A stretch of 64,000 nt of DNA, taken from positions 1-64,000 of IMG/VR virus record IMGVR_UViG_3300047552_000481, one strand, 5' to 3'. The DNA comes from a virus. The first letter of the stretch is position 1; each line of letters starts with the position of its first letter. A program made the translations under genes and the position numbers. The notes below the pieces were generated by a model, which was given only the letters and a program-made list of their open reading frames with translations, made no database searches and was not told where the DNA came from. Positions 1 to 64,000 of the stretch are shown here, in pieces.

Positions 1-1
1 C

Positions 2-784
2 CTATTATTCTTAACCCCAAATACAGCTAATGTACTCTATTTATCATCCAATGCAGCAACATCTTTCTATTATACCAAAGATCAAGCAAATGCAACATTC
101 TTAACCACTAATACCGCCAATGTACTTTATTTATCTTCTAATGCAGCAATAAATTTCTATTACACAAAAACAGAAGCTAATAACCAATTCCTGTCATTAT
201 CCAATGCTAATAATTACCTAACAAAAGCACAAGCTAATACTTGGTTCGTTGCTAATACAACTTATTGGGAAGACCTAAGATTTCCAGCTTTTGGCATAAA
301 TCCTGCAGGAAGCCCAGCACCACCCACGGCTAATAATATGTTTGGTTGGTTTGAGTACGATCCAGCAACTATAAATATATTTTCATTCCAAGCCCAAATG
401 CCTCATGCCTGGAGAGAAGGTAGTACCATCCATCCACATCTTCATTGGATGAAAACTACAAATGGAACCGGTAATGTCGTTTGGCGTATGGAATATCGAT
501 GGGTTCCAATTGGAGAAGTAATGGACACAACTTGGAAAGAATCAATTCGTGCCAATACAATGCCTGTAACCCCAGACTCAAATACAGCTTTCAAACACCT
601 AATGACCGAATTTGACGACATTTCTGGCCAAGGAAAACAACTCTCAGATATGCTTCTCATTATGCTGTCAAGAAATGCAAATACAGCAGCAGACAATTAC
701 GCATCTGCTGCGGCGTATCTTGAGTTCGATTTGCATTACGAAGTTGACCGATTAGGATCACAAACGGCAGAATATGCGAAGTAA
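2..784 (+). CDS. 3' part of a virion/tail-fibre-like protein (5'-truncated by window edge)
   Basis: Frame of ORF 338..784 is open back to position 2; encodes Asn/Ala/Thr-rich repeats (FLTPNTANVLYLSSNAAxxFYYTK) then a globular C-terminal domain. Confidence 0.55.
   Translation, partial: LLFLTPNTANVLYLSSNAATSFYYTKDQANATFLTTNTANVLYLSSNAAINFYYTKTEANNQFLSLSNANNYLTKAQANTWFVANTTYWEDLRFPAFGINPAGSPAPPTANNMFGWFEYDPATINIFSFQAQMPHAWREGSTIHPHLHWMKTTNGTGNVVWRMEYRWVPIGEVMDTTWKESIRANTMPVTPDSNTAFKHLMTEFDDISGQGKQLSDMLLIMLSRNANTAADNYASAAAYLEFDLHYEVDRLGSQTAEYAK
8..166 (+). repeat. Tandem 90-nt (30-aa) coding repeat
   Basis: ttcttaacc...aatgtact.tattta..aatgcagcaa...ttctatta occurs at 8 and 98. Confidence 0.8.
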
Positions 785-791
785 AATTTAA

Positions 792-1661
792 CTAATACAC
801 AAAATGTTCTTTTAATATATCATGGGTGAAAATTTCTGAATTACCCCCAGAAATTAATATTGGATCACCACTATATCTGTGTTCAGAAAAATAATTCAAT
901 ATGAATTGTTCCTTTTCATATGCTCGCATTCCAATATCATAATAATCCCATATTATTATCTCTTCGATTTTACTTTTGTCAGTTTTACAAAACCGCTTTT
1001 CTATTGTATTATTTGTTATCCCAATTTTATAATAATACCATCCTTCATGAAGTATTTTGATGTAATATAACCATGCTGGTTTTTCTGGCTTAAATCCAGA
1101 TTTTGCACACGCTGGACAACCTGTTCCAAGTAAAACTTTATTAGGAAGTGCATTCCATCTGTGATCACATACCAAACATAAAAATTGTGTTTTGGTTTGA
1201 CAATTTTTATATTCTCCAACTAATCTAACTGTACGATTATCTTTTTCTAATCTTGTATTAACTTCTTCAAATGACAAAGTTGAATCATTACAACAAGGAC
1301 AACCAGTTCCTATTAAAACTTTTTTGGGTGTTGCTGGCCATTCATAATCGCATACCAAACACAAAAATTGGGTTCGTGTTTTATTATTCGTATATTCCCC
1401 AACCAATCTAACTGTACGATTATCTGCTTCTAGTCTCGCATTAACTTCTTCAAATGACAATGGAAAAGATCCTCCACATTTGGGACAACTTTTATTTTGA
1501 TTGATTATATTATTTGGTGGGGTGGGCCATTCATAACCACATAATAAACATCCAAATGTGGTGGATTTTAACATACCATAATATGGTCCAGTTAATACAA
1601 CTGTTCTATTTCCATCTTTCAATTTTTGAACAATTTCTTCTTCAGTGTATTTTTGTGACAT
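792..1661 (-). CDS. Free-standing homing endonuclease-like protein, 3 Zn-ribbon repeats plus C-terminal GIY-YIG-like nuclease domain
   Basis: Three CxxC..W..P..GCPxC modules; LYYIKI..YYKIGITN..EKRF..EQ..GNSEIF; start MSQKY after GGAGAG. Confidence 0.75.
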   Translation of the reverse strand: MSQKYTEEEIVQKLKDGNRTVVLTGPYYGMLKSTTFGCLLCGYEWPTPPNNIINQNKSCPKCGGSFPLSFEEVNARLEADNRTVRLVGEYTNNKTRTQFLCLVCDYEWPATPKKVLIGTGCPCCNDSTLSFEEVNTRLEKDNRTVRLVGEYKNCQTKTQFLCLVCDHRWNALPNKVLLGTGCPACAKSGFKPEKPAWLYYIKILHEGWYYYKIGITNNTIEKRFCKTDKSKIEEIIIWDYYDIGMRAYEKEQFILNYFSEHRYSGDPILISGGNSEIFTHDILKEHFVY

Positions 1662-1671
1662 AATCTCTCCG

Positions 1672-1679
1672 TATAAATA
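1672..1679 (+). promoter_or_regulatory. T4-type late promoter
   Basis: TATAAATA 30 nt upstream of gp3. Confidence 0.75.
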
Positions 1680-1709
1680 ATATATCAACAACTATATTTA
1701 GGTGCTTAT

Positions 1710-2240
1710 ATGTCAGTCCTATCTCGAAGTCCCAGTGACAGTAATTATGCTCAACCCACGAAATTTAATTTGACCATACCATCAATTACGAGTTTAACTT
1801 ACTTCCTCCAGACCGTAAATTTGCCTGGATTGTCAGTTTCTCCAGCAACACAGCCAACCCCATTCAAAGATATTTTTCGCCCGGGCGATAAGGCAATTTT
1901 CAATGAATTGGTTTGTACATTTGTTGTTGATGCAGAATTGTGGGCTTGGGAAGTAATTTACGACTGGGTTCGCCACTACGCATTTCCTTGTTCCTTCCAA
2001 GAATATATTTCCTTAAAACGCCGCTCTGAAATTTCCAGTCATGCAGTTCAGCCACAATATTCTGATGGTATTCTCACGATAAATTCCAGTCAGAACACAC
2101 CTATTTTAAATCTTCATTTTGTGAATTTATTTCCGATTTCGTTATCTGACATTAATTTTTCGACTAGGGAGAGTGCTGATACAATTTTGACTGCGACGGC
2201 AGTATTTCAGTATCATATATACAATATCAAGCGTATATAA
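1710..2240 (+). CDS. gp3: Tail completion / tail tube terminator, gp3-like
   Basis: PTKFNL..YFLQTVNLPGLS..F.NLFPISLSDINF; T4-like synteny before uvsY. Confidence 0.85.
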   Translation: MSVLSRSPSDSNYAQPTKFNLTIPSITSLTYFLQTVNLPGLSVSPATQPTPFKDIFRPGDKAIFNELVCTFVVDAELWAWEVIYDWVRHYAFPCSFQEYISLKRRSEISSHAVQPQYSDGILTINSSQNTPILNLHFVNLFPISLSDINFSTRESADTILTATAVFQYHIYNIKRI

Positions 2241-2266
2241 AATGGCCATTATTATGGAGGTTGGGG

Positions 2267-2707
2267 ATGAATATATTAGAGACGATTTTATCGGAGTGGA
2301 ACAAAGATTCTGTTATTGATGACAGTAAGATACAGGAAGAGTTGATTAGGATACCGAAATTACATTGTAAGTACATTACATATTTGAGTCAATGTAAGGA
2401 ACATGCATTGAAGTTAAAGTTTGATTATGACAAGTTAAGAAATTTGAGATCTGAATATTATCTTGGTACATTAGATAAAGAGACATTAGAGCAGTATAAT
2501 TGGGAGCCATTTCAGTTACACATATCTACTAAAGCTGGGATTGAGAAATATTTGGCTGCTGATGATTATTTGATTAAGGTATTACAGAAAAAATTATTTT
2601 ATGAGCAAGCGATAGATATTATTGAATCTATATTGGGAGAGATTAAAAATAGGTCATGGCAGATTCGGTCATTAATTGATTATCAAAAATTCTTAAATGG
2701 TGCGTAA
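2267..2707 (+). CDS. uvsY: Recombination mediator UvsY
   Basis: W.KDS.ID..RIPKLH.KY, EYY.G, IKNRSWQIR..I.YQKF..G; synteny. Confidence 0.9.
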   Translation: MNILETILSEWNKDSVIDDSKIQEELIRIPKLHCKYITYLSQCKEHALKLKFDYDKLRNLRSEYYLGTLDKETLEQYNWEPFQLHISTKAGIEKYLAADDYLIKVLQKKLFYEQAIDIIESILGEIKNRSWQIRSLIDYQKFLNGA

Positions 2708-3709
2708 ATGGTTGATTTATATATTAAAAAACAAGATGAGACTTATATTATTTTGGAATCTGAGCAATCATTATTATATGAGATTTCAGAGTTATTTACA
2801 TTCTATGCTGATGGGTATCGGTACAATCCTAAATATAAGGCGAAGCTATGGGATGGAAAGATTAGGAGTTTAAGGCTGTTATCTAAGAATCGCGGAAGGA
2901 TATATGGTGGGTTATTAAGTAATATAATTTCTTTCTGTAAATCTAGAGATTATTCATATAAAATTGATGATGAATTAATATATAAGAATGAGATTTCAGA
3001 AGAAGATATTACTGGGTTTATAACTGAACAAAAATTGATGGCACATGGTAAAAAGATTGAGGCTCGTGATTATCAGATTAAGACTGTATTAGATTCTATT
3101 AATAAACATAAAGTAGTGATATTATCTGCAACTTCATCTGGTAAGTCATTAAGTTTATATTTATTAGCTCGATATTTTCAAGAGAAAGGATTGAAAGGGG
3201 TATTAGTAGTACCTAATGTATCATTAATTCATCAAATGTTTAATGATTTCAAAGATTATTCATCTGGTATTTCTTGGAATGTTGAAGATAATGTACATAA
3301 GATTTATCAAGATCAAATTCATGAAGCATTGAAAGATATTACAATTTCAACATATCAATCATTACATTTAATTAAGGACAACAATTTCTTTAAACAATTT
3401 GATTATGTGTTATGGGACGAGTGTTTTTCTGGTGATGCTAAAGTATTGACAAAATCTGGATATAAAAGAATTGATGAAATATCTGTGGGAGATATAGTTA
3501 TAAACTATAATGAACAAACAAAAACATTTAAAGAAGATGTTGTTGAAAAAGTACACCTAAATATAAGTGTACACGAAAAAATGTTTGAATTAGAATTTGA
3601 TAATGGTATCAAGATAAAAGTTACTGGGAATCACAAATTTTTAACTACCAACGGATGGATTAGAGCCGATCAATTAACAGAAAATGATGAGATAATTTCA
3701 TATGAATAA
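2708..3709 (+). CDS. uvsW: UvsW helicase N-extein (238 aa) fused to split intein N-fragment
   Basis: WDGKIR, RDYQ, SATSSGKS motif I, STYQS, VLWDE followed by CFSGDAKVLT. Confidence 0.92.
   Translation: MVDLYIKKQDETYIILESEQSLLYEISELFTFYADGYRYNPKYKAKLWDGKIRSLRLLSKNRGRIYGGLLSNIISFCKSRDYSYKIDDELIYKNEISEEDITGFITEQKLMAHGKKIEARDYQIKTVLDSINKHKVVILSATSSGKSLSLYLLARYFQEKGLKGVLVVPNVSLIHQMFNDFKDYSSGISWNVEDNVHKIYQDQIHEALKDITISTYQSLHLIKDNNFFKQFDYVLWDECFSGDAKVLTKSGYKRIDEISVGDIVINYNEQTKTFKEDVVEKVHLNISVHEKMFELEFDNGIKIKVTGNHKFLTTNGWIRADQLTENDEIISYE
3422..3706 (+). mobile_element. Split intein N-fragment (95 aa)
   Basis: Block A CFSGDAKVLT, block B IKVTGNHKFLT..GWIRADQL, then stop codon. Confidence 0.92.
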
Positions 3710-4601
3710 AGTAGAAAAACTTGTTTTAAAATATAACACAATTTTATCAACTAAAAATACTAATCTAAGATTGGTTTCATATTCAAATGGGGTAATAATA
3801 TTTAATAATGGTAGAGAAATTTCTGACCAAAAACAAATAGTGAACTTTAAGAATAGATTAAAATCCAACAGAAATTGGCCGCTTGATGATATTTATAGTA
3901 GTGATATAAATCGTGCCACAGAAATTGAAAATAATTTATTAAAAGAAATTCAATCTCAAGGAGGCAAAACAGTTCAGTCATTATACGGTGATAAAATCAG
4001 ATTAAATTTAAATACTGGTATTCCATGGAATACTGGCACAAAAGGTGTAAAAAATGGAACCCCTTGGACCGAAGAAAATAAAAGAAAATTGAGTGAATCA
4101 AGAAAAGGTGAAAATAATCCAATGTATGGTAGAAAATATACTGAAGAAGAGAAATTAAAACAATCTGAAAATATGAAATTGGCAATAAAATCTGGTAAAT
4201 TTACCCCAAAGTCTAATAATAGATTATCCAGAAAAGATTCCATATATAATGGTATTAATTTCAGATCATCTTGGGAAGCAATATTTTATTCATTAAACCA
4301 GTCATATGAATATGAGAAATTGAGAATTAAATATTTTAGTTCCAAAAAGAATAAATATAGAATTTATATTGTTGATTTTATTTCACATATTAATAAAATT
4401 GTAGTTGAGATAAAACCAAAAAAATCATTCAAAAGTGAAGAAATTGATAAAATCAAGGCATTATCAGTCTGGTGTAAGGAAAATGGGTATAAATTAAAAA
4501 TATACACTGATAATAAAATAAAAAGTATGGCAAAATTAGTAACAGATTTACACAATTTTGATAAAGTAACTCAATCTAATATATTAAAGCTAATAAAATG
4601 A
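3702..4601 (+). CDS. Free-standing endonuclease between intein halves (NUMOD3-like plus TnsA-like PD-(D/E)xK domain)
   Basis: SESRKGENNPMYGRK; FRSSWE..YEYEK.RIKY..YIVDF..VVEIKP; overlaps both flanking ORFs. Confidence 0.8.
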   Translation: MNKVEKLVLKYNTILSTKNTNLRLVSYSNGVIIFNNGREISDQKQIVNFKNRLKSNRNWPLDDIYSSDINRATEIENNLLKEIQSQGGKTVQSLYGDKIRLNLNTGIPWNTGTKGVKNGTPWTEENKRKLSESRKGENNPMYGRKYTEEEKLKQSENMKLAIKSGKFTPKSNNRLSRKDSIYNGINFRSSWEAIFYSLNQSYEYEKLRIKYFSSKKNKYRIYIVDFISHINKIVVEIKPKKSFKSEEIDKIKALSVWCKENGYKLKIYTDNKIKSMAKLVTDLHNFDKVTQSNILKLIK

Positions 4602-4702
4602 AACTAATCAATAAAATTGAAGTTCAAAAAGAATATACTACATACAATTTACACATTAAAACTGACCACAATTATATTGTTGAAAATGCGGTGGTTTCCA
4701 AT
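4598..4702 (+). mobile_element. Split intein C-fragment (35 aa)
   Basis: Block F/G ending in Ser-Asn, +1 residue Cys. Confidence 0.92.
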
Positions 4703-5494
4703 TGTCATCAGACAAAAGCGAATGTGATTCGTCTGATTATGGAAAAATTTGTGAATGCGAAATACAGATTAGGTTTTACTGGTAGTTTAGATGCGATTCA
4801 GGCGAACATAAAAACAATTACTGGACTTTTTGGACCAGTAAATAATATAATCACATCTAGAGAACTGATTGAACGTAAAGAGGCTACTCCATTACTGATT
4901 AAATGCTTAGTATTAAAATATGATGAGGACACCAGAAAAGCTAACAAGAAACTTAAGTACATTGATGAGGTTAAATATTTAATTTCTAATCATAAAAGAA
5001 ACGTATTCATTAAGAACTTAGCGTTAGCTCAGAAGCAGAATACAATTGTATTAAGTAATTATGTTGAAAAGCACGGAAGAATCCTATTTGATCTCATTAA
5101 TAATTCCAAACTGAAAGGAGATCGAAATGTATATTGGATTCATGGTAAAGTGGAATCAGAGGAACGTGAAAGGATACGGAACATACTGGAAACGGAAACT
5201 GGATCAATAATCGTAGCTACCACAAGTATCATGTCCACAGGAATCTCGATTCGGAACCTTCACAGTATAATATTAACAACACCCGGAAAAAGTACCATTA
5301 AGATCATACAGACTTGTGGGCGGTTACTGCGCTTAAACGACAATAAAGTTCAGGCGGTTCTATTTGATTTGGTTGATGACATGAGGATTAAGAACCATAA
5401 TAACTTCATGATCGAACATTATGTGGAACGGGTATCAGTCTATAATGAACAACAGTTTGATTACAAACTTATTAATGTTCCATTTGATCAATAA
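4598..5494 (+). CDS. uvsW: Split intein C-fragment fused to UvsW C-extein (263 aa)
   Basis: TYNLHIKTDHNYIVENAVVSN|CHQ; RLGFTGS, STGISIRNLH, IQTCGRLLR helicase motifs. Confidence 0.92.
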   Translation: MKLINKIEVQKEYTTYNLHIKTDHNYIVENAVVSNCHQTKANVIRLIMEKFVNAKYRLGFTGSLDAIQANIKTITGLFGPVNNIITSRELIERKEATPLLIKCLVLKYDEDTRKANKKLKYIDEVKYLISNHKRNVFIKNLALAQKQNTIVLSNYVEKHGRILFDLINNSKLKGDRNVYWIHGKVESEERERIRNILETETGSIIVATTSIMSTGISIRNLHSIILTTPGKSTIKIIQTCGRLLRLNDNKVQAVLFDLVDDMRIKNHNNFMIEHYVERVSVYNEQQFDYKLINVPFDQ

Positions 5495-5513
5495 ACAGAT
5501 GTTTCTAAGAATG

Positions 5514-5608
5514 AATCAATTGTAATTGGCGGGCCGAAGGACCGACGATGGAAAGTGGAAGAGTGAGCGTTAGCGAGGGATGACACTTTTCTTTTACTAC
5601 GACTGATT
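5514..5608 (+). other. GC-rich branched hairpin resembling a single-strand initiation / primosome assembly site
   Basis: Arms aatcaattgta/tacgactgatt and aaagtg/cacttt enclosing GGCCGAAGGACC and GAGCGTTAGCGAG. Confidence 0.35.
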
Positions 5609-5837
5609 AAGTTTCCTTTCATGTTAAATTAATATTCATATCACGCTTATTGATCTGAATCCAGTCTCAAAAGAAATGTAGTAGAACCCATTAAATCTCC
5701 ATTAACACGTAATAAATTTAATGGTTCTAATGAACATAGTACCCCTTATATCCACATAACTGGTGAGCTTAATCTCTTCTTTAGAATTAAAGTTGAACTT
5801 TATCTGATGAAGTGGAATCTTATCGAATTGAATAATA

Positions 5838-5957
5838 TTGATTCCAGTAATTAACTTTACCACGCGATCTTAATGTTATTATGTGGATTACGTGAGTTTT
5901 GTCTCTTTCTATGTGAATAATAACACTTGATTTCAGTAATGAATCTTATCACGCGAT
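5838..5957. repeat. Two 31-bp imperfect direct repeats (iteron-like)
   Basis: ttgattccagtaattaactttaccacgcgat (5838) vs ttgatttcagtaatgaatcttatcacgcgat (5927), 26/31 identical. Confidence 0.7.
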
Positions 5958-5999
5958 TTTGATTTGATGTAATTACACTTTTATTGATTCACGTTTTTT

Positions 6000-6489
6000 G
6001 GACATTACTTTTTACCCCCCCCCTTGAAGGTTTTTAAGGGAAAACTGCAACAGGCTAGGAACCTATAAGGCTTGGGTCACTGCTACAAAAACCACGATAG
6101 ACGTAATAGTGGGTATCTTATTATATAAAATAACCTACCCACCGAGAAAATAACCTCCTAGTTCGCCCCATTTAGAACCAGTGTCAAACTGCTACCCTAA
6201 CCTCATTGTGTTAGGTTGTTCTAAACTTCTTTTACCGCTGGGTCTTACTTCAGCTTAGGGTTGCTAATGTCCTTTTCAAAAATAGGATAGAGGGTTTCCT
6301 ATATTGCCCGACGTTTTTCGCCTGCTAGAGACGCTGGGAGACGTTCTGTGTATCAAAACACTGTATTTTTTAAGACCTTTTACCAGAAGAAGTCAAGTGG
6401 TATCCGTTCTCTAAAAAGGTTGTTCTACCTAATGATCCGCGATGAACCTACGAGAGCTTAATCTGAATTCTATCCCTATTAAATTTTAC
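6000..6489 (-). ncRNA. Candidate ~490-nt highly structured non-coding RNA, family unknown
   Basis: Own consensus promoter, no ORF, more than 10 nested helices with G-U wobbles on the minus strand, two long closing helices. Confidence 0.7.
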
Positions 6490-6495
6490 CGTACT

Positions 6496-6524
6496 ATTAT
6501 AACACAATTTTTAACAGTTGTCAA
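6496..6524 (-). promoter_or_regulatory. Consensus sigma70 promoter driving the non-coding region
   Basis: TTGACA-N17-TATAAT on minus strand. Confidence 0.88.
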
Positions 6525-6550
6525 CAAGTTTTTAACAATTCTTATACTAA

Positions 6551-6967
6551 TTAGACATCCTGAGAATTAGAAAGTTCCAAATTTTTATTCATTTCTGCAA
6601 TCATTTTTTCTCGATTTATTAATGCCTGTGTTTTATTTTTATTAGGAAGTTTCTCTAGTAATGTTTTTCTGGCTAGAGCATGTAATTCTGCTCTTAGATC
6701 ATCTGCTAAATGGTGATCATTTTGATGAGCATATAGTATTAATAATACTTTCAGATCTTCCAATATTTGGACAAGTTCATCTTTAGGAACATTCATATTA
6801 TAATCTTTTTTGACAAATGCAACTGCCTTATTAATTACTTCTTTTATAGTTCCCATTGTATATGGGGAATATATTGTAACTTTTCTTGGAATTTTGTAAA
6901 AAATCTTTTTAGGTATTTTTTCTGGTTTTGGACCTCTATTCACAACACGTCTTTTAGATTTTCTCAT
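6551..6967 (-). CDS. Hypothetical protein with very basic N-terminus
   Basis: 138-aa ORF, MRKSKRRVVNRGPKPEKIPKK. Confidence 0.6.
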   Translation of the reverse strand: MRKSKRRVVNRGPKPEKIPKKIFYKIPRKVTIYSPYTMGTIKEVINKAVAFVKKDYNMNVPKDELVQILEDLKVLLILYAHQNDHHLADDLRAELHALARKTLLEKLPNKNKTQALINREKMIAEMNKNLELSNSQDV

Positions 6968-7039
6968 ATTTCACCCATAATTCGTTCAATAATACTTAGA
7001 CAAGTTATATTCAAGAAAGTTCCACAAAAGTTTCAACAT

Positions 7040-8872
7040 TTATAAAATTCTATTAACTTTTTGTTTTTTCACTCGTAAATCTGCTAATGTTGAAATTCCA
7101 GGATGTTTTTCATCTCTTAATTGATTTAGTATTGCCAAAGATGTATTTGGATGTGTTGTTAATGTTTTGAGTACCTTAAGATGTTCTGGGTTTGTTTTAT
7201 CTAATTTATCATGAATGTATTGGATCGTTGGTGATTCAGTATTTTTATTTTTAAGTATGGTGTGATAGTTTTCTAGATGATTGTTTTTGTGATCTTCATC
7301 TTCTGGTTCTGGGTGATTATCGGCTTCTACTGCTATATTATGTAATAGATGTCTATCTTGTGTGTTTTTTGCGATACCATTAAGAAGTTCTTTTTTAGTA
7401 TATAGATCATTATCATAATCACCATTTTCAATATGTTGAATCATTTCATCGTGTTTTCCAGCATCAGTTTTTTTGTGTTTCGCCACTGCTAATATTTTAT
7501 CTAGATGATCAGACCAAGATATTGGACCATAACGGGTATGTTGACGGTGATTATAATCATAGATATCAGATAATACTTCATGATCAATATTTGGATGTTC
7601 TAATATTCTATCAGCATATCCTTCTGGATCATCATCATGGATTCTTTTTAATAGATGAGAAGATGTTTTTGGGTTATTGAGTAAATTATCATAGATATCT
7701 TCTATATGTTGAGATACATCATGATTATCTAATATATCTTCTAATGTATCTGGATCAACTTTTGGGTGTGTTGCAATTTTGGAAATTAGTTCTGAATGGA
7801 AATCTTCGTCACCAACTCCAGGATTCCAACCATATTGTTGTTTATCATCATTATTATCTAAAATATATTTTAGAGTTTTGGGTGATACATTTGGATGATT
7901 TAATATATGCATATAATGACCATGAATATGTTCTGGATCTTTTACATAATCATCAGCATATTGATCTTTTAAATGTGTAACATGTTGTGCATATTGGTGC
8001 ATTTGTTCTGGCGAATAGTCTTTCATATCTTCCACAGAAGCAAATGTAGAAACTCCATCATCATTATATAATTTATCGTTTTTGAAATAAATTTTATCTG
8101 GATGTGTTGGCCATTGTTTGTGAGCAAATTCTTTTGCTGCATTATCAAATAATGGATATTGATTTCCTTCAGAATATCCACCGGGTTTGGGTGCAGAATA
8201 TGACCTTCTTTCTGGTCTAAAAATATGTGATCTATCTGGTGATTCAAATTTCTTAAATAAGACTCTAGCAATAGCTTCGTTTTTATTCAATTCTGTTGCT
8301 GGTTTAGCAACACCTTTTTTAGTCAGATATGCAATTAAAGTGCCATTATCAAGATCTCCTGCTACTTTATGATGATATTCACCAGAATTAGGATGTGTTT
8401 CGTCTCCTGGTAAAGTCATACATGATCTCCAATGTCTACCAGAAGACATGCCTGCTACATGATAAGGGTGTCTAGAAATAACCATTTCATGAGTATCGGG
8501 TGATACTTGATCGGCATTTTTAGCAATTACTCTAGGATCAGATGCGTGGAGATTTGGATCTACTTTTAATTTCCCTAAAATTTTTGCAATTTTAGTTTGT
8601 CTACCATATTTATCTACAGCAATACCATTAACATAATCATGAATTTGATAACCATGTGGTTCGATATGACCTCTAATTTCATTTTCTCTACTTCTATCAA
8701 CATCCCCTAATGGTAATGCAATAGTATCATTATCAATTTTTCTTCCACCTTCTGGAATATTATTAAATAGATCGTTATGAATACGCATAGACCATGGAGA
8801 AGATCTATTATCAACCCATTTTCGTTGTCTTTTTGATAATGTTTCTGATAATAGTTGTCTAAAACTTTTCAT
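7040..8872 (-). CDS. Putative internal head protein: capsid-targeting leader, Cys-motif domain, LRV-like helical repeats
   Basis: MKSFRQLLSE leader; ISRHPY..GMS..WRSCM; repeats such as ILNHPNVSPKTL, IATHPKVDPDTL. Confidence 0.6.
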   Translation of the reverse strand: MKSFRQLLSETLSKRQRKWVDNRSSPWSMRIHNDLFNNIPEGGRKIDNDTIALPLGDVDRSRENEIRGHIEPHGYQIHDYVNGIAVDKYGRQTKIAKILGKLKVDPNLHASDPRVIAKNADQVSPDTHEMVISRHPYHVAGMSSGRHWRSCMTLPGDETHPNSGEYHHKVAGDLDNGTLIAYLTKKGVAKPATELNKNEAIARVLFKKFESPDRSHIFRPERRSYSAPKPGGYSEGNQYPLFDNAAKEFAHKQWPTHPDKIYFKNDKLYNDDGVSTFASVEDMKDYSPEQMHQYAQHVTHLKDQYADDYVKDPEHIHGHYMHILNHPNVSPKTLKYILDNNDDKQQYGWNPGVGDEDFHSELISKIATHPKVDPDTLEDILDNHDVSQHIEDIYDNLLNNPKTSSHLLKRIHDDDPEGYADRILEHPNIDHEVLSDIYDYNHRQHTRYGPISWSDHLDKILAVAKHKKTDAGKHDEMIQHIENGDYDNDLYTKKELLNGIAKNTQDRHLLHNIAVEADNHPEPEDEDHKNNHLENYHTILKNKNTESPTIQYIHDKLDKTNPEHLKVLKTLTTHPNTSLAILNQLRDEKHPGISTLADLRVKKQKVNRIL

Positions 8873-10273
8873 TTAAACTCCCTCTGAATCTAAATAATCC
8901 AAAACATCATCATTTGCATTTGGATTTTCTCTAATTGAATTCTGATATAATGTAGGATTCGTTTTTGCTATTTGCAATAAATTCTGTACTGATGCGTGTT
9001 TATGTCTAGCAATACGATCTAATATTTTTCTTTGTTCTGATTCTTTTTTACCTTTATATTTATTTATAAGATAGCCAAAAGTTTTTTCTGTTGTTCTTGG
9101 ATGAAAGGCAACTCGTTCATGGATAGCAAAATCATCTGGGAAATGTTTTGTAGTAATATCATGAATAGTTGAATCATGAATATTATAATTCAATAACATT
9201 CTCTTTACATGATGTAGATTATTGGATAGCATTTCATGTAATACATTTGGATGAGTATGTTTAGAATCAATAACGGAGCGTTTTACGTTTTCATCATGAT
9301 CTAATGATAATCGTTTAGATATTTCTGGTGTAACATTTTTATGAGTAGCAACTGCCATTCGAATGTCTGGATTTGAATTTTTAGAATGCCCTAACAATTC
9401 TTCTGGAGAAGCTTCTGGTGGAATTATATCTAATGGAATTGGATCATGTTCCACAACTTCTCCATGCCAAATATGATTATTTCCATCACGCTCTGGTGTT
9501 TTAGATAATCTGATACTTAAGCCTCTTTTAAGTAAAAATTCTTTTTCAGCTTTATCTCCCATTATATGAGTTCCAAAACTTGATGCACCATCCATATAAA
9601 TATCATGTTTTGAACCTTTCGGTATTTTAATCCTAATAATATGTCCTTCTTCATTTTCTCCAGAATTAGAAAACCCCAATGCCTTTCCTGACCAAATACT
9701 TGTTGATGTATATGCTGGAAAATGTAAAATGGTATGTTTATCAGAATCTTCTTTTTTATGACCAGAAAATTCATCTGAATGTTCTTCTGCTTTAAATAAA
9801 TGCGACGGATTCCATTTTATACCAGTATACACATCAAAATCTTCTGGGGCAGGTTTAACTTTATTGTGCATTTCATCAATATTATTAACAAGTGTTTTTG
9901 TTCCTTCTGATAATTGTGAATGATTAATATTACAAGTATGAAGACGATGTAAGGTATCATTTATTCCATACGATCCCAAAGAATACCTTTGTGACATCTT
10001 TTTGGCATGGTCATTGTTATGGGCATCATAATAATCATGTAATCTTTGATGTAATCCTTTAACTTTTTTGGTTAATTTAGATAATTCAGATTTATCAGTG
10101 GGTTCATAAAAGGTTTCTGTAATACCAGATTGTTTTGGGTCAATAATATTTCTTTCCTTTTTATCCTTATGGTATATCTTTTCTATACCAATATTAGAAT
10201 GATGAATAATAAATCTACCTTTTGAATCTTTTTCAATCGGCGGATTCTTTATGAATTGCTTAAATGATTTCAT
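8873..10273 (-). CDS. Putative internal head ADP-ribosyltransferase (VIP2/C3/Alt-like fold) plus LRV-like repeats
   Basis: MKSFKQFI leader; Y..GSYGIN..L, VYTG, YTSTS, IKIPKGS, AEKEFLLKRG. Confidence 0.75.
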   Translation of the reverse strand: MKSFKQFIKNPPIEKDSKGRFIIHHSNIGIEKIYHKDKKERNIIDPKQSGITETFYEPTDKSELSKLTKKVKGLHQRLHDYYDAHNNDHAKKMSQRYSLGSYGINDTLHRLHTCNINHSQLSEGTKTLVNNIDEMHNKVKPAPEDFDVYTGIKWNPSHLFKAEEHSDEFSGHKKEDSDKHTILHFPAYTSTSIWSGKALGFSNSGENEEGHIIRIKIPKGSKHDIYMDGASSFGTHIMGDKAEKEFLLKRGLSIRLSKTPERDGNNHIWHGEVVEHDPIPLDIIPPEASPEELLGHSKNSNPDIRMAVATHKNVTPEISKRLSLDHDENVKRSVIDSKHTHPNVLHEMLSNNLHHVKRMLLNYNIHDSTIHDITTKHFPDDFAIHERVAFHPRTTEKTFGYLINKYKGKKESEQRKILDRIARHKHASVQNLLQIAKTNPTLYQNSIRENPNANDDVLDYLDSEGV

Positions 10274-10760
10274 TCTTGTGACCGTCTAAAATGTTTTGTG
10301 GATGCCAATCTCCATTAATTTCTTCGCCACCAGAATGATATTGAACTCTTACTGGTATATGTTTCCATCCCAATGCATGTGCTGCCATGATTCTATGATT
10401 TCCTTCATTAACCCATGGTTTACCTTCGTGATCTACTTGTATAAAAGGATATTGCTCAGACCCAGATTCATTCTTAGGTAATGATTTAGATTTACCCATT
10501 TCAGATTTTAACCATTCCAATGATTCTGGTCTAACATTATTTTGTTCGCCTCTTCTACCAGGAACTTTAATTAACTTTTCAATAGGTATATTTACAGGAT
10601 GTGAAAAATATCCAGTCACAGATCCGAGTGTTGGAACACCATAACTATCTTTTCCTTTTGATATAATTCTATTCTGTTCATGTTTCAACCATTCTCCCCC
10701 AGGATTATCAGAATTGAATTCTGGTTCTGATTCAATTATATACTCTTTAAACGATTTCAT
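10260..10760 (-). CDS. ParB/Srx-like domain protein with capsid-targeting leader
   Basis: MKSFKEYIIE leader; VNEGNHRIMAAHALGWKHIPV. Confidence 0.7.
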   Translation of the reverse strand: MKSFKEYIIESEPEFNSDNPGGEWLKHEQNRIISKGKDSYGVPTLGSVTGYFSHPVNIPIEKLIKVPGRRGEQNNVRPESLEWLKSEMGKSKSLPKNESGSEQYPFIQVDHEGKPWVNEGNHRIMAAHALGWKHIPVRVQYHSGGEEINGDWHPQNILDGHKNEII

Positions 10761-11191
10761 TCTGTTTTTGTTCCCATTATTACAGATTTTCTACATAAAT
10801 TATGTAATTGCTTCATTCTATTATGATTTTTTTCAAATTCTGATTGATGATTATTAAAAGCTTCCATATCACCATTATCATGAGCATTCGATGCAGCTTT
10901 ATATAAATCTTTTTCTTTTTGTATTCTAGTTACATATTCTTTTTCAAAATCATTTAATGGTTTGTTCTCTAATTCCACTTGCCTTGCTTCACGTTCTTTA
11001 TTTGCTTTATCACTTTTATATTTGGCATATGAATCTTTTGCTGCTCTATTTTCTGGTCCATTATTCCATTTGTCTTTAAATGGGTGTGAAGAAATTAAAT
11101 TTCCTTCATCATCATGTGCATCCCATGACATTCCTTTCTCATTAAATCTAACATTTTTATCTTCTTTTAAGAAATCTTTGAATCTAAACAT
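10757..11191 (-). CDS. Hypothetical internal head protein
   Basis: MFRFKDFLKE leader, directly downstream of a late promoter. Confidence 0.6.
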   Translation of the reverse strand: MFRFKDFLKEDKNVRFNEKGMSWDAHDDEGNLISSHPFKDKWNNGPENRAAKDSYAKYKSDKANKEREARQVELENKPLNDFEKEYVTRIQKEKDLYKAASNAHDNGDMEAFNNHQSEFEKNHNRMKQLHNLCRKSVIMGTKTE

Positions 11192-11210
11192 TTTCTACCC
11201 TAAAATAAAG

Positions 11211-11222
11211 TATTTATAAATA
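11211..11222. promoter_or_regulatory. Overlapping bidirectional late promoter
   Basis: Palindrome TATTTATAAATA reads TATAAATA on both strands between divergent genes. Confidence 0.8.
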
Positions 11223-11249
11223 TTCATATATCCACATAGGAGATATGAT

Positions 11250-11594
11250 ATGAACCAATATGACCTTCCTGTTAAAATTATCCGCCTAAAAACCTCAGAA
11301 GATCTAGTCGCTTTCGTGGAAGAATCCAATTCCTATACAACTATTTATTCCCCGATGTGTTTCAATACGGACTGGGATACTGAATCTGAATCTAATTCAT
11401 TATACATTAATCATTATCTCCCAATTAATATGATTGAAGAAAATGTAATAACAATTTCTAATGACAATATCCTATTTATCGTTGATGCCAAAGAAGAATT
11501 TGCTGAATATTACATCTCAATAATTACTGATGTAGAAGAATCTAATGAAATGAACTCTAAATGTACTAATGTAGTAAATACTAAATTACATTAA
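11250..11594 (+). CDS. Conserved T4-like protein (Sm-like fold) preceding gp55
   Basis: KIIRLKTSEDLVA..PM..YLP..EYY; position. Confidence 0.65.
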   Translation: MNQYDLPVKIIRLKTSEDLVAFVEESNSYTTIYSPMCFNTDWDTESESNSLYINHYLPINMIEENVITISNDNILFIVDAKEEFAEYYISIITDVEESNEMNSKCTNVVNTKLH

Positions 11595-11621
11595 TCTTAA
11601 GAGTTTGTATTCAGTATTTAT

Positions 11622-11680
11622 TTCTTTTTATCATCAAAAGGGCACGTACTCATTATACAGCCCTGGAAACACCGTGTCAA
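11622..11680 (-). promoter_or_regulatory. Antisense sigma70 promoter plus conserved leader, copy 1
   Basis: TTGACA-N17-TATAAT-GAGTACGT..CTTTTGATGATAAAAAGAA; repeated at 60679. Confidence 0.8.
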
Positions 11681-11710
11681 GCACTTTATTTCAATATTGC
11701 AAATATACCC

Positions 11711-11738
11711 TTGACAAACTCCAAAAATGTGGTATAAT
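11711..11738 (+). promoter_or_regulatory. Sigma70-type promoter of the gp55 operon
   Basis: TTGACA-N16-TATAAT with extended -10 TG. Confidence 0.8.
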
Positions 11739-11768
11739 ATATCTACCATCATAACTAGGAATAATAAC

Positions 11769-12311
11769 ATGAAAAAATCCAAGCCCGTAAGAAATAATTA
11801 TGTAGATAATAAGGAATTCTCCAAAGCAATGGAAGACTATATAAATGCTTGTAATATGGCAGAAGCACAAAATATGCCAATCCCAAGAGTCTCAGAATAT
11901 ATCGGTGAATGCCTCCTTAAAATCGCAGAAAATACCGCCAAACGCCCAAACTTCTATAACTACCCCTTCAAAGACCAGATGGTAAGCGATGCGGTGATCA
12001 ATTGCCTTTTATATATAAGAAATTATAGCCCTCAGTATAAAAATGCTTTTTCATACTTCACAACATATACCTTTAGAGCCTTCCTTAGAAGAATTGCCGC
12101 CGAAAAGAAATACTTCTATTCAAAATGCAAGTTGTTTATGGATGTTGCACCAAATATTACTGATGAAGAAATCGAAAATTTAGAAATGACGACTGAACAA
12201 TATAACGTATTATACGACAATTTAAATGACTTCGTAAATGAATTTGAAGAAAAAGAAAAGGAGAAAAAGAAAATCAAGAAAGCGAAAAATCTAGAATTAT
12301 TTATAGAGTAA
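11769..12311 (+). CDS. gp55: Late transcription sigma factor
   Basis: NYVDNKEF, YIGECLLKIAE, PNFYNYPFKDQMVSDA, NAFSYFT, AFLRRIAAEKK. Confidence 0.95.
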   Translation: MKKSKPVRNNYVDNKEFSKAMEDYINACNMAEAQNMPIPRVSEYIGECLLKIAENTAKRPNFYNYPFKDQMVSDAVINCLLYIRNYSPQYKNAFSYFTTYTFRAFLRRIAAEKKYFYSKCKLFMDVAPNITDEEIENLEMTTEQYNVLYDNLNDFVNEFEEKEKEKKKIKKAKNLELFIE

Positions 12312-12314
12312 AAT

Positions 12315-13790
12315 ATGCCAAGAAAATATACTATGGAGGAAGTTAATGATAAACTAGCAGGAATGGCTAGTACAATTAGAGTGTTGTGTAATTATATTAA
12401 CACTTCGACCAGAGCTTTGTTTAAATGCTTGACATGTGGTTATGAATGGAATAAACTACCAAATGATGCTTTACAAGGTTCTGGTTGCCCAAAATGTTCT
12501 GGGAAATTACCAATACCAAAAGAAGATATATTACAAATATTAAAAGAAAAATCAATTGAATTAACAGGCAATTATGTTAATACTCAGGTGCCAACAGATT
12601 TCAAATGTCTTATATGTGATTATGAATGGACAACAACACCTTCTAGCATTATCCATCATGATACAGGATGTTCGAAGTGTTCTGGTACTTTAAAATTAAC
12701 TAAAATTGATATAAATCAAAAACTTATAGATTCAAACAGAACGGTTAGGATGGTGGGTGAATATAGTGGTGGTAATAAAATACATTCACAATTTGGATGT
12801 TTAGTATGTGGTCACGAATGGCCAGCCAGACCCAATGATATTTTATCAGGTAAAGGTTGTCCAGAATGTGACCACAGGAAAAAATTCTTAACAGAAGAAC
12901 AACGTATTGAAAGGAAAAATTATATTCTAAAAGTATTAGAAGAAACTAAACGCAATATTATTATGTTGGGTGAATACATTAACAATGCAACTGGAACACT
13001 GTTCAAATGTCTAGTATGTGGTCATGAGTGGCCAGCCAGACCGAATAATATTTTAACAGGATATGGTTGCCCAGAATGCAACAACAGAAGAAAAAAGTTG
13101 TCAGAAGAAGAACAACAACAGAAAAAGGAAGAGTTTAATCTAAAAATCGTACATAGAAACATGGCGTTAATTGGAGAATACATTTCAGCACACACAAAAA
13201 CTTTATTTAAATGTTTAGTCTGTGATTGGGAATGGGATTCCAAACCAAACGCAATATCTAATGGAAATGGTTGTCCGTGTTGTGCTAATCAATTAGATTT
13301 ATCAAAAGAGATTGTAAATCAAAGACTTGAAGATGCTAACAGAACAGTTAGGTTAGTTGGAGAATATATAAAAACACAGGAAAAATCATTATTCGAATGT
13401 TTGGTGTGTGGGTATCAATGGCCAGCAAAACCTGGGAATGTACTTTATAATAATTCTGGTTGTCCATGTTGTTCAACTGGAGGATTCGATATAAATAAGC
13501 CAGGAATCTTATATTACATTAAGATTAGATACGAAGATCAAGAGTATTATAAAATTGGAATAACTAATAAATCTGTTCAAGAAAGGTTTACTAAATCAGA
13601 ATTAGAAATGATTGAAGTTATATCAGAGACTATATTTGAAAATGGATTTGAAGCATATCAAAAGGAACAAGAAATTTTAAAAATATTTGGAGATTATAGA
13701 TATGCTGGGGTTCAATTATTGAAATCTGGTAACACAGAAATCTTTTCTATAGACATTAGAGAAATGTATGAAAATAGTAATTTTAGGTGA
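12315..13790 (+). CDS. Homing endonuclease-like protein, 6 Zn-ribbon repeats plus GIY-YIG-like domain
   Basis: Six CxxC..W..P..GCPxC modules; LYYIKI..YKIGITN..SGNTEIF. Confidence 0.75.
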   Translation: MPRKYTMEEVNDKLAGMASTIRVLCNYINTSTRALFKCLTCGYEWNKLPNDALQGSGCPKCSGKLPIPKEDILQILKEKSIELTGNYVNTQVPTDFKCLICDYEWTTTPSSIIHHDTGCSKCSGTLKLTKIDINQKLIDSNRTVRMVGEYSGGNKIHSQFGCLVCGHEWPARPNDILSGKGCPECDHRKKFLTEEQRIERKNYILKVLEETKRNIIMLGEYINNATGTLFKCLVCGHEWPARPNNILTGYGCPECNNRRKKLSEEEQQQKKEEFNLKIVHRNMALIGEYISAHTKTLFKCLVCDWEWDSKPNAISNGNGCPCCANQLDLSKEIVNQRLEDANRTVRLVGEYIKTQEKSLFECLVCGYQWPAKPGNVLYNNSGCPCCSTGGFDINKPGILYYIKIRYEDQEYYKIGITNKSVQERFTKSELEMIEVISETIFENGFEAYQKEQEILKIFGDYRYAGVQLLKSGNTEIFSIDIREMYENSNFR

Positions 13791-14784
13791 TCTTCATTTT
13801 GGAATTCAGAATGGTGCCAAGCATTTTAATTATTGGTTTGAGAAATTTCTGAATGATACATTTTTCCCATATTTAGTTACCAATAATATCAAATATGTTG
13901 TACAGGTTGGTGATGCATTTCATCATAGAAAGCAGACATCGCATCATGCGCTATATGAATGTAAGAGATATTTTTTTGATAGACTACAGGAATTAGGTGT
14001 TATATATTATGGATTGATTGGTAATCATGATACTGTACATAAGAATGAAATCAAGACTAATTCACCTAAGATATTATTGAGGGAATACAAGTTCAATATT
14101 ATTGACGAACCGATGGAGATTGATATCGAAGGAATAAAGTTATGTATGTTACCGTGGATATGTAAAGATAATTCTGAAGATACGATTAAGTTAATTTCCA
14201 CAACAACATCTGATATATGTTTTGGTCATTTTGAGATATCTGGATTTTCAATGTATCGAGGAATTAAGAATAAAGAAGGATTACAAGTATCATTGTTTGA
14301 TAAGTTCGAATATGTATTTTCTGGACATTTCCATTATCGGTCACAATCCAATAATATATATTATGTTGGGACACCATGGCAATTAACATGGAATGATTTT
14401 GGAGAAGTAAAGGGATTTCATACATTTGATTTATCATCAAGGAAACTTGAGTTTGTCGAAAACCCATATAAGATGTTCCACAAGATCTATTATGGTGAAG
14501 AATATGATATCTCCAATATCAAGAATTCATATGTTAGGATATTAGTTAAAGAACGAGATTCTGAATTTGAGTCTTATATAACTAAAATATCAGATATGAG
14601 TCCAGTTGATTATATTATTGAAGATCAGATGGATTATATTGAACAGGAAGTTGATATAAATGATGATACCCCGACTATAATTAAATCATATATAGATTCA
14701 TCACATATGAAAAAATTGAATGTTGACACCATGAAATCTATGATGATGAATCTATATGAAGAAGCACTAGCGGTTGAGAAATGA
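13768..14784 (+). CDS. gp47: Recombination endonuclease subunit (Mre11/SbcD-like)
   Basis: GDLHFG, VGD, GNHD, GHFE, SGHFH. Confidence 0.95.
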   Translation: MKIVILGDLHFGIQNGAKHFNYWFEKFLNDTFFPYLVTNNIKYVVQVGDAFHHRKQTSHHALYECKRYFFDRLQELGVIYYGLIGNHDTVHKNEIKTNSPKILLREYKFNIIDEPMEIDIEGIKLCMLPWICKDNSEDTIKLISTTTSDICFGHFEISGFSMYRGIKNKEGLQVSLFDKFEYVFSGHFHYRSQSNNIYYVGTPWQLTWNDFGEVKGFHTFDLSSRKLEFVENPYKMFHKIYYGEEYDISNIKNSYVRILVKERDSEFESYITKISDMSPVDYIIEDQMDYIEQEVDINDDTPTIIKSYIDSSHMKKLNVDTMKSMMMNLYEEALAVEK

Positions 14785-16493
14785 TTATTATTAAAAAGAT
14801 CAAAGTAAAGAATTTCTTCTCTGTTGGCAATTCCCCAATAGAAATTGAATATGACAAATTCAATAAAACGTGCGTTGTTGGAATAAATGGTTCTTCTAAA
14901 AGTTCAGTAATTATTGATTCATTAATCTATGCTTTATACGGAAAACCATATAGAAAAGCCAATATTCCAACTATCATCAATTCTGTTAATAAGTCAAAAT
15001 TAGAGGTTGAGTTATTATTTAGTGTTGATGGAAAGGAATATAAAATTATAAGAGGTCAAAAGCCCACTAGATTTGAAATCTACTGTAATGGAGAATTATT
15101 AAACCAAGATGCTTCTAATAAAGATTATCAACAATATCTAGAAAACAATATTCTCCGAGTCAGTTATAAATCATTTACAAATGTTGTTATTCTTGGTTCG
15201 GCCAGATATAAACCATTCATGCAAATGCCTGCAGCAGATCGTAGAGAAATTATTGAAGATTTGCTCGATATCCAAGTTTTTTCAGTTATGAATGAATTGG
15301 CCAAAAGTAAATTATCAACACTAAAAATTAATCTGTCCGAATTGGATTATTCAACATCACTACTAAAGGAAAAAATAATCCTTCAAAAGAAACATATTAA
15401 AGAACAAAATAAATCAATAAAAACTCAACTAAATGAGAGTCAATCTCAAATAGACAAATATAATGAAGAAAATGCGAAACTGGAGAAAGATATATTTTTG
15501 ATTCAGAAACATGTAGATGTTCTTAATAATAAGATTTCTGACAGAACGAAATTGCAGAGTAAAGAACAAAAATTGATATCCATGGAAAGTAAGATGGAAT
15601 CAGCATTAAAGAAATTGAAAAAGGACATGGACTTTTATAAAACAAATGATACCTGTCCAACATGTTATCAAGGCATTGATCAGGAATTTAAAGAAACTCG
15701 ACTAGAGAAAGCTGAACTTAAGCAAAATGAATTTGCAGATGGGTTTGTCAAATTGGAAGAATCCATTGCAGATATTAAAAATAAATTAGAAGTGATGGAT
15801 ACAATTTATAATGATGTAATTAAACACCAAAATGAAATAATTAGGTTAAATTCGGTCTTGACAACCAACAAGAACCATGTTATAATGATCCAAAATTCAA
15901 TGGCAAATGTGAAAGAAAATTCTACATCTGTGGGCAATTTACAACAACTTGATGATGAATTAGAGGATTTAACAGGTCAAATAAATAGGTTAAATGAAGA
16001 AAAGGAATATCTTGATACTGCCTTGACTTATCTGAAAGATTCTGGTATAAAGGCAAAAATTATAAAAAAGTATGTTCCACTCTTGAATGCAACGATAAAT
16101 AAGTATTTACAGAAGTTAAAATTATACTTTACGTTTCAGATTGACGAGAATTTTAAGGAGAAATTAAAAGCCAGACATCGAGATGAATTCTCATATGAAA
16201 ATATGAGTGAAGGTGAAAAATTAAGATTAGATTTAGCAATATTATTTTCATTTCGAGAAATATCGAAAATCAAGAATTCTGTAAATTGTAATATATTGAT
16301 TATGGATGAAATTATGGATTCAAGTTTAGATGATATGGGACAGGTTGAATTGATTGATATATTATCCGAATTTATTAATCAGAACATTTTCATTATATCT
16401 CATAAAACAGATAACATATTAGATTCATTTGAAAGAGTCTTGGAATTTGAAAAGAAAGGTAATTTTGCTAAACTATGTGAAGTTGTATTATAA
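14781..16493 (+). CDS. gp46: Recombination ATPase subunit (Rad50/SbcC-like)
   Basis: KNFFSVGN, CPTC zinc hook, SEGEK, IMDE, ISH. Confidence 0.95.
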   Translation: MIIIKKIKVKNFFSVGNSPIEIEYDKFNKTCVVGINGSSKSSVIIDSLIYALYGKPYRKANIPTIINSVNKSKLEVELLFSVDGKEYKIIRGQKPTRFEIYCNGELLNQDASNKDYQQYLENNILRVSYKSFTNVVILGSARYKPFMQMPAADRREIIEDLLDIQVFSVMNELAKSKLSTLKINLSELDYSTSLLKEKIILQKKHIKEQNKSIKTQLNESQSQIDKYNEENAKLEKDIFLIQKHVDVLNNKISDRTKLQSKEQKLISMESKMESALKKLKKDMDFYKTNDTCPTCYQGIDQEFKETRLEKAELKQNEFADGFVKLEESIADIKNKLEVMDTIYNDVIKHQNEIIRLNSVLTTNKNHVIMIQNSMANVKENSTSVGNLQQLDDELEDLTGQINRLNEEKEYLDTALTYLKDSGIKAKIIKKYVPLLNATINKYLQKLKLYFTFQIDENFKEKLKARHRDEFSYENMSEGEKLRLDLAILFSFREISKIKNSVNCNILIMDEIMDSSLDDMGQVELIDILSEFINQNIFIISHKTDNILDSFERVLEFEKKGNFAKLCEVVL

Positions 16494-16510
16494 ATTCATT
16501 GGAGATTTTA

Positions 16511-16852
16511 ATGGCCACCGAAGATAAAATGTCAGTTGAAGAATTAGATAATAAATTTGATTATTTTGATAATATATCTGATCAACATTTGTTCAAAACA
16601 ATTTGGTCGGTATATGAGGTTGAAGACATTAATGATTTGGCGTTTACTGGAACCGACTTAATTTTAAGATATTCCCATCATTGGGGGGAAGAAACTTTGA
16701 CAAGGGCTTTGCCATCATACCCAACATGGTTAGATATGTGGAAGGCTGCGAATTCATTAATTAACGAATCGGGTGATGATCACCATATTTTTATAGAAGA
16801 TTTTGTTTTAGATCCAGAAACAAAATTAATAGAATTATATACTGGATCATAA
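16511..16852 (+). CDS. Hypothetical protein
   Basis: ORF with GGAG SD; ends HIFIEDF..L.TGS. Confidence 0.6.
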   Translation: MATEDKMSVEELDNKFDYFDNISDQHLFKTIWSVYEVEDINDLAFTGTDLILRYSHHWGEETLTRALPSYPTWLDMWKAANSLINESGDDHHIFIEDFVLDPETKLIELYTGS

Positions 16853-16871
16853 TTAAACGAGGTCGCGCATT

Positions 16872-17099
16872 ATGAAATTTGTTAAGTTATGTAAAATGTT
16901 GTGGAACACCGATGATTGGGAAATTGAAAATTATCACACATTATTGGTTTATAACCATAAATCTGGGTATCACACATATGTTGGGTATTGTTATTTTAAG
17001 GATGGGAGTTGTTATGAACCCCCAATGATTTTGGATACAGTTATAGAATTGTTATTTTGTAGATTACAAAACAAACTTGAGAATAGGATGGTAGCATGA
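16872..17099 (+). CDS. Hypothetical protein
   Basis: ORF with GAGG SD in operon. Confidence 0.5.
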   Translation: MKFVKLCKMLWNTDDWEIENYHTLLVYNHKSGYHTYVGYCYFKDGSCYEPPMILDTVIELLFCRLQNKLENRMVA

Positions 17100-17449
17100 A
17101 AATTTATTTTGGTAGAGTTCCAGAAGGTTATTCAACAAGAAATATGGATGAATTCTTTAAAGATGTTCTTGTTAAGGCCAATTATAGTTATGACGAGGCC
17201 GTTAAAAGTGTATTTGAATTGTATGATAAAGTTGAAATTGATATTAAAAGAATTAATAGTGAAATCGTATTTTGGACTTGTAATCCAATGATTCTACAAT
17301 ATCTAGACGAAGAACATAGGAATCTTGTTTATTTCATTGATCAAGATAATAACGAGATTCATTTCATGTCCGATCCAATTTGTCAGGAAAAATACGAGTG
17401 GATGGATGTTGGTGAAGCATTAATAGATGATTCGAGGGTTCTGAACTAA
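17096..17449 (+). CDS. Hypothetical protein
   Basis: ORF overlapping both neighbours. Confidence 0.55.
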   Translation: MKIYFGRVPEGYSTRNMDEFFKDVLVKANYSYDEAVKSVFELYDKVEIDIKRINSEIVFWTCNPMILQYLDEEHRNLVYFIDQDNNEIHFMSDPICQEKYEWMDVGEALIDDSRVLN

Positions 17450-18030
17450 TGGAAGAAAAATTAATATTTGATACAGAAAGTAAAAAGTTAAAGATTACAC
17501 AAGAATATGAAATTCTTAAATTGGTTCCAGAAACAGATCCAATCTTAAGTAAAGTAATGCCTAAATACGTGTTTGGGGATGCAGTTAAAACTGATAAGTT
17601 ACTTGGAGATTTAATTACAACATGTAAACATTATAATGGATTTGGTTTAGCTGCAAATCAGTGCGGAATCGAAACATCTATTATTGTTGTGGGATTTGCG
17701 GAAAATTATTGGTGTTTAATTAATCCAGAAATTGTTTACCAATCAACGGAAACTTCCATGAATATGGAGGGATGTTTAAGTTTTCCTGGTCTAGTATTAT
17801 CGGTTGACCGACCCAAAGAAATTATTGTCAAATATCAAAATTCATTAGGAGAAGAAAAGAAAGAAACCTATGTTGGATTAACAGCAAGAATTATTCAACA
17901 TGAAATTAATCATTTAAATGGAATAACCTTTATAGATAAAGTTAAACCACTAGCATTAAAAATGGGTTTAAAGAAACGAGATAAGAATTTTAAGAAAGCC
18001 GCAAGAGAAATTGTAAATCAAATAAGGTGA
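17449..18030 (+). CDS. def: Peptide deformylase
   Basis: GFGLAANQ, EGCLS, QHEINHLNG. Confidence 0.93.
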   Translation: MEEKLIFDTESKKLKITQEYEILKLVPETDPILSKVMPKYVFGDAVKTDKLLGDLITTCKHYNGFGLAANQCGIETSIIVVGFAENYWCLINPEIVYQSTETSMNMEGCLSFPGLVLSVDRPKEIIVKYQNSLGEEKKETYVGLTARIIQHEINHLNGITFIDKVKPLALKMGLKKRDKNFKKAAREIVNQIR

Positions 18031-18034
18031 AGTT

Positions 18035-19348
18035 ATGAAAAGTGTAGTTGATATTATTAAAACATTAGAATCGGATAATTCCCGATTATTCAAAGAAAAG
18101 GTTCTTTCAGATGAAATGAAATTAGATAATGGAGATCTCTTCTATGGTCTAAAATTGGCATTATCAAAGTTTTACACATTCGGTGTAAAACAAGTTCCTG
18201 TTAAAGAAGATGAAAATACGTTACATGTGTTAAGTCCAGACGTAACATGGACAAAATTTCTCGATTTATCCAATAAATTAATGACGAGAGAATTATCTGG
18301 TAATGCTGCTAAAATAGAAATTCAACGACTAATGATTTATACAGATATGGATATATGGAATTATTGGTATCGAAGAATCTTGACTAAGGATATGAAATGT
18401 GGGATCGATGAAAAGACCGTAAACAAGTGTGCAAAAACATTTGGCAAATTTGCAATTCCAACATTTTCGTGTCAGTTAGCAAAGGATTCAAGAGAACACG
18501 AAAATAAAATGAAAGGAATCAAATTATGTGACATGAAAATGGATGGCTCTAGAGTTTTATCTATTGTTTATCCAAATGGTATTGTTGAACAATTTTCTAG
18601 AAATGGTAAAGCAATTGTCAATTTCCCACATATCAAAACTCAATTTGAAATGGTTGCTCAATCATTAACGGAGCCAACAGTATTTGATGGAGAAATTATG
18701 GCTTCATCTTTTCAAGATTTAATGTCACAGTTATATCGAAAAGATAATATCAACACTTCAGATACGAATCTATTTCTATTTGATATGATTCCGCTGAAAT
18801 TTTTCCAAGAAGGTGTTGATAAAACCAAACAAATTATTAGGTCAGAAAAACTTCATAAGTGGTATTCAGAAGTAGAACCTCAATTATCAAATGTTAAAGT
18901 TTTAACTTATAAACTTATCAATCTTGATACAGAAGAAGGTCAAACACAATTTAAAGAACTTAATAGTAAAGCACTTCTGGAAGGAAAAGAAGGTATCATG
19001 ATTAAAGATCCTAATGCACCATATGAGTGCAAACGATCTGCATCATGGTTGAAGTTGAAACCTTTCATTACTGTTGATTTAGATATTATAGATATTGAAG
19101 AAGGAACCGGTAAAAATGAGGGGGCATTAGGTGCATTTATTTGTAAAGGATTTGACGAAGAAGGAAGACTAATTGAAACAAATGTTGGTGGAGGATTTAC
19201 TGAAAGTCAACGATCAGAAATTTGGGAAGATAAGGAGTCATATATTGGTAAAGTAGTAGAAGTAAAGGGTGATGGAATTACTCAAAATAAAAATGGAACA
19301 TATTCAGTCAGATTTCCAGTTTTCATGAGATTCAGAGACGATAAGTGA
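18035..19348 (+). CDS. gp30: ATP-dependent DNA ligase
   Basis: KMDGSR, FDGEI, EGIMIK, WLKLK, RFPVF. Confidence 0.95.
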   Translation: MKSVVDIIKTLESDNSRLFKEKVLSDEMKLDNGDLFYGLKLALSKFYTFGVKQVPVKEDENTLHVLSPDVTWTKFLDLSNKLMTRELSGNAAKIEIQRLMIYTDMDIWNYWYRRILTKDMKCGIDEKTVNKCAKTFGKFAIPTFSCQLAKDSREHENKMKGIKLCDMKMDGSRVLSIVYPNGIVEQFSRNGKAIVNFPHIKTQFEMVAQSLTEPTVFDGEIMASSFQDLMSQLYRKDNINTSDTNLFLFDMIPLKFFQEGVDKTKQIIRSEKLHKWYSEVEPQLSNVKVLTYKLINLDTEEGQTQFKELNSKALLEGKEGIMIKDPNAPYECKRSASWLKLKPFITVDLDIIDIEEGTGKNEGALGAFICKGFDEEGRLIETNVGGGFTESQRSEIWEDKESYIGKVVEVKGDGITQNKNGTYSVRFPVFMRFRDDK

Positions 19349-19355
19349 GGTTATA

Positions 19356-19586
19356 ATGAAAAATTTTTGGTGGAAACAACCCAAATATAAAAGGTTTGAA
19401 GACAAAATTCATTTTAGATTTTTATTCAATAAGTCTAGAATGAACTATATTGGATTAATACCTGAATATATTCCGGGTTATATTGGAGATCCAAACTTAG
19501 CATTTGGGTTGTTTGAACGTTGGGTAAATAGAAGTAGAAAGGCTAAGAAAATATATTGGTTGTCTCACAAAGAATGTATTAGATAA
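19356..19586 (+). CDS. Hypothetical protein
   Basis: Basic 76-aa ORF with GAGG SD. Confidence 0.5.
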   Translation: MKNFWWKQPKYKRFEDKIHFRFLFNKSRMNYIGLIPEYIPGYIGDPNLAFGLFERWVNRSRKAKKIYWLSHKECIR

Positions 19587-19601
19587 TATAGGATTAAAAT
19601 T

Positions 19602-20681
19602 ATGCAGTGGAATAAAACAGATTGTATTAATGAATTTAAAAAGATAGTTTCGGAATATCCTGATAAATCTATTACCAGAGATTTCTTTAGAAAAGTATCA
19701 GAATTGCCAGAATCAATTTATCAACGATTCTTTGGCACATTTTCTGAATTTAAAGTTCAATCTGGATTTGATTTAACTTCACATCAGGATAAATATCTAT
19801 CTAATACCGCTAAACATGCATCAGTAGATATTCTTAAAAATTTGAATAAAGAGAAATCTCAATATGAAGGTAAATATGAACGACCATGTTATAATCGATA
19901 TCAGACTATTGTAACAATTACCGATACCCATGATATCAATTTCGATCTTTTTACTAGACGTGTTTACCTGGATACCCTAAAACGTGTCCAACCAGAAACT
20001 ATCGTTTTTGGGGGAGATCATTTCGACCTCCCCGAATTTTCAAAATATTTTAATGACCCAAGATCTTATAACCTAATTGAACGGGTAAATAATGTTCACC
20101 AATTCTTAAAGGAAATTCGTGAAATTTTACCAGATGCAGAATTTAATTGGATCAGTGGTAATCATTGCCATAGAATATTAAAACATCTTGCTCATTCATC
20201 ACCCAATATGATTTCTTTACTAAATGATCTACACAAATTCACAGTTTCATCATTACTAGGATTAGATCAATTTGAAATCAATTATATCTCAAGGGATGAT
20301 CTTTGCGTATTCAATGAATCAGATTTCAAATCCGAAATGAAGAAGAATTACCTCGTTAAATTTGATTCTGTGCTATTTCATCATTATCCAGAAGGAAAGA
20401 AATATGGACTGCCAGGAGTAAATGGACATCACCATTCCCATAAATCTGAACACCTATATAATTATACTTATGGACCATATGAATGGCACCAACTTGGTGC
20501 AGGACATGTCCGTAGAGCATCTTTTACTGATGGTTCAAAATGGACTAATGGATTTATGATTTCTCACCATGATATTCAGAATAAACGAACAGTATTCGAA
20601 TATGTTGATACAACACAAAATTTTGCTATCGTCGGTGGCAAATTTTATGAAAGAACAGAATCTGAATTAATACAGGAGTAA
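19602..20681 (+). CDS. Calcineurin-like metallophosphoesterase with N-terminal helical domain
   Basis: DTHD, GGDHFD, GNH, GHHH. Confidence 0.8.
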   Translation: MQWNKTDCINEFKKIVSEYPDKSITRDFFRKVSELPESIYQRFFGTFSEFKVQSGFDLTSHQDKYLSNTAKHASVDILKNLNKEKSQYEGKYERPCYNRYQTIVTITDTHDINFDLFTRRVYLDTLKRVQPETIVFGGDHFDLPEFSKYFNDPRSYNLIERVNNVHQFLKEIREILPDAEFNWISGNHCHRILKHLAHSSPNMISLLNDLHKFTVSSLLGLDQFEINYISRDDLCVFNESDFKSEMKKNYLVKFDSVLFHHYPEGKKYGLPGVNGHHHSHKSEHLYNYTYGPYEWHQLGAGHVRRASFTDGSKWTNGFMISHHDIQNKRTVFEYVDTTQNFAIVGGKFYERTESELIQE

Positions 20682-20684
20682 TTT

Positions 20685-20912
20685 ATGCAAAAACAACCAA
20701 TCTCAACTAAACAAGCTTTCACTGTAATTGCAGATTCAGTTAAAAATGATACTGATTATGGTCACGCTTGGCACCGAAATATCGTAGAATCAGTCCTAGA
20801 AATCGAAGAAAATTATGATCTGGCTAACCAAATCGCAGAATCATTTATGCAACGTGTATTTGATGTGAATACCGATTTCTCAGAATACTTCAAAAACCGA
20901 GTGAAAAACTAA
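20685..20912 (+). CDS. Hypothetical protein
   Basis: ORF with AGGAG SD. Confidence 0.6.
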   Translation: MQKQPISTKQAFTVIADSVKNDTDYGHAWHRNIVESVLEIEENYDLANQIAESFMQRVFDVNTDFSEYFKNRVKN

Positions 20913-21355
20913 TGAATATATATTTGGCTGGCCCACTATTTTCAATCGCCCAAAAACGATTTAATAAGAAACTGAAAAAACATCTTCTTAAAATTGACCC
21001 AACCCTGGAAATTAATCTACCACAAGATTATGTCGATGACGATATGTATAAGATATATCTCAACTGTATCAACTCCATTCTAGATGCAGATGTAATTATT
21101 GCAATCTTAGATGGATCTGATGCAGACTCCGGTACAGCCATGGAAGTTGGTTACGCTAGAGGTAATAATAAAAATATTATTGGAGTAAGAACAGATGTAA
21201 GACAACTTGAACAAAATGGCACAAATCTTATGCTATATAATGCCTGTGATAAATATATCGTGTCCACAGTAGATGTCCAAGTCGTCGCCAAGAAAATTTA
21301 TGCTGCCATACAAGAAGATTATGCCTGGAAGGGTGATAAACCTAATTTATCCTAA
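20912..21355 (+). CDS. Nucleoside 2-deoxyribosyltransferase family
   Basis: IYLAGPLF, LPQ, DSGTAMEVGYA, NLML. Confidence 0.9.
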   Translation: MNIYLAGPLFSIAQKRFNKKLKKHLLKIDPTLEINLPQDYVDDDMYKIYLNCINSILDADVIIAILDGSDADSGTAMEVGYARGNNKNIIGVRTDVRQLEQNGTNLMLYNACDKYIVSTVDVQVVAKKIYAAIQEDYAWKGDKPNLS

Positions 21356-22068
21356 TGATATATACGATTTATAAAGCAACAAATTTGGTTAATGGTAAGG
21401 TTTATATTGGATTTGATTCAAATTGGCCGAATAGAATTAAAGAACACAAGAAGGATCATAAAAGAAAGGATAAACAGTGTAGATTTTATTCGGCCATTAA
21501 AAAATACGGATTTGATAATTTTTCGTGGGATGTGTTATATCAATCAAAAGACCAATGTTATACGTTAACTGAAATGGAAAATTACTTTATCAGTGAATAT
21601 AGAAGTTATATCGGATTTGATGATTGCAATGGATATAACATGACTTTGGGTGGTGGAGGAACAATAGGAAAATCTCATACTCAAGAATGGAAAGAAAATC
21701 ATTCATTAATAATGACAGGGAGGAAATTTACCACAGAACACAAACAAAATATATCATCATCATTAAAAGGAAGAACATTTTCAGATGAAACCAAACAAAA
21801 AATAAAAATAGCAAATTCTGGTATAAATAATTGGCAAACGAAAAAATTAGGATCATTACATCCAAAATCTAAAAAGTATATTGGAATATCTCCTAATAAT
21901 GAAATTATAATTATTCATGGTATGAGAGATTTCTGTAGAAAAAATAATTTGAATCAAGGTGTTGCAATTCAATCTGTCAAAAAATCTTCTACCCATAAAG
22001 GATGGAAATTTTATAATTATGACGAAACTTTATTAATAAAACTAACCGAGGAACTATATGAAAATTGA
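21355..22068 (+). CDS. GIY-YIG (Seg-like) homing endonuclease
   Basis: TIYKATNLVNGKVYIG..R..H..E..GYNMTLGG; NUMOD3-like repeats. Confidence 0.9.
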   Translation: MIYTIYKATNLVNGKVYIGFDSNWPNRIKEHKKDHKRKDKQCRFYSAIKKYGFDNFSWDVLYQSKDQCYTLTEMENYFISEYRSYIGFDDCNGYNMTLGGGGTIGKSHTQEWKENHSLIMTGRKFTTEHKQNISSSLKGRTFSDETKQKIKIANSGINNWQTKKLGSLHPKSKKYIGISPNNEIIIIHGMRDFCRKNNLNQGVAIQSVKKSSTHKGWKFYNYDETLLIKLTEELYEN

Positions 22069-22852
22069 AGTATCTGTTGCCGAACTTAGAAAATCTAAAA
22101 TCTTTATCGCTATGCCAACTTACGGGGGTCAAGTCTATACAATGACAATGAAAAGCCTCCTTGACCAAGTATCATTATTCAATAAGTACGATATCGAATT
22201 TACCCATTCATTTCTCATGAATGAATCTCTGATCCAACGTGCCAGAAATTATCTGGCAGACGAATTCTTAAACCGAACGGATTGTACCCATCTGATGTTT
22301 ATTGATTCTGATATCGTTTTTAATCCACAAGACATCCTAGCCATGCTCGCTCTTGATAAAGAAATAGTTGGTGGAGGCTATTCGAAGAAGTCAATAAATT
22401 GGGATCGGATCAAAAAAGCCACAGAAAAAAATCCGACTCTCCCAACTTCTGAATATGAAAAAATTGCTGGTGATATCGTTTTTAATCCGGTTGCTGGTAT
22501 GGAAAAATTTTCAGTTTCAGAACCAATCGAAGTTATGGAAGTTGGTACCGGTTTTATGCTTGTAAAACGTGAAGTATTTGAAAAATATCAAGCGGCCTAT
22601 CCACAATATATGTATAGGCCGGATCACCAGAGCGAGCACTTCAATTCTAGTAGACAGATTTGTTCCTTTTTTAATGTTTTTATTGATCCAGAATCGAATC
22701 GGCTTTTGTCGGAAGATTATATGTGGTGTCAAGAATGTCGGGCCATAGGAATTCAAGTTTGGATGGCACCATTTGTCACACTTAATCATTGTGGATATTA
22801 CATGTATCAAGGATCGTTACCGGCCATTGCTGCTCATGTTGGGGAAATGTAA
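22058..22852 (+). CDS. GT-A fold glycosyltransferase-like protein
   Basis: IFIAMPTYGG, ESLIQRARN, LMFIDSDI, GTGFMLV, LSEDY. Confidence 0.75.
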   Translation: MKIEVSVAELRKSKIFIAMPTYGGQVYTMTMKSLLDQVSLFNKYDIEFTHSFLMNESLIQRARNYLADEFLNRTDCTHLMFIDSDIVFNPQDILAMLALDKEIVGGGYSKKSINWDRIKKATEKNPTLPTSEYEKIAGDIVFNPVAGMEKFSVSEPIEVMEVGTGFMLVKREVFEKYQAAYPQYMYRPDHQSEHFNSSRQICSFFNVFIDPESNRLLSEDYMWCQECRAIGIQVWMAPFVTLNHCGYYMYQGSLPAIAAHVGEM

Positions 22853-22867
22853 AAGGAAATGGACTGG

Positions 22868-23800
22868 TTATAATCTGTAGCCGGTCCAACCTTTATGTTG
22901 TGGTTTATTACCATTTAATACATGAATAATACATTGATAATATAGATCATGTTCTTTACAGAAATCTTTTAGTTGGAATACAGTATGTTCAGTTTTATCT
23001 GGATCAATAAGGATTGCTAGTGGTTTTGGTATCAATTTACATTTATAATTTCTATGATTGGATCTTTTTCCTGAAGCAACTTCTGACATACCACTAATAT
23101 TCAAATCGTTTTCCTTGCAAAATTTAGATAGATTATTTACAATAAAGGTTTCGCCAGTAGGAGTTGTAATTTCATATTCTTTTGTTCTACCAGGAACATT
23201 TGTTCTATGATGATTTTCACCAGTTTTATTTTTCAATTTTGTTTTAAATTCTTCGGAGTGTGATTTATTTTTAAACCCAGATTCTTTGCCGAACATTGGA
23301 TTTCCTTCACCGACCATAGTTGTTCGTTGGATTTCGGCTTTTTTATCTAGGAAATCTCTACCTTCTTCAGAAGAATAATATTCTGTCATGAATTTGGAGG
23401 CGCGTTCACGGGATTCGTCAGTTTTAGCATAACTATAATTAGTTAGAAATTTTTTAGCAGTTTTATAAGTTCTTGAGTTTACTGTATTATTCATTAATTT
23501 TGCAATTGCGGAGGTAAGACGGAAGCCATAATTTTTATCTATTATCATTTTTGGTAATAGCATATGAACAATGAAGTGTTGTCGTAATGATAATTTTACA
23601 ATATTTTCTGGGTCATTTGGATTATCGTCAACAAATCCTGGTGGACCTTTGCGAGTACGGTTTATAAATAAACAATCAGGGACGATGTGGTGATTTTCGG
23701 TTTTATCTGATAAATCAGGATTGTTTATAATATTGATGTACCATTTAGTATATTTGTTTGGGTGTGAAATTTCTTGGATGATTTTAATAAATTTATTCAT
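22868..23800 (-). CDS. HNH homing endonuclease with NUMOD-type DNA-binding tail
   Basis: ENHHIVP..ENIVKLSLRQHFIVH; GEGNPMFGK; two L..FCKE.DL modules. Confidence 0.85.
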   Translation of the reverse strand: MNKFIKIIQEISHPNKYTKWYINIINNPDLSDKTENHHIVPDCLFINRTRKGPPGFVDDNPNDPENIVKLSLRQHFIVHMLLPKMIIDKNYGFRLTSAIAKLMNNTVNSRTYKTAKKFLTNYSYAKTDESRERASKFMTEYYSSEEGRDFLDKKAEIQRTTMVGEGNPMFGKESGFKNKSHSEEFKTKLKNKTGENHHRTNVPGRTKEYEITTPTGETFIVNNLSKFCKENDLNISGMSEVASGKRSNHRNYKCKLIPKPLAILIDPDKTEHTVFQLKDFCKEHDLYYQCIIHVLNGNKPQHKGWTGYRL

Positions 23801-23804
23801 GGTG

Positions 23805-23833
23805 TTGACAACTTAAAGATGATGTGATATAAT
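23805..23833 (+). promoter_or_regulatory. Sigma70 promoter of the tRNA operon
   Basis: TTGACA-N17-TATAAT. Confidence 0.88.
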
Positions 23834-23854
23834 ATTTAGCAACAGTAGAATTAT

Positions 23855-23925
23855 GCCCCTGTAGTGTAACGGATGCACATGAGATTTCTACTCTCATAGT
23901 CCGGGTTCAATTCCTGGTGGGGGTG
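23855..23925 (+). tRNA. tRNA-Arg(UCU)
   Basis: Cloverleaf; anticodon arm TGAGA-TTTCTAC-TCTCA; T loop TTCAATT; three G-U pairs in acceptor stem; CAA instead of CCA. Confidence 0.85.
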
Positions 23926-23933
23926 CAAAATAT

Positions 23934-24010
23934 GCCCCGATAGCTCAGTTGGTTAGAGCAGCCGACTCATAATCGGCAGGTCGGGAGTTCAAATCTCTCT
24001 CGGGGCACCA
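23934..24010 (+). tRNA. tRNA with CAU anticodon, most like Ile2 (elongator Met not excluded)
   Basis: GCCCCGA/TCGGGGC acceptor stem, GCCGA-CTCATAA-TCGGC, encoded CCA. Confidence 0.92.
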
Positions 24011-24049
24011 AAATGGGTGAATATAAACCAAAATAGTATGGTGAAGTAA

Positions 24050-24361
24050 ATGAGTAGAGAAAATGAAATAAATATTGAAGAATTATATGAAGAATTGAAA
24101 TATTGTTCCTTACTTAAGGTTAGAATTATAAATTATAGTATATACAATACTGCTTCCTTACACGATTATGTGGAAAATGTTTTATCAGAAGACCGAGTTT
24201 GGTTTAATTATGATGATAATGGTAATGAAAATGTGGATTGTTTATTAACTAAGGAAGAATATGAAAAGCTTCCAACATATTATTCGGGATTATATACTCA
24301 TATAATTGATTATGAAAATCTTAAATTTTATAAGTGGCCATTGAAATATTATTATAATTAG
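24050..24361 (+). CDS. Hypothetical protein
   Basis: 103-aa ORF sharing its start region with the next gene. Confidence 0.55.
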   Translation: MSRENEINIEELYEELKYCSLLKVRIINYSIYNTASLHDYVENVLSEDRVWFNYDDNGNENVDCLLTKEEYEKLPTYYSGLYTHIIDYENLKFYKWPLKYYYN

Positions 24362-24370
24362 GAGAAGTAA

Positions 24371-24835
24371 ATGAGTAGAGAAAAGTATCCACATTATTAT
24401 AAGCATTGTCCATATGAATATATTGATGTATATCGAGTATTAGATTTATTTGGAGTATCTGATCAAGCGATTGGTCATGCAATTAAGAAGTTATTGGTTG
24501 CTGGTGGGAGAGGACATAAGGATATTGAAAAGGATATTAAGGAAGCGATTGTTACATTAGAAAGACGAGTTGAAATGTGGGAAGAGAATAAACCCACAGA
24601 AACATTATGGAGTAAATGTACAGTAGATGATATTTATGCAAAAGCAGATTGGGGCGAAGGTGTTGATTTCACCGAAGATAAACAAGGATATTTTAATTTT
24701 AATTTTAATAAACCAACAGATTCTTTAGGACCATTACCAAAAGTGGTTGAAAAAGTTCCAGAGTTGACAAAAGAAGAGAAACGTGTTATAATGGAACGGT
24801 ACAAATATTTAGGAGACTTGTATGAAATTAAGTAA
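24371..24835 (+). CDS. DUF3310/SaV-like phage protein
   Basis: PHYY..IDVY..GHAIKKL..G.RGHKD..DIKEA. Confidence 0.65.
   Translation: MSREKYPHYYKHCPYEYIDVYRVLDLFGVSDQAIGHAIKKLLVAGGRGHKDIEKDIKEAIVTLERRVEMWEENKPTETLWSKCTVDDIYAKADWGEGVDFTEDKQGYFNFNFNKPTDSLGPLPKVVEKVPELTKEEKRVIMERYKYLGDLYEIK
24764..24792 (+). promoter_or_regulatory. Sigma70 promoter for gp45, inside upstream CDS
   Basis: TTGACA-N17-TATAAT. Confidence 0.8.
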
Positions 24836-25490
24836 TGAAACTTTGGCTATTCTCAAGAATTTTGCAACGATTAATCAAGGATTATACTTCACAGAAGGAA
24901 ATGAATTATCAACAAAATCGTTACAAGGTAATATTTTAGCCGTAGCAAAGATTGAAGAATCGATTCCAGTTAATTTTGGTATTTATGATTTAAACAATCT
25001 GTTATCAGTTATTTCCTTATATAAGACTGGAGCAGAATTAGAATTTGACTCCAAACATATTCTGATTAAAGGTTTGGGCGGAAGGTCAACAATTAAGTAT
25101 CGAATGACAGATCCGAGTATGTTAGTAATTCCTGGTGATAAGCGACCAAAATTACCATCAGTTGATGTTGAGTTAAATTTGACTATTGACGATTTAAACT
25201 GGATCATGCGTTCTGCGAATGTATTGAATTCTACACACATTTCTGTTGAATCAGATGGTGAAAATGTTGTGATGAACACGTTTGATGCCAAGAATGATTC
25301 TGCACATACAAATTCCGTAAAGATGAATGTTGTGTCTGATAAGAAGTTCAAGTTAGTTTTCAAGACCGAAAATTTGAAGATGATACCTTCTGATTATAAC
25401 GTTCAAATTTGTGCCAAGGGAATTGCAAAGTTTGAAAATACAAATTTAACATATTGGATCAGCTTGGAGACTAATTCTACCTATGAATAA
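24822..25490 (+). CDS. gp45: Sliding clamp
   Basis: MKLSNETLAILKNFATIN, FGIYDLN, ENLKM. Confidence 0.96.
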   Translation: MKLSNETLAILKNFATINQGLYFTEGNELSTKSLQGNILAVAKIEESIPVNFGIYDLNNLLSVISLYKTGAELEFDSKHILIKGLGGRSTIKYRMTDPSMLVIPGDKRPKLPSVDVELNLTIDDLNWIMRSANVLNSTHISVESDGENVVMNTFDAKNDSAHTNSVKMNVVSDKKFKLVFKTENLKMIPSDYNVQICAKGIAKFENTNLTYWISLETNSTYE

Positions 25491-25656
25491 ATATATCAGC
25501 ACATTTATCTTTGTAATGGTAGTATTTGTTATTGTATATGCTATGTTAATGGTTGGATTTCATATTGGCAGATACAATATTTTATATAATTGTGATCATG
25601 CACAAGAGTTTAGAGTTGGGGAAAGTTATTTTATTTGTGAGAGGGTAAAGAAATGA
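25483..25656 (+). CDS. Small membrane protein (not in ORF track)
   Basis: MNKYISTFIFVMVVFVIVYAMLMVGF; fills the gap with overlaps at both ends. Confidence 0.55.
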   Translation: MNKYISTFIFVMVVFVIVYAMLMVGFHIGRYNILYNCDHAQEFRVGESYFICERVKK

Positions 25657-25931
25657 GTAAAACAATTGCGTCAGTATTTGGAACACTTTCAGATGAAGAA
25701 ATTACAAAGCTAAAGACAGGTATCCGTGAAATGTCGGACCTCATGACCATTATGGATAGTCAAAAGTCCGCTATGAAAGAGACACTTGACTCATTATTTG
25801 AAGACATTAAGATTCCCAAGAAGATTCTTAGGAAATTGGCGAAGTCTTATCATCAAAATAATTACTCTGAAGTTGTGCTTGAGAATTCAGAATTCCAAAC
25901 ATTATATGAAGGAGTATTTGATGAAGTTTGA
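25653..25931 (+). CDS. T4 DsbA-like dsDNA-binding protein
   Basis: IREMS..KE..IPKKILRKLAKSYH..N..E..LYE. Confidence 0.7.
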   Translation: MSKTIASVFGTLSDEEITKLKTGIREMSDLMTIMDSQKSAMKETLDSLFEDIKIPKKILRKLAKSYHQNNYSEVVLENSEFQTLYEGVFDEV

Positions 25932-26337
25932 TGAAATATCAGGTTATCAAAAAAACATCTATGAAGATGATAAGATGTGTTGTAAATATCTGGTTACAAC
26001 TGTAGTAGGAGATACAGTTGAAAGAAGGTTGGATAGGAAAGAATTAGTAGAAGATGATTTCATTTATGAAAAAGATGAAGTTATCGATATTCTACAAAGT
26101 GTAATTAAGCATAATTTAGATCATGTTAAATGTGACAACGATATCCTTAAATTATCCTTGATGAATAAGTATTCAAAATTAGTCGGTGGAGCAGTTAAAC
26201 CACGATATGATAATGTGTATTTTCATAAGTCAGGAAATATTGATGCTCCGGTGTTTGTCATGAAACATGATGATAAATATGCAATTTTTATGCATCCACA
26301 AATCAAACATTATGGGTTTATTATTGATGAACAATAA
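25921..26337 (+). CDS. Hypothetical protein
   Basis: Start MKFDE after GGAG. Confidence 0.55.
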   Translation: MKFDEISGYQKNIYEDDKMCCKYLVTTVVGDTVERRLDRKELVEDDFIYEKDEVIDILQSVIKHNLDHVKCDNDILKLSLMNKYSKLVGGAVKPRYDNVYFHKSGNIDAPVFVMKHDDKYAIFMHPQIKHYGFIIDEQ

Positions 26338-27268
26338 AGAGTTTTTATGGGTTGAAAAGTATAGACCAACAACAATTGACGAATGTATTTTGCCAGAAGC
26401 ACTAAAAAATACGTTCAAAACATATGTTGAGAAAAAGGAAATTCCAAACATAATTCTTCATGGTGGGCCAGGAACAGGGAAGACCACAACATTATTAGCA
26501 TTGTGTGAAGAAATTGGTTGTGATCACATTTTTATTAATGGAAGTTCTGAAAATGGAATTGATGTGTTCAGAAATAAAATTACTAATTATGCATCTGCGG
26601 TATCTTTAAGTGGTGGGAGAAAAGCAGTTATAATCGATGAAAGCGATTATATGAATTCTCAATCTCTACAGCCAGCACTTCGCAGCGGAATTGAGGAATT
26701 TAGTCAGACCACATCATTTTTGATGACATGTAATTTTCCTAACAAGATTATTGGACCGATCCATTCTCGGTGTGCAGTATTTGATTTCAAGATTCCGAAA
26801 GAAGAAAAACGGGGTCTGATGAATCAGTTTTACAAGAGAGTTTGTTCAATTTTAACGGCTGAAGGAGTTGAATATAACAAGGAAGTTATTGTATCATTAA
26901 TCACCAAATATTTTCCAGATTACCGAAAGATATTAAATGAGTTGCAACGATATTCGGTTAATGGTAACATTGATGTGGGGATTTTGACTCAGATTGGAAA
27001 TCTGCAATTAAAGGATTTGATTGATTCCTTAAAGGATAAGAATTATGCCAAGGTTCGAGAATGGGTGAACAATAATTTTGATAATGATATCGAGTCTGTC
27101 TATAGGAAGATATATGATGGATTGGTAGAATTTCTAAAACCAACATCAATTCCAACGGCAGTTTTGATTATTGCAAAGTATCAATATCAGTCGAGTTTTG
27201 TTGCTGATCCTTCAATTCAATTATTGGCGTTTTTCACTGAAATGATGATTGAGGTTGAATTTAAATAA
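26327..27268 (+). CDS. gp44: Clamp loader large subunit
   Basis: LWVEKYRP, GPGTGKT, IIDE, SRC. Confidence 0.96.
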   Translation: MNNKEFLWVEKYRPTTIDECILPEALKNTFKTYVEKKEIPNIILHGGPGTGKTTTLLALCEEIGCDHIFINGSSENGIDVFRNKITNYASAVSLSGGRKAVIIDESDYMNSQSLQPALRSGIEEFSQTTSFLMTCNFPNKIIGPIHSRCAVFDFKIPKEEKRGLMNQFYKRVCSILTAEGVEYNKEVIVSLITKYFPDYRKILNELQRYSVNGNIDVGILTQIGNLQLKDLIDSLKDKNYAKVREWVNNNFDNDIESVYRKIYDGLVEFLKPTSIPTAVLIIAKYQYQSSFVADPSIQLLAFFTEMMIEVEFK

Positions 27269-27651
27269 TGGATATATTTAAAGACACGATACCATCATTA
27301 TTATCCAATAATAATTATAAACTAGAAAGCGAATTAGAAGAAAAGGAGTACAAAGCATTTCTTATTAACAAGGCGTTATCCGCACAAATGGATGTAATAT
27401 TTTATGTTGATGAAATGAATAGAAATCATCAATTAGATAACAAATTGCAATATGATTTTTATTTTTATTCCATTAAGAAATATAAGCGTCCGTTTCAGAA
27501 ATGGTTAAAGACGACTGAGATAGAGGATATTGAGATTATAAAGGAATATTATGGGTATTCTAATCAAAAGGCCAAGGAAGTGATTAAACTATTATCAAAA
27601 GAAGATTTGCAGTATATTCGAGACAAAGTAGAAAAAGGTGGACAAATATAA
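27268..27651 (+). CDS. gp62: Clamp loader small subunit
   Basis: FLINKALS, EMN, LQYDF, KEYYGYSNQKA. Confidence 0.93.
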   Translation: MDIFKDTIPSLLSNNNYKLESELEEKEYKAFLINKALSAQMDVIFYVDEMNRNHQLDNKLQYDFYFYSIKKYKRPFQKWLKTTEIEDIEIIKEYYGYSNQKAKEVIKLLSKEDLQYIRDKVEKGGQI

Positions 27652-27654
27652 ACT

Positions 27655-27662
27655 TATAAATA
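27655..27662 (+). promoter_or_regulatory. Late promoter upstream of regA
   Basis: TATAAATA. Confidence 0.65.
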
Positions 27663-27703
27663 ATAATGTGTGACTTTACACATGTAATTTTTGGAGAACT
27701 ATA

Positions 27704-28126
27704 ATGACAGATGATTTCATGATTCAGAACGATATTGGTGTAGAAGTGGTTTTAGAAGAAGAGGATGATTTCCTTAAGGTCCGAGAAACATTAGAACGGA
27801 TCGGAATTGCATCTTTTAAGGACAAGAAGTTTTTTCCTTCTTGTAATATTCTTCATAAGCGCAATAAGTATTATATTTGCCATTACAAATCACTTTTCAT
27901 TTTAGATAAGAAACCTTCAACAATTTCAGAATCGGATATTCAGCGTAGAAACGCAATTGCTCTATTACTAGAGGATTGGGGATTACTAAAAGTTCTGAAC
28001 CGAAAAGACTACGAAGAAAATAAGGTTGATGTTTCTCAACTAAGAATTTTAAAATACGGCGACAAAAATAATTGGGAAATTTGTCCTAAATATAATATTG
28101 GAAACAAGCGAAAGACGTATAAATAA
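27704..28126 (+). CDS. regA: Translational repressor RegA
   Basis: DDFLKVRETLERIGIAS, SCNILHK, RRNAIA.LLEDWGL. Confidence 0.95.
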   Translation: MTDDFMIQNDIGVEVVLEEEDDFLKVRETLERIGIASFKDKKFFPSCNILHKRNKYYICHYKSLFILDKKPSTISESDIQRRNAIALLLEDWGLLKVLNRKDYEENKVDVSQLRILKYGDKNNWEICPKYNIGNKRKTYK

Positions 28127-28218
28127 TTATATAGTCCTGAATCATGACTAAAAACTGATTCAACCCTATGCCTTCGGGATAGGAAATAACTTTAACTCGC
28201 TTAACAGGAGATAAAACT
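28118..28218 (+). promoter_or_regulatory. Late promoter and structured hsp20 5' UTR (pseudoknot, hairpin, ROSE-like SD hairpin)
   Basis: TATAAATA; TAGTC/GACTA stem whose loop TGAATCA is complementary to TGATTCA; CTCGCT-TAAC-AGGAG. Confidence 0.6.
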
Positions 28219-28668
28219 ATGACTACTTTACCACAATTAAAATCAGTCAACACCGTCACATTACCATCACTTTATTCCGATCCATTCCTAGTAGGATTCG
28301 ATAGGATTTTTGATGAACTGATGAAATTCTCTTCATCAGATAGGAAAAGTGTGGCATATCCACCATATAACATTATTAAAATTGATGAAAATAACTATGA
28401 AATTCAAATTGCCGTGGCTGGATTTGAAAAATCTGAATTGGATGTTTCAGTTGAAAATGCTCATTTGACCATCAAAGGGTCAAAAATTAAAGATGATGAA
28501 ACAACCTATATTCATCAAGGAATTGCTGCCAGAGATTTCATTCGTGAATTTACACTGGCAGAAACCGTAGAAATTGAGGACGTATCACTAAAATCAGGAA
28601 TGTTGTTTATTAAACTTAAAAACAATATTCCAGAACATAAACTCGCTCGGCAAATTCCAATTAAATAA
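28219..28668 (+). CDS. hsp20: Small heat shock protein (IbpA-like)
   Basis: YPPYNI, IAVAGF, YIHQGIAARDF.R.FTLAE. Confidence 0.95.
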   Translation: MTTLPQLKSVNTVTLPSLYSDPFLVGFDRIFDELMKFSSSDRKSVAYPPYNIIKIDENNYEIQIAVAGFEKSELDVSVENAHLTIKGSKIKDDETTYIHQGIAARDFIREFTLAETVEIEDVSLKSGMLFIKLKNNIPEHKLARQIPIK

Positions 28669-28678
28669 CCTGTGACCA

Positions 28679-28707
28679 GGGGGGAGTAAAATCCCCCCTT
28701 TACTTTT
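28679..28707 (+). terminator. Intrinsic terminator after hsp20, overlapping the -35 of the next promoter
   Basis: GGGGGGA-gtaaaa-TCCCCCC then tttactttt; TTTACT-N17-TATAAT at 28699-28727. Confidence 0.8.
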
Positions 28708-28753
28708 GTGTGTAGATGTGGTATAATGAGCTTCCATTTCAAAGGAGGATTTT

Positions 28754-28939
28754 ATGAAGCCAAAGAAAATTAAGCAACTCTATAAAGTAGTTGAATCGCT
28801 TGTAAATAAAGATCAATATTACACAGCAGATAGCTTTCCAACAAAAACAATTGATGGAAAGATTTATATTACTGTGAAAAAGAACCCAGGAGACAGACAG
28901 ACATTTTGGATGTTAAAAGAAAATATGAAATATGTATAG
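28754..28939 (+). CDS. Hypothetical protein
   Basis: AGGAGG SD. Confidence 0.6.
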   Translation: MKPKKIKQLYKVVESLVNKDQYYTADSFPTKTIDGKIYITVKKNPGDRQTFWMLKENMKYV

Positions 28940-28949
28940 GAGAACCAAA

Positions 28950-29339
28950 ATGAACGTAAAATATTTTTATCTACGTAATGACTATAATAATCGTGATGTA
29001 ACAATTGTAACGTCAGTAGTTCCAGAAAACAATAAATATCGAGTCGATTTCGCATGGGCATTTCGATCAAATCATGATCAATTTGTCAAGAAACTTGGTC
29101 GCGGAGTTGTTGATGTTCGTCTACAACTAAATGATCCAAATTATTCAGATACCATTTGGGTAGACGAAAAGAAGTCTCGAAAAATTAAATTCGAAATTCT
29201 CAAGAGACTTCTGACAAAAGAATCAACACCACAAAAGTATATTGAAGATATTTCTTGGTCTGCATACGAATTGGCTGCACAAAAACCAGAAGTTGATCCA
29301 TGGAAGAAAGAATGTAAAGCAGAGATTTTGAGCTTATGA
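28950..29339 (+). CDS. Hypothetical protein
   Basis: AGGAG SD; AFRS..DQFVKKLGR. Confidence 0.6.
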   Translation: MNVKYFYLRNDYNNRDVTIVTSVVPENNKYRVDFAWAFRSNHDQFVKKLGRGVVDVRLQLNDPNYSDTIWVDEKKSRKIKFEILKRLLTKESTPQKYIEDISWSAYELAAQKPEVDPWKKECKAEILSL

Positions 29340-29830
29340 AAAAGAAAATGATGGATTTTTACATGGATGTGGCCATTCGAACTTCGGCATTATCATCAGC
29401 TAAGAGATTAAAGGTTGGTTCTGTTTTAGTTAAAAATGATAACATAATCTCATTTAGTTGGAATGGTAATGCCAGAGGTCTTGATAATGAATGTGAATAT
29501 AAGTTATATAAACCAGAAAATGAAATTATAACTGATTGGTTTGACTTAAATGATAAGTATCCATATTCAGATCAAAATGGAAGATATACATTAAAAACGA
29601 AAGAAACTGTTACTCATGCTGAAGAAGCTATGTTAATGAAAATGGCTTCTTCACATGAATCTGCCGAAGGTGCCACATTATTTTGTACTCATGCGTGTTG
29701 TATGCAATGTGCCAAATTAATATTCGGTGCGAAGATTAAACAGTTCATCTATATGAATGAATATAGAAGTTCAGATGGACCTAATTTTTTAGAACAAATG
29801 GGAATAGAGGTTATAAGATATGTCAAATAA
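29336..29830 (+). CDS. cd: dCMP deaminase
   Basis: S.AKRLKVG, HAEE, CMQC. Confidence 0.9.
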   Translation: MKKKMMDFYMDVAIRTSALSSAKRLKVGSVLVKNDNIISFSWNGNARGLDNECEYKLYKPENEIITDWFDLNDKYPYSDQNGRYTLKTKETVTHAEEAMLMKMASSHESAEGATLFCTHACCMQCAKLIFGAKIKQFIYMNEYRSSDGPNFLEQMGIEVIRYVK

Positions 29831-30212
29831 TTGTGAAGTAGAATTCAATAGATTATCATTAAAGCCGGGTGATGATCTTGTCATTAAAGTAAATACCGAT
29901 GGCTTAACAGAAGAACAAGCAGTAAATAGATTACAAGATATCGCAGATGATCCATTTGTAGAATATATTAGAGATAAGGGTCATAAAGTATACATTTCAT
30001 ATACTGGTGTTGATATCTCAATCTTAAGATTGGAAGAAAATGATAAAGTAATTGTTAATGCTGATGTAACAGGAATGAATGAACAGGAAATTAAGAAATA
30101 TATTGATTATGTTGAATTTAAATTATCATCAAATATTGATAAAGAAAGATTGGTCATTGTTCCAAAGCATAAACAAACAGATGTTAAAGTTTTGAAGGAG
30201 GATAAGAAATGA
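29820..30212 (+). CDS. Hypothetical protein with internal two-fold repeat
   Basis: L.LK.GD.LVIKVNTDGLTE vs LRLEENDKVIVNADVTGMNE. Confidence 0.6.
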   Translation: MSNNCEVEFNRLSLKPGDDLVIKVNTDGLTEEQAVNRLQDIADDPFVEYIRDKGHKVYISYTGVDISILRLEENDKVIVNADVTGMNEQEIKKYIDYVEFKLSSNIDKERLVIVPKHKQTDVKVLKEDKK

Positions 30213-30505
30213 GTATTGTTGGTCTAAAATTAGTTACTGGTGAAGATATCGTTGCTGAAAGTATGGAAACCCTAAATTATTATAAAAATCCAGTTCAGGT
30301 TGCAATTGTTCCAAATCGAACTGGACAAACACAAGCAATGTTTGTGCCATTTCCACAATTAGCAAAATCTTCATCGAGTCGAGAAATATTTCTTCATGAT
30401 TCTTTTGTTATTTGTAAATATGATGTTGACTTGGAGGTAGAAAACCAGTATAATTCAATGTTTGGATCTGGTCTAGTTGTTCCTCCAAAGGGGTCATTTA
30501 TCTAG
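30209..30505 (+). CDS. Conserved T4-like Sm-like protein preceding gp43
   Basis: LKLVTGEDIVAE..NPV..QYNSMFGSGLVVP. Confidence 0.75.
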   Translation: MSIVGLKLVTGEDIVAESMETLNYYKNPVQVAIVPNRTGQTQAMFVPFPQLAKSSSSREIFLHDSFVICKYDVDLEVENQYNSMFGSGLVVPPKGSFI

Positions 30506-30513
30506 GAGACGAA

Positions 30514-33075
30514 ATGAATTTTTACATCAATGCGAGAGTTTATGGTAATAATATTCTTTACACAGGAATAGAAAACTCAAAGAAGATTCGGGCTAAAATT
30601 CCATATAGGCCGAAATTATACATTCCTTCCAAAACGACATCCCCGTATCAGACGATTTATGGGGATTATCTTCAAGAACTAGAACCGGGCGATATTAAAG
30701 AAACCCGAGATTTTATTCGACAATATGAGAATGTCGAGAATTTCAAAATCTATGGAAACACCAAATTCGAATATTGTTATATTTCCGATCAATTTCCAAA
30801 TGATATTGAATATGATATTGGAAACATTAGAATAGCGATTGTTGATATCGAAGTTAATTCTGATCCAGAAACAGGTGGTTTTTCATCACCAGAAAATCCA
30901 TTTCAACCAATTACAGCAATTACATTAAAATTCCTAAATGAACCCAAGTATCATGTATTTTCATGTGGTCATTTTGATGCTCCAGATAATGTAATTTATT
31001 ATAATTGTAATTCAGAAGAACATTTGGCTTCCAAATTTATTCAAATCTGGTCCGAAAACCACCCTGATATCGTCTCCGGTTGGATGTCATCAAATTTTGA
31101 TATCAATTATATTGTAAACCGATTTAATCGAATTTTAGATTCGTCAGAAGTAAATAAGTTATCTCCTTGGCATATTGTTAAACAAACTAATAGAAAGGAA
31201 TTTAATGAGAAATTCAGTAGATATGAAGAAACTCTGAAAACAGAAATCTTTGGTATATCCCAATTGGATTATCTTGAATTATACAAGAAACATTTTCCAG
31301 GAGGAAATTCTAGAGAATCACATAAATTAGATTTCATCTGTGAATTAGAAATCAATGAAAAGAAAGTTGAATATGACGGATCACTTCATAAATTATATAC
31401 CGAAGATTTCGACAAATTTATTAGATATAATATTAAAGACGTTGAACTCGTTGAAAATCTAGATAAGAAATGTAAACTATTTGAACTGGCTTTAATGCTT
31501 GCATACATTTCAAAATCAAATTATGAAGATGTATTCAAACAAACTAGAATGTGGGATTCATTAATTTATGGATTTCTAAAACAAAAAGGTATTCAAGTTC
31601 CACAGACGGAACATGATAATGATGGATCATATGAAGGAGCATTTGTTAAAGATCCGATTTTAGGTATGCATAGGTGGGTTGTTTCATTAGACGCAACTTC
31701 ACTATACCCATCTATTATTATGGGCAAGAATATTAGTCCAGAAACATTGGTAACATCCTATAATTCTGATCTTAATAAAATCAAATCTCAAAACGCAAAT
31801 GTTAATTCATTATTGAATAAAACTGTAGATTTGTCAGCATTGAAAGATAACAACGTTGGGATCGCAGCAAATGGTCATTTTTTCAAAAATGATAAGAAAG
31901 GATTTCTCCCAGAAATTGTAGAAAAGTATTTTAATCAAAGGGTTATCTTCAAGAAGGAAAAGTTAAGACTAGAAGCTGAATGTGAGAAATTAAAGAAATC
32001 GAAAACTAATAAAGCAAAGGTGGAAGAATTGAAATATCAGATTGCCAAATTTGATACCATGCAATGGGCAATCAAGATCTTCTTGAATTCGCTATACGGC
32101 TCAATAGCAAACAAGTATTTTAGGTTTTTTGATTTAAGGTTGGCCGAAGCAATTACATTAGAAGGACAACTTTCGATTCAATGGGCAGAAAAGTATTTAA
32201 ATCAATATCTTAACAATTTACTCAAGACGGATAAAGATTATGTTATCGCATGTGACACAGATTCATTATTATTTTATCTCTCTGATTTAGTTAATAAGTT
32301 TTATCCCCCGGAAGCTCAACAGGATAAGAGCAAGATTATTGAATTTCTAATTAAGGTTATTGATAAGAAGATTCAGCCATATGTAAATTTTATATGTGAA
32401 GATTTGTGTTCATATGTAAATTCATATGAGAATAAGATTAATTTTAAGGTTGAGAAGATTTGTTCTGCAGGTATTTGGACAGCCAAGAAAAGATATGCAT
32501 TAAGTGTTTATTCTAATGAAGGAGTTATTTATTCTGAACCAAAAACCAAAGTAACCGGATTAGAAGTTATCAAGTCTTCTACGCCAAAAGTTATCAGGGA
32601 TAAGATTAAGAAATGTATTGAGATTATGCTCAACTCAACTGAACCGGAATTGATTGATTATATTGCAACAGTTGATAAGGAATTCAAATCTTTTCCTGTA
32701 GAAATGATTGCATTCCCAAGGGGCGTTAATGGGGTGTCTAAATATTATGACTCAACGACATTGTATAAGAAAGGCACTCCACTACATGTTCGTGGAGCAT
32801 TATTACATAATAAGTTTGTCAAGGATAACAAATTATCACAATATGAATTGATTAAAGATGGAGACAAAATTAAGTATTGTTATCTGAAAATGCCCAATAA
32901 GTTAAAGGAAAATGTAATTGCATTTGTTGATAAGCTGCCTGTTGAATTTGACTTGACAACGTATGTTGACTATGATATAATGTTTGAGAAGGTATTCAAA
33001 GAACCAGTCAAAACATTGTCCAATGTGATTGGGTGGAAAATTGAAAAGAGTTTTAATATAGAAGATTTTATCTGA
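30514..33075 (+). CDS. gp43: Family B DNA polymerase
   Basis: DIEV exonuclease motif, DATSLYPSII, KIFLNSLYG, DTDS, KKRY. Confidence 0.97.
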   Translation: MNFYINARVYGNNILYTGIENSKKIRAKIPYRPKLYIPSKTTSPYQTIYGDYLQELEPGDIKETRDFIRQYENVENFKIYGNTKFEYCYISDQFPNDIEYDIGNIRIAIVDIEVNSDPETGGFSSPENPFQPITAITLKFLNEPKYHVFSCGHFDAPDNVIYYNCNSEEHLASKFIQIWSENHPDIVSGWMSSNFDINYIVNRFNRILDSSEVNKLSPWHIVKQTNRKEFNEKFSRYEETLKTEIFGISQLDYLELYKKHFPGGNSRESHKLDFICELEINEKKVEYDGSLHKLYTEDFDKFIRYNIKDVELVENLDKKCKLFELALMLAYISKSNYEDVFKQTRMWDSLIYGFLKQKGIQVPQTEHDNDGSYEGAFVKDPILGMHRWVVSLDATSLYPSIIMGKNISPETLVTSYNSDLNKIKSQNANVNSLLNKTVDLSALKDNNVGIAANGHFFKNDKKGFLPEIVEKYFNQRVIFKKEKLRLEAECEKLKKSKTNKAKVEELKYQIAKFDTMQWAIKIFLNSLYGSIANKYFRFFDLRLAEAITLEGQLSIQWAEKYLNQYLNNLLKTDKDYVIACDTDSLLFYLSDLVNKFYPPEAQQDKSKIIEFLIKVIDKKIQPYVNFICEDLCSYVNSYENKINFKVEKICSAGIWTAKKRYALSVYSNEGVIYSEPKTKVTGLEVIKSSTPKVIRDKIKKCIEIMLNSTEPELIDYIATVDKEFKSFPVEMIAFPRGVNGVSKYYDSTTLYKKGTPLHVRGALLHNKFVKDNKLSQYELIKDGDKIKYCYLKMPNKLKENVIAFVDKLPVEFDLTTYVDYDIMFEKVFKEPVKTLSNVIGWKIEKSFNIEDFI

Positions 33076-33082
33076 GGTAAAT

Positions 33083-33517
33083 ATGGAAACAACTAAACCA
33101 AAAAAGAGAACTAAAAAGGTTGATGACTCGATCAAGAATTTTAGTTTCGTTGAAATTGAAGCAATTATTATTGAGATCCATGCCATAGAAGATATGGAAG
33201 ATGAAGATTCTGATGAAATTATGTACAATTCACATCTAATTATGAATCTAGATGATTATTCTGGAACCAAAAAGATTTTGGTCACACCAACAGAAATTTT
33301 TGATTCGTGTCCGTCATGTTGCACGTTACAAACAATTCTAACAGTTAAGAATATGTTTAGTTGTATTCATAATACCGCATATGTGTATGATTCGGATCAT
33401 GAACTTATTGAAGAATATGATTTAGATGATTTGCTAAAATCATATTTTGAAAATCATATGGATAATGAAATGGAGGAAATTGAAAACTCACCATCACAAC
33501 ATCGTGTACTTCACTGA
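33083..33517 (+). CDS. Acidic hypothetical protein
   Basis: GAGG SD; CPSCC. Confidence 0.6.
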   Translation: METTKPKKRTKKVDDSIKNFSFVEIEAIIIEIHAIEDMEDEDSDEIMYNSHLIMNLDDYSGTKKILVTPTEIFDSCPSCCTLQTILTVKNMFSCIHNTAYVYDSDHELIEEYDLDDLLKSYFENHMDNEMEEIENSPSQHRVLH

Positions 33518-33553
33518 GGAATACTATGAGTAAGTTACTTTGTAAATTTCGTG

Positions 33554-33582
33554 TATAAATATTGACGTGGGGTAACTCCCCA
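33554..33582 (+). promoter_or_regulatory. Late promoter plus hairpin ahead of endonuclease gene
   Basis: TATAAATA then GTGGGG-taact-CCCCAC. Confidence 0.7.
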
Positions 33583-33612
33583 CATTAAAACAATCAGTAC
33601 ACGGAGATACAC

Positions 33613-34452
33613 ATGAAAAACAAAGTAACTTACAAATTAATGATAAAAATACACAGAAAAACAAAATTGAAATATCTGTGTATGACCAAGAAAAATGATT
33701 ATAAGAAATATACCGGATCTGGTAAATATTGGAAACTACATTTAAAAGTTCACGGAAAGGATATTAAAACAATTTTAATATTTGAAACTGAAAGTGAAGA
33801 AGAATTGGCTAAAGTGGGATTATACTTTTCCAAAAAATACAATATTGTAGAATCTGATGATTGGGCAAATTTAAAATTTGAGTGTGGGTATGATGGTGAT
33901 CCAGATGTAGGATATCGAATAGGTAGATCTAATTATCATAGAAAAATTGGAATACATGATCCAAAATATAAACACCTTAAAGTAATTTGGTCAAAAAAGG
34001 GTGGTGTAATCGGTGGAAAGAAAACCCGTGAGAATAAAAGTGGGATATTTTCTGGTGATTGGGACAGATCAGCACAATCAATTAAAAATTATGAGAATGG
34101 TATAGGATTCTCATCGATTCCATTGGAAGACAAAAGAAAAAATGGTAGAATAGGTGGAAGTATAAGTAGAGATATGAAATTGGGCATTTTTGGAGCTTCA
34201 AAAGAAGATAAAACCAGATGGGCAAAAGAAAACGGAAGTTTGGGTGGAATACGTTGTAGGGATGAAAAATTAGGAATGTTTAAAAGGACCAGAGAAAATT
34301 TTTTAAAAGATTGTAGTGATGCTGGAAAAATTGGAGGAAAGGTTGTTGGTAGTATGTTGTGGTGGAATAATGGACAAATCAATAAGAAAAGTAATGAATG
34401 TCCAGGCGAAGGATTTGTTCGTGGTCAACTTAAAAAGTCAAAAGGTAAATAA
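33613..34452 (+). CDS. GIY-YIG-like homing endonuclease with Gly-rich repeats
   Basis: LMIKIH..LKYLC.T..Y.GSGKYW..HL..WANL..E; GG..GG..K.GIF repeats; WWNNG. Confidence 0.75.
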   Translation: MKNKVTYKLMIKIHRKTKLKYLCMTKKNDYKKYTGSGKYWKLHLKVHGKDIKTILIFETESEEELAKVGLYFSKKYNIVESDDWANLKFECGYDGDPDVGYRIGRSNYHRKIGIHDPKYKHLKVIWSKKGGVIGGKKTRENKSGIFSGDWDRSAQSIKNYENGIGFSSIPLEDKRKNGRIGGSISRDMKLGIFGASKEDKTRWAKENGSLGGIRCRDEKLGMFKRTRENFLKDCSDAGKIGGKVVGSMLWWNNGQINKKSNECPGEGFVRGQLKKSKGK

Positions 34453-34453
34453 T

Positions 34454-35497
34454 ATGGGTAACTTATTAGATAAAATAATGAAAGCTGGTACAATAAAACA
34501 CGCTGAAATTTTGTCAGAATCTTCTTTCTTTAATACTAAAGATGTAATTAAAACTAATTTGCCAATATTAAATTTGGCGTTTTCAGGTAATCTTGATGGT
34601 GGAATTGTTCCAGGTATAACCGTATTTGCTGGAATATCAAAATCATTTAAAACCTTATTAGGTTTATACTGTATGAAAGCCTATTTTGATAAGTATCCAG
34701 ATGCAATTGCACTAGTTTATGATTCTGAATTTGGAATTACTCCTGAATATTTGGTATCAAATGAAATTGATACCAACAGAGTAATCCATATTCCAGTAGA
34801 ACACGTTGAACAACTAAAATTTGACATTGTTAAAAGATTGGAACAAATTTCTCGTGGTGATAAAGTTTTTATTTTAATAGATTCTTTGGGGGCAGTACCA
34901 TCTAAAAAGGAATTGGATGATGCCATAGACGAAAAATCTGTAGCAGATTTAAGTAGAGCAAAATCGATCCGCAGCCTAATTCGTATTATTACGCCCCATA
35001 TCACCATGAAAGATATTCCATTGATTATTGTTAATCACGTTTATCAATCAATGGAATTATACTCTAAACCTGTTGTTGGAGGAGGAACATCAGTTATTTA
35101 TGCTGCTAATCAGGTGTTTATTATAACAAAGGCACAAGAAAAGGACGGCACCGAATTAACGGGATTTAATTTTACAATTAACATAGAAAAGTCTCGCTTT
35201 GTAAAAGAAAAATCAAAATTTCCGTTTTTAGTTTCATTCGAATCTGGCATTTCAAAATGGTCTGGTTTGATGGATATCGCATTAGAATTGAATTTTTGCA
35301 CCAAACCGGTGCAAGGGTGGTATTCTAGAGTTAACGTCAAGACTGGAGAAATTGAAGAAAAAAGATATCGTTTAAAAGACACCAATAATTCTGAATTCTG
35401 GACACCCATTTTAAATTCCCAAGAATTCAAAGATGCTGTCTATAATAAATATGCTCTTTCAGCACACAAATTAATGGAGGTAGAAAATGACGTATGA
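34454..35497 (+). CDS. uvsX: RecA-like recombinase UvsX
   Basis: AGISKSFKT, YDSEFG, DSLG, VNH.Y, EKSRFVKEK. Confidence 0.96.
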   Translation: MGNLLDKIMKAGTIKHAEILSESSFFNTKDVIKTNLPILNLAFSGNLDGGIVPGITVFAGISKSFKTLLGLYCMKAYFDKYPDAIALVYDSEFGITPEYLVSNEIDTNRVIHIPVEHVEQLKFDIVKRLEQISRGDKVFILIDSLGAVPSKKELDDAIDEKSVADLSRAKSIRSLIRIITPHITMKDIPLIIVNHVYQSMELYSKPVVGGGTSVIYAANQVFIITKAQEKDGTELTGFNFTINIEKSRFVKEKSKFPFLVSFESGISKWSGLMDIALELNFCTKPVQGWYSRVNVKTGEIEEKRYRLKDTNNSEFWTPILNSQEFKDAVYNKYALSAHKLMEVENDV

Positions 35498-35810
35498 AGA
35501 TATTCAAGAAAATATTGATTTTAAGTTTATCGTGGACGATTCAATTGTTACAATAGAACTTTTAGATGAAAAGTATTCTGGAGTTAAATATCAGTATGGA
35601 AAGGTTGAATTTGATGAAGATGAAGAAAACGACCAATGTTATTTAAATTTCAATTATGATGTTGTCGATTCCAACGGATTAGAACTGGATAATGACGACG
35701 AATTTAAAAATTATATTGGTACTATTTTAGTCTCATGTGTATCAAAATATGCAACTGGAGTTCTGAATGAAAATAGAACAGACGATTCTAAAGAATCTAA
35801 TTTACAATGA
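35487..35810 (+). CDS. Conserved acidic T4-like protein between uvsX and gp41
   Basis: YSGVKYQYGKV..LNFNYDV..F.NYIG.IL. Confidence 0.65.
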   Translation: MTYEDIQENIDFKFIVDDSIVTIELLDEKYSGVKYQYGKVEFDEDEENDQCYLNFNYDVVDSNGLELDNDDEFKNYIGTILVSCVSKYATGVLNENRTDDSKESNLQ

Positions 35811-37146
35811 AGAATATGTTAAAAAGGTTCTCCCATTCCTTAAAGATGAATACTTTTTAGACAATACTGAAAAATTATTATTTACAAACATTATTGACTT
35901 TATAACAGCATATAACACAACACCAACATATGAAACGATCCTAATTCAGTTAAATGATTCCAATATCACAGAAAATGAATATGAACATTCAATTGAATTA
36001 TTAAATGCCATCAATGAATCGAAAAACGAAGAAGTAAAGATAGATTGGCTTATTACCAAAACAGAAGATTTCTGTAAAAACCAAGCCATCTATAATGCTA
36101 TTAAAGAATCCATTCATATCATTGATGGTAAATCTAAAACATTAGAAAAAGGAGCAATACCTAAAATTTTATCAGATGCATTATCAATAAGTTTTGATAC
36201 TAATATCGGTCACGATTTCATTGAGAATTGGGAAGATCGATATGAGTATTATCATAGACAAGAAGAAAAGATCCCATTCGATCTCTCCTTCTTTAATAAA
36301 ATAACTAAAAATGGATTCGGTCGCAAAAGTTTAAACCTGTTTATCGGTGCACCACATTCTGGTAAAACACTTTTCGGAATCCATTTTACGGCAAATTATT
36401 TGGTAAGAGGAAAAAACGTTCTGTATATTACTCTAGAAATGTCTGAAGAAGAAATTGCCAAAAGAATTGATGCAAACATTTCTAATATGACAATTGATGA
36501 AATCGAAAATCTCGATAAAACGCCATTCGAAAAGTATATCCAGAAACTAAAAATCAAGACTGTTGGGAAATTAATTATTAAACAATTTCCAACTGGTCAA
36601 GGTCATGTTGGACATTTCAATGCTTTGATAAATGAATTACGATTGAAAAAGAATTTTGTGGCAGATGTTATTGTTGTTGATTATCTAGGTATTTGTGCAT
36701 CTATAAGATATAAAAGTGCCACAAATGTGAACTCGTATAATTATGTTAAAGCAATCTCAGAAGAATTGCGCGGTCTAGCAATTGAACATGATGTTCCATT
36801 AATTTCTATGGGACAATTAAATCGGTCTGGTGCTGGTAATTCTGATCCAGAAATGGGAGACGTATCAGAATCTTTTGGCTTAAACTTTACCGGAGATAGC
36901 ATTTTTGGTATTATTAGATCTAATGAATTGAAAGAGTTGGGCCAGGTATTAGTTAAGCAATTTAAGAATAGATACCGAGATATGAGTCTTAATAATAAGT
37001 TTTTGTTAGGAGTAGACACATCGCGCATGAAACTTTATGATTTGGAAACATCTGCTCAAAATGAAATAGTACAGGATATTGAGTATAAACCGACGGAACC
37101 AAAAAATAAGTTTAACACCAATTTTGATGATTTTAAGTTTGAATAA
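35767..37146 (+). CDS. gp41: Replicative helicase
   Basis: IEQTILKNL, GKT, YITLEM, VDYLGI, Q.NRSG, KNRY. Confidence 0.95.
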   Translation: MKIEQTILKNLIYNEEYVKKVLPFLKDEYFLDNTEKLLFTNIIDFITAYNTTPTYETILIQLNDSNITENEYEHSIELLNAINESKNEEVKIDWLITKTEDFCKNQAIYNAIKESIHIIDGKSKTLEKGAIPKILSDALSISFDTNIGHDFIENWEDRYEYYHRQEEKIPFDLSFFNKITKNGFGRKSLNLFIGAPHSGKTLFGIHFTANYLVRGKNVLYITLEMSEEEIAKRIDANISNMTIDEIENLDKTPFEKYIQKLKIKTVGKLIIKQFPTGQGHVGHFNALINELRLKKNFVADVIVVDYLGICASIRYKSATNVNSYNYVKAISEELRGLAIEHDVPLISMGQLNRSGAGNSDPEMGDVSESFGLNFTGDSIFGIIRSNELKELGQVLVKQFKNRYRDMSLNNKFLLGVDTSRMKLYDLETSAQNEIVQDIEYKPTEPKNKFNTNFDDFKFE

Positions 37147-38259
37147 TGAAAAAATTAAGTTTAGAGGATTTTAATAATAGATTAAAAGAGAAAGGTATAA
37201 AATATACGTGTTTAGTATATTATAATACTCGTGAAATTACAGAATTTTCCTGTCCAGAACTGGATCATCCTAATTTTTATGCTAGACCAGATGATATTTT
37301 ATATGAAAAGAAGAAGTGTCCATGCTGCACAGGCAAAATTACAAAACACACTTTGGAATCTTTTAATATTAAATTAGAAGAAGTTGGAATAAAATATCGA
37401 TGTGTGGATTATGTTGCTGCAAAAAAATTATCATCGTTTGCTTGTCCAGAATCATGTCATCCTAATTTTTATGCATATCCTGATGATATATTTAGAGGAA
37501 AAAAGAGTTGCCCATGTTGTACAAGTGATAGAGAATCTTGGATGAATTTTAGATTAAAATCTAAAAATATAGCATACACTTGTGAAACATATAATGGGTC
37601 TGATAAAAAGTCCGAATTTTCCTGTCCAGAACCAGATCATCCTAATTTTTGGTGTGATCCAGATGATGTTTTTAAAGAGTTGAGAGGGTGTCCAATTTGT
37701 ACTAATTATGTTGAGCGTAATAATTGGGATACCGAATCATATGATAAATTATTATTGAGTAAAAATATTGTTGCATATGGGTTTGTTGGGAGTAATATAA
37801 AAATTAAACACGAGTGTCTTGTGTGTGAATATGGAAAAGATGGTGAGTGGTACACAAAACCGATATACCTTATATATCATGATTCTGGTTGTCCAAATTG
37901 TGCAGACTATACATTTGATTTGAATAAAAATGCAATATTATATTACATCAAAATATATCATAATGATAACATACTTTATAAAATTGGAATAACAACGAGA
38001 ACAATAAAGAAGCGGTTGGTTGGAGAACGTATAAAATATGATGTTTTATTTTCAAAAAAATATGAAATTGGTAGAGATGCCAAACGTGTTGAAACTTTAA
38101 TTTTGGAAAAATATAATCATCACAAATATGACGGAGATAAAATATTAAGATATACTGGAAATACTGAAATTTTTATATGTGATATTTTTGGCGGCACTTA
38201 TGATTTGACTGAGCTTGAAGAATGTGATATAATGGGTGTTGATGATTTTAAGTTTGAAT
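37124..38259 (+). repeat. 21-bp direct repeat flanking the endonuclease gene
   Basis: ttgatgattttaagtttgaat at 37124-37144 and 38239-38259. Confidence 0.85.
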
Positions 38260-38261
38260 GA
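37146..38261 (+). CDS. Homing endonuclease-like protein, 4 Zn-ribbon repeats plus GIY-YIG-like domain
   Basis: Three CPExxHPNF..PDD..CPxC modules and one CLVC..W..GCPNC; LYYIKI..YKIGIT..GNTEIF. Confidence 0.75.
   Translation: MKKLSLEDFNNRLKEKGIKYTCLVYYNTREITEFSCPELDHPNFYARPDDILYEKKKCPCCTGKITKHTLESFNIKLEEVGIKYRCVDYVAAKKLSSFACPESCHPNFYAYPDDIFRGKKSCPCCTSDRESWMNFRLKSKNIAYTCETYNGSDKKSEFSCPEPDHPNFWCDPDDVFKELRGCPICTNYVERNNWDTESYDKLLLSKNIVAYGFVGSNIKIKHECLVCEYGKDGEWYTKPIYLIYHDSGCPNCADYTFDLNKNAILYYIKIYHNDNILYKIGITTRTIKKRLVGERIKYDVLFSKKYEIGRDAKRVETLILEKYNHHKYDGDKILRYTGNTEIFICDIFGGTYDLTELEECDIMGVDDFKFE
38205..38233 (+). promoter_or_regulatory. Sigma70 promoter inside the endonuclease 3' end
   Basis: TTGACT-N17-TATAAT. 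Confidence 0.75.
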
Positions 38262-38268
38262 GGGAATT

Positions 38269-38433
38269 ATGAAATACTGTAAAGATTGTAAGCATTATGA
38301 TATAGATTATTGTTATCGAGATTGGGATGAAAAGGAGGTTAGATATTTGTGTAAGTATGAACGATATAATGATAATAAAATCGCATGTGGAAGAGATGCT
38401 AAATATTTTGAACCATATAAGGAAGAAAACTGA
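38269..38433 (+). CDS. Small Cys-rich protein
   Basis: KYCKDCK..CYR..C..ERY..CG.DAKYFEP. Confidence 0.65.
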   Translation: MKYCKDCKHYDIDYCYRDWDEKEVRYLCKYERYNDNKIACGRDAKYFEPYKEEN

Positions 38434-38475
38434 TGTAAATAACATCTAATTGTGTTTAATCTGGGGGGGCCGGAA

Positions 38476-38706
38476 ATGAGCAAATATTGTAAAGATTGTA
38501 AATATTCGAAAAATTGTGGTGATCAATTATATTTTTGTTATAGAAAAGATGAAAAGGAAATTAATCTTGTGACTGGAACCATAATGGTCAAAGTTGTATC
38601 TTGTCGTGATGAAAGGTATAGTAAAGATAAATTATCATGTGGTGCAGATGCAAAATTTTTCGAACCAAAGGTTGAACTGAAGGTTGAAATAAAGGTAAAG
38701 AAATGA
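38476..38706 (+). CDS. Small Cys-rich protein, paralogue of the previous gene
   Basis: KYCKDCK..CYR..C..ERY..CGADAKFFEP. Confidence 0.65.
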   Translation: MSKYCKDCKYSKNCGDQLYFCYRKDEKEINLVTGTIMVKVVSCRDERYSKDKLSCGADAKFFEPKVELKVEIKVKK

Positions 38707-39191
38707 ATTATAATGATATACCACAAAGAATTAAGAGCTATTATAAGGTTGATTCTGATTGGGAATATTTCCAAGATTGGCTAACGAAACATGGTGTGAT
38801 ATTAAATCCAGATTTCCAGCGGGGTGTAGTTTGGGATGAGAATAAGCAAATAAAATATATTGAATACGTTTTATCTGGTGGAGAATCTGGCAGAGATATT
38901 TATTTTAATCATCCCGGTTGGATGTCTTCATTTGAAGGTGAAATGGTTTGTGTTGATGGATTACAACGAATTACTGCGGTTCAAAGATTTTTAAATAATG
39001 AAATTCCAGCATATAATACGTTTCATAAAGATTTTGAAGGGAGAACAAACAATAAACAATTTGTTATTTTTGTTGGTAAATTGCAAACAAAAAAGGATGT
39101 TTTGAAATGGTATTTGGAAATGAATGAGGGAAGAACCGCCCATACTGAGGAAGATTTGAATAAAGTTAGAAATATGTTAAATTCAATATAG
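38703..39191 (+). CDS. DUF262 (ParB-like) domain protein
   Basis: PDFQRGVVW, VDGLQRITA. Confidence 0.8.
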   Translation: MNYNDIPQRIKSYYKVDSDWEYFQDWLTKHGVILNPDFQRGVVWDENKQIKYIEYVLSGGESGRDIYFNHPGWMSSFEGEMVCVDGLQRITAVQRFLNNEIPAYNTFHKDFEGRTNNKQFVIFVGKLQTKKDVLKWYLEMNEGRTAHTEEDLNKVRNMLNSI

Positions 39192-39199
39192 GAAAAATT

Positions 39200-39955
39200 A
39201 TGTCAGAATTAGTAACTATTGTAACAGCAACTACTGCAACAGATTATTTAAAGAGAAATATTGAATCTGTTCAGAAGCAAACATACACAAATTTTCAACA
39301 TTTAATTTTTATTGATGGGATTATTGGTGGTCCAAAGAACTTATCAAGAGTTCAAGAAATGATTTCGAATATGGCATTAAAAAATGTAGATTTTATTCCT
39401 CTTCCATATTCAGTAGGTCATTCAGGGTGGAATGGTCATAGAATGTATATGGCAGCATTAGCCCTGGCATCCGATAAAGCAGAATATATTTGTTTTCTAG
39501 ATGAAGATAACTACATTGATGAAGATCATATTGAATCATTATATAAAGTAATAAAGAACGGTAATGAATATGCATTTTCACTGAGAAAAATTGTTGATAA
39601 GGATGGAAACTTCGTTGTAAATGATGATTGTGAAAGTCTAGGATTATGGCATAGTATTTTACATCCAGAAGATTATTTTATTGATTTGAATTGTTTCTTT
39701 CTCAAGAGATTATTAGCAAATCAATTGGCACCAATATTTTATAGGAAAGCGCGTGATCCTAATATGCAACCAGAAATTGATCGAGCTTTATCACAAGTGT
39801 TGAGACAGAATAATCTCAAATATGATACTAATTATAAGTATACACTAAATTATACAGCAGGAAATACACAGAAGTCGGTACAGAAAGAATTTTTCCTAAA
39901 TGGAAATCAACAGATGTTGGTGAAATATAATGGATCATTACCATGGGTAAAATAA
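39200..39955 (+). CDS. Glycosyltransferase family 2
   Basis: IESVQKQTY.N, YICFLDEDN. Confidence 0.85.
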   Translation: MSELVTIVTATTATDYLKRNIESVQKQTYTNFQHLIFIDGIIGGPKNLSRVQEMISNMALKNVDFIPLPYSVGHSGWNGHRMYMAALALASDKAEYICFLDEDNYIDEDHIESLYKVIKNGNEYAFSLRKIVDKDGNFVVNDDCESLGLWHSILHPEDYFIDLNCFFLKRLLANQLAPIFYRKARDPNMQPEIDRALSQVLRQNNLKYDTNYKYTLNYTAGNTQKSVQKEFFLNGNQQMLVKYNGSLPWVK

Positions 39956-40273
39956 ATGAATATTGTAAGTTATAAAATTGCATATAAATTATTAAATAAA
40001 AGAAAGGATAATTCGTTGGGACCATTATTTATTAATAAGAAACAACGGATACCAATTGGAATTTTATTAAAGGCAGAACCACACAAAACGAAAGGATTTG
40101 CATTTAGACCGGGCTGGCATTGCACATCAAATCCTATTGCTCCTCATTTAAAAATGAATAATAGAGTTTGGACTAAAGTTATAATCTCAGATTTTGAAGA
40201 AATTAAACGACCACAAAATCAAGGAGGAATTTGGTACATTGCTAATTACATGCAAATATTAGAAATTTTATAA
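39956..40273 (+). CDS. Hypothetical phage protein
   Basis: H.TKGFAFRPGWHC..P.APHL. Confidence 0.6.
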   Translation: MNIVSYKIAYKLLNKRKDNSLGPLFINKKQRIPIGILLKAEPHKTKGFAFRPGWHCTSNPIAPHLKMNNRVWTKVIISDFEEIKRPQNQGGIWYIANYMQILEIL

Positions 40274-40282
40274 GGAAGTTAA

Positions 40283-40477
40283 ATGGACACGATTCCGCTC
40301 AAATGTTTAATTTGTATAGAAGAGATATTGAATATTAGATATAATACGAGTTTGGAAGATAGTATCAAAAGACAATATTTTGCCTCGGAGCATTTTCGAA
40401 TGATATTTGAAATAGCTTTGAAAGAAGCTTGTAAGAAAATTTATGAAGTGGTACCAAAAGATGATTATAGTATCTGA
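40283..40477 (+). CDS. Hypothetical protein
   Basis: AAGGA SD. Confidence 0.45.
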   Translation: MDTIPLKCLICIEEILNIRYNTSLEDSIKRQYFASEHFRMIFEIALKEACKKIYEVVPKDDYSI

Positions 40478-40805
40478 AGATGAATTCGTTAAGAATTTAA
40501 AATTAAAATTGAAAGGTGTTTCAGTAAAATCTGTTACAGGACCGGGGAGAAGTGGTGCCGTCGCATCTGTATTTTCATCACATATTCTGAGGATTCCTTT
40601 CATTCCATACGGGCAAACATGTCCTGATAATTTACGACCACTATTGGTTGTTGATACCGCTAAACAATCTGGTGTAACATTAAGGAAAGCACAAAAGAAA
40701 TATGGTCCAAATTCTGTTGTCATAAATATTTACGACGAACCTCCACGGGTTAAATTCTGGTACGAATTTTTGGGTGAACAATATGAAAGTAGCAATTCTC
40801 AATAA
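40461..40805 (+). CDS. Phosphoribosyltransferase-like small protein
   Basis: GPGRSG and PRPP-loop-like LLVVDTAKQSGVTL. Confidence 0.55.
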   Translation: MIIVSEDEFVKNLKLKLKGVSVKSVTGPGRSGAVASVFSSHILRIPFIPYGQTCPDNLRPLLVVDTAKQSGVTLRKAQKKYGPNSVVINIYDEPPRVKFWYEFLGEQYESSNSQ

Positions 40806-41715
40806 CTGGTGTAATGACGAACAATTCTTCATTTACAAACTTCTCAAACAACTATTCCCCGTTGAATTAACGAATGATCCAATCAATTGTGACATTCTAA
40901 TTCATTCTGTATTTGGGTTTGATGAATCCTATAAACACACAAAAGCAAAATTTAAAATCTTAACCTCTTGGGAAACCAGATTTTACATTGATATATTCAA
41001 TGAACGTCTCCCATATTCTGATATAGTAATTTCATATCACCCAACTAAAAATAATTTCTATAGATTACCACTTTGGTATCAATGGATCGATTGGTGGAAT
41101 GAAAATTCATCTGATCAAGTGACAACGGTTTGTGGTCAATCACATCATTATATTGGTGGAAATACTCTTCCGAATCATCTTGTCCCAACACCCTTAAATA
41201 TAAGGAAAAATATTTATACTGCTCCCTCGGTCAGAAAAAGACCAAACTTTTGTGCGATGTTAGTTGGTAACATGGAACCAGAATGTGTTGCTCCCAGACA
41301 AGAAATTTATAATGAATTATCCAAGAATATTGATGTTGTATCTGGGTTTGGTCTAGCATTTCAAAACAGATTTGAAGGAAATAAGATTGAATTATTAACC
41401 AGATTCAAAGCAAACTGCTGTTATGAAAATTCTATACATCGTGGGTATACGACAGAAAAAATTCTAGATGCCATATTCGCTGGATGTTTACCTATATATT
41501 CTGGTGATCCAGAATATTCTAAAATCGACTTTAACCAAAAACGATTTTTAAATAGACAAGATTATTCTTCCACAGCAGAATTTGTTAAAGAAGTAAAATC
41601 AGTCATGGAAGATAAATTTGAATTTGATGATATAATCAATCAACCAATGTTCACAGATAACCAAATTCCAAACCTAGACGGTATATATCAATTTTTAGAG
41701 GATAAAATAAAATGA
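40783..41715 (+). CDS. GT10 (alpha-1,3-fucosyltransferase-like) glycosyltransferase
   Basis: YENS..GYTTEKILDA..GCLPIY.G. Confidence 0.85.
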   Translation: MKVAILNNWCNDEQFFIYKLLKQLFPVELTNDPINCDILIHSVFGFDESYKHTKAKFKILTSWETRFYIDIFNERLPYSDIVISYHPTKNNFYRLPLWYQWIDWWNENSSDQVTTVCGQSHHYIGGNTLPNHLVPTPLNIRKNIYTAPSVRKRPNFCAMLVGNMEPECVAPRQEIYNELSKNIDVVSGFGLAFQNRFEGNKIELLTRFKANCCYENSIHRGYTTEKILDAIFAGCLPIYSGDPEYSKIDFNQKRFLNRQDYSSTAEFVKEVKSVMEDKFEFDDIINQPMFTDNQIPNLDGIYQFLEDKIK

Positions 41716-42689
41716 AAATTTGTTTCCATGTTAATAACTTGTCAATCAGGGGTACCACAACCGCCATTATAGATTACGGGACATATAATGAAACGTTACT
41801 GAACAATACTTCAATTATCGCATATCACAAAAATCTATTGGATGAACTTCGTGATGAAAATTTTGTTATGCGGGAAGAAGTGGCAAAAATGTTCAAAGAC
41901 AAATTTGATGTGATTGAATACACCGATAAAGGTAATCTATTAAATGAATTAAAGAAACGTGAATGTGAATATATCCATTATCTGAAAGCCGGATTCAAAG
42001 ATGATGATTTCTTGTTTGGTGTAAAGAATCTGATCCAGTGTGTATTCTCACATTTGGAGCCACACGGGCACAAATATTGTTACATTTCAGAATGGTTATC
42101 TAACGAAGCTTCTGGTGGCGAATATCCATTTGTTCCCCATATTGTTACATTACCTACAGAACAAACTGAAAATTGGCGATTAAAATTAGGAATTCCAAAT
42201 GATAAGATTGTTGTGGGTCGTCATGGTGGATTTCATCAATTCAGTATACCCTTTGTAAAAGACATTATCAATTTTGTGGCACATTCAGATGAAAAATTTA
42301 GATTTGTTTTCGTTAATACTGAAAAATTTACAGATCATCCTAATGTTATCTTTTGTGATCCTATTATTAGTCCGCAAGATAAGACCAATTTTATTTTAGC
42401 ATCCGATGCGATGATACACGCCAGACCGGATGGTGAATCATTCGGGCTTAGTATAGCGGAAGGATTATTTCACAATAAGCCAGTTTTCACTTGTGGATTA
42501 GGAAGAGACAAAAATAACATAGAGCTTGTAAAAGGCTACGATCTGTGTTATAATAACCAGTACGAGTTGTTGGATATGATTTTCAGGCTAAAATATGGGC
42601 ATCATAAATATCAATATAATTATGCTGTGAAGGAATTTAGCCCAGAAAATGTGATGAAGAAATTTGAAGAGGTATTTTTAAATGAATAA
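41712..42689 (+). CDS. GT-B (GT4-like) glycosyltransferase
   Basis: RGTT.A..DY, GRHGG, DAMIHAR..GESFGLSIAE. Confidence 0.8.
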   Translation: MKICFHVNNLSIRGTTTAIIDYGTYNETLLNNTSIIAYHKNLLDELRDENFVMREEVAKMFKDKFDVIEYTDKGNLLNELKKRECEYIHYLKAGFKDDDFLFGVKNLIQCVFSHLEPHGHKYCYISEWLSNEASGGEYPFVPHIVTLPTEQTENWRLKLGIPNDKIVVGRHGGFHQFSIPFVKDIINFVAHSDEKFRFVFVNTEKFTDHPNVIFCDPIISPQDKTNFILASDAMIHARPDGESFGLSIAEGLFHNKPVFTCGLGRDKNNIELVKGYDLCYNNQYELLDMIFRLKYGHHKYQYNYAVKEFSPENVMKKFEEVFLNE

Positions 42690-43416
42690 AGATTATGATA
42701 TTTACGTAATGCATTATACTCCGCATGAGTCTAGACGAAAACTCATGTATAATATTTTACAGAAAGAAAACTGTGATAAAGAAGTGATTTTCATTGAATC
42801 TTATGATGGCGAAGAAGTTACTTATGAAGATTACTTAAAGCATTTCAAAGCAGATACATTAGAATGGCAGAATCGCGGTTATAAAAAATTTTGGCCACAT
42901 TACCCATTAAAGAAACAAGAAGTATCGTTAGCCTTAAAACATGTTACTGCTATGCGGATATTTTTGGAATCGGATAAGGATATTGCATTATTTCTAGAAG
43001 ATGATGCAATTCTGGATGAAGGGTTCTTTACTAAATTAGATAAGCATCTTGATACATTAAATACTTATTTTGATGTGGCATTTATTGGTCGGGGGTGTAA
43101 ACCAAGTATAAGTAATGTAGAAGGTTGGCATTTTAACCTGGAAGATAGAAATACTGATTCAATGATAATGAGTCGAAAATTTGTAACTAAATTTTTAGAC
43201 TATGTTGACACAATTCGCATGTGTTTTCCCATTGATCACGAGTTGAATTATTTTATTGGGTATTGTAGATGTAATGTTTATTGGTTAGAACCACCAATTG
43301 TAACACAAGGAAGTCATCTTGGAATTTTTGATTCGTTTCAAGATGCACATTCTAAATTTAATGATAAAACATTACCAGTTCGATCTGATCTAAATGAATT
43401 GATGGAGCAAATATGA
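42682..43416 (+). CDS. GT25-like glycosyltransferase
   Basis: RR..M, EVSLALKH, LFLEDDA, PIDH. Confidence 0.75.
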   Translation: MNKDYDIYVMHYTPHESRRKLMYNILQKENCDKEVIFIESYDGEEVTYEDYLKHFKADTLEWQNRGYKKFWPHYPLKKQEVSLALKHVTAMRIFLESDKDIALFLEDDAILDEGFFTKLDKHLDTLNTYFDVAFIGRGCKPSISNVEGWHFNLEDRNTDSMIMSRKFVTKFLDYVDTIRMCFPIDHELNYFIGYCRCNVYWLEPPIVTQGSHLGIFDSFQDAHSKFNDKTLPVRSDLNELMEQI

Positions 43417-44159
43417 AATATGCAATTTGTTATCGAGGTATCTCGTTTATTGAGAATTATTCTCATAAAGATGATATTCCTTCATACACGATAGATTTCG
43501 CTAATACAATTCCATTCAACAGGAAATATTTAATTGATCCTTTATTGGAACGTGGGGATGAAGTAGATATCTTTTTCAACACATATGATTCAGAGAAATT
43601 TGATTATTTTGAAAAAGAAATGAATCCTGTTGCGGTTAGAACAAGTGTATTTGACAATAATATCAAATATTGTAATTGGCCTAACATCTGGCAAATTTCA
43701 ATTGATACTATGGAAATGGTTGATAGTCATCAAAAAGTATCAGGAAAGTGGTATGATTATATCATTTTGTTTAGATATGATCTAATCCCATATATGGATT
43801 TTTCAAAGATCTTTATTCCAATGGATGCTGTTTCGTGTCCAAGTCCACAAGATGATATGTTTACTGTTATCCCTGGCTATCTACTAAGTGATGTATTACA
43901 TTTATTCAAAGAGTTCAAGTATTCTGGCATGATACATAATTATACAGCCATATTAAGTCATTTTGGAATTAAATGTCATACCATGTTTACGAAAGATTTT
44001 GACAGAGATTCATATCCATTTTTTAGGAATACTAGACATATCTTTGTTCCAGAAGATCATCCATATTATGAACACAAAATTGAAGACATTTTTGATCCTA
44101 ACCATAAAAAATATGGACTGAAATATGAGGCACACGATAAATTCGTCTCTTGTGTATAA
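43413..44159 (+). CDS. Hypothetical glycan-pathway protein
   Basis: KYAICYRG, VDIFFNTY, YDYIILFRYDL; similar to 47130 and 48499. Confidence 0.55.
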   Translation: MKYAICYRGISFIENYSHKDDIPSYTIDFANTIPFNRKYLIDPLLERGDEVDIFFNTYDSEKFDYFEKEMNPVAVRTSVFDNNIKYCNWPNIWQISIDTMEMVDSHQKVSGKWYDYIILFRYDLIPYMDFSKIFIPMDAVSCPSPQDDMFTVIPGYLLSDVLHLFKEFKYSGMIHNYTAILSHFGIKCHTMFTKDFDRDSYPFFRNTRHIFVPEDHPYYEHKIEDIFDPNHKKYGLKYEAHDKFVSCV

Positions 44160-44168
44160 GGAGAACAT

Positions 44169-45545
44169 ATGAATAAACTTATTATATTCGATTTGGATGG
44201 TGTTTTGGTAGAATCGAAAGAGTGGCATTTCTACAGTTTAAATGATGCATTAGAGAAGGTTGATCCAAAGTATATGATATCGTATGATGAACATTTATCA
44301 ACATATGATGGATTGAACACAACCAAGAAACTAAAAATTCTAACACAGAACAAAGGTTTAGATCCAAAATATTATGATCAAGTTTGGCAAGACAAGCAGA
44401 CTGCAACATTTGAAATTTTAAAAACAATTAAACCAAATCAAAAGAACATATCTATTTTCAAGGAATTGCGAAGTCGAGGATACAAAATTGCTGTCGCATC
44501 CAATTCAATTAGAGAATCATTAAAGTTAATGATTTTAAATATGGGATTGATGGAATATACCGATTTGTGTATTTCCAATGAAGATGTTTCCAGAACAAAA
44601 CCTTATCCAGAAATGTATTGGAAATGTATGACATTATTGAATGCATTACCCAAGAATACAATTATCATAGAAGATTCCCATCTGGGCAGACAAGGTGCAT
44701 TAGATTCTGGTGCCCATTTATTGGCAATTGAAAATGTTGACGATTTAAGTTTAAGCAAGATTTTACGAAAAATAGGTGAGGTTGAGAATATGGATCATAA
44801 AGATGTACCTTGGATTGATAATAAATTAAATGTATTAATTCCTATGGCCGGGAGAGGATCTAGATTTGAGCAGGCAGGATATACATTTCCCAAACCATTA
44901 ATTGATGTTCGTGGAAAACCAATGATCAAAATGGTTGTTGATAACCTTAACATTCAAGCTAATTATATTTTCTTGGTATTAAAGGAACATATTGAGAAAT
45001 ATAATGTTGATTATATGTTACGATTGATGGTTCCTAATTGTAAGATTGTTGTTGTAGACCAAGTAACAGAAGGTTCCGCTTGTACAGTTTTATTAGCAAA
45101 AGATCTAATTGATAATGATAATCCTTTACTAATGGCAAATTCAGATCAGTTTTTGGTCTGGAATTCTAATGAAATACTTTACGCTTTCAAGAATGATTCC
45201 ATCGATGGTGGTATGGTAACATTTGAGAATTCAAGTCCAAAATGGTCATTTGCTAAATTAGATGAAAAGGGTTTCATTTCAGAAGTAGCAGAAAAGCGAC
45301 CAATCTCAGATCACGCCAATACTGGCGTGATGTATTATAGAAAGGGGTCAGATTTTGTAAAATATGCAGAACAGATGATTGAAAAGAATATTCGTGTGAA
45401 TGGTGAATTTTACACAACACCAGTAATGAATGAAGCTATCGCCGATGGTAAACTATTCAAAATCAAGCATATTGAACAATTTTGGGGAACTGGAACACCA
45501 GAAGATTTAGATTCATTCTTAAGAGATTATAAAGGTAAGGTATGA
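44169..45545 (+). CDS. HAD phosphatase fused to sugar-phosphate nucleotidyltransferase
   Basis: FDLDGVL, KP.PE, IEDS; IPMAGRGSRF..PKPLI, EK, GTPEDL. Confidence 0.9.
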   Translation: MNKLIIFDLDGVLVESKEWHFYSLNDALEKVDPKYMISYDEHLSTYDGLNTTKKLKILTQNKGLDPKYYDQVWQDKQTATFEILKTIKPNQKNISIFKELRSRGYKIAVASNSIRESLKLMILNMGLMEYTDLCISNEDVSRTKPYPEMYWKCMTLLNALPKNTIIIEDSHLGRQGALDSGAHLLAIENVDDLSLSKILRKIGEVENMDHKDVPWIDNKLNVLIPMAGRGSRFEQAGYTFPKPLIDVRGKPMIKMVVDNLNIQANYIFLVLKEHIEKYNVDYMLRLMVPNCKIVVVDQVTEGSACTVLLAKDLIDNDNPLLMANSDQFLVWNSNEILYAFKNDSIDGGMVTFENSSPKWSFAKLDEKGFISEVAEKRPISDHANTGVMYYRKGSDFVKYAEQMIEKNIRVNGEFYTTPVMNEAIADGKLFKIKHIEQFWGTGTPEDLDSFLRDYKGKV

Positions 45546-46342
45546 TCACATTAGTAACAATTTTTTATGACATAGGTAGAAAGGATTGGGGCAATTTTAC
45601 TAGGAGTGTTGAAGAATATTTAACTGCCTTTACATTTTTCTTACATTATGATTATAAGATGATTGTTTTCATTGATGACAGATATCACGATAAGTTCATT
45701 GATTATTGTGGTGGAAGATTACACGAGAACATTAAAGTAATTAGAATCAATAGAGATTGGTTAAATAATAACATTTGGGCATGGTCTAAATATAAAAAAG
45801 AAAAGGAGATTATGGGGTCTGAAACATATAGAAAAATCATTCCAGAACGAATTGCATTAAATTATCCAGAGAACACTAGACCAGAATATACTATTTTAAC
45901 TCATTCTAAAATTGATCTGGTTAATTATGTCATTGATAATAATCTAACAGAAGATGAATATGTTGGGTTTGTTGATTTTGGGTATTTTCATGACAAGACT
46001 GATCAGAGATATGTTCCCAGAGATACATTAGATATTAATAAGTTTGATTTGGATCGTGTAAATGTTTGCGCTGTTAATCCTATTAACAAGCAGGATAAGA
46101 ATATTACTTGGACATTAATTAACGCACCAGAAAAGTTAGCAGCATATTTTTTCCTTGGTAATAGAGAAAATCTTAAGAAGTTTCAAGAGTTGGCACACAA
46201 ATGGTTAGAAATCTTCCAGAATAAAAATATTGCCGACGATGAACAACATTTATGGTTACAATGTTATTTTGAGAATCCGGAATTATTTAGAGTATGGGCA
46301 TTTGGTTATTGGCATCAAGCATTGAGGCATTTTAGTAAATGA
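45542..46342 (+). CDS. HtrL/WlaTC-like glycosyltransferase
   Basis: ITLVTIFYDIGR..W, SK, VDFG, DDEQ. Confidence 0.7.
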   Translation: MITLVTIFYDIGRKDWGNFTRSVEEYLTAFTFFLHYDYKMIVFIDDRYHDKFIDYCGGRLHENIKVIRINRDWLNNNIWAWSKYKKEKEIMGSETYRKIIPERIALNYPENTRPEYTILTHSKIDLVNYVIDNNLTEDEYVGFVDFGYFHDKTDQRYVPRDTLDINKFDLDRVNVCAVNPINKQDKNITWTLINAPEKLAAYFFLGNRENLKKFQELAHKWLEIFQNKNIADDEQHLWLQCYFENPELFRVWAFGYWHQALRHFSK

Positions 46343-47145
46343 ACATTACATTTTTCATAACCCATAAAACGTTAGGTGTAGAGCATCTTGATTGTTGTTT
46401 TAAAAGTTTATCTAACCAATCATTATTATCAGCACCTATTTTTGATAAGTTATATATTTATAATACTCATGAAGACGAATTATCTAATGAATTGATATTA
46501 GAGTATTATTACTTATATTGTTTAGATCGAATGTTTGGTGGTGTTGAGATATTTCCTTATGACAGCAATACTCATAAATCATTGGGAGCAGATGTTAATG
46601 CCATCAAAGAATTTTGTCTAAATAACTTTGATGGACAAGATAGGGTTCTGATTTTAAAGTCCGATTGTCTTTTATCTAAAAATTACTTTAAAACGATTTT
46701 ATCAACAAATCAAAGGGTTAGGGGAAATGTATATTTTGTGGCACCATTTATTTGTGCGAAACAGCGAGTTCCTAATGATGAAATATTTCAGTATTTGAAT
46801 CGAGACAAAGTAGTATTTTCTGACGATATTACATTTTTTGTGGAAGATCAGTATCAGAGTATTAATACTGATTTCAACAACAGAGACATTGATATTCTAA
46901 GTGAACAAATCAAATTTACATCTTGTTATGTAATTAGAGATTTCTCATGCCACTATTTCAATGTTGGTTTATTTCCTAATATAACTATTCAATATCAAAG
47001 TTGGGGTGGTGTTAATTTTTCAGAATTGATTCCTCATTTTGTTAGGACCGAAGATTGTTTTGTTATTCACAAATATCATTCTATCTTATCGGAAAATAGA
47101 AATACTGATAGAGAAGGACCGGTTAAGGCGTGGTTAGAAAGTTGA
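46339..47145 (+). CDS. Hypothetical GT-A-like protein
   Basis: VLILKSDCLL; position in glycan cluster. Confidence 0.45.
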   Translation: MNITFFITHKTLGVEHLDCCFKSLSNQSLLSAPIFDKLYIYNTHEDELSNELILEYYYLYCLDRMFGGVEIFPYDSNTHKSLGADVNAIKEFCLNNFDGQDRVLILKSDCLLSKNYFKTILSTNQRVRGNVYFVAPFICAKQRVPNDEIFQYLNRDKVVFSDDITFFVEDQYQSINTDFNNRDIDILSEQIKFTSCYVIRDFSCHYFNVGLFPNITIQYQSWGGVNFSELIPHFVRTEDCFVIHKYHSILSENRNTDREGPVKAWLES

Positions 47146-47786
47146 AAATAGCAGTATTATTGCCGGGTCATATCAGAGCCTGGGATTATTGTAAGCAAAA
47201 TTTTATGGATACAATCTATGATAATACTCATCAAATAGATGTTTTCATTGATACTTATAATGATATATTTAGGAATGATTATCAATTACATAAAGAAAAT
47301 GAGATGGGTATAATTAAGGATGATTCTGAGGTATTATCATTATTTGAAGGAATTAATGTTGTTGATTTTAAGATTGAGAATCAAATTCCTGGTGATGCTG
47401 AACAGATGCAGATTAGGAAGATATTAAAGAACGTCGAGACATATGAAAATTATGAACAAATGAATGGATTATATGATTTAGTTATAAAGAGTAGATGTGA
47501 TATATTATTGGATGAGAAATTGGATTATGAAGAGATTCATAGGAATTGTGTAGAATCGAGGTTGATATATATTGGTACTGGTGCTGTACATATGCGAGAA
47601 AACGATATGTTTGCAATATGTAATAGTGAAACATTTAAATTTTATGGTAAAAGATTTTTAGATTTTCCAACGATTCATAGGAGTATGAATGAAATAGAAT
47701 TGAAATATAATGTTTCATATTCACAAACAATTGGAATATCTATTGTACGATTAGATGGTAACAAAAACTATACGGTGTTCAAATGA
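47130..47786 (+). CDS. Hypothetical glycan-pathway protein
   Basis: KIAVLLPGHIR, DVFIDTY, YDLVIKSRCD, ND.FA. Confidence 0.55.
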   Translation: MVRKLKIAVLLPGHIRAWDYCKQNFMDTIYDNTHQIDVFIDTYNDIFRNDYQLHKENEMGIIKDDSEVLSLFEGINVVDFKIENQIPGDAEQMQIRKILKNVETYENYEQMNGLYDLVIKSRCDILLDEKLDYEEIHRNCVESRLIYIGTGAVHMRENDMFAICNSETFKFYGKRFLDFPTIHRSMNEIELKYNVSYSQTIGISIVRLDGNKNYTVFK

Positions 47787-48502
47787 CAAATTTATATAAC
47801 AGTAGTGGAAAAATTGATAGAGATCAAGACATTTATGATGCATTTAATGATTTTATATTTTCCACAGACAGGAACATATTTAATAAGATGTGGGCAAAAA
47901 TGTATTTCTATGAAATGACAAAAGATTTACATGGAGATATAGTTGAATGTGGAGTATTTAAAGGTTCTGGCATGTCGGTTTGGTTGAAATTATTAGATAT
48001 GTATGAACCTAATAGTATAAAAAAAGTAATTGGGTTTGATATGTTTGATCCTGGGTTTGTTGATAATTTAGAAGATATAGAAAAACATACGATGCAACAG
48101 GTATTTGATAGATGCAATATTGATTATGATGATGTATCATTGGAAACCATTAACAATAGATTATTAAATGCGGAATTTAAACATGATAAATTTGAATTAG
48201 TAAAGGGCGATGTTTCATTTACAACTGAAGAATTTGTTGTTTCTCGTCCTGGTGCAAAAATTAGTATTTTATATCTTGATTTAGATTTAGAAGAACCAAC
48301 ATATAATGTATTATATAATTTGTGGGATCGAGTTGTTCCGGGTGGTGTAATTGTATTTGATGAATATTGTTATCACAAATGGACAGAAACGGCAGCAGCA
48401 GATAATTTTTTATCATATTTAGATTTCAAATATATAAAGGAAAATGGTTTTAAATTAAGCAAATTAAATATTAAATCACCAACAGCGTATATAATCAAAT
48501 GA
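47783..48502 (+). CDS. TylF/MycF-family O-methyltransferase
   Basis: GDIVECGVFKG, GFDMF, LDLDL, GGVIVFDEY. Confidence 0.88.
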   Translation: MTNLYNSSGKIDRDQDIYDAFNDFIFSTDRNIFNKMWAKMYFYEMTKDLHGDIVECGVFKGSGMSVWLKLLDMYEPNSIKKVIGFDMFDPGFVDNLEDIEKHTMQQVFDRCNIDYDDVSLETINNRLLNAEFKHDKFELVKGDVSFTTEEFVVSRPGAKISILYLDLDLEEPTYNVLYNLWDRVVPGGVIVFDEYCYHKWTETAAADNFLSYLDFKYIKENGFKLSKLNIKSPTAYIIK

Positions 48503-49179
48503 AAGTAGCAATCATATATAACGGAAATGTAAGAACATTAGAACAAACGATAGATAACAATATCGAGAAATTTGAATTTTTGAATCCTGATTATTTTGCT
48601 TCAACATATCTCCACAAATATGGTTATCATCCTGCCGTCCAAACTTCAACAGGATTCTTTACAGATGAAGAATTAACAATAGAACAGGTATATGCCCAAT
48701 ATGAAAAATTAAATACGAAAGACATTTTAATTGATAGAATTCAGGACATGACAACATTTTATGAATCTGAACAACATAAGATCAACCCAAATATGAATCA
48801 TGTGTCATCATATCTTCAATATGTCAAACTTAAGACTGGTCTAAAGATGATTAAAAATTATGATGTCATTATTAAAACCAGATGTGATTTGTTATTAAAT
48901 AATATATCTCACATTAATTTCGATAATATTGATAACAAGTTAATTGTTGATAAGGGCAACATATTTCCTAATGATTGTATTTTCATGACATCTACTGAAA
49001 AGATGTATAAACTAGCCGATTTCATGGTTAATGAATTTTATAATTTAACAGATGTTGAAAGTTCAACTAATCCTCCACACGGTTTATTATGTTCTGCTTG
49101 TAGACATCTAAATTTAGAGATTGAACAACATCACATCATTGATTGTGTTATTCGAGCCAATACGAGGATATATCTATGA
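48499..49179 (+). CDS. Hypothetical glycan-pathway protein
   Basis: KVAIIYNGNVR, YDVIIKTRCD, PND. Confidence 0.55.
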   Translation: MKVAIIYNGNVRTLEQTIDNNIEKFEFLNPDYFASTYLHKYGYHPAVQTSTGFFTDEELTIEQVYAQYEKLNTKDILIDRIQDMTTFYESEQHKINPNMNHVSSYLQYVKLKTGLKMIKNYDVIIKTRCDLLLNNISHINFDNIDNKLIVDKGNIFPNDCIFMTSTEKMYKLADFMVNEFYNLTDVESSTNPPHGLLCSACRHLNLEIEQHHIIDCVIRANTRIYL

Positions 49180-49841
49180 AATATTACAGTCAATATGATC
49201 AAGATAAAATTGTGAATGAACATTTCTTCCATAATAATAAGAATGGAATCTTTGTTGATATTGGCGCACACGATGGTAAATTCTTAAGTAACACATATTT
49301 CTTTGAAAAATATCTAGATTGGACCGGAATTTGCGTAGAACCAAATCCAGAGGTATATCAAACACTCATTGAAAATAGAAAATCTAAATGTTATAATATT
49401 GGATTAAATGATGTCCCAGGAAAGGTTTTGTTTCAACAAAATTCTGGTTATACAGAAACATTAAGCGGTATTGTTAATCAATTTGAAGAAGAACATGTTC
49501 AGCGAATAGAAAATGAAAATCTAGAACACAATTTAATCCCAAATTACATAGAAATTGAATGCGATACTCTCAATAATATATTAGAATATTGTAATATAAA
49601 TACTATTGATTACATGAGTATAGATACAGAAGGCTCCGAATATAACATATTAAAGAACTTTGATTTTGACAAGTATCACGTAAACGTATTAGATGTTGAG
49701 ATAAATTACTTTATGTCCGAAAAGGCACAGAACATTTTTGAATTATTGAAAAACAGGTTTGGTCGTATTATACGGGTAAGACAAGATATCATTTTTATAA
49801 ACAACGATTTGAGATATTCATATGAAACTAATTGCACATAG
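49176..49841 (+). CDS. FkbM-family methyltransferase
   Basis: SQYDQD, FVDIGAHDG, VEPNP, SIDTEGSE. Confidence 0.9.
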   Translation: MKYYSQYDQDKIVNEHFFHNNKNGIFVDIGAHDGKFLSNTYFFEKYLDWTGICVEPNPEVYQTLIENRKSKCYNIGLNDVPGKVLFQQNSGYTETLSGIVNQFEEEHVQRIENENLEHNLIPNYIEIECDTLNNILEYCNINTIDYMSIDTEGSEYNILKNFDFDKYHVNVLDVEINYFMSEKAQNIFELLKNRFGRIIRVRQDIIFINNDLRYSYETNCT

Positions 49842-50280
49842 AGGAAATGTATCTGGAGCAAATCCAGAATTAGAGAATTCTCCACAACAAATTGATTATT
49901 GTATCATGAAAGGTTTTGATGTTGAAATTGACGTTTGGTATATAGATAGAAAGTTTTATCTTGGCCATGATACATATCAATATGAAGTATCACTTTCATA
50001 TTTAAGTGAAAGATCAAAATATCTATGGATGCATTGTAAGAATTTATTGGCGTTACGAGAGTTTCAACACACATGGTTTAATTATTTTTGGCACCAAAAA
50101 GATGATTACACATTAACTTCTCTGGGATATATCTGGACATATCCTGGGCTAAATTATTTTACTAATTCAAGACAAGTATTATTAGATTTTTCTGAAATGT
50201 CAGATAAAAAACTAGAATATTATGAAAGTCTTGGTGTTTATGGTTTATGTTCAGATTATGTAAATTATAAATACTTATAA
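49822..50280 (+). CDS. GDPD/PLC-like phosphodiesterase
   Basis: IAHRGN, EN, VEIDV, LGHD, HCKN, CSD. Confidence 0.8.
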   Translation: MKLIAHRGNVSGANPELENSPQQIDYCIMKGFDVEIDVWYIDRKFYLGHDTYQYEVSLSYLSERSKYLWMHCKNLLALREFQHTWFNYFWHQKDDYTLTSLGYIWTYPGLNYFTNSRQVLLDFSEMSDKKLEYYESLGVYGLCSDYVNYKYL

Positions 50281-50283
50281 ATA
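50266..50283 (+). promoter_or_regulatory. Tandem late promoters
   Basis: TATAAATA twice, 10 bp apart. Confidence 0.75.
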
Positions 50284-50300
50284 CTTAATTTACAACAAAC

Positions 50301-51056
50301 ATGTTAAATTCAATTTTTTTAGTAGGTGGGCCTGGGTCTGGTAAAAATATATTACTAGATACCATTAAAAAATATAATTTTAAAGAAATTACATTAGATA
50401 GTATCAATTCTAACTTAGATAAGTTAACTGAGAATTATATTATCAATTGTAATGCATATGCTTATGATAAAATTATAGAAACCAATAATATATTATTAGA
50501 TAATAACTATAACACATCAATGATTTTTGTTGATGTGAATGAGAATACAGTTAAAAACAGAACTTTCGGTAGATTGATATCTGAAGATATTTATCAGAAA
50601 AAATATATTCAATCTAAAGAAAACTTATATAAATTTTATGATTTGTTTGAGAATTTTATCAGATATGATAATAATAATGATTTATCTGAACAGGACTTTT
50701 CTGATGTAGAAAAATTTATTATTGAAGTATTATCATTAAGTAATATAAAAGCTTTTGTTAAGAAATTGAAAGCTAAAGGGGAAAACATTAGACCATCTAA
50801 AATTAATTATAGATCTTCAAATACTACTAGATCTAAATTAAATAAGACGGTTCAACCAGATGAAGATTTAATCAATAATGTTAAGCAAAGTATAAAAGTA
50901 TCAGAAAATGCTGAACCATCGGTTTCAAATGTATCTATGATTGGTGTAGAAGGCGGCGGATTTAAACAAGAAGAACCTATTCAATCTAAGAGTTATAGTT
51001 GTAAACCAACAAGAAAAACTTGGAAACGTGCCAAGAAAATCTTATTCAAAGGGTAA
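50301..51056 (+). CDS. P-loop kinase-like protein
   Basis: IFLVGGPGSGK; MIFVD..R. Confidence 0.6.
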   Translation: MLNSIFLVGGPGSGKNILLDTIKKYNFKEITLDSINSNLDKLTENYIINCNAYAYDKIIETNNILLDNNYNTSMIFVDVNENTVKNRTFGRLISEDIYQKKYIQSKENLYKFYDLFENFIRYDNNNDLSEQDFSDVEKFIIEVLSLSNIKAFVKKLKAKGENIRPSKINYRSSNTTRSKLNKTVQPDEDLINNVKQSIKVSENAEPSVSNVSMIGVEGGGFKQEEPIQSKSYSCKPTRKTWKRAKKILFKG

Positions 51057-51063
51057 TAAGAGA

Positions 51064-52029
51064 ATGCTAAAAGAAAAATTACTATCAATATATAATGAAT
51101 ATGGTGAAGAAGATGAATTATTAGAATATCGGATTACTCCACTCCGTAGATTTATACGTCTTATAGGAATGGACCCAGAAAAGATGTCTCAAAAGCAAAT
51201 TGACAAGATTTCATCTGGTTCCAGATATAAACAATGGTTATCAACCAAACGAATTCTTCATCGTGCCTCAGAATCTAATAAACACAATCCAAATCTAAAA
51301 GAAGATTTATTAGATGAAAATCGATTTGCTGGATGGACTGCCAAGAAATTTCATAGACATCTATTAGATAATGGATTTGAATTAGAAGGCGGCTCAAAAC
51401 ATTTTGGATACGTTCACAAGAAAACTGGACGTAAAATTAAACCAATTCCAAATCATAAGGGTGACATCCCACCAGGAACAGCCAAAGGAATATTAAATTC
51501 TATTGAAAACATTGTTAATGGAATTAATGAAGCAGATTCATATCAACCAAAAGATTATGAAATTGGAAAAGGTATTAAATCTCCATCTGGAGCATTTAAG
51601 ATTTATAAACGTAAATCGACCAGAGTAAATAAGAATACCACCAATTTACTTCCAACAGCAACATTAAAATCTGAATTAGTTAACAAAGGTTTTGATGTTC
51701 ATACAACAACAAATATTACTACAAAAGGATTGAAGAAAGGTTTTCGTGCAACACCCAAAGAAAAACTTAAAGCCACTAAAGGAAAAGAGCATTATCTGAT
51801 TCGTATGAAACAATCTGGAACAGCTTTCAAAGGTCAAACCGCACAAAGACTTAAATCATTATATCAAAAAGAAGATATTGAACATTTTACAGAAACAAAG
51901 GTTGAAAAACTGTTAAAAAAGAACAAACAGATTAAGAAAACCATGACTGGCAAACAATCTTCCGAAACGGATCTTATTCAAGTTAATCCAGAATTAACAA
52001 CGAATAAACCAGAAAACTCTAATGATTAG
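51064..52029 (+). CDS. Late protein with an internal HicA-like mRNase domain
   Basis: L..NGF....GSKH..Y.H...IPNH.GDIPPGT.KGIL. Confidence 0.7.
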   Translation: MLKEKLLSIYNEYGEEDELLEYRITPLRRFIRLIGMDPEKMSQKQIDKISSGSRYKQWLSTKRILHRASESNKHNPNLKEDLLDENRFAGWTAKKFHRHLLDNGFELEGGSKHFGYVHKKTGRKIKPIPNHKGDIPPGTAKGILNSIENIVNGINEADSYQPKDYEIGKGIKSPSGAFKIYKRKSTRVNKNTTNLLPTATLKSELVNKGFDVHTTTNITTKGLKKGFRATPKEKLKATKGKEHYLIRMKQSGTAFKGQTAQRLKSLYQKEDIEHFTETKVEKLLKKNKQIKKTMTGKQSSETDLIQVNPELTTNKPENSND

Positions 52030-52033
52030 GATT

Positions 52034-52041
52034 TATAAATA
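52034..52041 (+). promoter_or_regulatory. Late promoter
   Basis: TATAAATA. Confidence 0.75.
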
Positions 52042-52074
52042 GTAATATATCAACCACTTTTATAGGACACGACA

Positions 52075-52863
52075 ATGGCAACATGGGGCAGACGAGATTT
52101 CGCAAATAACAAACCAACATTTCCTGTAGAACGGGAAGTTCGAACCACAATTAAAATAGCAACCAACAGAGCAGCAAACGTTGCAACTTCTAACGTAACA
52201 ATATTTTTTGCTAATACCGCAAATTTAGTAGCAGGAATGTTTGTTTCTGGCAACAATGTTCCAACCACAGCAAATGCAGGATTCTTTAAGAGTAATGTAT
52301 CTATTGTAACTGTTAATTTATCAAATGTTGTTATTTCAAGAGCATTAACAGCTAATACTTCTGTTGGTGATGTTTTTACATTTGACACATTAATTCCATA
52401 TAAAGCTAATACTGTTGCAACATCTTACAATGCAAATACATATCTTGTAACTAAAACTCGTATTGCTAATACCCAAGGAATTGGAAATAAAGTTGCTACA
52501 GATGGTTGGGTTCATGTTGAACAAGGTAAAGGGCATATTGCCAATTTATCAGTATCAAATGTAGTATCAACATTAACCTATTCTAATGCTTATTTAGCAT
52601 TTTCAACCACAGGCGAAGTTGCGGCTAATGCTCAAATTAGGGTAAGTGGAACATCAAATGTTTCTATCCAAATCAATTATCAGGGTAGAGGATATGTTAA
52701 TATTCCAACGGTTTCTGCAACTGGCGCAAATAATGGTAACTTAATTTTCACTGTAACTCCTGGTGGACGTTTAGGTAGAACTCAATGTGAAACATTAGTA
52801 GCACTTTCTAATGCTGTAGCACTTTCTGCAACATCTGGTGGGCCATATTTCCCAGGATTATAA
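52075..52863 (+). CDS. Virion structural protein (beta-rich)
   Basis: MATWG start, GWV, GR...ETLVA; Asn/Thr/Ala-rich; late promoter. Confidence 0.65.
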   Translation: MATWGRRDFANNKPTFPVEREVRTTIKIATNRAANVATSNVTIFFANTANLVAGMFVSGNNVPTTANAGFFKSNVSIVTVNLSNVVISRALTANTSVGDVFTFDTLIPYKANTVATSYNANTYLVTKTRIANTQGIGNKVATDGWVHVEQGKGHIANLSVSNVVSTLTYSNAYLAFSTTGEVAANAQIRVSGTSNVSIQINYQGRGYVNIPTVSATGANNGNLIFTVTPGGRLGRTQCETLVALSNAVALSATSGGPYFPGL

Positions 52864-53243
52864 TGAAAACATATAAACAATTGTTATCTGAATTACATAA
52901 TATTCAACCTATTCATAATGATACTAATAAATCAGATACCATTTCAGAAATGAATAAGAACTTGCATCTTTCATTAGATGCAAGTTTCCAACACGTTTCA
53001 GAAGCCTTGATTAAAGTAAAGAAAACATTATCTATGTATGGTATTCAATTACCACAATTAGATATTAATGAAGGCTCAAGTGGTTCTACTAGTGTGGTTG
53101 TGTCTAAATTTGATTCGTCTGGGGAAAATCACAAAAATGTGACTGCCCCCGGAGAAGAAAAAGCAAATAAACTTAAATTTAGTTTTTCTTATAAACTAAC
53201 AGACGGACATTATAACTGTAGGGCATCTATTACTAAAGCATAA
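52863..53243 (+). CDS. Hypothetical head protein with capsid-targeting leader
   Basis: MKTYKQLLSE. Confidence 0.6.
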   Translation: MKTYKQLLSELHNIQPIHNDTNKSDTISEMNKNLHLSLDASFQHVSEALIKVKKTLSMYGIQLPQLDINEGSSGSTSVVVSKFDSSGENHKNVTAPGEEKANKLKFSFSYKLTDGHYNCRASITKA

Positions 53244-53629
53244 TGTTGAACAATTTAACCCATGAGAATTTTATTTTGTTTGCGGCAAATAACTATATTT
53301 CGCCCCATTATATCGAAAGTGAATTTTTTACTGACTTAAAGAAATTTAAGTATATTAAAAGATTGATAAATAAGTATAATACAACAGGTGATTTGAAATG
53401 TAGATTGCTACTGAACCATATTATTATGGTGTACAATGTCTTCAATACCGAAGCATGTACAAAAATGCTTTTTTTAAAGAATAATGAAATAGATTATGTT
53501 ATATTGAAAACATTTTTAGTATATTTGAATTATATGCCAGATCTTATAAAAGGTGTAAACGGGAAAGATATAATATCATCTGATATAGGTTTAGATTTCA
53601 ACGTAGTTAACATATTAAGAGAAATATGA
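53243..53629 (+). CDS. Conserved T4-like hypothetical protein
   Basis: NF.LFA..NY..P..EF..DLK.FKYIKRL..RLLLNHII..YNVF. Confidence 0.7.
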   Translation: MLNNLTHENFILFAANNYISPHYIESEFFTDLKKFKYIKRLINKYNTTGDLKCRLLLNHIIMVYNVFNTEACTKMLFLKNNEIDYVILKTFLVYLNYMPDLIKGVNGKDIISSDIGLDFNVVNILREI

Positions 53630-53793
53630 TATTCAAAGATTTTAGAAAAAAACTTAAAGAAGATTTTGCTGGAACCGGAGTTTCTGGTGTCGCTGGCATT
53701 GGTGTTCCTGTAAATGGGGATAAAGCCCAAGCCGAACCAGGAGGTAAAGCAGCAAAAATGACTTTATTAAAAAGAAAAAAGAGGATCAAATGA
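53626..53793 (+). CDS. Small protein with capsid-targeting-like leader (not in ORF track)
   Basis: MIFKDFRKKLKE DFAGTGVSGVAGIG..EPG; ATGA overlaps at both ends. Confidence 0.6.
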   Translation: MIFKDFRKKLKEDFAGTGVSGVAGIGVPVNGDKAQAEPGGKAAKMTLLKRKKRIK

Positions 53794-54206
53794 TTACGTT
53801 CAAAGATTTATTAGAACAGTTGCAACCACAGCAACAGAACCCTGCCAAAATTAAAGCCGCAGAATTATTTAGTAGAGTTTATGCTGCAATTAAAGCTGGG
53901 CATACCGCACATCTAATGGCACAAAGTTTTGCTCAACATGACGCATTAAATGATTTTTATACTGGTCTAGCACCAATCTTAGATAAAGTCATGGAAAATT
54001 TCATTGGTCGTATGGGTAGATTAGAATCTGCTCCACCAAATGTAAATGAAAAATCTTTAATGCCAATAGAAATTGTTGGTAACTTAACAGCTTGGTTAGA
54101 TAGTAATAGACAATTCCTTGGAGAATTTTCTGAAATTCAAAATTTAATTGATGAAATGTTATCACTTTGTAATTCAACGGCATATAAGTTACGCGAACTA
54201 AACTAA
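53790..54206 (+). CDS. Ferritin-like phage protein with capsid-targeting leader
   Basis: MITFKDLLE; H...SFAQH.AL..FY......D...E...G; NLIDE..YKL. Confidence 0.7.
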   Translation: MITFKDLLEQLQPQQQNPAKIKAAELFSRVYAAIKAGHTAHLMAQSFAQHDALNDFYTGLAPILDKVMENFIGRMGRLESAPPNVNEKSLMPIEIVGNLTAWLDSNRQFLGEFSEIQNLIDEMLSLCNSTAYKLRELN

Positions 54207-54874
54207 TGGATTTTCCATTATTTACTGCTAAAATAGAACCAATACAGATGAGTTATAGTTTCAATTTTACATTAGATAAGTTTAATAAGGTAATAGTTAA
54301 TAAGAATTCAAAGGAATGGTTTGATATTTTATATAATATTTTACCAAAATTTGAAATAAATACAAAAGAAAGAGTTGCTGGATTTCTTGCACAAACTAGT
54401 CATGAATCATCTGATTATAATACTGTTGTTGAAAATCTAAATTACTCGGCCATGGGATTGATGAAAACGTGGCCTAAAAGATTTCCAACACAAAAAATAG
54501 CAACACAATATGCAAGAAATCCCACAAAAATTGCAAATAAAGTTTATGCAGATAGGATGGGGAATGGACCAGAATCAACTGGTGATGGATGGAAATATCG
54601 GGGGAGAGGAATAATTCAATGTACTGGAAAATCGAATTATTCTTTAGCATCCAAAGAACTTTATAATGATAACAGATTAATTGATAATCCAGATTTAGTT
54701 TTAACAGATAAAACTATTTGTATTGAAGTTGCGTGTTGGTTTTGGAAACGAAATAATTTGAATCATATTGCAGATACTAAAGATATTGTTTTAATGACAA
54801 AACGAATTAATGGTGGAACTGTAGGATTACAAGATAGAACAAATAGGTATAATAAAGCATTAAAGGTATTATAA
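54206..54874 (+). CDS. GH19-family endolysin
   Basis: FLAQTSHES, ENLNYS, YRGRGIIQ.TG..NY, INGG. Confidence 0.92.
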   Translation: MDFPLFTAKIEPIQMSYSFNFTLDKFNKVIVNKNSKEWFDILYNILPKFEINTKERVAGFLAQTSHESSDYNTVVENLNYSAMGLMKTWPKRFPTQKIATQYARNPTKIANKVYADRMGNGPESTGDGWKYRGRGIIQCTGKSNYSLASKELYNDNRLIDNPDLVLTDKTICIEVACWFWKRNNLNHIADTKDIVLMTKRINGGTVGLQDRTNRYNKALKVL

Positions 54875-55158
54875 TGCAAGACACCAGAAAGGTAGTTCTG
54901 CCCAGAAGAATAATAAACGAAAAGATTATTTCGGTTTTTCATCAGTTTGGAAAATTTGTTTTAGTTTCAATTCAAGAATGTGACGATGCCGGAAATTTCT
55001 TAAACATCGCAAAGACAGTTGAAATTTCTGATGATTATTATAAAGAATTGTTGTCTAACTCACCAGAATGGGCCAAGGATAAACCAGAAGGAGATTTTAG
55101 AACAGAAGACCTTTGGGTTTTAGTCGATAAGATTAGAAATGAATCAGGAGAACGATAA
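54874..55158 (+). CDS. Hypothetical protein
   Basis: Coupled ORF in lysis region. Confidence 0.55.
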   Translation: MQDTRKVVLPRRIINEKIISVFHQFGKFVLVSIQECDDAGNFLNIAKTVEISDDYYKELLSNSPEWAKDKPEGDFRTEDLWVLVDKIRNESGER

Positions 55159-55415
55159 TGGAAGAACAGTTAGAACCAAAAAAAGCTCCACGAATACCTA
55201 GAATCCACAAGAAAAAGGAAAAAGAACCACATCTAATTCATGAAGCCAAAAAGGTTTTGTGTTCAAAAGTTATATGGGTTAACTTTCTAGCATTATTAGC
55301 ATTTGTTCTTCAGAAACATTATGGGTTCGTTATGAATGAAGAATTACAAATGCAAATATTAACCATCATCAATATCATATTAAGGTTTTGGACACATAAA
55401 CCTATCAAATGGTAA
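55158..55415 (+). CDS. Putative holin
   Basis: SK..WVN, two TM segments, NIILRF.T..PI. Confidence 0.65.
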   Translation: MEEQLEPKKAPRIPRIHKKKEKEPHLIHEAKKVLCSKVIWVNFLALLAFVLQKHYGFVMNEELQMQILTIINIILRFWTHKPIKW

Positions 55416-55828
55416 ACCTTATATTATCTTGGATACCACAGCAGTACATTTACATTGCTGTGGTATTTTTTGTTCTTTTATTGATAACAATATTTTATGT
55501 GTTGTCCAGATTGATTAGACCATACATTTTATTATGTACATTCATTACTGTTGGAACAATACTCTTTGCCAATTATAAAATAACCAAATTGGTTAATGAA
55601 TGCCAATATAATATAAAAACTGTAACAGAGCAATTACTTCAATTAGAAAATAAATCTACAGAAGTCACAGAAAGAATTGTTGTAAAGTATAAGGATAGAA
55701 TCAAATATATACAACAGAAACAAAAGGAAATTAAAGCTGATATTAAACAAAACATAACCGAAAAAGAGGATAATGAGTGCAAGATTCCAGAGTCGTTTAT
55801 AGAGTTACATAATAGGGGGGCGAAATGA
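55409..55828 (+). CDS. Putative inner-membrane spanin (Rz-like)
   Basis: N-terminal TM segments, coiled coil, C.IPESFIELHN. Confidence 0.65.
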   Translation: MVNLILSWIPQQYIYIAVVFFVLLLITIFYVLSRLIRPYILLCTFITVGTILFANYKITKLVNECQYNIKTVTEQLLQLENKSTEVTERIVVKYKDRIKYIQQKQKEIKADIKQNITEKEDNECKIPESFIELHNRGAK

Positions 55829-56865
55829 AAGTTAAGGTACTATTTATTTTAAAGAAAAGGGTTCCAAATCTGGAAGACCCAAATGCATGGAATTACATAT
55901 ATTCCAATTGCCAATCAAGTGGGTTATACAATTCGGTTTCATTCATTAAACAAATGTTATTAGATTGTAATATTGATTGTGAAATGGTAGAAGCCATTGA
56001 TAATAATGAAATTAATAGATTTGTTACATTATATAAACCTAATCTTGTAGTAATTGAAGCACTTTGGGTAGTTCCTAGTAAATTTGAAGTTTTAAAGAAA
56101 TTGCACCCAAATGTAACTTGGATGATTAGATTACATTCTGAAATCCCATTTTTAGCATTAGAAGGTATTGCGTTAGAATGGTTAAAAGAATACGATAGAA
56201 AAGGTGTATTGGTATCTTCTAATAGTGAACGAGTTGTTGAAGCACTCAAAAACGTATTAAATAACCCAGTATTATACGCACCAAACTTTTATCATATCAA
56301 ATCAGTTGATACTGTAAAATTACCACCTATTAAAAAGGAATTAAACGTTTCTTGTTTTGGATCAATTCGACCACTAAAGAATCATTTATCACAAGCCATT
56401 GCTGCTATCAAAGTTGCTAATTATAATAAACAAAAACTTAATTTTCACATAAATGCAACTAGAAAAGAGCAACAAGGTCAGAATGTATATAAAAATCTAA
56501 AAGCACTATTTACTGATACAAAACATGAGTTAATTGAAGTTGAGTGGTTATGCCACGACCAATTTTTAAATTATATAAAAGAAAACATTGATATCGGTAT
56601 GCAAGTTTCATTTACAGAAACATTTTGTATTGTTGCAGCAGATCATATTACTTGTAATGTTCCAATATTAACAAGTCCTGAAGTTAAATTTGTAACGTCT
56701 TTTTATCATGCCGATCCAACTGATATTGATGATATCGCATCAAAACTAAACAGAATCAATTGTTTTAATTTCTTTGGAAAGATTTTAAATAAAGAAAGGC
56801 TGATCATAAATAACAATATGGTAAGAAAGGTCTGGGTAAAATTATTACGAAGCCTAGATGTATAA
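55825..56865 (+). CDS. GT-B fold glycosyltransferase-like protein
   Basis: SSGL, RLHSE, FGSIRPLKN, VSFTETFCIVAAD. Confidence 0.7.
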   Translation: MKVKVLFILKKRVPNLEDPNAWNYIYSNCQSSGLYNSVSFIKQMLLDCNIDCEMVEAIDNNEINRFVTLYKPNLVVIEALWVVPSKFEVLKKLHPNVTWMIRLHSEIPFLALEGIALEWLKEYDRKGVLVSSNSERVVEALKNVLNNPVLYAPNFYHIKSVDTVKLPPIKKELNVSCFGSIRPLKNHLSQAIAAIKVANYNKQKLNFHINATRKEQQGQNVYKNLKALFTDTKHELIEVEWLCHDQFLNYIKENIDIGMQVSFTETFCIVAADHITCNVPILTSPEVKFVTSFYHADPTDIDDIASKLNRINCFNFFGKILNKERLIINNNMVRKVWVKLLRSLDV

Positions 56866-57103
56866 ATTTTTAATTCTGTTATTGTTAACGGCTTGTACAA
56901 ATACTAAAGTTGTTAATATCATTCCAGAACCACCTAAAGAATTGATGGTTCCACCAGAATCATTGCAGTTAATTGGTAATGAGAGGAAGTTGTCTGAAAT
57001 CACATATGTAATTATAAATAACTATATGACTTATCATAAAGAGTCAGAAAAATTACAAAAACTACAAGAATGGATTAAAGAACAGAAAAATGTTAAGTTT
57101 TAG
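56858..57103 (+). CDS. Putative outer-membrane spanin lipoprotein (Rz1-like)
   Basis: Lipobox LTAC, PEPP.ELM.PP, NY..Y, LQEWI. Confidence 0.75.
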   Translation: MYKFLILLLLTACTNTKVVNIIPEPPKELMVPPESLQLIGNERKLSEITYVIINNYMTYHKESEKLQKLQEWIKEQKNVKF

Positions 57104-59201
57104 AGATTACCTTTTACTACTAGAAGATAGGATTGATTTCTTAAAGAATCAATATAAGGATAGGTTAAATACCAATCATGATGCATTGGCGCAACATCAT
57201 GATTCTGATGCAGTAATTGATCATTTTAGTCAACATGCCGATCCATCTGGTACAAAACAACATACTGATTGGATATTAAAACAATATCAAAAGGGAAAGA
57301 TTCGACAGGAAGATCATCCTAGAATTCATACAGCATTATCTAATTTTGAAAAATATAAACCAAGATTACTTAGAAAAGATATCAATCAATACCGGTCATT
57401 AAATGATTTAGAAGATTCTGTTCAACCACATTTGGGGAAAGCAAGTTCTGGTAAAGATCAAAAAGCATTAGATAAATCGGATGCTGAAAAATTACATGAT
57501 GAAAATGGATTTAAGGTTTACCATTTAAAATCTAGAAATGCAGCTTGTCATTATGGAAAAGGAACAAAATGGTGTACTGCTGCCGAAAACAATAATATGT
57601 TCGATCATTATAATTCTGATGGTCCAGTATATTATATTGAAGGTAAAGATAATAATGGTGAAAAAAAGAAATTTCAGTTTCATTTTGAATCAAATCAATT
57701 TATGAATGATAAAGATGAAGAAATTAATCTTGGAGAATTTATTAGGAACAACCCCGAAGTTAGAAATGTAAAAGAATTTAAAGATAAACATTTTGCATTA
57801 AAGGATATATCTAAATCTGAATTACACCATATGATTGCTACTATGCCTAGTATTGGTGATGATTTTCTTAAACATCCAAATATTGATTCTAGACATCTTC
57901 AAAATATTATAAAACGTGGTCATCCTCCATGGTCAATATTTAATCATCCTCAGTTAACTAAAGACCAATTAATGGGATTATATCATTCTGATCCAGAACA
58001 ACATAATCACACATTAAGTCACAAATTATTTGATACCGATGTGTTGCAGAATGTGTATAATAAAGATCCTAGTAATTATTATAATATATCTGGTATATCT
58101 ATGAATCCAAATATTCCAGAAGATATAAAACGCGGTATTATGAAATCTCATCCAAATGTTATAGCGGGAGCAAATAACCCAACATTAAATTCTGATGATA
58201 TTCATGATTTGTTAAATGACTCAAATACATCAATTGAAAGTATTGTTAACCTATCATACCATCCAAATTTTAATCATTCGCATGTTCAAAGATTTATAGA
58301 TGGTAAACACGATCCTAATGATTTTTATCCTGATGATTATGCTACAATACTTAAAAAAGCTTCCAAAGAACAGGTTGATGATATAATTGATAATAAGCCG
58401 CATTTAATTAATTATTTGTCTGACAAGAAATTATCAAAAGATCAATATCATAAAATAATTGATAAGTATCATAATAAGCATTCTATTATAGAAGCTCTAT
58501 TATTTTCTCCGCATTTGGATGGGACACATTTAGATAAGATAATAGATCATGGGGAATTAATACGTCCTGTATTACAACATAACAATATAACTCCACAACA
58601 TGTTATGAAAATAATTGATAATACTCCAAAATCAACGAATGACGATGTACCTTGGCATTATGATATGCCAACTCATACTAAATTACCAGAAGTTTTTGAT
58701 AAATTAATTAAAAATGAAAACATAAATCCAAATGTTAAAAGACAAATAATTAAAAGAGAACCAAATGTTTCGAGAGATACGTTATTAGATGTAATTTCTG
58801 ATCCTGAATTGGCAGGTGAAGTTATGAATAAGACCGATAAACTGGAAAAAGAACATTATAGGAAATATTTTGATTTGCACCACAAAAAGATTGGATATAA
58901 TGGATTAAATATTGTTGCCGATTATGTTCATAAACACCCAGAAACAGCCAAAGAACAATTACATTTAAATCCTCATCTTGATACAGAACTTATAGCAAAA
59001 GGACATTTATCTAATGATGAATTATACAACTATATTAATTCGGAACATAAACTCGATGATGATGGTCCAGATCCAAAAATTCATGCTGTTCACGCATTAC
59101 ATGATCCAGAAAAATTAAAAGCCTTGTCAAATAATCATCCAGACGAAAAAATTAGAGCAGTAGCAAATCATTTTTCAAAATTTTATGAAGAAAATAATTA
59201 G
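57090..59201 (+). CDS. Putative internal head protein: capsid-targeting leader, Cys-motif domain, helical repeats
   Basis: MLSFRDYLLLLE; KDINQY; AAC.YG.GTKWCTA..F..Y; many HPN/NPN repeats. Confidence 0.65.
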   Translation: MLSFRDYLLLLEDRIDFLKNQYKDRLNTNHDALAQHHDSDAVIDHFSQHADPSGTKQHTDWILKQYQKGKIRQEDHPRIHTALSNFEKYKPRLLRKDINQYRSLNDLEDSVQPHLGKASSGKDQKALDKSDAEKLHDENGFKVYHLKSRNAACHYGKGTKWCTAAENNNMFDHYNSDGPVYYIEGKDNNGEKKKFQFHFESNQFMNDKDEEINLGEFIRNNPEVRNVKEFKDKHFALKDISKSELHHMIATMPSIGDDFLKHPNIDSRHLQNIIKRGHPPWSIFNHPQLTKDQLMGLYHSDPEQHNHTLSHKLFDTDVLQNVYNKDPSNYYNISGISMNPNIPEDIKRGIMKSHPNVIAGANNPTLNSDDIHDLLNDSNTSIESIVNLSYHPNFNHSHVQRFIDGKHDPNDFYPDDYATILKKASKEQVDDIIDNKPHLINYLSDKKLSKDQYHKIIDKYHNKHSIIEALLFSPHLDGTHLDKIIDHGELIRPVLQHNNITPQHVMKIIDNTPKSTNDDVPWHYDMPTHTKLPEVFDKLIKNENINPNVKRQIIKREPNVSRDTLLDVISDPELAGEVMNKTDKLEKEHYRKYFDLHHKKIGYNGLNIVADYVHKHPETAKEQLHLNPHLDTELIAKGHLSNDELYNYINSEHKLDDDGPDPKIHAVHALHDPEKLKALSNNHPDEKIRAVANHFSKFYEENN

Positions 59202-59538
59202 TTTACTATTTTTATTAACCTCCTGTTCATTTACCAATGTTCAATATGATAATAATGCTTATGATAAAATCAATCATATTAGAACAGTTGCCCAATTAGG
59301 CACCAATTTCTGTGATAATATTGCACCAATAAAAAATGAATTGTGGAGGGATGTATACGAATTTGATAATTATCAGGAACTAAATAATCCAGATTTATAT
59401 GCAATGTCCAAAAAGCTTTTAATAATGAGTAATGAATTTTACTACTCTAAACCATCCGAGGAATATTGTAAATTAAAATTAAAGGAAATTGAAGACTCCG
59501 CATATATCATTCAGACAACTATTGGTATGATGAAATGA
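59185..59538 (+). CDS. Lipoprotein
   Basis: MKKIISLLFLLTSC lipobox. Confidence 0.65.
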   Translation: MKKIISLLFLLTSCSFTNVQYDNNAYDKINHIRTVAQLGTNFCDNIAPIKNELWRDVYEFDNYQELNNPDLYAMSKKLLIMSNEFYYSKPSEEYCKLKLKEIEDSAYIIQTTIGMMK

Positions 59539-59795
59539 ATATATTTGAAATGGTAAATAATGTACCAGAGTTTAAAGATAAATCTCTAAATAACATAAAG
59601 CATAAATATTTAGACATCGTAATAAAATATAAAGCGAATAAAATATCGAAAGAGGAATTTTTAGAATTACTTAAGAATTTAAAGTTAGAAATAGAACTGC
59701 TTGATATCTCAGCAGAACTACAAAACAAAAAAACTCTTTATGATTTTATAATTACGACAATCACAATACTTAAAACTATTGCCGTATTAAAATAA
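59535..59795 (+). CDS. Hypothetical protein
   Basis: Coupled ORF. Confidence 0.5.
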   Translation: MNIFEMVNNVPEFKDKSLNNIKHKYLDIVIKYKANKISKEEFLELLKNLKLEIELLDISAELQNKKTLYDFIITTITILKTIAVLK

Positions 59796-59809
59796 TAAGG
59801 AATCTAATA

Positions 59810-60205
59810 GTGGACACTAGTAGAGAACAAGCAGAACTTTTAGCACGAATAATTGTTATAGAAAAGCAATTAACCGAAAATGAAAAGATACAAGATAAAG
59901 TGAACGATCAATTTTCACATATAGCCAAACAATTGGATGCTATTAAAGATGATATTCGTCATCAAAAAGATATTCCAACAATTCAAGTTAAATTGGATAA
60001 TATCGAACGGGATATGACAGATTTGAAAATTAATATAACAGAAATGGTACCAATTAAAAAAATGTTTTTTGGATTAGTTGGATTCATTTTATTGGCGTTT
60101 TTTACATTGATATGGAATTCGTTGGTTCTAAATAAACCAACAGTTGATATGAATGATATCACAAAAAAAATAATCTCAGAATACAACAAAACAGAGAAAA
60201 AATAA
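59810..60205 (+). CDS. Coiled-coil protein with one TM segment
   Basis: Heptads then FFGLVGFILLAFFTLIW. Confidence 0.6.
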   Translation: MDTSREQAELLARIIVIEKQLTENEKIQDKVNDQFSHIAKQLDAIKDDIRHQKDIPTIQVKLDNIERDMTDLKINITEMVPIKKMFFGLVGFILLAFFTLIWNSLVLNKPTVDMNDITKKIISEYNKTEKK

Positions 60206-60678
60206 TGAAAAACAATATGCTATATTTCATATTAGGAATATTGATGGGGTCTATTATAACTTATTTAATATGCACCATAAAATCAAATTCCCAATTATCT
60301 TATAATGCTAATATCGAAACATTACGTAACGATACCAATCAAAGACTAATAGATTATATTGACGGAAGATGGATATCTGCAATTGGTGATGTTGTAGTTA
60401 ACATTTCTTTAAATACAGATTTAAAAGATATAACTGTAACATCTTCCAAAATTGAAAAAACATATAAAATAACTAATATTGAATATGTTGATGGGTTTTT
60501 TGGGTATACAAAACTAATAGTATGTGATGTAAAGTGTGATAAAAACAATTCACATACTCTTCAAATTAATAAGATTTTTGGTGTTGATAATACAATAGTT
60601 ATTACTTATGATCACCAAATGGCAGATTGTATTGAACCGAAAAACTTTTGTTCTAGAGCATTTAAACTTGTAGATTAA
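60205..60678 (+). CDS. Membrane-anchored hypothetical protein
   Basis: N-terminal TM segment, paired Cys. Confidence 0.55.
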   Translation: MKNNMLYFILGILMGSIITYLICTIKSNSQLSYNANIETLRNDTNQRLIDYIDGRWISAIGDVVVNISLNTDLKDITVTSSKIEKTYKITNIEYVDGFFGYTKLIVCDVKCDKNNSHTLQINKIFGVDNTIVITYDHQMADCIEPKNFCSRAFKLVD

Positions 60679-60737
60679 TTCTTTTTATCATCAAAAGCCG
60701 ACGTACTCATTATACAGCCTAAATTTCTGCTTGTCAA
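60679..60737 (-). promoter_or_regulatory. Antisense sigma70 promoter plus conserved leader, copy 2
   Basis: TTGACA-N17-TATAAT-GAGTACGT..CTTTTGATGATAAAAAGAA. Confidence 0.8.
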
Positions 60738-60740
60738 GTC

Positions 60741-60769
60741 TTGACATCAAAAAAGTTCTGTGATACAAT
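60741..60769 (+). promoter_or_regulatory. Sigma70 promoter of the primase operon
   Basis: TTGACA-N17-TACAAT. Confidence 0.75.
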
Positions 60770-60794
60770 ATTTTCTCTTTTGTGGAGAACTGAC

Positions 60795-61055
60795 ATGAGC
60801 AACAGATTTAAAAAACATAGTGGTGTCTTTAATTGTAGGATTTGTGGTAGATCAACCCGTGATACAAATGGCGAAAATGGAGATCTACGATTGTGCGAAG
60901 ATTGTTTTGAAGGTTCAATGTATGAAAATGGATGGGATGATAATGAAGGATACGACGATTTATATTCAGAACAATGTAGAGTGAAAATGGAAGAATGTTA
61001 TCAAAATGCCGTTAACAAAGGCGGCAAAATCAAAGGATATACCAAAAACAATTGA
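60795..61055 (+). CDS. Small Zn-finger protein
   Basis: CRICGR.TR...LCEDC; GGAG SD. Confidence 0.65.
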   Translation: MSNRFKKHSGVFNCRICGRSTRDTNGENGDLRLCEDCFEGSMYENGWDDNEGYDDLYSEQCRVKMEECYQNAVNKGGKIKGYTKNN

Positions 61056-61067
61056 TTAGGAATAGTT

Positions 61068-62075
61068 ATGAGTTTACATATTGATAAAAAATTCTTATCT
61101 CTTGTTGCACCAAAACTACAACAATTCAAACAAAAAAAGTCTGACCTATGGAATTTCCGGTGTCCATATTGTCTAGATTCACAGAAAAACAAATTTAAAA
61201 CAAGAGGTTATGTCTATAGAAAGAATAACGATCTGTTCTTCAAATGTTTTAATTGTGAAGAATCTCATACATTCTATAACTTCTTAAATTACCTTGATCC
61301 GTTATTGTGCAAGGAATACGCAGTAGAAAGATTTATGAATGGGGATCAAGGAAATCACAATTATCCAAAACCCGTTATATCTTCTAAACCAGTCTTTAAT
61401 ACTAAAGAGAAATTAAATTTACCAACAATATTAGAATTGGATGATAATCATTCAACAAAACAATATTGTATAGATAGGAAATTTCCGCAAGAGTCATTAA
61501 AGGATTTATATTACACTTCTGACTTTGCAAATTTTGTCAAAGAGTATTATCCAGAATATGATAAATACATACCTGAGAACGATGAAAGATTAGTCATTCC
61601 GTTTAGAAATGATAGAAGTAAAATCTTTTGTGTGCAGGGTCGAACATTACAAAATTCAAACATGCGGTATATTACAATTAAACCAAATGAAGAAGTTAAA
61701 TTATTTGGTATGGATCGGCTTAAACCATTTGATACTGTTTATGTTGTTGAAGCACCATTAGATTCATTATTTCTTGATAATTGTATTGCAACAGCAGATT
61801 CGAATCTGGAAATATCATGTAGACATCTTAAAAGTAAAAACATTATTCTTATTCCAGACCGAGAACCAAGAAATAAATCTATTGTAAGAAATATCCAAAA
61901 GTGGATAAAAAACAACAGAAAGGTGTGTTTATTGCCAGATAGTTTAGAAGGTAAGGATATTAATGAATTTGTTATTAATGGGTTGACAAAGGAAGATCTT
62001 CAGAGTATAATACTCCAGAACACTTTTGTTGGTATTAGGGCAGAATTAGAATTTTCAAATTGGAAAAAAATATGA
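61068..62075 (+). CDS. gp61: DNA primase
   Basis: NFRCPYC.DS..CFNC, RLVIPF, QGR, VE.PLDSLF, D.EPRN, KDIN. Confidence 0.95.
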   Translation: MSLHIDKKFLSLVAPKLQQFKQKKSDLWNFRCPYCLDSQKNKFKTRGYVYRKNNDLFFKCFNCEESHTFYNFLNYLDPLLCKEYAVERFMNGDQGNHNYPKPVISSKPVFNTKEKLNLPTILELDDNHSTKQYCIDRKFPQESLKDLYYTSDFANFVKEYYPEYDKYIPENDERLVIPFRNDRSKIFCVQGRTLQNSNMRYITIKPNEEVKLFGMDRLKPFDTVYVVEAPLDSLFLDNCIATADSNLEISCRHLKSKNIILIPDREPRNKSIVRNIQKWIKNNRKVCLLPDSLEGKDINEFVINGLTKEDLQSIILQNTFVGIRAELEFSNWKKI

Positions 62076-62281
62076 AATACAAATTTTGGAGAGAAGTTTG
62101 GAGGCTTTGTGTCAGAATCAGGAGATATATGAATGGAATCTTAATCTATCTTATTTATACTAAATACAAAGATCAGGATTGTATTGATAAATGGGATTTT
62201 GTCTTGGTAAGACAAATTGTCAATCTGACACGGAAAATTTCAGATTTCGCTGGTCAACATTCAATTAATAGAACTTTGTGA
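62072..62281 (+). CDS. Hypothetical protein
   Basis: ATGA-coupled ORF. Confidence 0.45.
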
Positions 62282-62288
62282 GGTTATT

Positions 62289-62651
62289 ATGGCTAATTTT
62301 TCAGAATTAAAAGGCAAAACATTAACTAATATTGAAAAGATAGATAATCAAGAATTAATATTTTATTGTGATGATGGAACAAAATATAAAATGGATCATT
62401 GGCAAGATTGTTGTGAAAGTGTAACAATTGAAGATATTTGTGGGGATCTAAATGATTTAATTGGTTCAAAAATTTTATTTGCTGAAGAAAGCAGTTATAA
62501 CAACACTGAAGCTTATAATGAATATAGTGATGATTACTCATTCACATGGACATTCTATAAATTGGCAACAATAAAGGGATGGGTTGATATTAGATGGTAT
62601 GGGTCATCTAATGGATATTATTCTGAATCAGTTAATTTTGGTATAATGTAA
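62289..62651 (+). CDS. Conserved phage hypothetical protein
   Basis: H.QDCCESV, WTFYK..T.KG...[12 protein letters not shown]. Confidence 0.75.
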
Positions 62652-62664
62652 AAGGTATAATATA

Positions 62665-63315
62665 ATGAATGTACAATTAGTAAGTTATACAAAATCAGTC
62701 ATTGATCCAGAAATGGATTTGTTGGATCAAATTGCATATGTTGCAAGAGTTTCTAATCCATCTAATCAGATGAATACCGAAACCGCTGAAAAACTAATCA
62801 ATTATCTATTACTCCACAAACACTGGAGTCCACTAGAAATGGTGGATTGTACAGTAGAAATTGAATGTACAAGAGATATTGGTAGACAAATACTTAGGCA
62901 TCGTGCAGTTTTCCAAGAGTGGAGTGGACGATACACTCAAATGAGTTTGGGTCACGAATTTAAAGAAGCCAGACTTCAAGATTCTAAAAATCGTCAGAAT
63001 TCAATTGAAATTGAAGATGAAAAGCTTCAAAATTGGTGGCTAGAGGCTCAATCAGTAAATTTCCAAGAAGCATATGATATATATGAAGAAGCCCTTAAGA
63101 AAGGTATTGCAAAAGAAGTTGCTCGTTCAGTTCTTCCAGAAGGAAATATCTTAACTCGGATGTATATGAAAAACAGTATTAGAAACTGGATTCATTACAT
63201 TGATGTCAGAACTTCACAAGAAACACAAAAAGAACATAGAGAAGTTGCATTAGCAATCTCCAAGGTTATTGAACCAATTTTCCCAATGATCAAACAATTT
63301 ACACATGGTACATGA
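62665..63315 (+). CDS. thyX: Flavin-dependent thymidylate synthase
   Basis: ARVSNP, HWSPLEM, QILRHR..QE.S.RY, KE.AR..LP, TQKEHR. Confidence 0.93.
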   Translation: MNVQLVSYTKSVIDPEMDLLDQIAYVARVSNPSNQMNTETAEKLINYLLLHKHWSPLEMVDCTVEIECTRDIGRQILRHRAVFQEWSGRYTQMSLGHEFKEARLQDSKNRQNSIEIEDEKLQNWWLEAQSVNFQEAYDIYEEALKKGIAKEVARSVLPEGNILTRMYMKNSIRNWIHYIDVRTSQETQKEHREVALAISKVIEPIFPMIKQFTHGT

Positions 63316-63502
63316 GGAAATTTTAATGAATTTTAATAATAGTCTTCTAGATTTTAATATCATGTTTTTGGCAGTATTAGGTGGAATAAAATATAGTGGA
63401 TTGATTGATGTTCCAACAATAAAATTTTGGATACCAACAGTTATCGTATTATCAATTATGGGTGTTGTGGAAATTATAACACATTTACTTGAAAGGAAAT
63501 AA
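63305..63502 (+). CDS. Small membrane protein
   Basis: Two hydrophobic segments. Confidence 0.5.
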   Translation: MVHEEILMNFNNSLLDFNIMFLAVLGGIKYSGLIDVPTIKFWIPTVIVLSIMGVVEIITHLLERK

Positions 63503-63504
63503 AA

Positions 63505-64000
63505 ATGAATACAATTGAATTAAAGATTTTAGATAAAGAATTTTACAAAGAATTCTCATTACCAGAATATGCAACTACTGGTTCAGCCGGATTAGATTTA
63601 CGTGCAAACCTAAATACTACACCCAAGCCTAGTGTAAATTTTGGTGGATATAATTCATATTTTAACGCAGCAACGAATAAATATTACCTGTATCCAAACG
63701 AAAATATATTATTCTCAACGGGTATTGCTATAAATATTGGTAATCCTGGTATTGCTGCAATTATAAGCCCAAGATCTGGTTTAGGTCATAAATATGGAAT
63801 TAACCTTGGAAATACAATTGGATTGATTGATTCTGATTATCAAGGTGAACTATTTGTCTCATTGGTAAATAGATCAGCCGAAAATTATGTTATTCAACAT
63901 GGTGATAAAATTGCTCAAATGTTCTTTGTCCCAATTATACAAGTAGAATTTAATGTTGTTGAAACATTTCATGAATCAGAAAGAGGCATTGGTGGATTTG
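63505..64000 (+). CDS. dut: Trimeric dUTPase (3'-truncated by window edge; not in ORF track)
   Basis: YAT.GSAGLDLRA, PRSGLGHK, GLIDSDYQG, IAQ, RG.GGF. Confidence 0.93.
   Translation, partial: MNTIELKILDKEFYKEFSLPEYATTGSAGLDLRANLNTTPKPSVNFGGYNSYFNAATNKYYLYPNENILFSTGIAINIGNPGIAAIISPRSGLGHKYGINLGNTIGLIDSDYQGELFVSLVNRSAENYVIQHGDKIAQMFFVPIIQVEFNVVETFHESERGIGGF

What the first reader, a model, noticed from the sequence alone, without database searches (positions are those of the whole stretch)
6000..6524. Promoter-driven ~490-nt multi-domain, pseudoknotted non-coding RNA next to uvsW
Seen: a perfect TTGACA-N17-TATAAT promoter (6524-6496, minus) fires into an ORF-free, GC-elevated stretch in an otherwise densely coding genome. 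By hand the minus-strand RNA folds into two closed domains. Domain 1 is closed by 6480-6469 pairing with 6291-6281 and holds about 5 hairpins. Domain 2 is closed by GGACAUUA (6272-6265) with UAAUGUCC (6007-6000) and holds nested junctions (UUUAGAAC/GUUCUAAA, CCUAAC/GUUAGG, CUAGGA/UCCUAG, GGUGGGUA/UACCCACU, GGUUAU/GUGACC). The imperfect pairs I checked read as G-U on the minus strand, matching the promoter direction. Two perfect 7-bp inter-domain complementarities could form pseudoknots: GGUCUUA (6377-6371) with UAAGACC (6247-6241), and loop ACUUCUU (6393-6387) with AAGAAGU (6231-6225). Inference: a large tertiary-folded RNA of roughly ROOL/OLE size that I cannot assign to tmRNA, RNase P, or group I/II introns; possibly a new phage ncRNA class.
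Basis: partly seen in the sequence, partly recalled or inferred. Interest (0 to 1): 0.88.

Follow-up and report, generated by a model that had tools for sequence, protein, structure and literature searches.

The report
Orphan promoter-driven non-coding stretch in phage
A freshwater T4-like phage has a strong host-type promoter aimed at about 500 gene-free, GC-enriched bases, probably an untranslated early RNA, but the elaborate fold proposed for it is no better than chance and no relatives exist to test it.

Summary
The raw observation holds. A perfect TTGACA-N17-TATAAT promoter with an extended -10 sits at 6524-6496 (-). It is one of nine perfect promoters in the window, against 0.34 expected. 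It fires into the largest ORF-free gap of the window, where GC is about 0.41 against 0.31 overall.

The interpretation as a two-domain, pseudoknotted, ROOL/OLE-sized RNA is not supported:
- The whole-RNA fold has z = -0.29, domain 1 z = -0.48 and domain 2 z = -2.08.
- Perfect 7-nt complementarities are rarer here than in typical windows of this genome, so the two proposed pseudoknots are at chance level.
- Rfam gives nothing, even at E <= 10.
- No homologue turned up beside uvsW in 81 related loci, in 20 related phage records, or in pattern scans of three collections. Covariation therefore cannot be tested.
- A 95-99% identical strain in a second lake sample breaks two predicted pairs without compensation.

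Best reading: a lineage-specific, untranslated early transcript that is only locally structured, function unknown. The rivals are an R-loop or primer RNA of a replication origin, a transcribed remnant, and a leader for small peptides. Interest is modest.

The scan has reported similar promoter-plus-GC-island loci in other phages, but none resembles this one in sequence.

The parts
6496..6524 (-). Perfect sigma-70-type early promoter (TTGACA, 17-nt spacer with TG, TATAAT). The predicted transcription start is near 6489.
   Evidence: scores it 12/12. One search finds 9 perfect promoters in the window against 0.34 expected, and none of 100 shuffles reaches 9. It is unchanged in the second-sample strain.
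6000..6489 (-).
   Evidence: GC is 0.39-0.425. No open frame exceeds 38 aa on this strand or 56 aa on the other. No Pfam or PHROG signal appears in any frame. No Rfam hit appears even at E <= 10. The whole-RNA fold gives z = -0.29.
6100..6225 (-). The only locally well-folding part. It holds a three-way junction (UUUAGAAC/GUUCUAAA, CCUAAC/GUUAGG, CAGU/ACUG) and the long hairpin GGUGGGUA...UACCCACU.
   Evidence: The windowed z-score is about -2.9 for 6100-6219, and -3.3 on the opposite strand. These helices are present in both the MFE and the centroid folds.
6015..6023 (-). G9 run in the RNA (C9 on the + strand), about 470 nt from the predicted start.
   Evidence: It is the longest G or C homopolymer in the 64-kb window. 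The next longest is 7.
5838..5968 (-). Two direct repeats, 89 nt apart (5927-5968 and 5838-5879; 31-nt core ATCGCGTG.TAA..TT.ATTACTG.AATCAA).
   Evidence: two copies in the window, none in shuffles. The similarity continues across a 4-nt indel, so it is kept at the nucleic-acid level, not the peptide level. No further copy exists in IMG/VR.
5668..5728 (-). Long A/U-rich hairpin followed by a U-rich tail. It is the likeliest 3' end of the unit, giving an RNA of about 810-820 nt.
   Evidence: The centroid fold shows a 15-bp stem. The hairpin matches simple-hairpin Rfam models only weakly. Two strain substitutions in the stem, at 5718 and 5697, keep the pairing (A-U to G-U, G-U to A-U). The fold z-score alone is not significant (-0.8).
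6551..6967 (-). Upstream gene for a 138-aa ORFan protein. Its stop codon lies 27 nt before the -35 hexamer.
   Evidence: It has no Pfam or PHROG family. It has no relative among 5.8 billion proteins or 1.84 billion representatives. Six of nine strain differences fall at third codon positions, which marks it as a real gene. The AlphaFold model is of low confidence and helical.
4598..5494 (+). C-terminal half of a split UvsW helicase, convergent with the unit.
   Evidence: It matches Pfam Helicase_C and phrog_9690 or phrog_16 DNA helicase. The closest relatives are 58% identical or less.

Best explanation
The locus is a real, lineage-specific early transcription unit whose product is an untranslated RNA. 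Host RNA polymerase starts at the consensus promoter near 6489. It transcribes about 490 nt of GC-enriched, slightly G-rich sequence with no reading frame, then a G9 run, then about 300 nt of ordinary A/T-rich sequence carrying two direct repeats. Transcription probably stops at the hairpin and U-tract at 5728-5668.

Shown: the promoter class, the lack of coding capacity, the composition, and the presence of the stretch in two samples.

Inferred: that the RNA is made and that the RNA itself is the functional product. Only one part, 6225-6100, looks like a stable structural element. The RNA is therefore best described as a partly structured early non-coding RNA, not as a large globular two-domain RNA.

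My working mechanism is that it acts as an RNA early in infection, as a regulator or a decoy. The target is not identified.
For: - The promoter belongs to a ninefold over-represented class of perfect promoters, and one of that class drives the tRNA genes.
- Among the nine, only this one and the tRNA promoter are followed by a long gene-free stretch; a third, at 15858, lies inside a long ORF. The remaining six reach an ORF of 40 aa or more after 23-316 nt.
- It is the largest ORF-free gap in a window that is about 95% coding.
- The only other GC-elevated ORF-free gap of the window is the tRNA cluster.
- No protein-family signal appears in any frame.
- The RNA strand is G-rich relative to C (C/G = 0.82 overall, 0.73 in domain 2), which makes it a poor Rho substrate.
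- Domain 2 folds somewhat better than shuffles (z = -2.08). The tRNA control gives a comparable -2.55.
- In a 95-99% identical strain, 6282-6489 carries 5 substitutions in 208 nt. Third codon positions of the flanking genes carry 8 in 118 (Fisher p = 0.075), which is a weak hint of constraint.
Against: - There is no transcript evidence at all.
- Whole-RNA and domain 1 folding are indistinguishable from shuffles.
- No homologue exists anywhere, so there is no covariation.
- GC of about 0.41 also occurs in coding parts of this genome, so the composition could simply mark imported DNA.
- Two of six strain substitutions break predicted pairs.
- The 3' end is inferred from a weak hairpin.
Confidence: 0.45

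Rival explanations
1. Transcribed remnant. The GC-richer 500 nt are decayed imported DNA, part of the cassette inserted next to uvsW. It happens to lie behind a promoter whose real job is elsewhere, for example insulating the convergent uvsW unit or driving the downstream repeats. The RNA has no function of its own.
For: - The locus is an orphan. Related T4-like phages have no comparable gap beside uvsW and no sequence or structural match.
- The neighbouring 138-aa gene is an ORFan as well.
- Folding is at shuffle level over most of the length.
- Direct and inverted repeat counts are ordinary for this genome.
- Other stretches with GC of about 0.41 in the window are coding, so high GC is not specific to RNA genes here.
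Against: - No trace of a reading frame or of any protein family remains.
- Phage genomes this dense rarely keep 0.5-1 kb of useless DNA.
- Divergence between strains is, if anything, lower than at neighbouring synonymous sites.
- The promoter is a perfect consensus.
Confidence: 0.25
2. Replication-origin primer RNA. The untranslated, G-skewed transcript forms a persistent RNA-DNA hybrid (R-loop), nucleated at the G9 run. It is then processed to prime leading-strand synthesis into the downstream A/T-rich region, as at T4 oriF, oriG or oriE, or as with ColE1 RNA II.
For: - T4 origins consist of a promoter plus a downstream unwinding element. [quoted passage not shown] UvsW removes these R-loops late in infection (PMC3016281, read).
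- This locus has an early promoter at a strand switch beside uvsW.
- The RNA is untranslated and G-rich relative to C.
- It carries the only G9/C9 run of the window.
- Two direct repeats lie downstream.
- Nascent untranslated transcripts are prone to form R-loops (abstract of PMC3977913, listed).
Against: - The 'A/T-rich zone' (68-74% A+T) is simply the genome background of 69%, so no distinct unwinding element is visible.
- It lies about 480 nt from the promoter, whereas in T4 the whole minimal origin, promoter plus unwinding element, is about 100 bp.
- There are only two repeats, 79% alike.
- The site is one of convergent, not divergent, transcription.
- Nothing here measures replication.
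Confidence: 0.15
3. One reading: a roughly 490-nt RNA with two closed domains and two inter-domain pseudoknots. It would be a new class of large tertiary-folded phage RNA comparable to ROOL, GOLLD or OLE.
For: - The setting (own promoter, no ORF, raised GC in an A/T-rich phage) matches that of known large phage RNAs.
- The MFE fold reproduces the hand-drawn closing helices.
- Domain 2 gives z = -2.08.
- Earlier notes of this scan report that similar loci in other phages turned out to be conserved large RNAs. These notes are unchecked and unrelated in sequence.
Against: - Whole-RNA z = -0.29 and domain 1 z = -0.48, with non-negative z in all windows that lie within domain 1.
- There are 15 perfect 7-nt complementary pairs in the region, against a mean of 25.6 in genome windows. 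Two of them linking the domains is what chance gives.
- There is no strand asymmetry beyond composition.
- There are no homologues, so there is no covariation.
- Strain variants break a pair in the domain 1 closing helix (G-C to A-C at 6474) and a pair of the long domain 1 hairpin (at 6446), without compensation.
Confidence: 0.08
4. Long leader plus small-peptide genes. The unit is an mRNA for one or more short ORFs in its 3' third (31-43 aa at 5988-5857, 53-55 aa at 5869-5702). The GC-rich part would be a 5' untranslated leader.
For: - Two open frames of 43 and 55 codons lie in 5988-5702.
- They begin with similar peptides (RVIRFITEIK and RVVKLITGIN).
- The stop codon of the first overlaps a GTG of the second.
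- A strain substitution changes TAA to TGA at the end of the second frame, so the stop is kept.
Against: - Neither GTG is preceded by a ribosome-binding site (sequence).
- The similarity between the two repeats continues through a 4-nt indel that shifts the frame, so it is conserved as nucleic acid and not as peptide.
- The frames match no family.
- A 500-600-nt leader would be unique among the promoters of this phage. The six perfect promoters that lie directly ahead of genes reach an ORF of 40 aa or more after 23-316 nt.
Confidence: 0.07

Closest known systems
Large 'ornate' phage and bacterial ncRNAs (ROOL RF03087, GOLLD RF02032, OLE RF01071)
   Same: It is several hundred nucleotides long, lies in a phage genome and has no ORF. 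It has its own host-type promoter. GC is raised relative to its surroundings.
   Different: No Rfam match appears even at E <= 10. Folding is not better than shuffles. No family of homologues exists and no covariation can be shown. It is not next to the tRNA cluster.
T4 replication origins oriF, oriG and oriE (promoter, R-loop primer, unwinding element) and the ColE1 RNA II pre-primer
   Same: It has a host-type early promoter at a switch of transcribed strand next to uvsW. The transcript is untranslated. A G-rich run could nucleate an RNA-DNA hybrid. Direct repeats lie downstream (PMC3016281).
   Different: The T4 minimal origin is about 100 bp, with the unwinding element downstream of the promoter within that span. 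Here the candidate zone lies about 480 nt away and is no more A/T-rich than the genome. No antisense RNA I-like partner and no replication data exist.
Stable RNAs transcribed from phage early promoters (tRNA clusters and phage tmRNAs of related T4-like phages; RNAs C and D of T4, from my own knowledge)
   Same: The promoter is of the same class as the one before this phage's own tRNA genes. The stretch is GC-elevated and ORF-free like the tRNA gap. Relatives carry tmRNA genes of similar length.
   Different: ARAGORN and all Rfam tRNA and tmRNA models find nothing here.

Membership tests
ROOL / GOLLD / OLE / raiA / HEARO and all other Rfam 15 families | A match to the family covariance model at or near its gathering score | tested here: not met
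   At gathering thresholds the window gives only two tRNAs. A permissive scan of 5500-6700 at E <= 10 gives only weak hits (all E >= 0.16). The one hit that lies inside 5990-6495 is rli43 at 10.9 bits against a gathering score of 100; a ceN108 hit (6497-6563) lies over the promoter.
Large structured ncRNA (generic) | Folding free energy clearly below dinucleotide shuffles | tested here: not met
   Whole RNA z = -0.29 and domain 1 z = -0.48. Only domain 2 (-2.08) and the window 6100-6219 (-2.9, on both strands) are below shuffles.
Large structured ncRNA (generic) | Homologues with compensatory base changes in the proposed helices | tested here: inconclusive
   No homologues were found. The only variants come from a 95-99% identical strain: four substitutions at unpaired positions and two that break pairs, with none compensatory.
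tmRNA (standard or permuted) | A tRNA-like domain with a T-arm and a tag reading frame, detectable by ARAGORN or the Rfam tmRNA models | tested here: not met
   ARAGORN finds none in the window, and no tmRNA-clan hit appears at E <= 10. The same tools find tmRNAs readily in the related phages G005 and G006.
Group I / group II introns, RNase P RNA | Conserved catalytic core, and for introns, interruption of a host gene | tested here: not met
   No hit to RF00028, RF00029, the domain V models or the RNase P models at E <= 10. The stretch lies after the stop codon of the 138-aa gene and carries its own promoter. No interrupted frame is visible.
T4-type R-loop origin | A promoter followed closely by a distinctly A/T-rich unwinding element | tested here: not met
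   The first 490 transcribed nucleotides are the most GC-rich of the locus. The zone after them has 68-74% A+T, against 69% for the genome.
T4-type R-loop origin / ColE1-type primer | Replication initiates at the site and a persistent RNA-DNA hybrid forms there | not testable with these tools
   Only assembled contigs of DNA runs were available, and they carry no depth profile.
Trans-acting antisense regulator | Exceptional complementarity to a translation start of a target mRNA | tested here: inconclusive
   Positions 6133-6104 are 27/30 complementary to the uvsX start region. Only 1 of 300 shuffles reaches that BLAST score. The duplex energy (-28.9 kcal/mol) is ordinary against 305 start-site and interior control windows (mean -22.4, sd about 4). 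Start sites are not favoured over gene interiors.

The most novel reading that the evidence does not exclude
The stretch is the founding, so far single-lineage member of a new kind of phage RNA. One possibility is a large structured early RNA whose relatives have simply not been sampled. The other is an RNA II-like primer, with a G-run-nucleated R-loop, marking a replication origin beside uvsW in a T4-like phage that lacks MotA-type middle promoters.
Probability: 0.12. Interest if true: 0.7.

Novelty: new member of a known kind. Interest (0 to 1): 0.3.

Why it matters
If the RNA is real and functional, it would add an uncultured freshwater T4-like lineage to the short list of phages that express long non-coding RNAs early in infection. 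Its position beside uvsW would also make the R-loop origin idea testable outside T4. As it stands, the value of the finding is mainly cautionary. A perfect promoter, an ORF-free gap and raised GC are real signals. A hand-drawn multi-domain fold with 7-8-bp helices and 'pseudoknots' carries no weight until it beats shuffles or shows covariation.

Tried and rejected
Homologue searches that came back empty:
- blastn ('distant' mode, 11-base words) against 50,697 phage records.
- nhmmer and blastn against 81 UvsW-centred IMG/VR loci.
- blastn against the whole records of 20 related T4-like phages, two of them complete.
- A single-sequence covariance model of 6232-6056 against the same records.
- Relatives of the 138-aa neighbour in IMG/VR and in JGI metagenomes, and of the 610-aa neighbour.
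- Exact-pattern scans of IMG/VR, of metagenome contigs and of genome contigs. These gave only chance 19-21-mers, or tandem-repeat genes of giant viruses.

The contigs of the closest UvsW relatives (58% identity or less) could therefore not be fetched.

Sequencing runs: no RNA holder is listed. Runs X3 and X4 leave 5786-6281 almost uncovered: only a 35-nt look-alike at 5953-5987 in X4.

Readings rejected:
- Pseudogene: stop-to-stop frames are 56 aa or shorter and match no Pfam or PHROG family.
- Decayed tRNA cluster or tmRNA: no weak tRNA or tmRNA hits.
- Iteron-rich origin: counts of exact direct repeats are ordinary for this genome.
- Functional partner protein: the AlphaFold model of the 138-aa neighbour has a mean pLDDT of 58 and was too poor for a fold search.
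- Antisense control of uvsX: not supported by duplex energies.
- The top 'target' in the duplex scan was a spurious minus-strand ORF inside the + strand gene 53626-53793. It reflects sense-to-sense similarity, not antisense pairing.
- The 35-nt look-alike of 5953-5987 in other contigs is a short A/T-rich match and was not pursued.

Full report
**Context**

The window is the first 64 kb of a 79-kb IMG/VR virus record, estimated at about 44% complete. It is a T4-like phage from freshwater metagenomes. Its UvsW C-terminal half is at most 58% identical to anything among 5.8 billion proteins and about 45% identical to cyanophage UvsW.

The plus-strand genes end at 5494 with the C-terminal half of a split UvsW. 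That half follows a gene for a NUMOD3/TnsA-like endonuclease. Minus-strand genes run from 11191 down to 6551. Positions 5495-6550 lie between these two convergent blocks.

**What is really there**

The promoter at 6524-6496 (-) matches the consensus at 12 of 12 positions and has TG before the -10 hexamer. It is not a chance match. The window holds nine perfect TTGACA-N16-18-TATAAT sites against 0.34 expected, and none of 100 shuffles reaches nine. One of the nine sits just before the two tRNA genes. One lies inside a long ORF. The remaining six reach an ORF of 40 aa or more after 23-316 nt. Only this promoter and the tRNA promoter are followed by a long stretch with no gene at all.

Positions 5864-6550 form the largest gap without an ORF of 50 aa or more in the window, and only five gaps of 200 nt or more exist. 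Stop-to-stop frames inside 5990-6500 are 56 aa or shorter and hit no Pfam or PHROG family.

GC reaches 0.39-0.425 over 6000-6500, against a window mean of 0.308. That is about 3.7 sd above the mean for 400-nt windows. Four coding stretches reach similar values, however, so the composition does not by itself mark an RNA gene. The only other GC-elevated ORF-free gap is the tRNA cluster.

Independently assembled contigs from the source sample read the same across 5300-6900. A second sample from another study holds a 95-99% identical strain.

**The proposed fold**

Every helix and both 7-nt 'pseudoknot' complementarities are at the stated coordinates. RNAfold recovers the two closing helices and most of the inner ones. 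None of this exceeds chance.

- The 506-nt RNA folds at -126.6 kcal/mol against -124.8 +/- 6.1 for dinucleotide shuffles, so z = -0.29.
- The opposite strand gives z = -0.58. The 10 kcal/mol advantage of the minus strand is matched by its shuffles, so there is no G-U strand signal beyond composition.
- Domain 1 alone gives z = -0.48.
- Domain 2 gives z = -2.08, with 6 of 200 shuffles as good, and its boundaries were picked on the closing helix.
- In 120-nt windows, all of domain 1 has z >= 0. Only 6100-6219 stands out (z about -2.9), on both strands. This window holds the three-way junction and the GGUGGGUA/UACCCACU hairpin. The tRNA control gives -2.55.
- The region holds 15 perfect 7-nt and 2 perfect 8-nt complementary pairs. 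Same-sized windows of this genome average 25.6 and 8.8, and 96% and 99% of them hold at least as many. Two 7-nt matches linking the halves are therefore expected by chance.

**Known families**

Rfam 15 gives only the two tRNAs at gathering thresholds. A permissive scan of 5500-6700 at E <= 10 gives only weak hits: one inside the RNA, at 10.9 bits against a gathering score of 100, and one over the promoter. ARAGORN finds no tRNA or tmRNA there. The same tools readily find a standard tmRNA and a permuted tmRNA in two related complete phages.

**Search for relatives**

There are none.

- No match in 50,697 phage records.
- No match by nhmmer or blastn in 81 UvsW-centred IMG/VR loci, and no comparable ORF-free GC-raised gap in those loci.
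- No match in the full records of 20 related phages, by BLAST or with a covariance model of the best-folding part.
- The adjacent 138-aa gene is an ORFan in IMG/VR, in JGI metagenomes, among 5.8 billion proteins and among 1.84 billion cluster representatives.
- Exact-pattern scans of three collections returned nothing or only chance words.

Covariation therefore cannot be assessed with public data reachable here.

**The one natural variant**

The second-sample strain covers 6282-6570 and 5431-5752. Of its six substitutions inside the RNA, four fall at positions unpaired in the MFE fold. Two break predicted pairs without compensation: U-A to A-A at 6446, and G-C to A-C at 6474 in the helix that closes domain 1. 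The second comes from one low-depth contig.

Divergence in 6282-6489 is 5 in 208 nt, against 8 in 118 third codon positions of the flanking genes (Fisher p = 0.075). This is a weak hint that the stretch is not drifting freely.

Six of nine differences in the 138-aa gene are at third positions, so that ORFan is a real gene. In the downstream hairpin at 5728-5683, two substitutions keep the pairing, A-U to G-U and G-U to A-U. This fits a functional 3' hairpin. With its U-rich tail it is my best guess for the end of the unit, which would then be about 810-820 nt.

**The 3' third**

The RNA carries a G9 run at 6023-6015, the longest G or C homopolymer of the window. No terminator follows it.

Next come two direct repeats 89 nt apart. 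They read in frame as similar peptides at the start of two small open frames. However, the DNA similarity continues through a frame-shifting 4-nt indel, and no ribosome-binding site precedes either GTG. I therefore read them as nucleic-acid motifs, not genes.

Overall counts of exact direct repeats in the gap are ordinary for this genome. The 'A/T-rich zone' has the genome's own composition.

**What it most likely is**

The promoter, the lack of coding capacity, the parallel with the tRNA promoter, the G-over-C bias of the RNA strand and the slightly low divergence lead me to read the locus as a genuine early, untranslated transcription unit. Its product acts as RNA and has one locally stable structural element. 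My confidence is about 0.45.

The main rival, at 0.25, is a transcribed remnant of imported DNA. This fits the orphan status of the locus and of its neighbour gene.

An R-loop or primer role at a replication origin gets 0.15. It draws on T4 precedent: promoter-dependent R-loop origins at switches of the transcribed strand, an early-promoter origin with direct repeats, and UvsW as the R-loop remover (PMC3016281). It also draws on the G9 run. It lacks a distinct unwinding element and any replication data.

A small-peptide mRNA gets 0.07.

**Leads followed and dropped**

The loop and 3' arm of the best hairpin (6133-6104) are 27/30 complementary to the start-codon region of uvsX (34454-35497, phrog_97). 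Only 1 of 300 shuffles reaches that BLAST score. But the duplex energy of -28.9 kcal/mol is ordinary against 305 start-site and interior control windows. Start sites as a class pair no better than gene interiors. I record this as a weak lead only.

**Earlier notes of this scan**

They also include several promoter-plus-GC-island loci in other phages that follow-up agents judged to be conserved large RNAs. None shares sequence with this one. They raised my prior slightly but are not evidence.

**Verdict**

Noticed in passing
L116:12248-12641 (+) and L107:2868-3263 (-): Two complete or nearly complete related T4-like phage records (G006, G005) encode tmRNAs. One is standard (RF00023, 143 bits, tag ANSNDFADYALAA). 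The other is permuted or two-piece (RF04321 at 106.6 bits, RF01850 at 104 bits). They sit beside clusters of 10 and 28 tRNA genes.
   Followed up: partly
L116:15960-16613 (+): A stretch of about 650 nt inside the tRNA cluster of G006 has no ORF, tRNA or Rfam hit. It folds better than shuffles (z = -2.73, 0 of 20 shuffles as good). It contains a hammerhead-like core (CUGAUGA, short hairpin, GAAAC) and two TTGACA boxes. It has no sequence similarity to the window's RNA.
   Followed up: no
window 6489-6495, 11645-11651, 60702-60708 (-): The three minus-strand perfect promoters share the first transcribed letters (G)AGTACG immediately after TATAAT. The six plus-strand ones do not.
   Followed up: no
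window 6104-6133 (-) and 34450-34478 (+): The loop and 3' arm of the best hairpin of the RNA are 27/30 complementary to the start-codon region of uvsX (phrog_97). The match is unusual by BLAST score (1 of 300 shuffles) but ordinary by duplex energy.
   Followed up: partly
window 6148-6179 (-) and 53705-53755 (+): There is sense-to-sense similarity (a 9-mer plus 12 of 13, separated by a 13-nt gap) between the RNA and the inside of the small gene 53626-53793 (55 aa). It may be chance or a trace of shared origin.
   Followed up: partly
window 6551-6967 (-): The 138-aa protein has no relative among 5.8 billion proteins or 1.84 billion representatives. Yet strain differences concentrate at third codon positions (6 of 9), so it is a real, lineage-restricted gene.
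   Followed up: yes
window 2708-5494 (+): uvsW is split. A NUMOD3/TnsA-like endonuclease gene (3702-4601) lies before the half that carries Helicase_C (4598-5494). Split forms of about 300 aa also occur among relatives (for example P0011, P0022, P0026 and P0030-P0041).
   Followed up: partly
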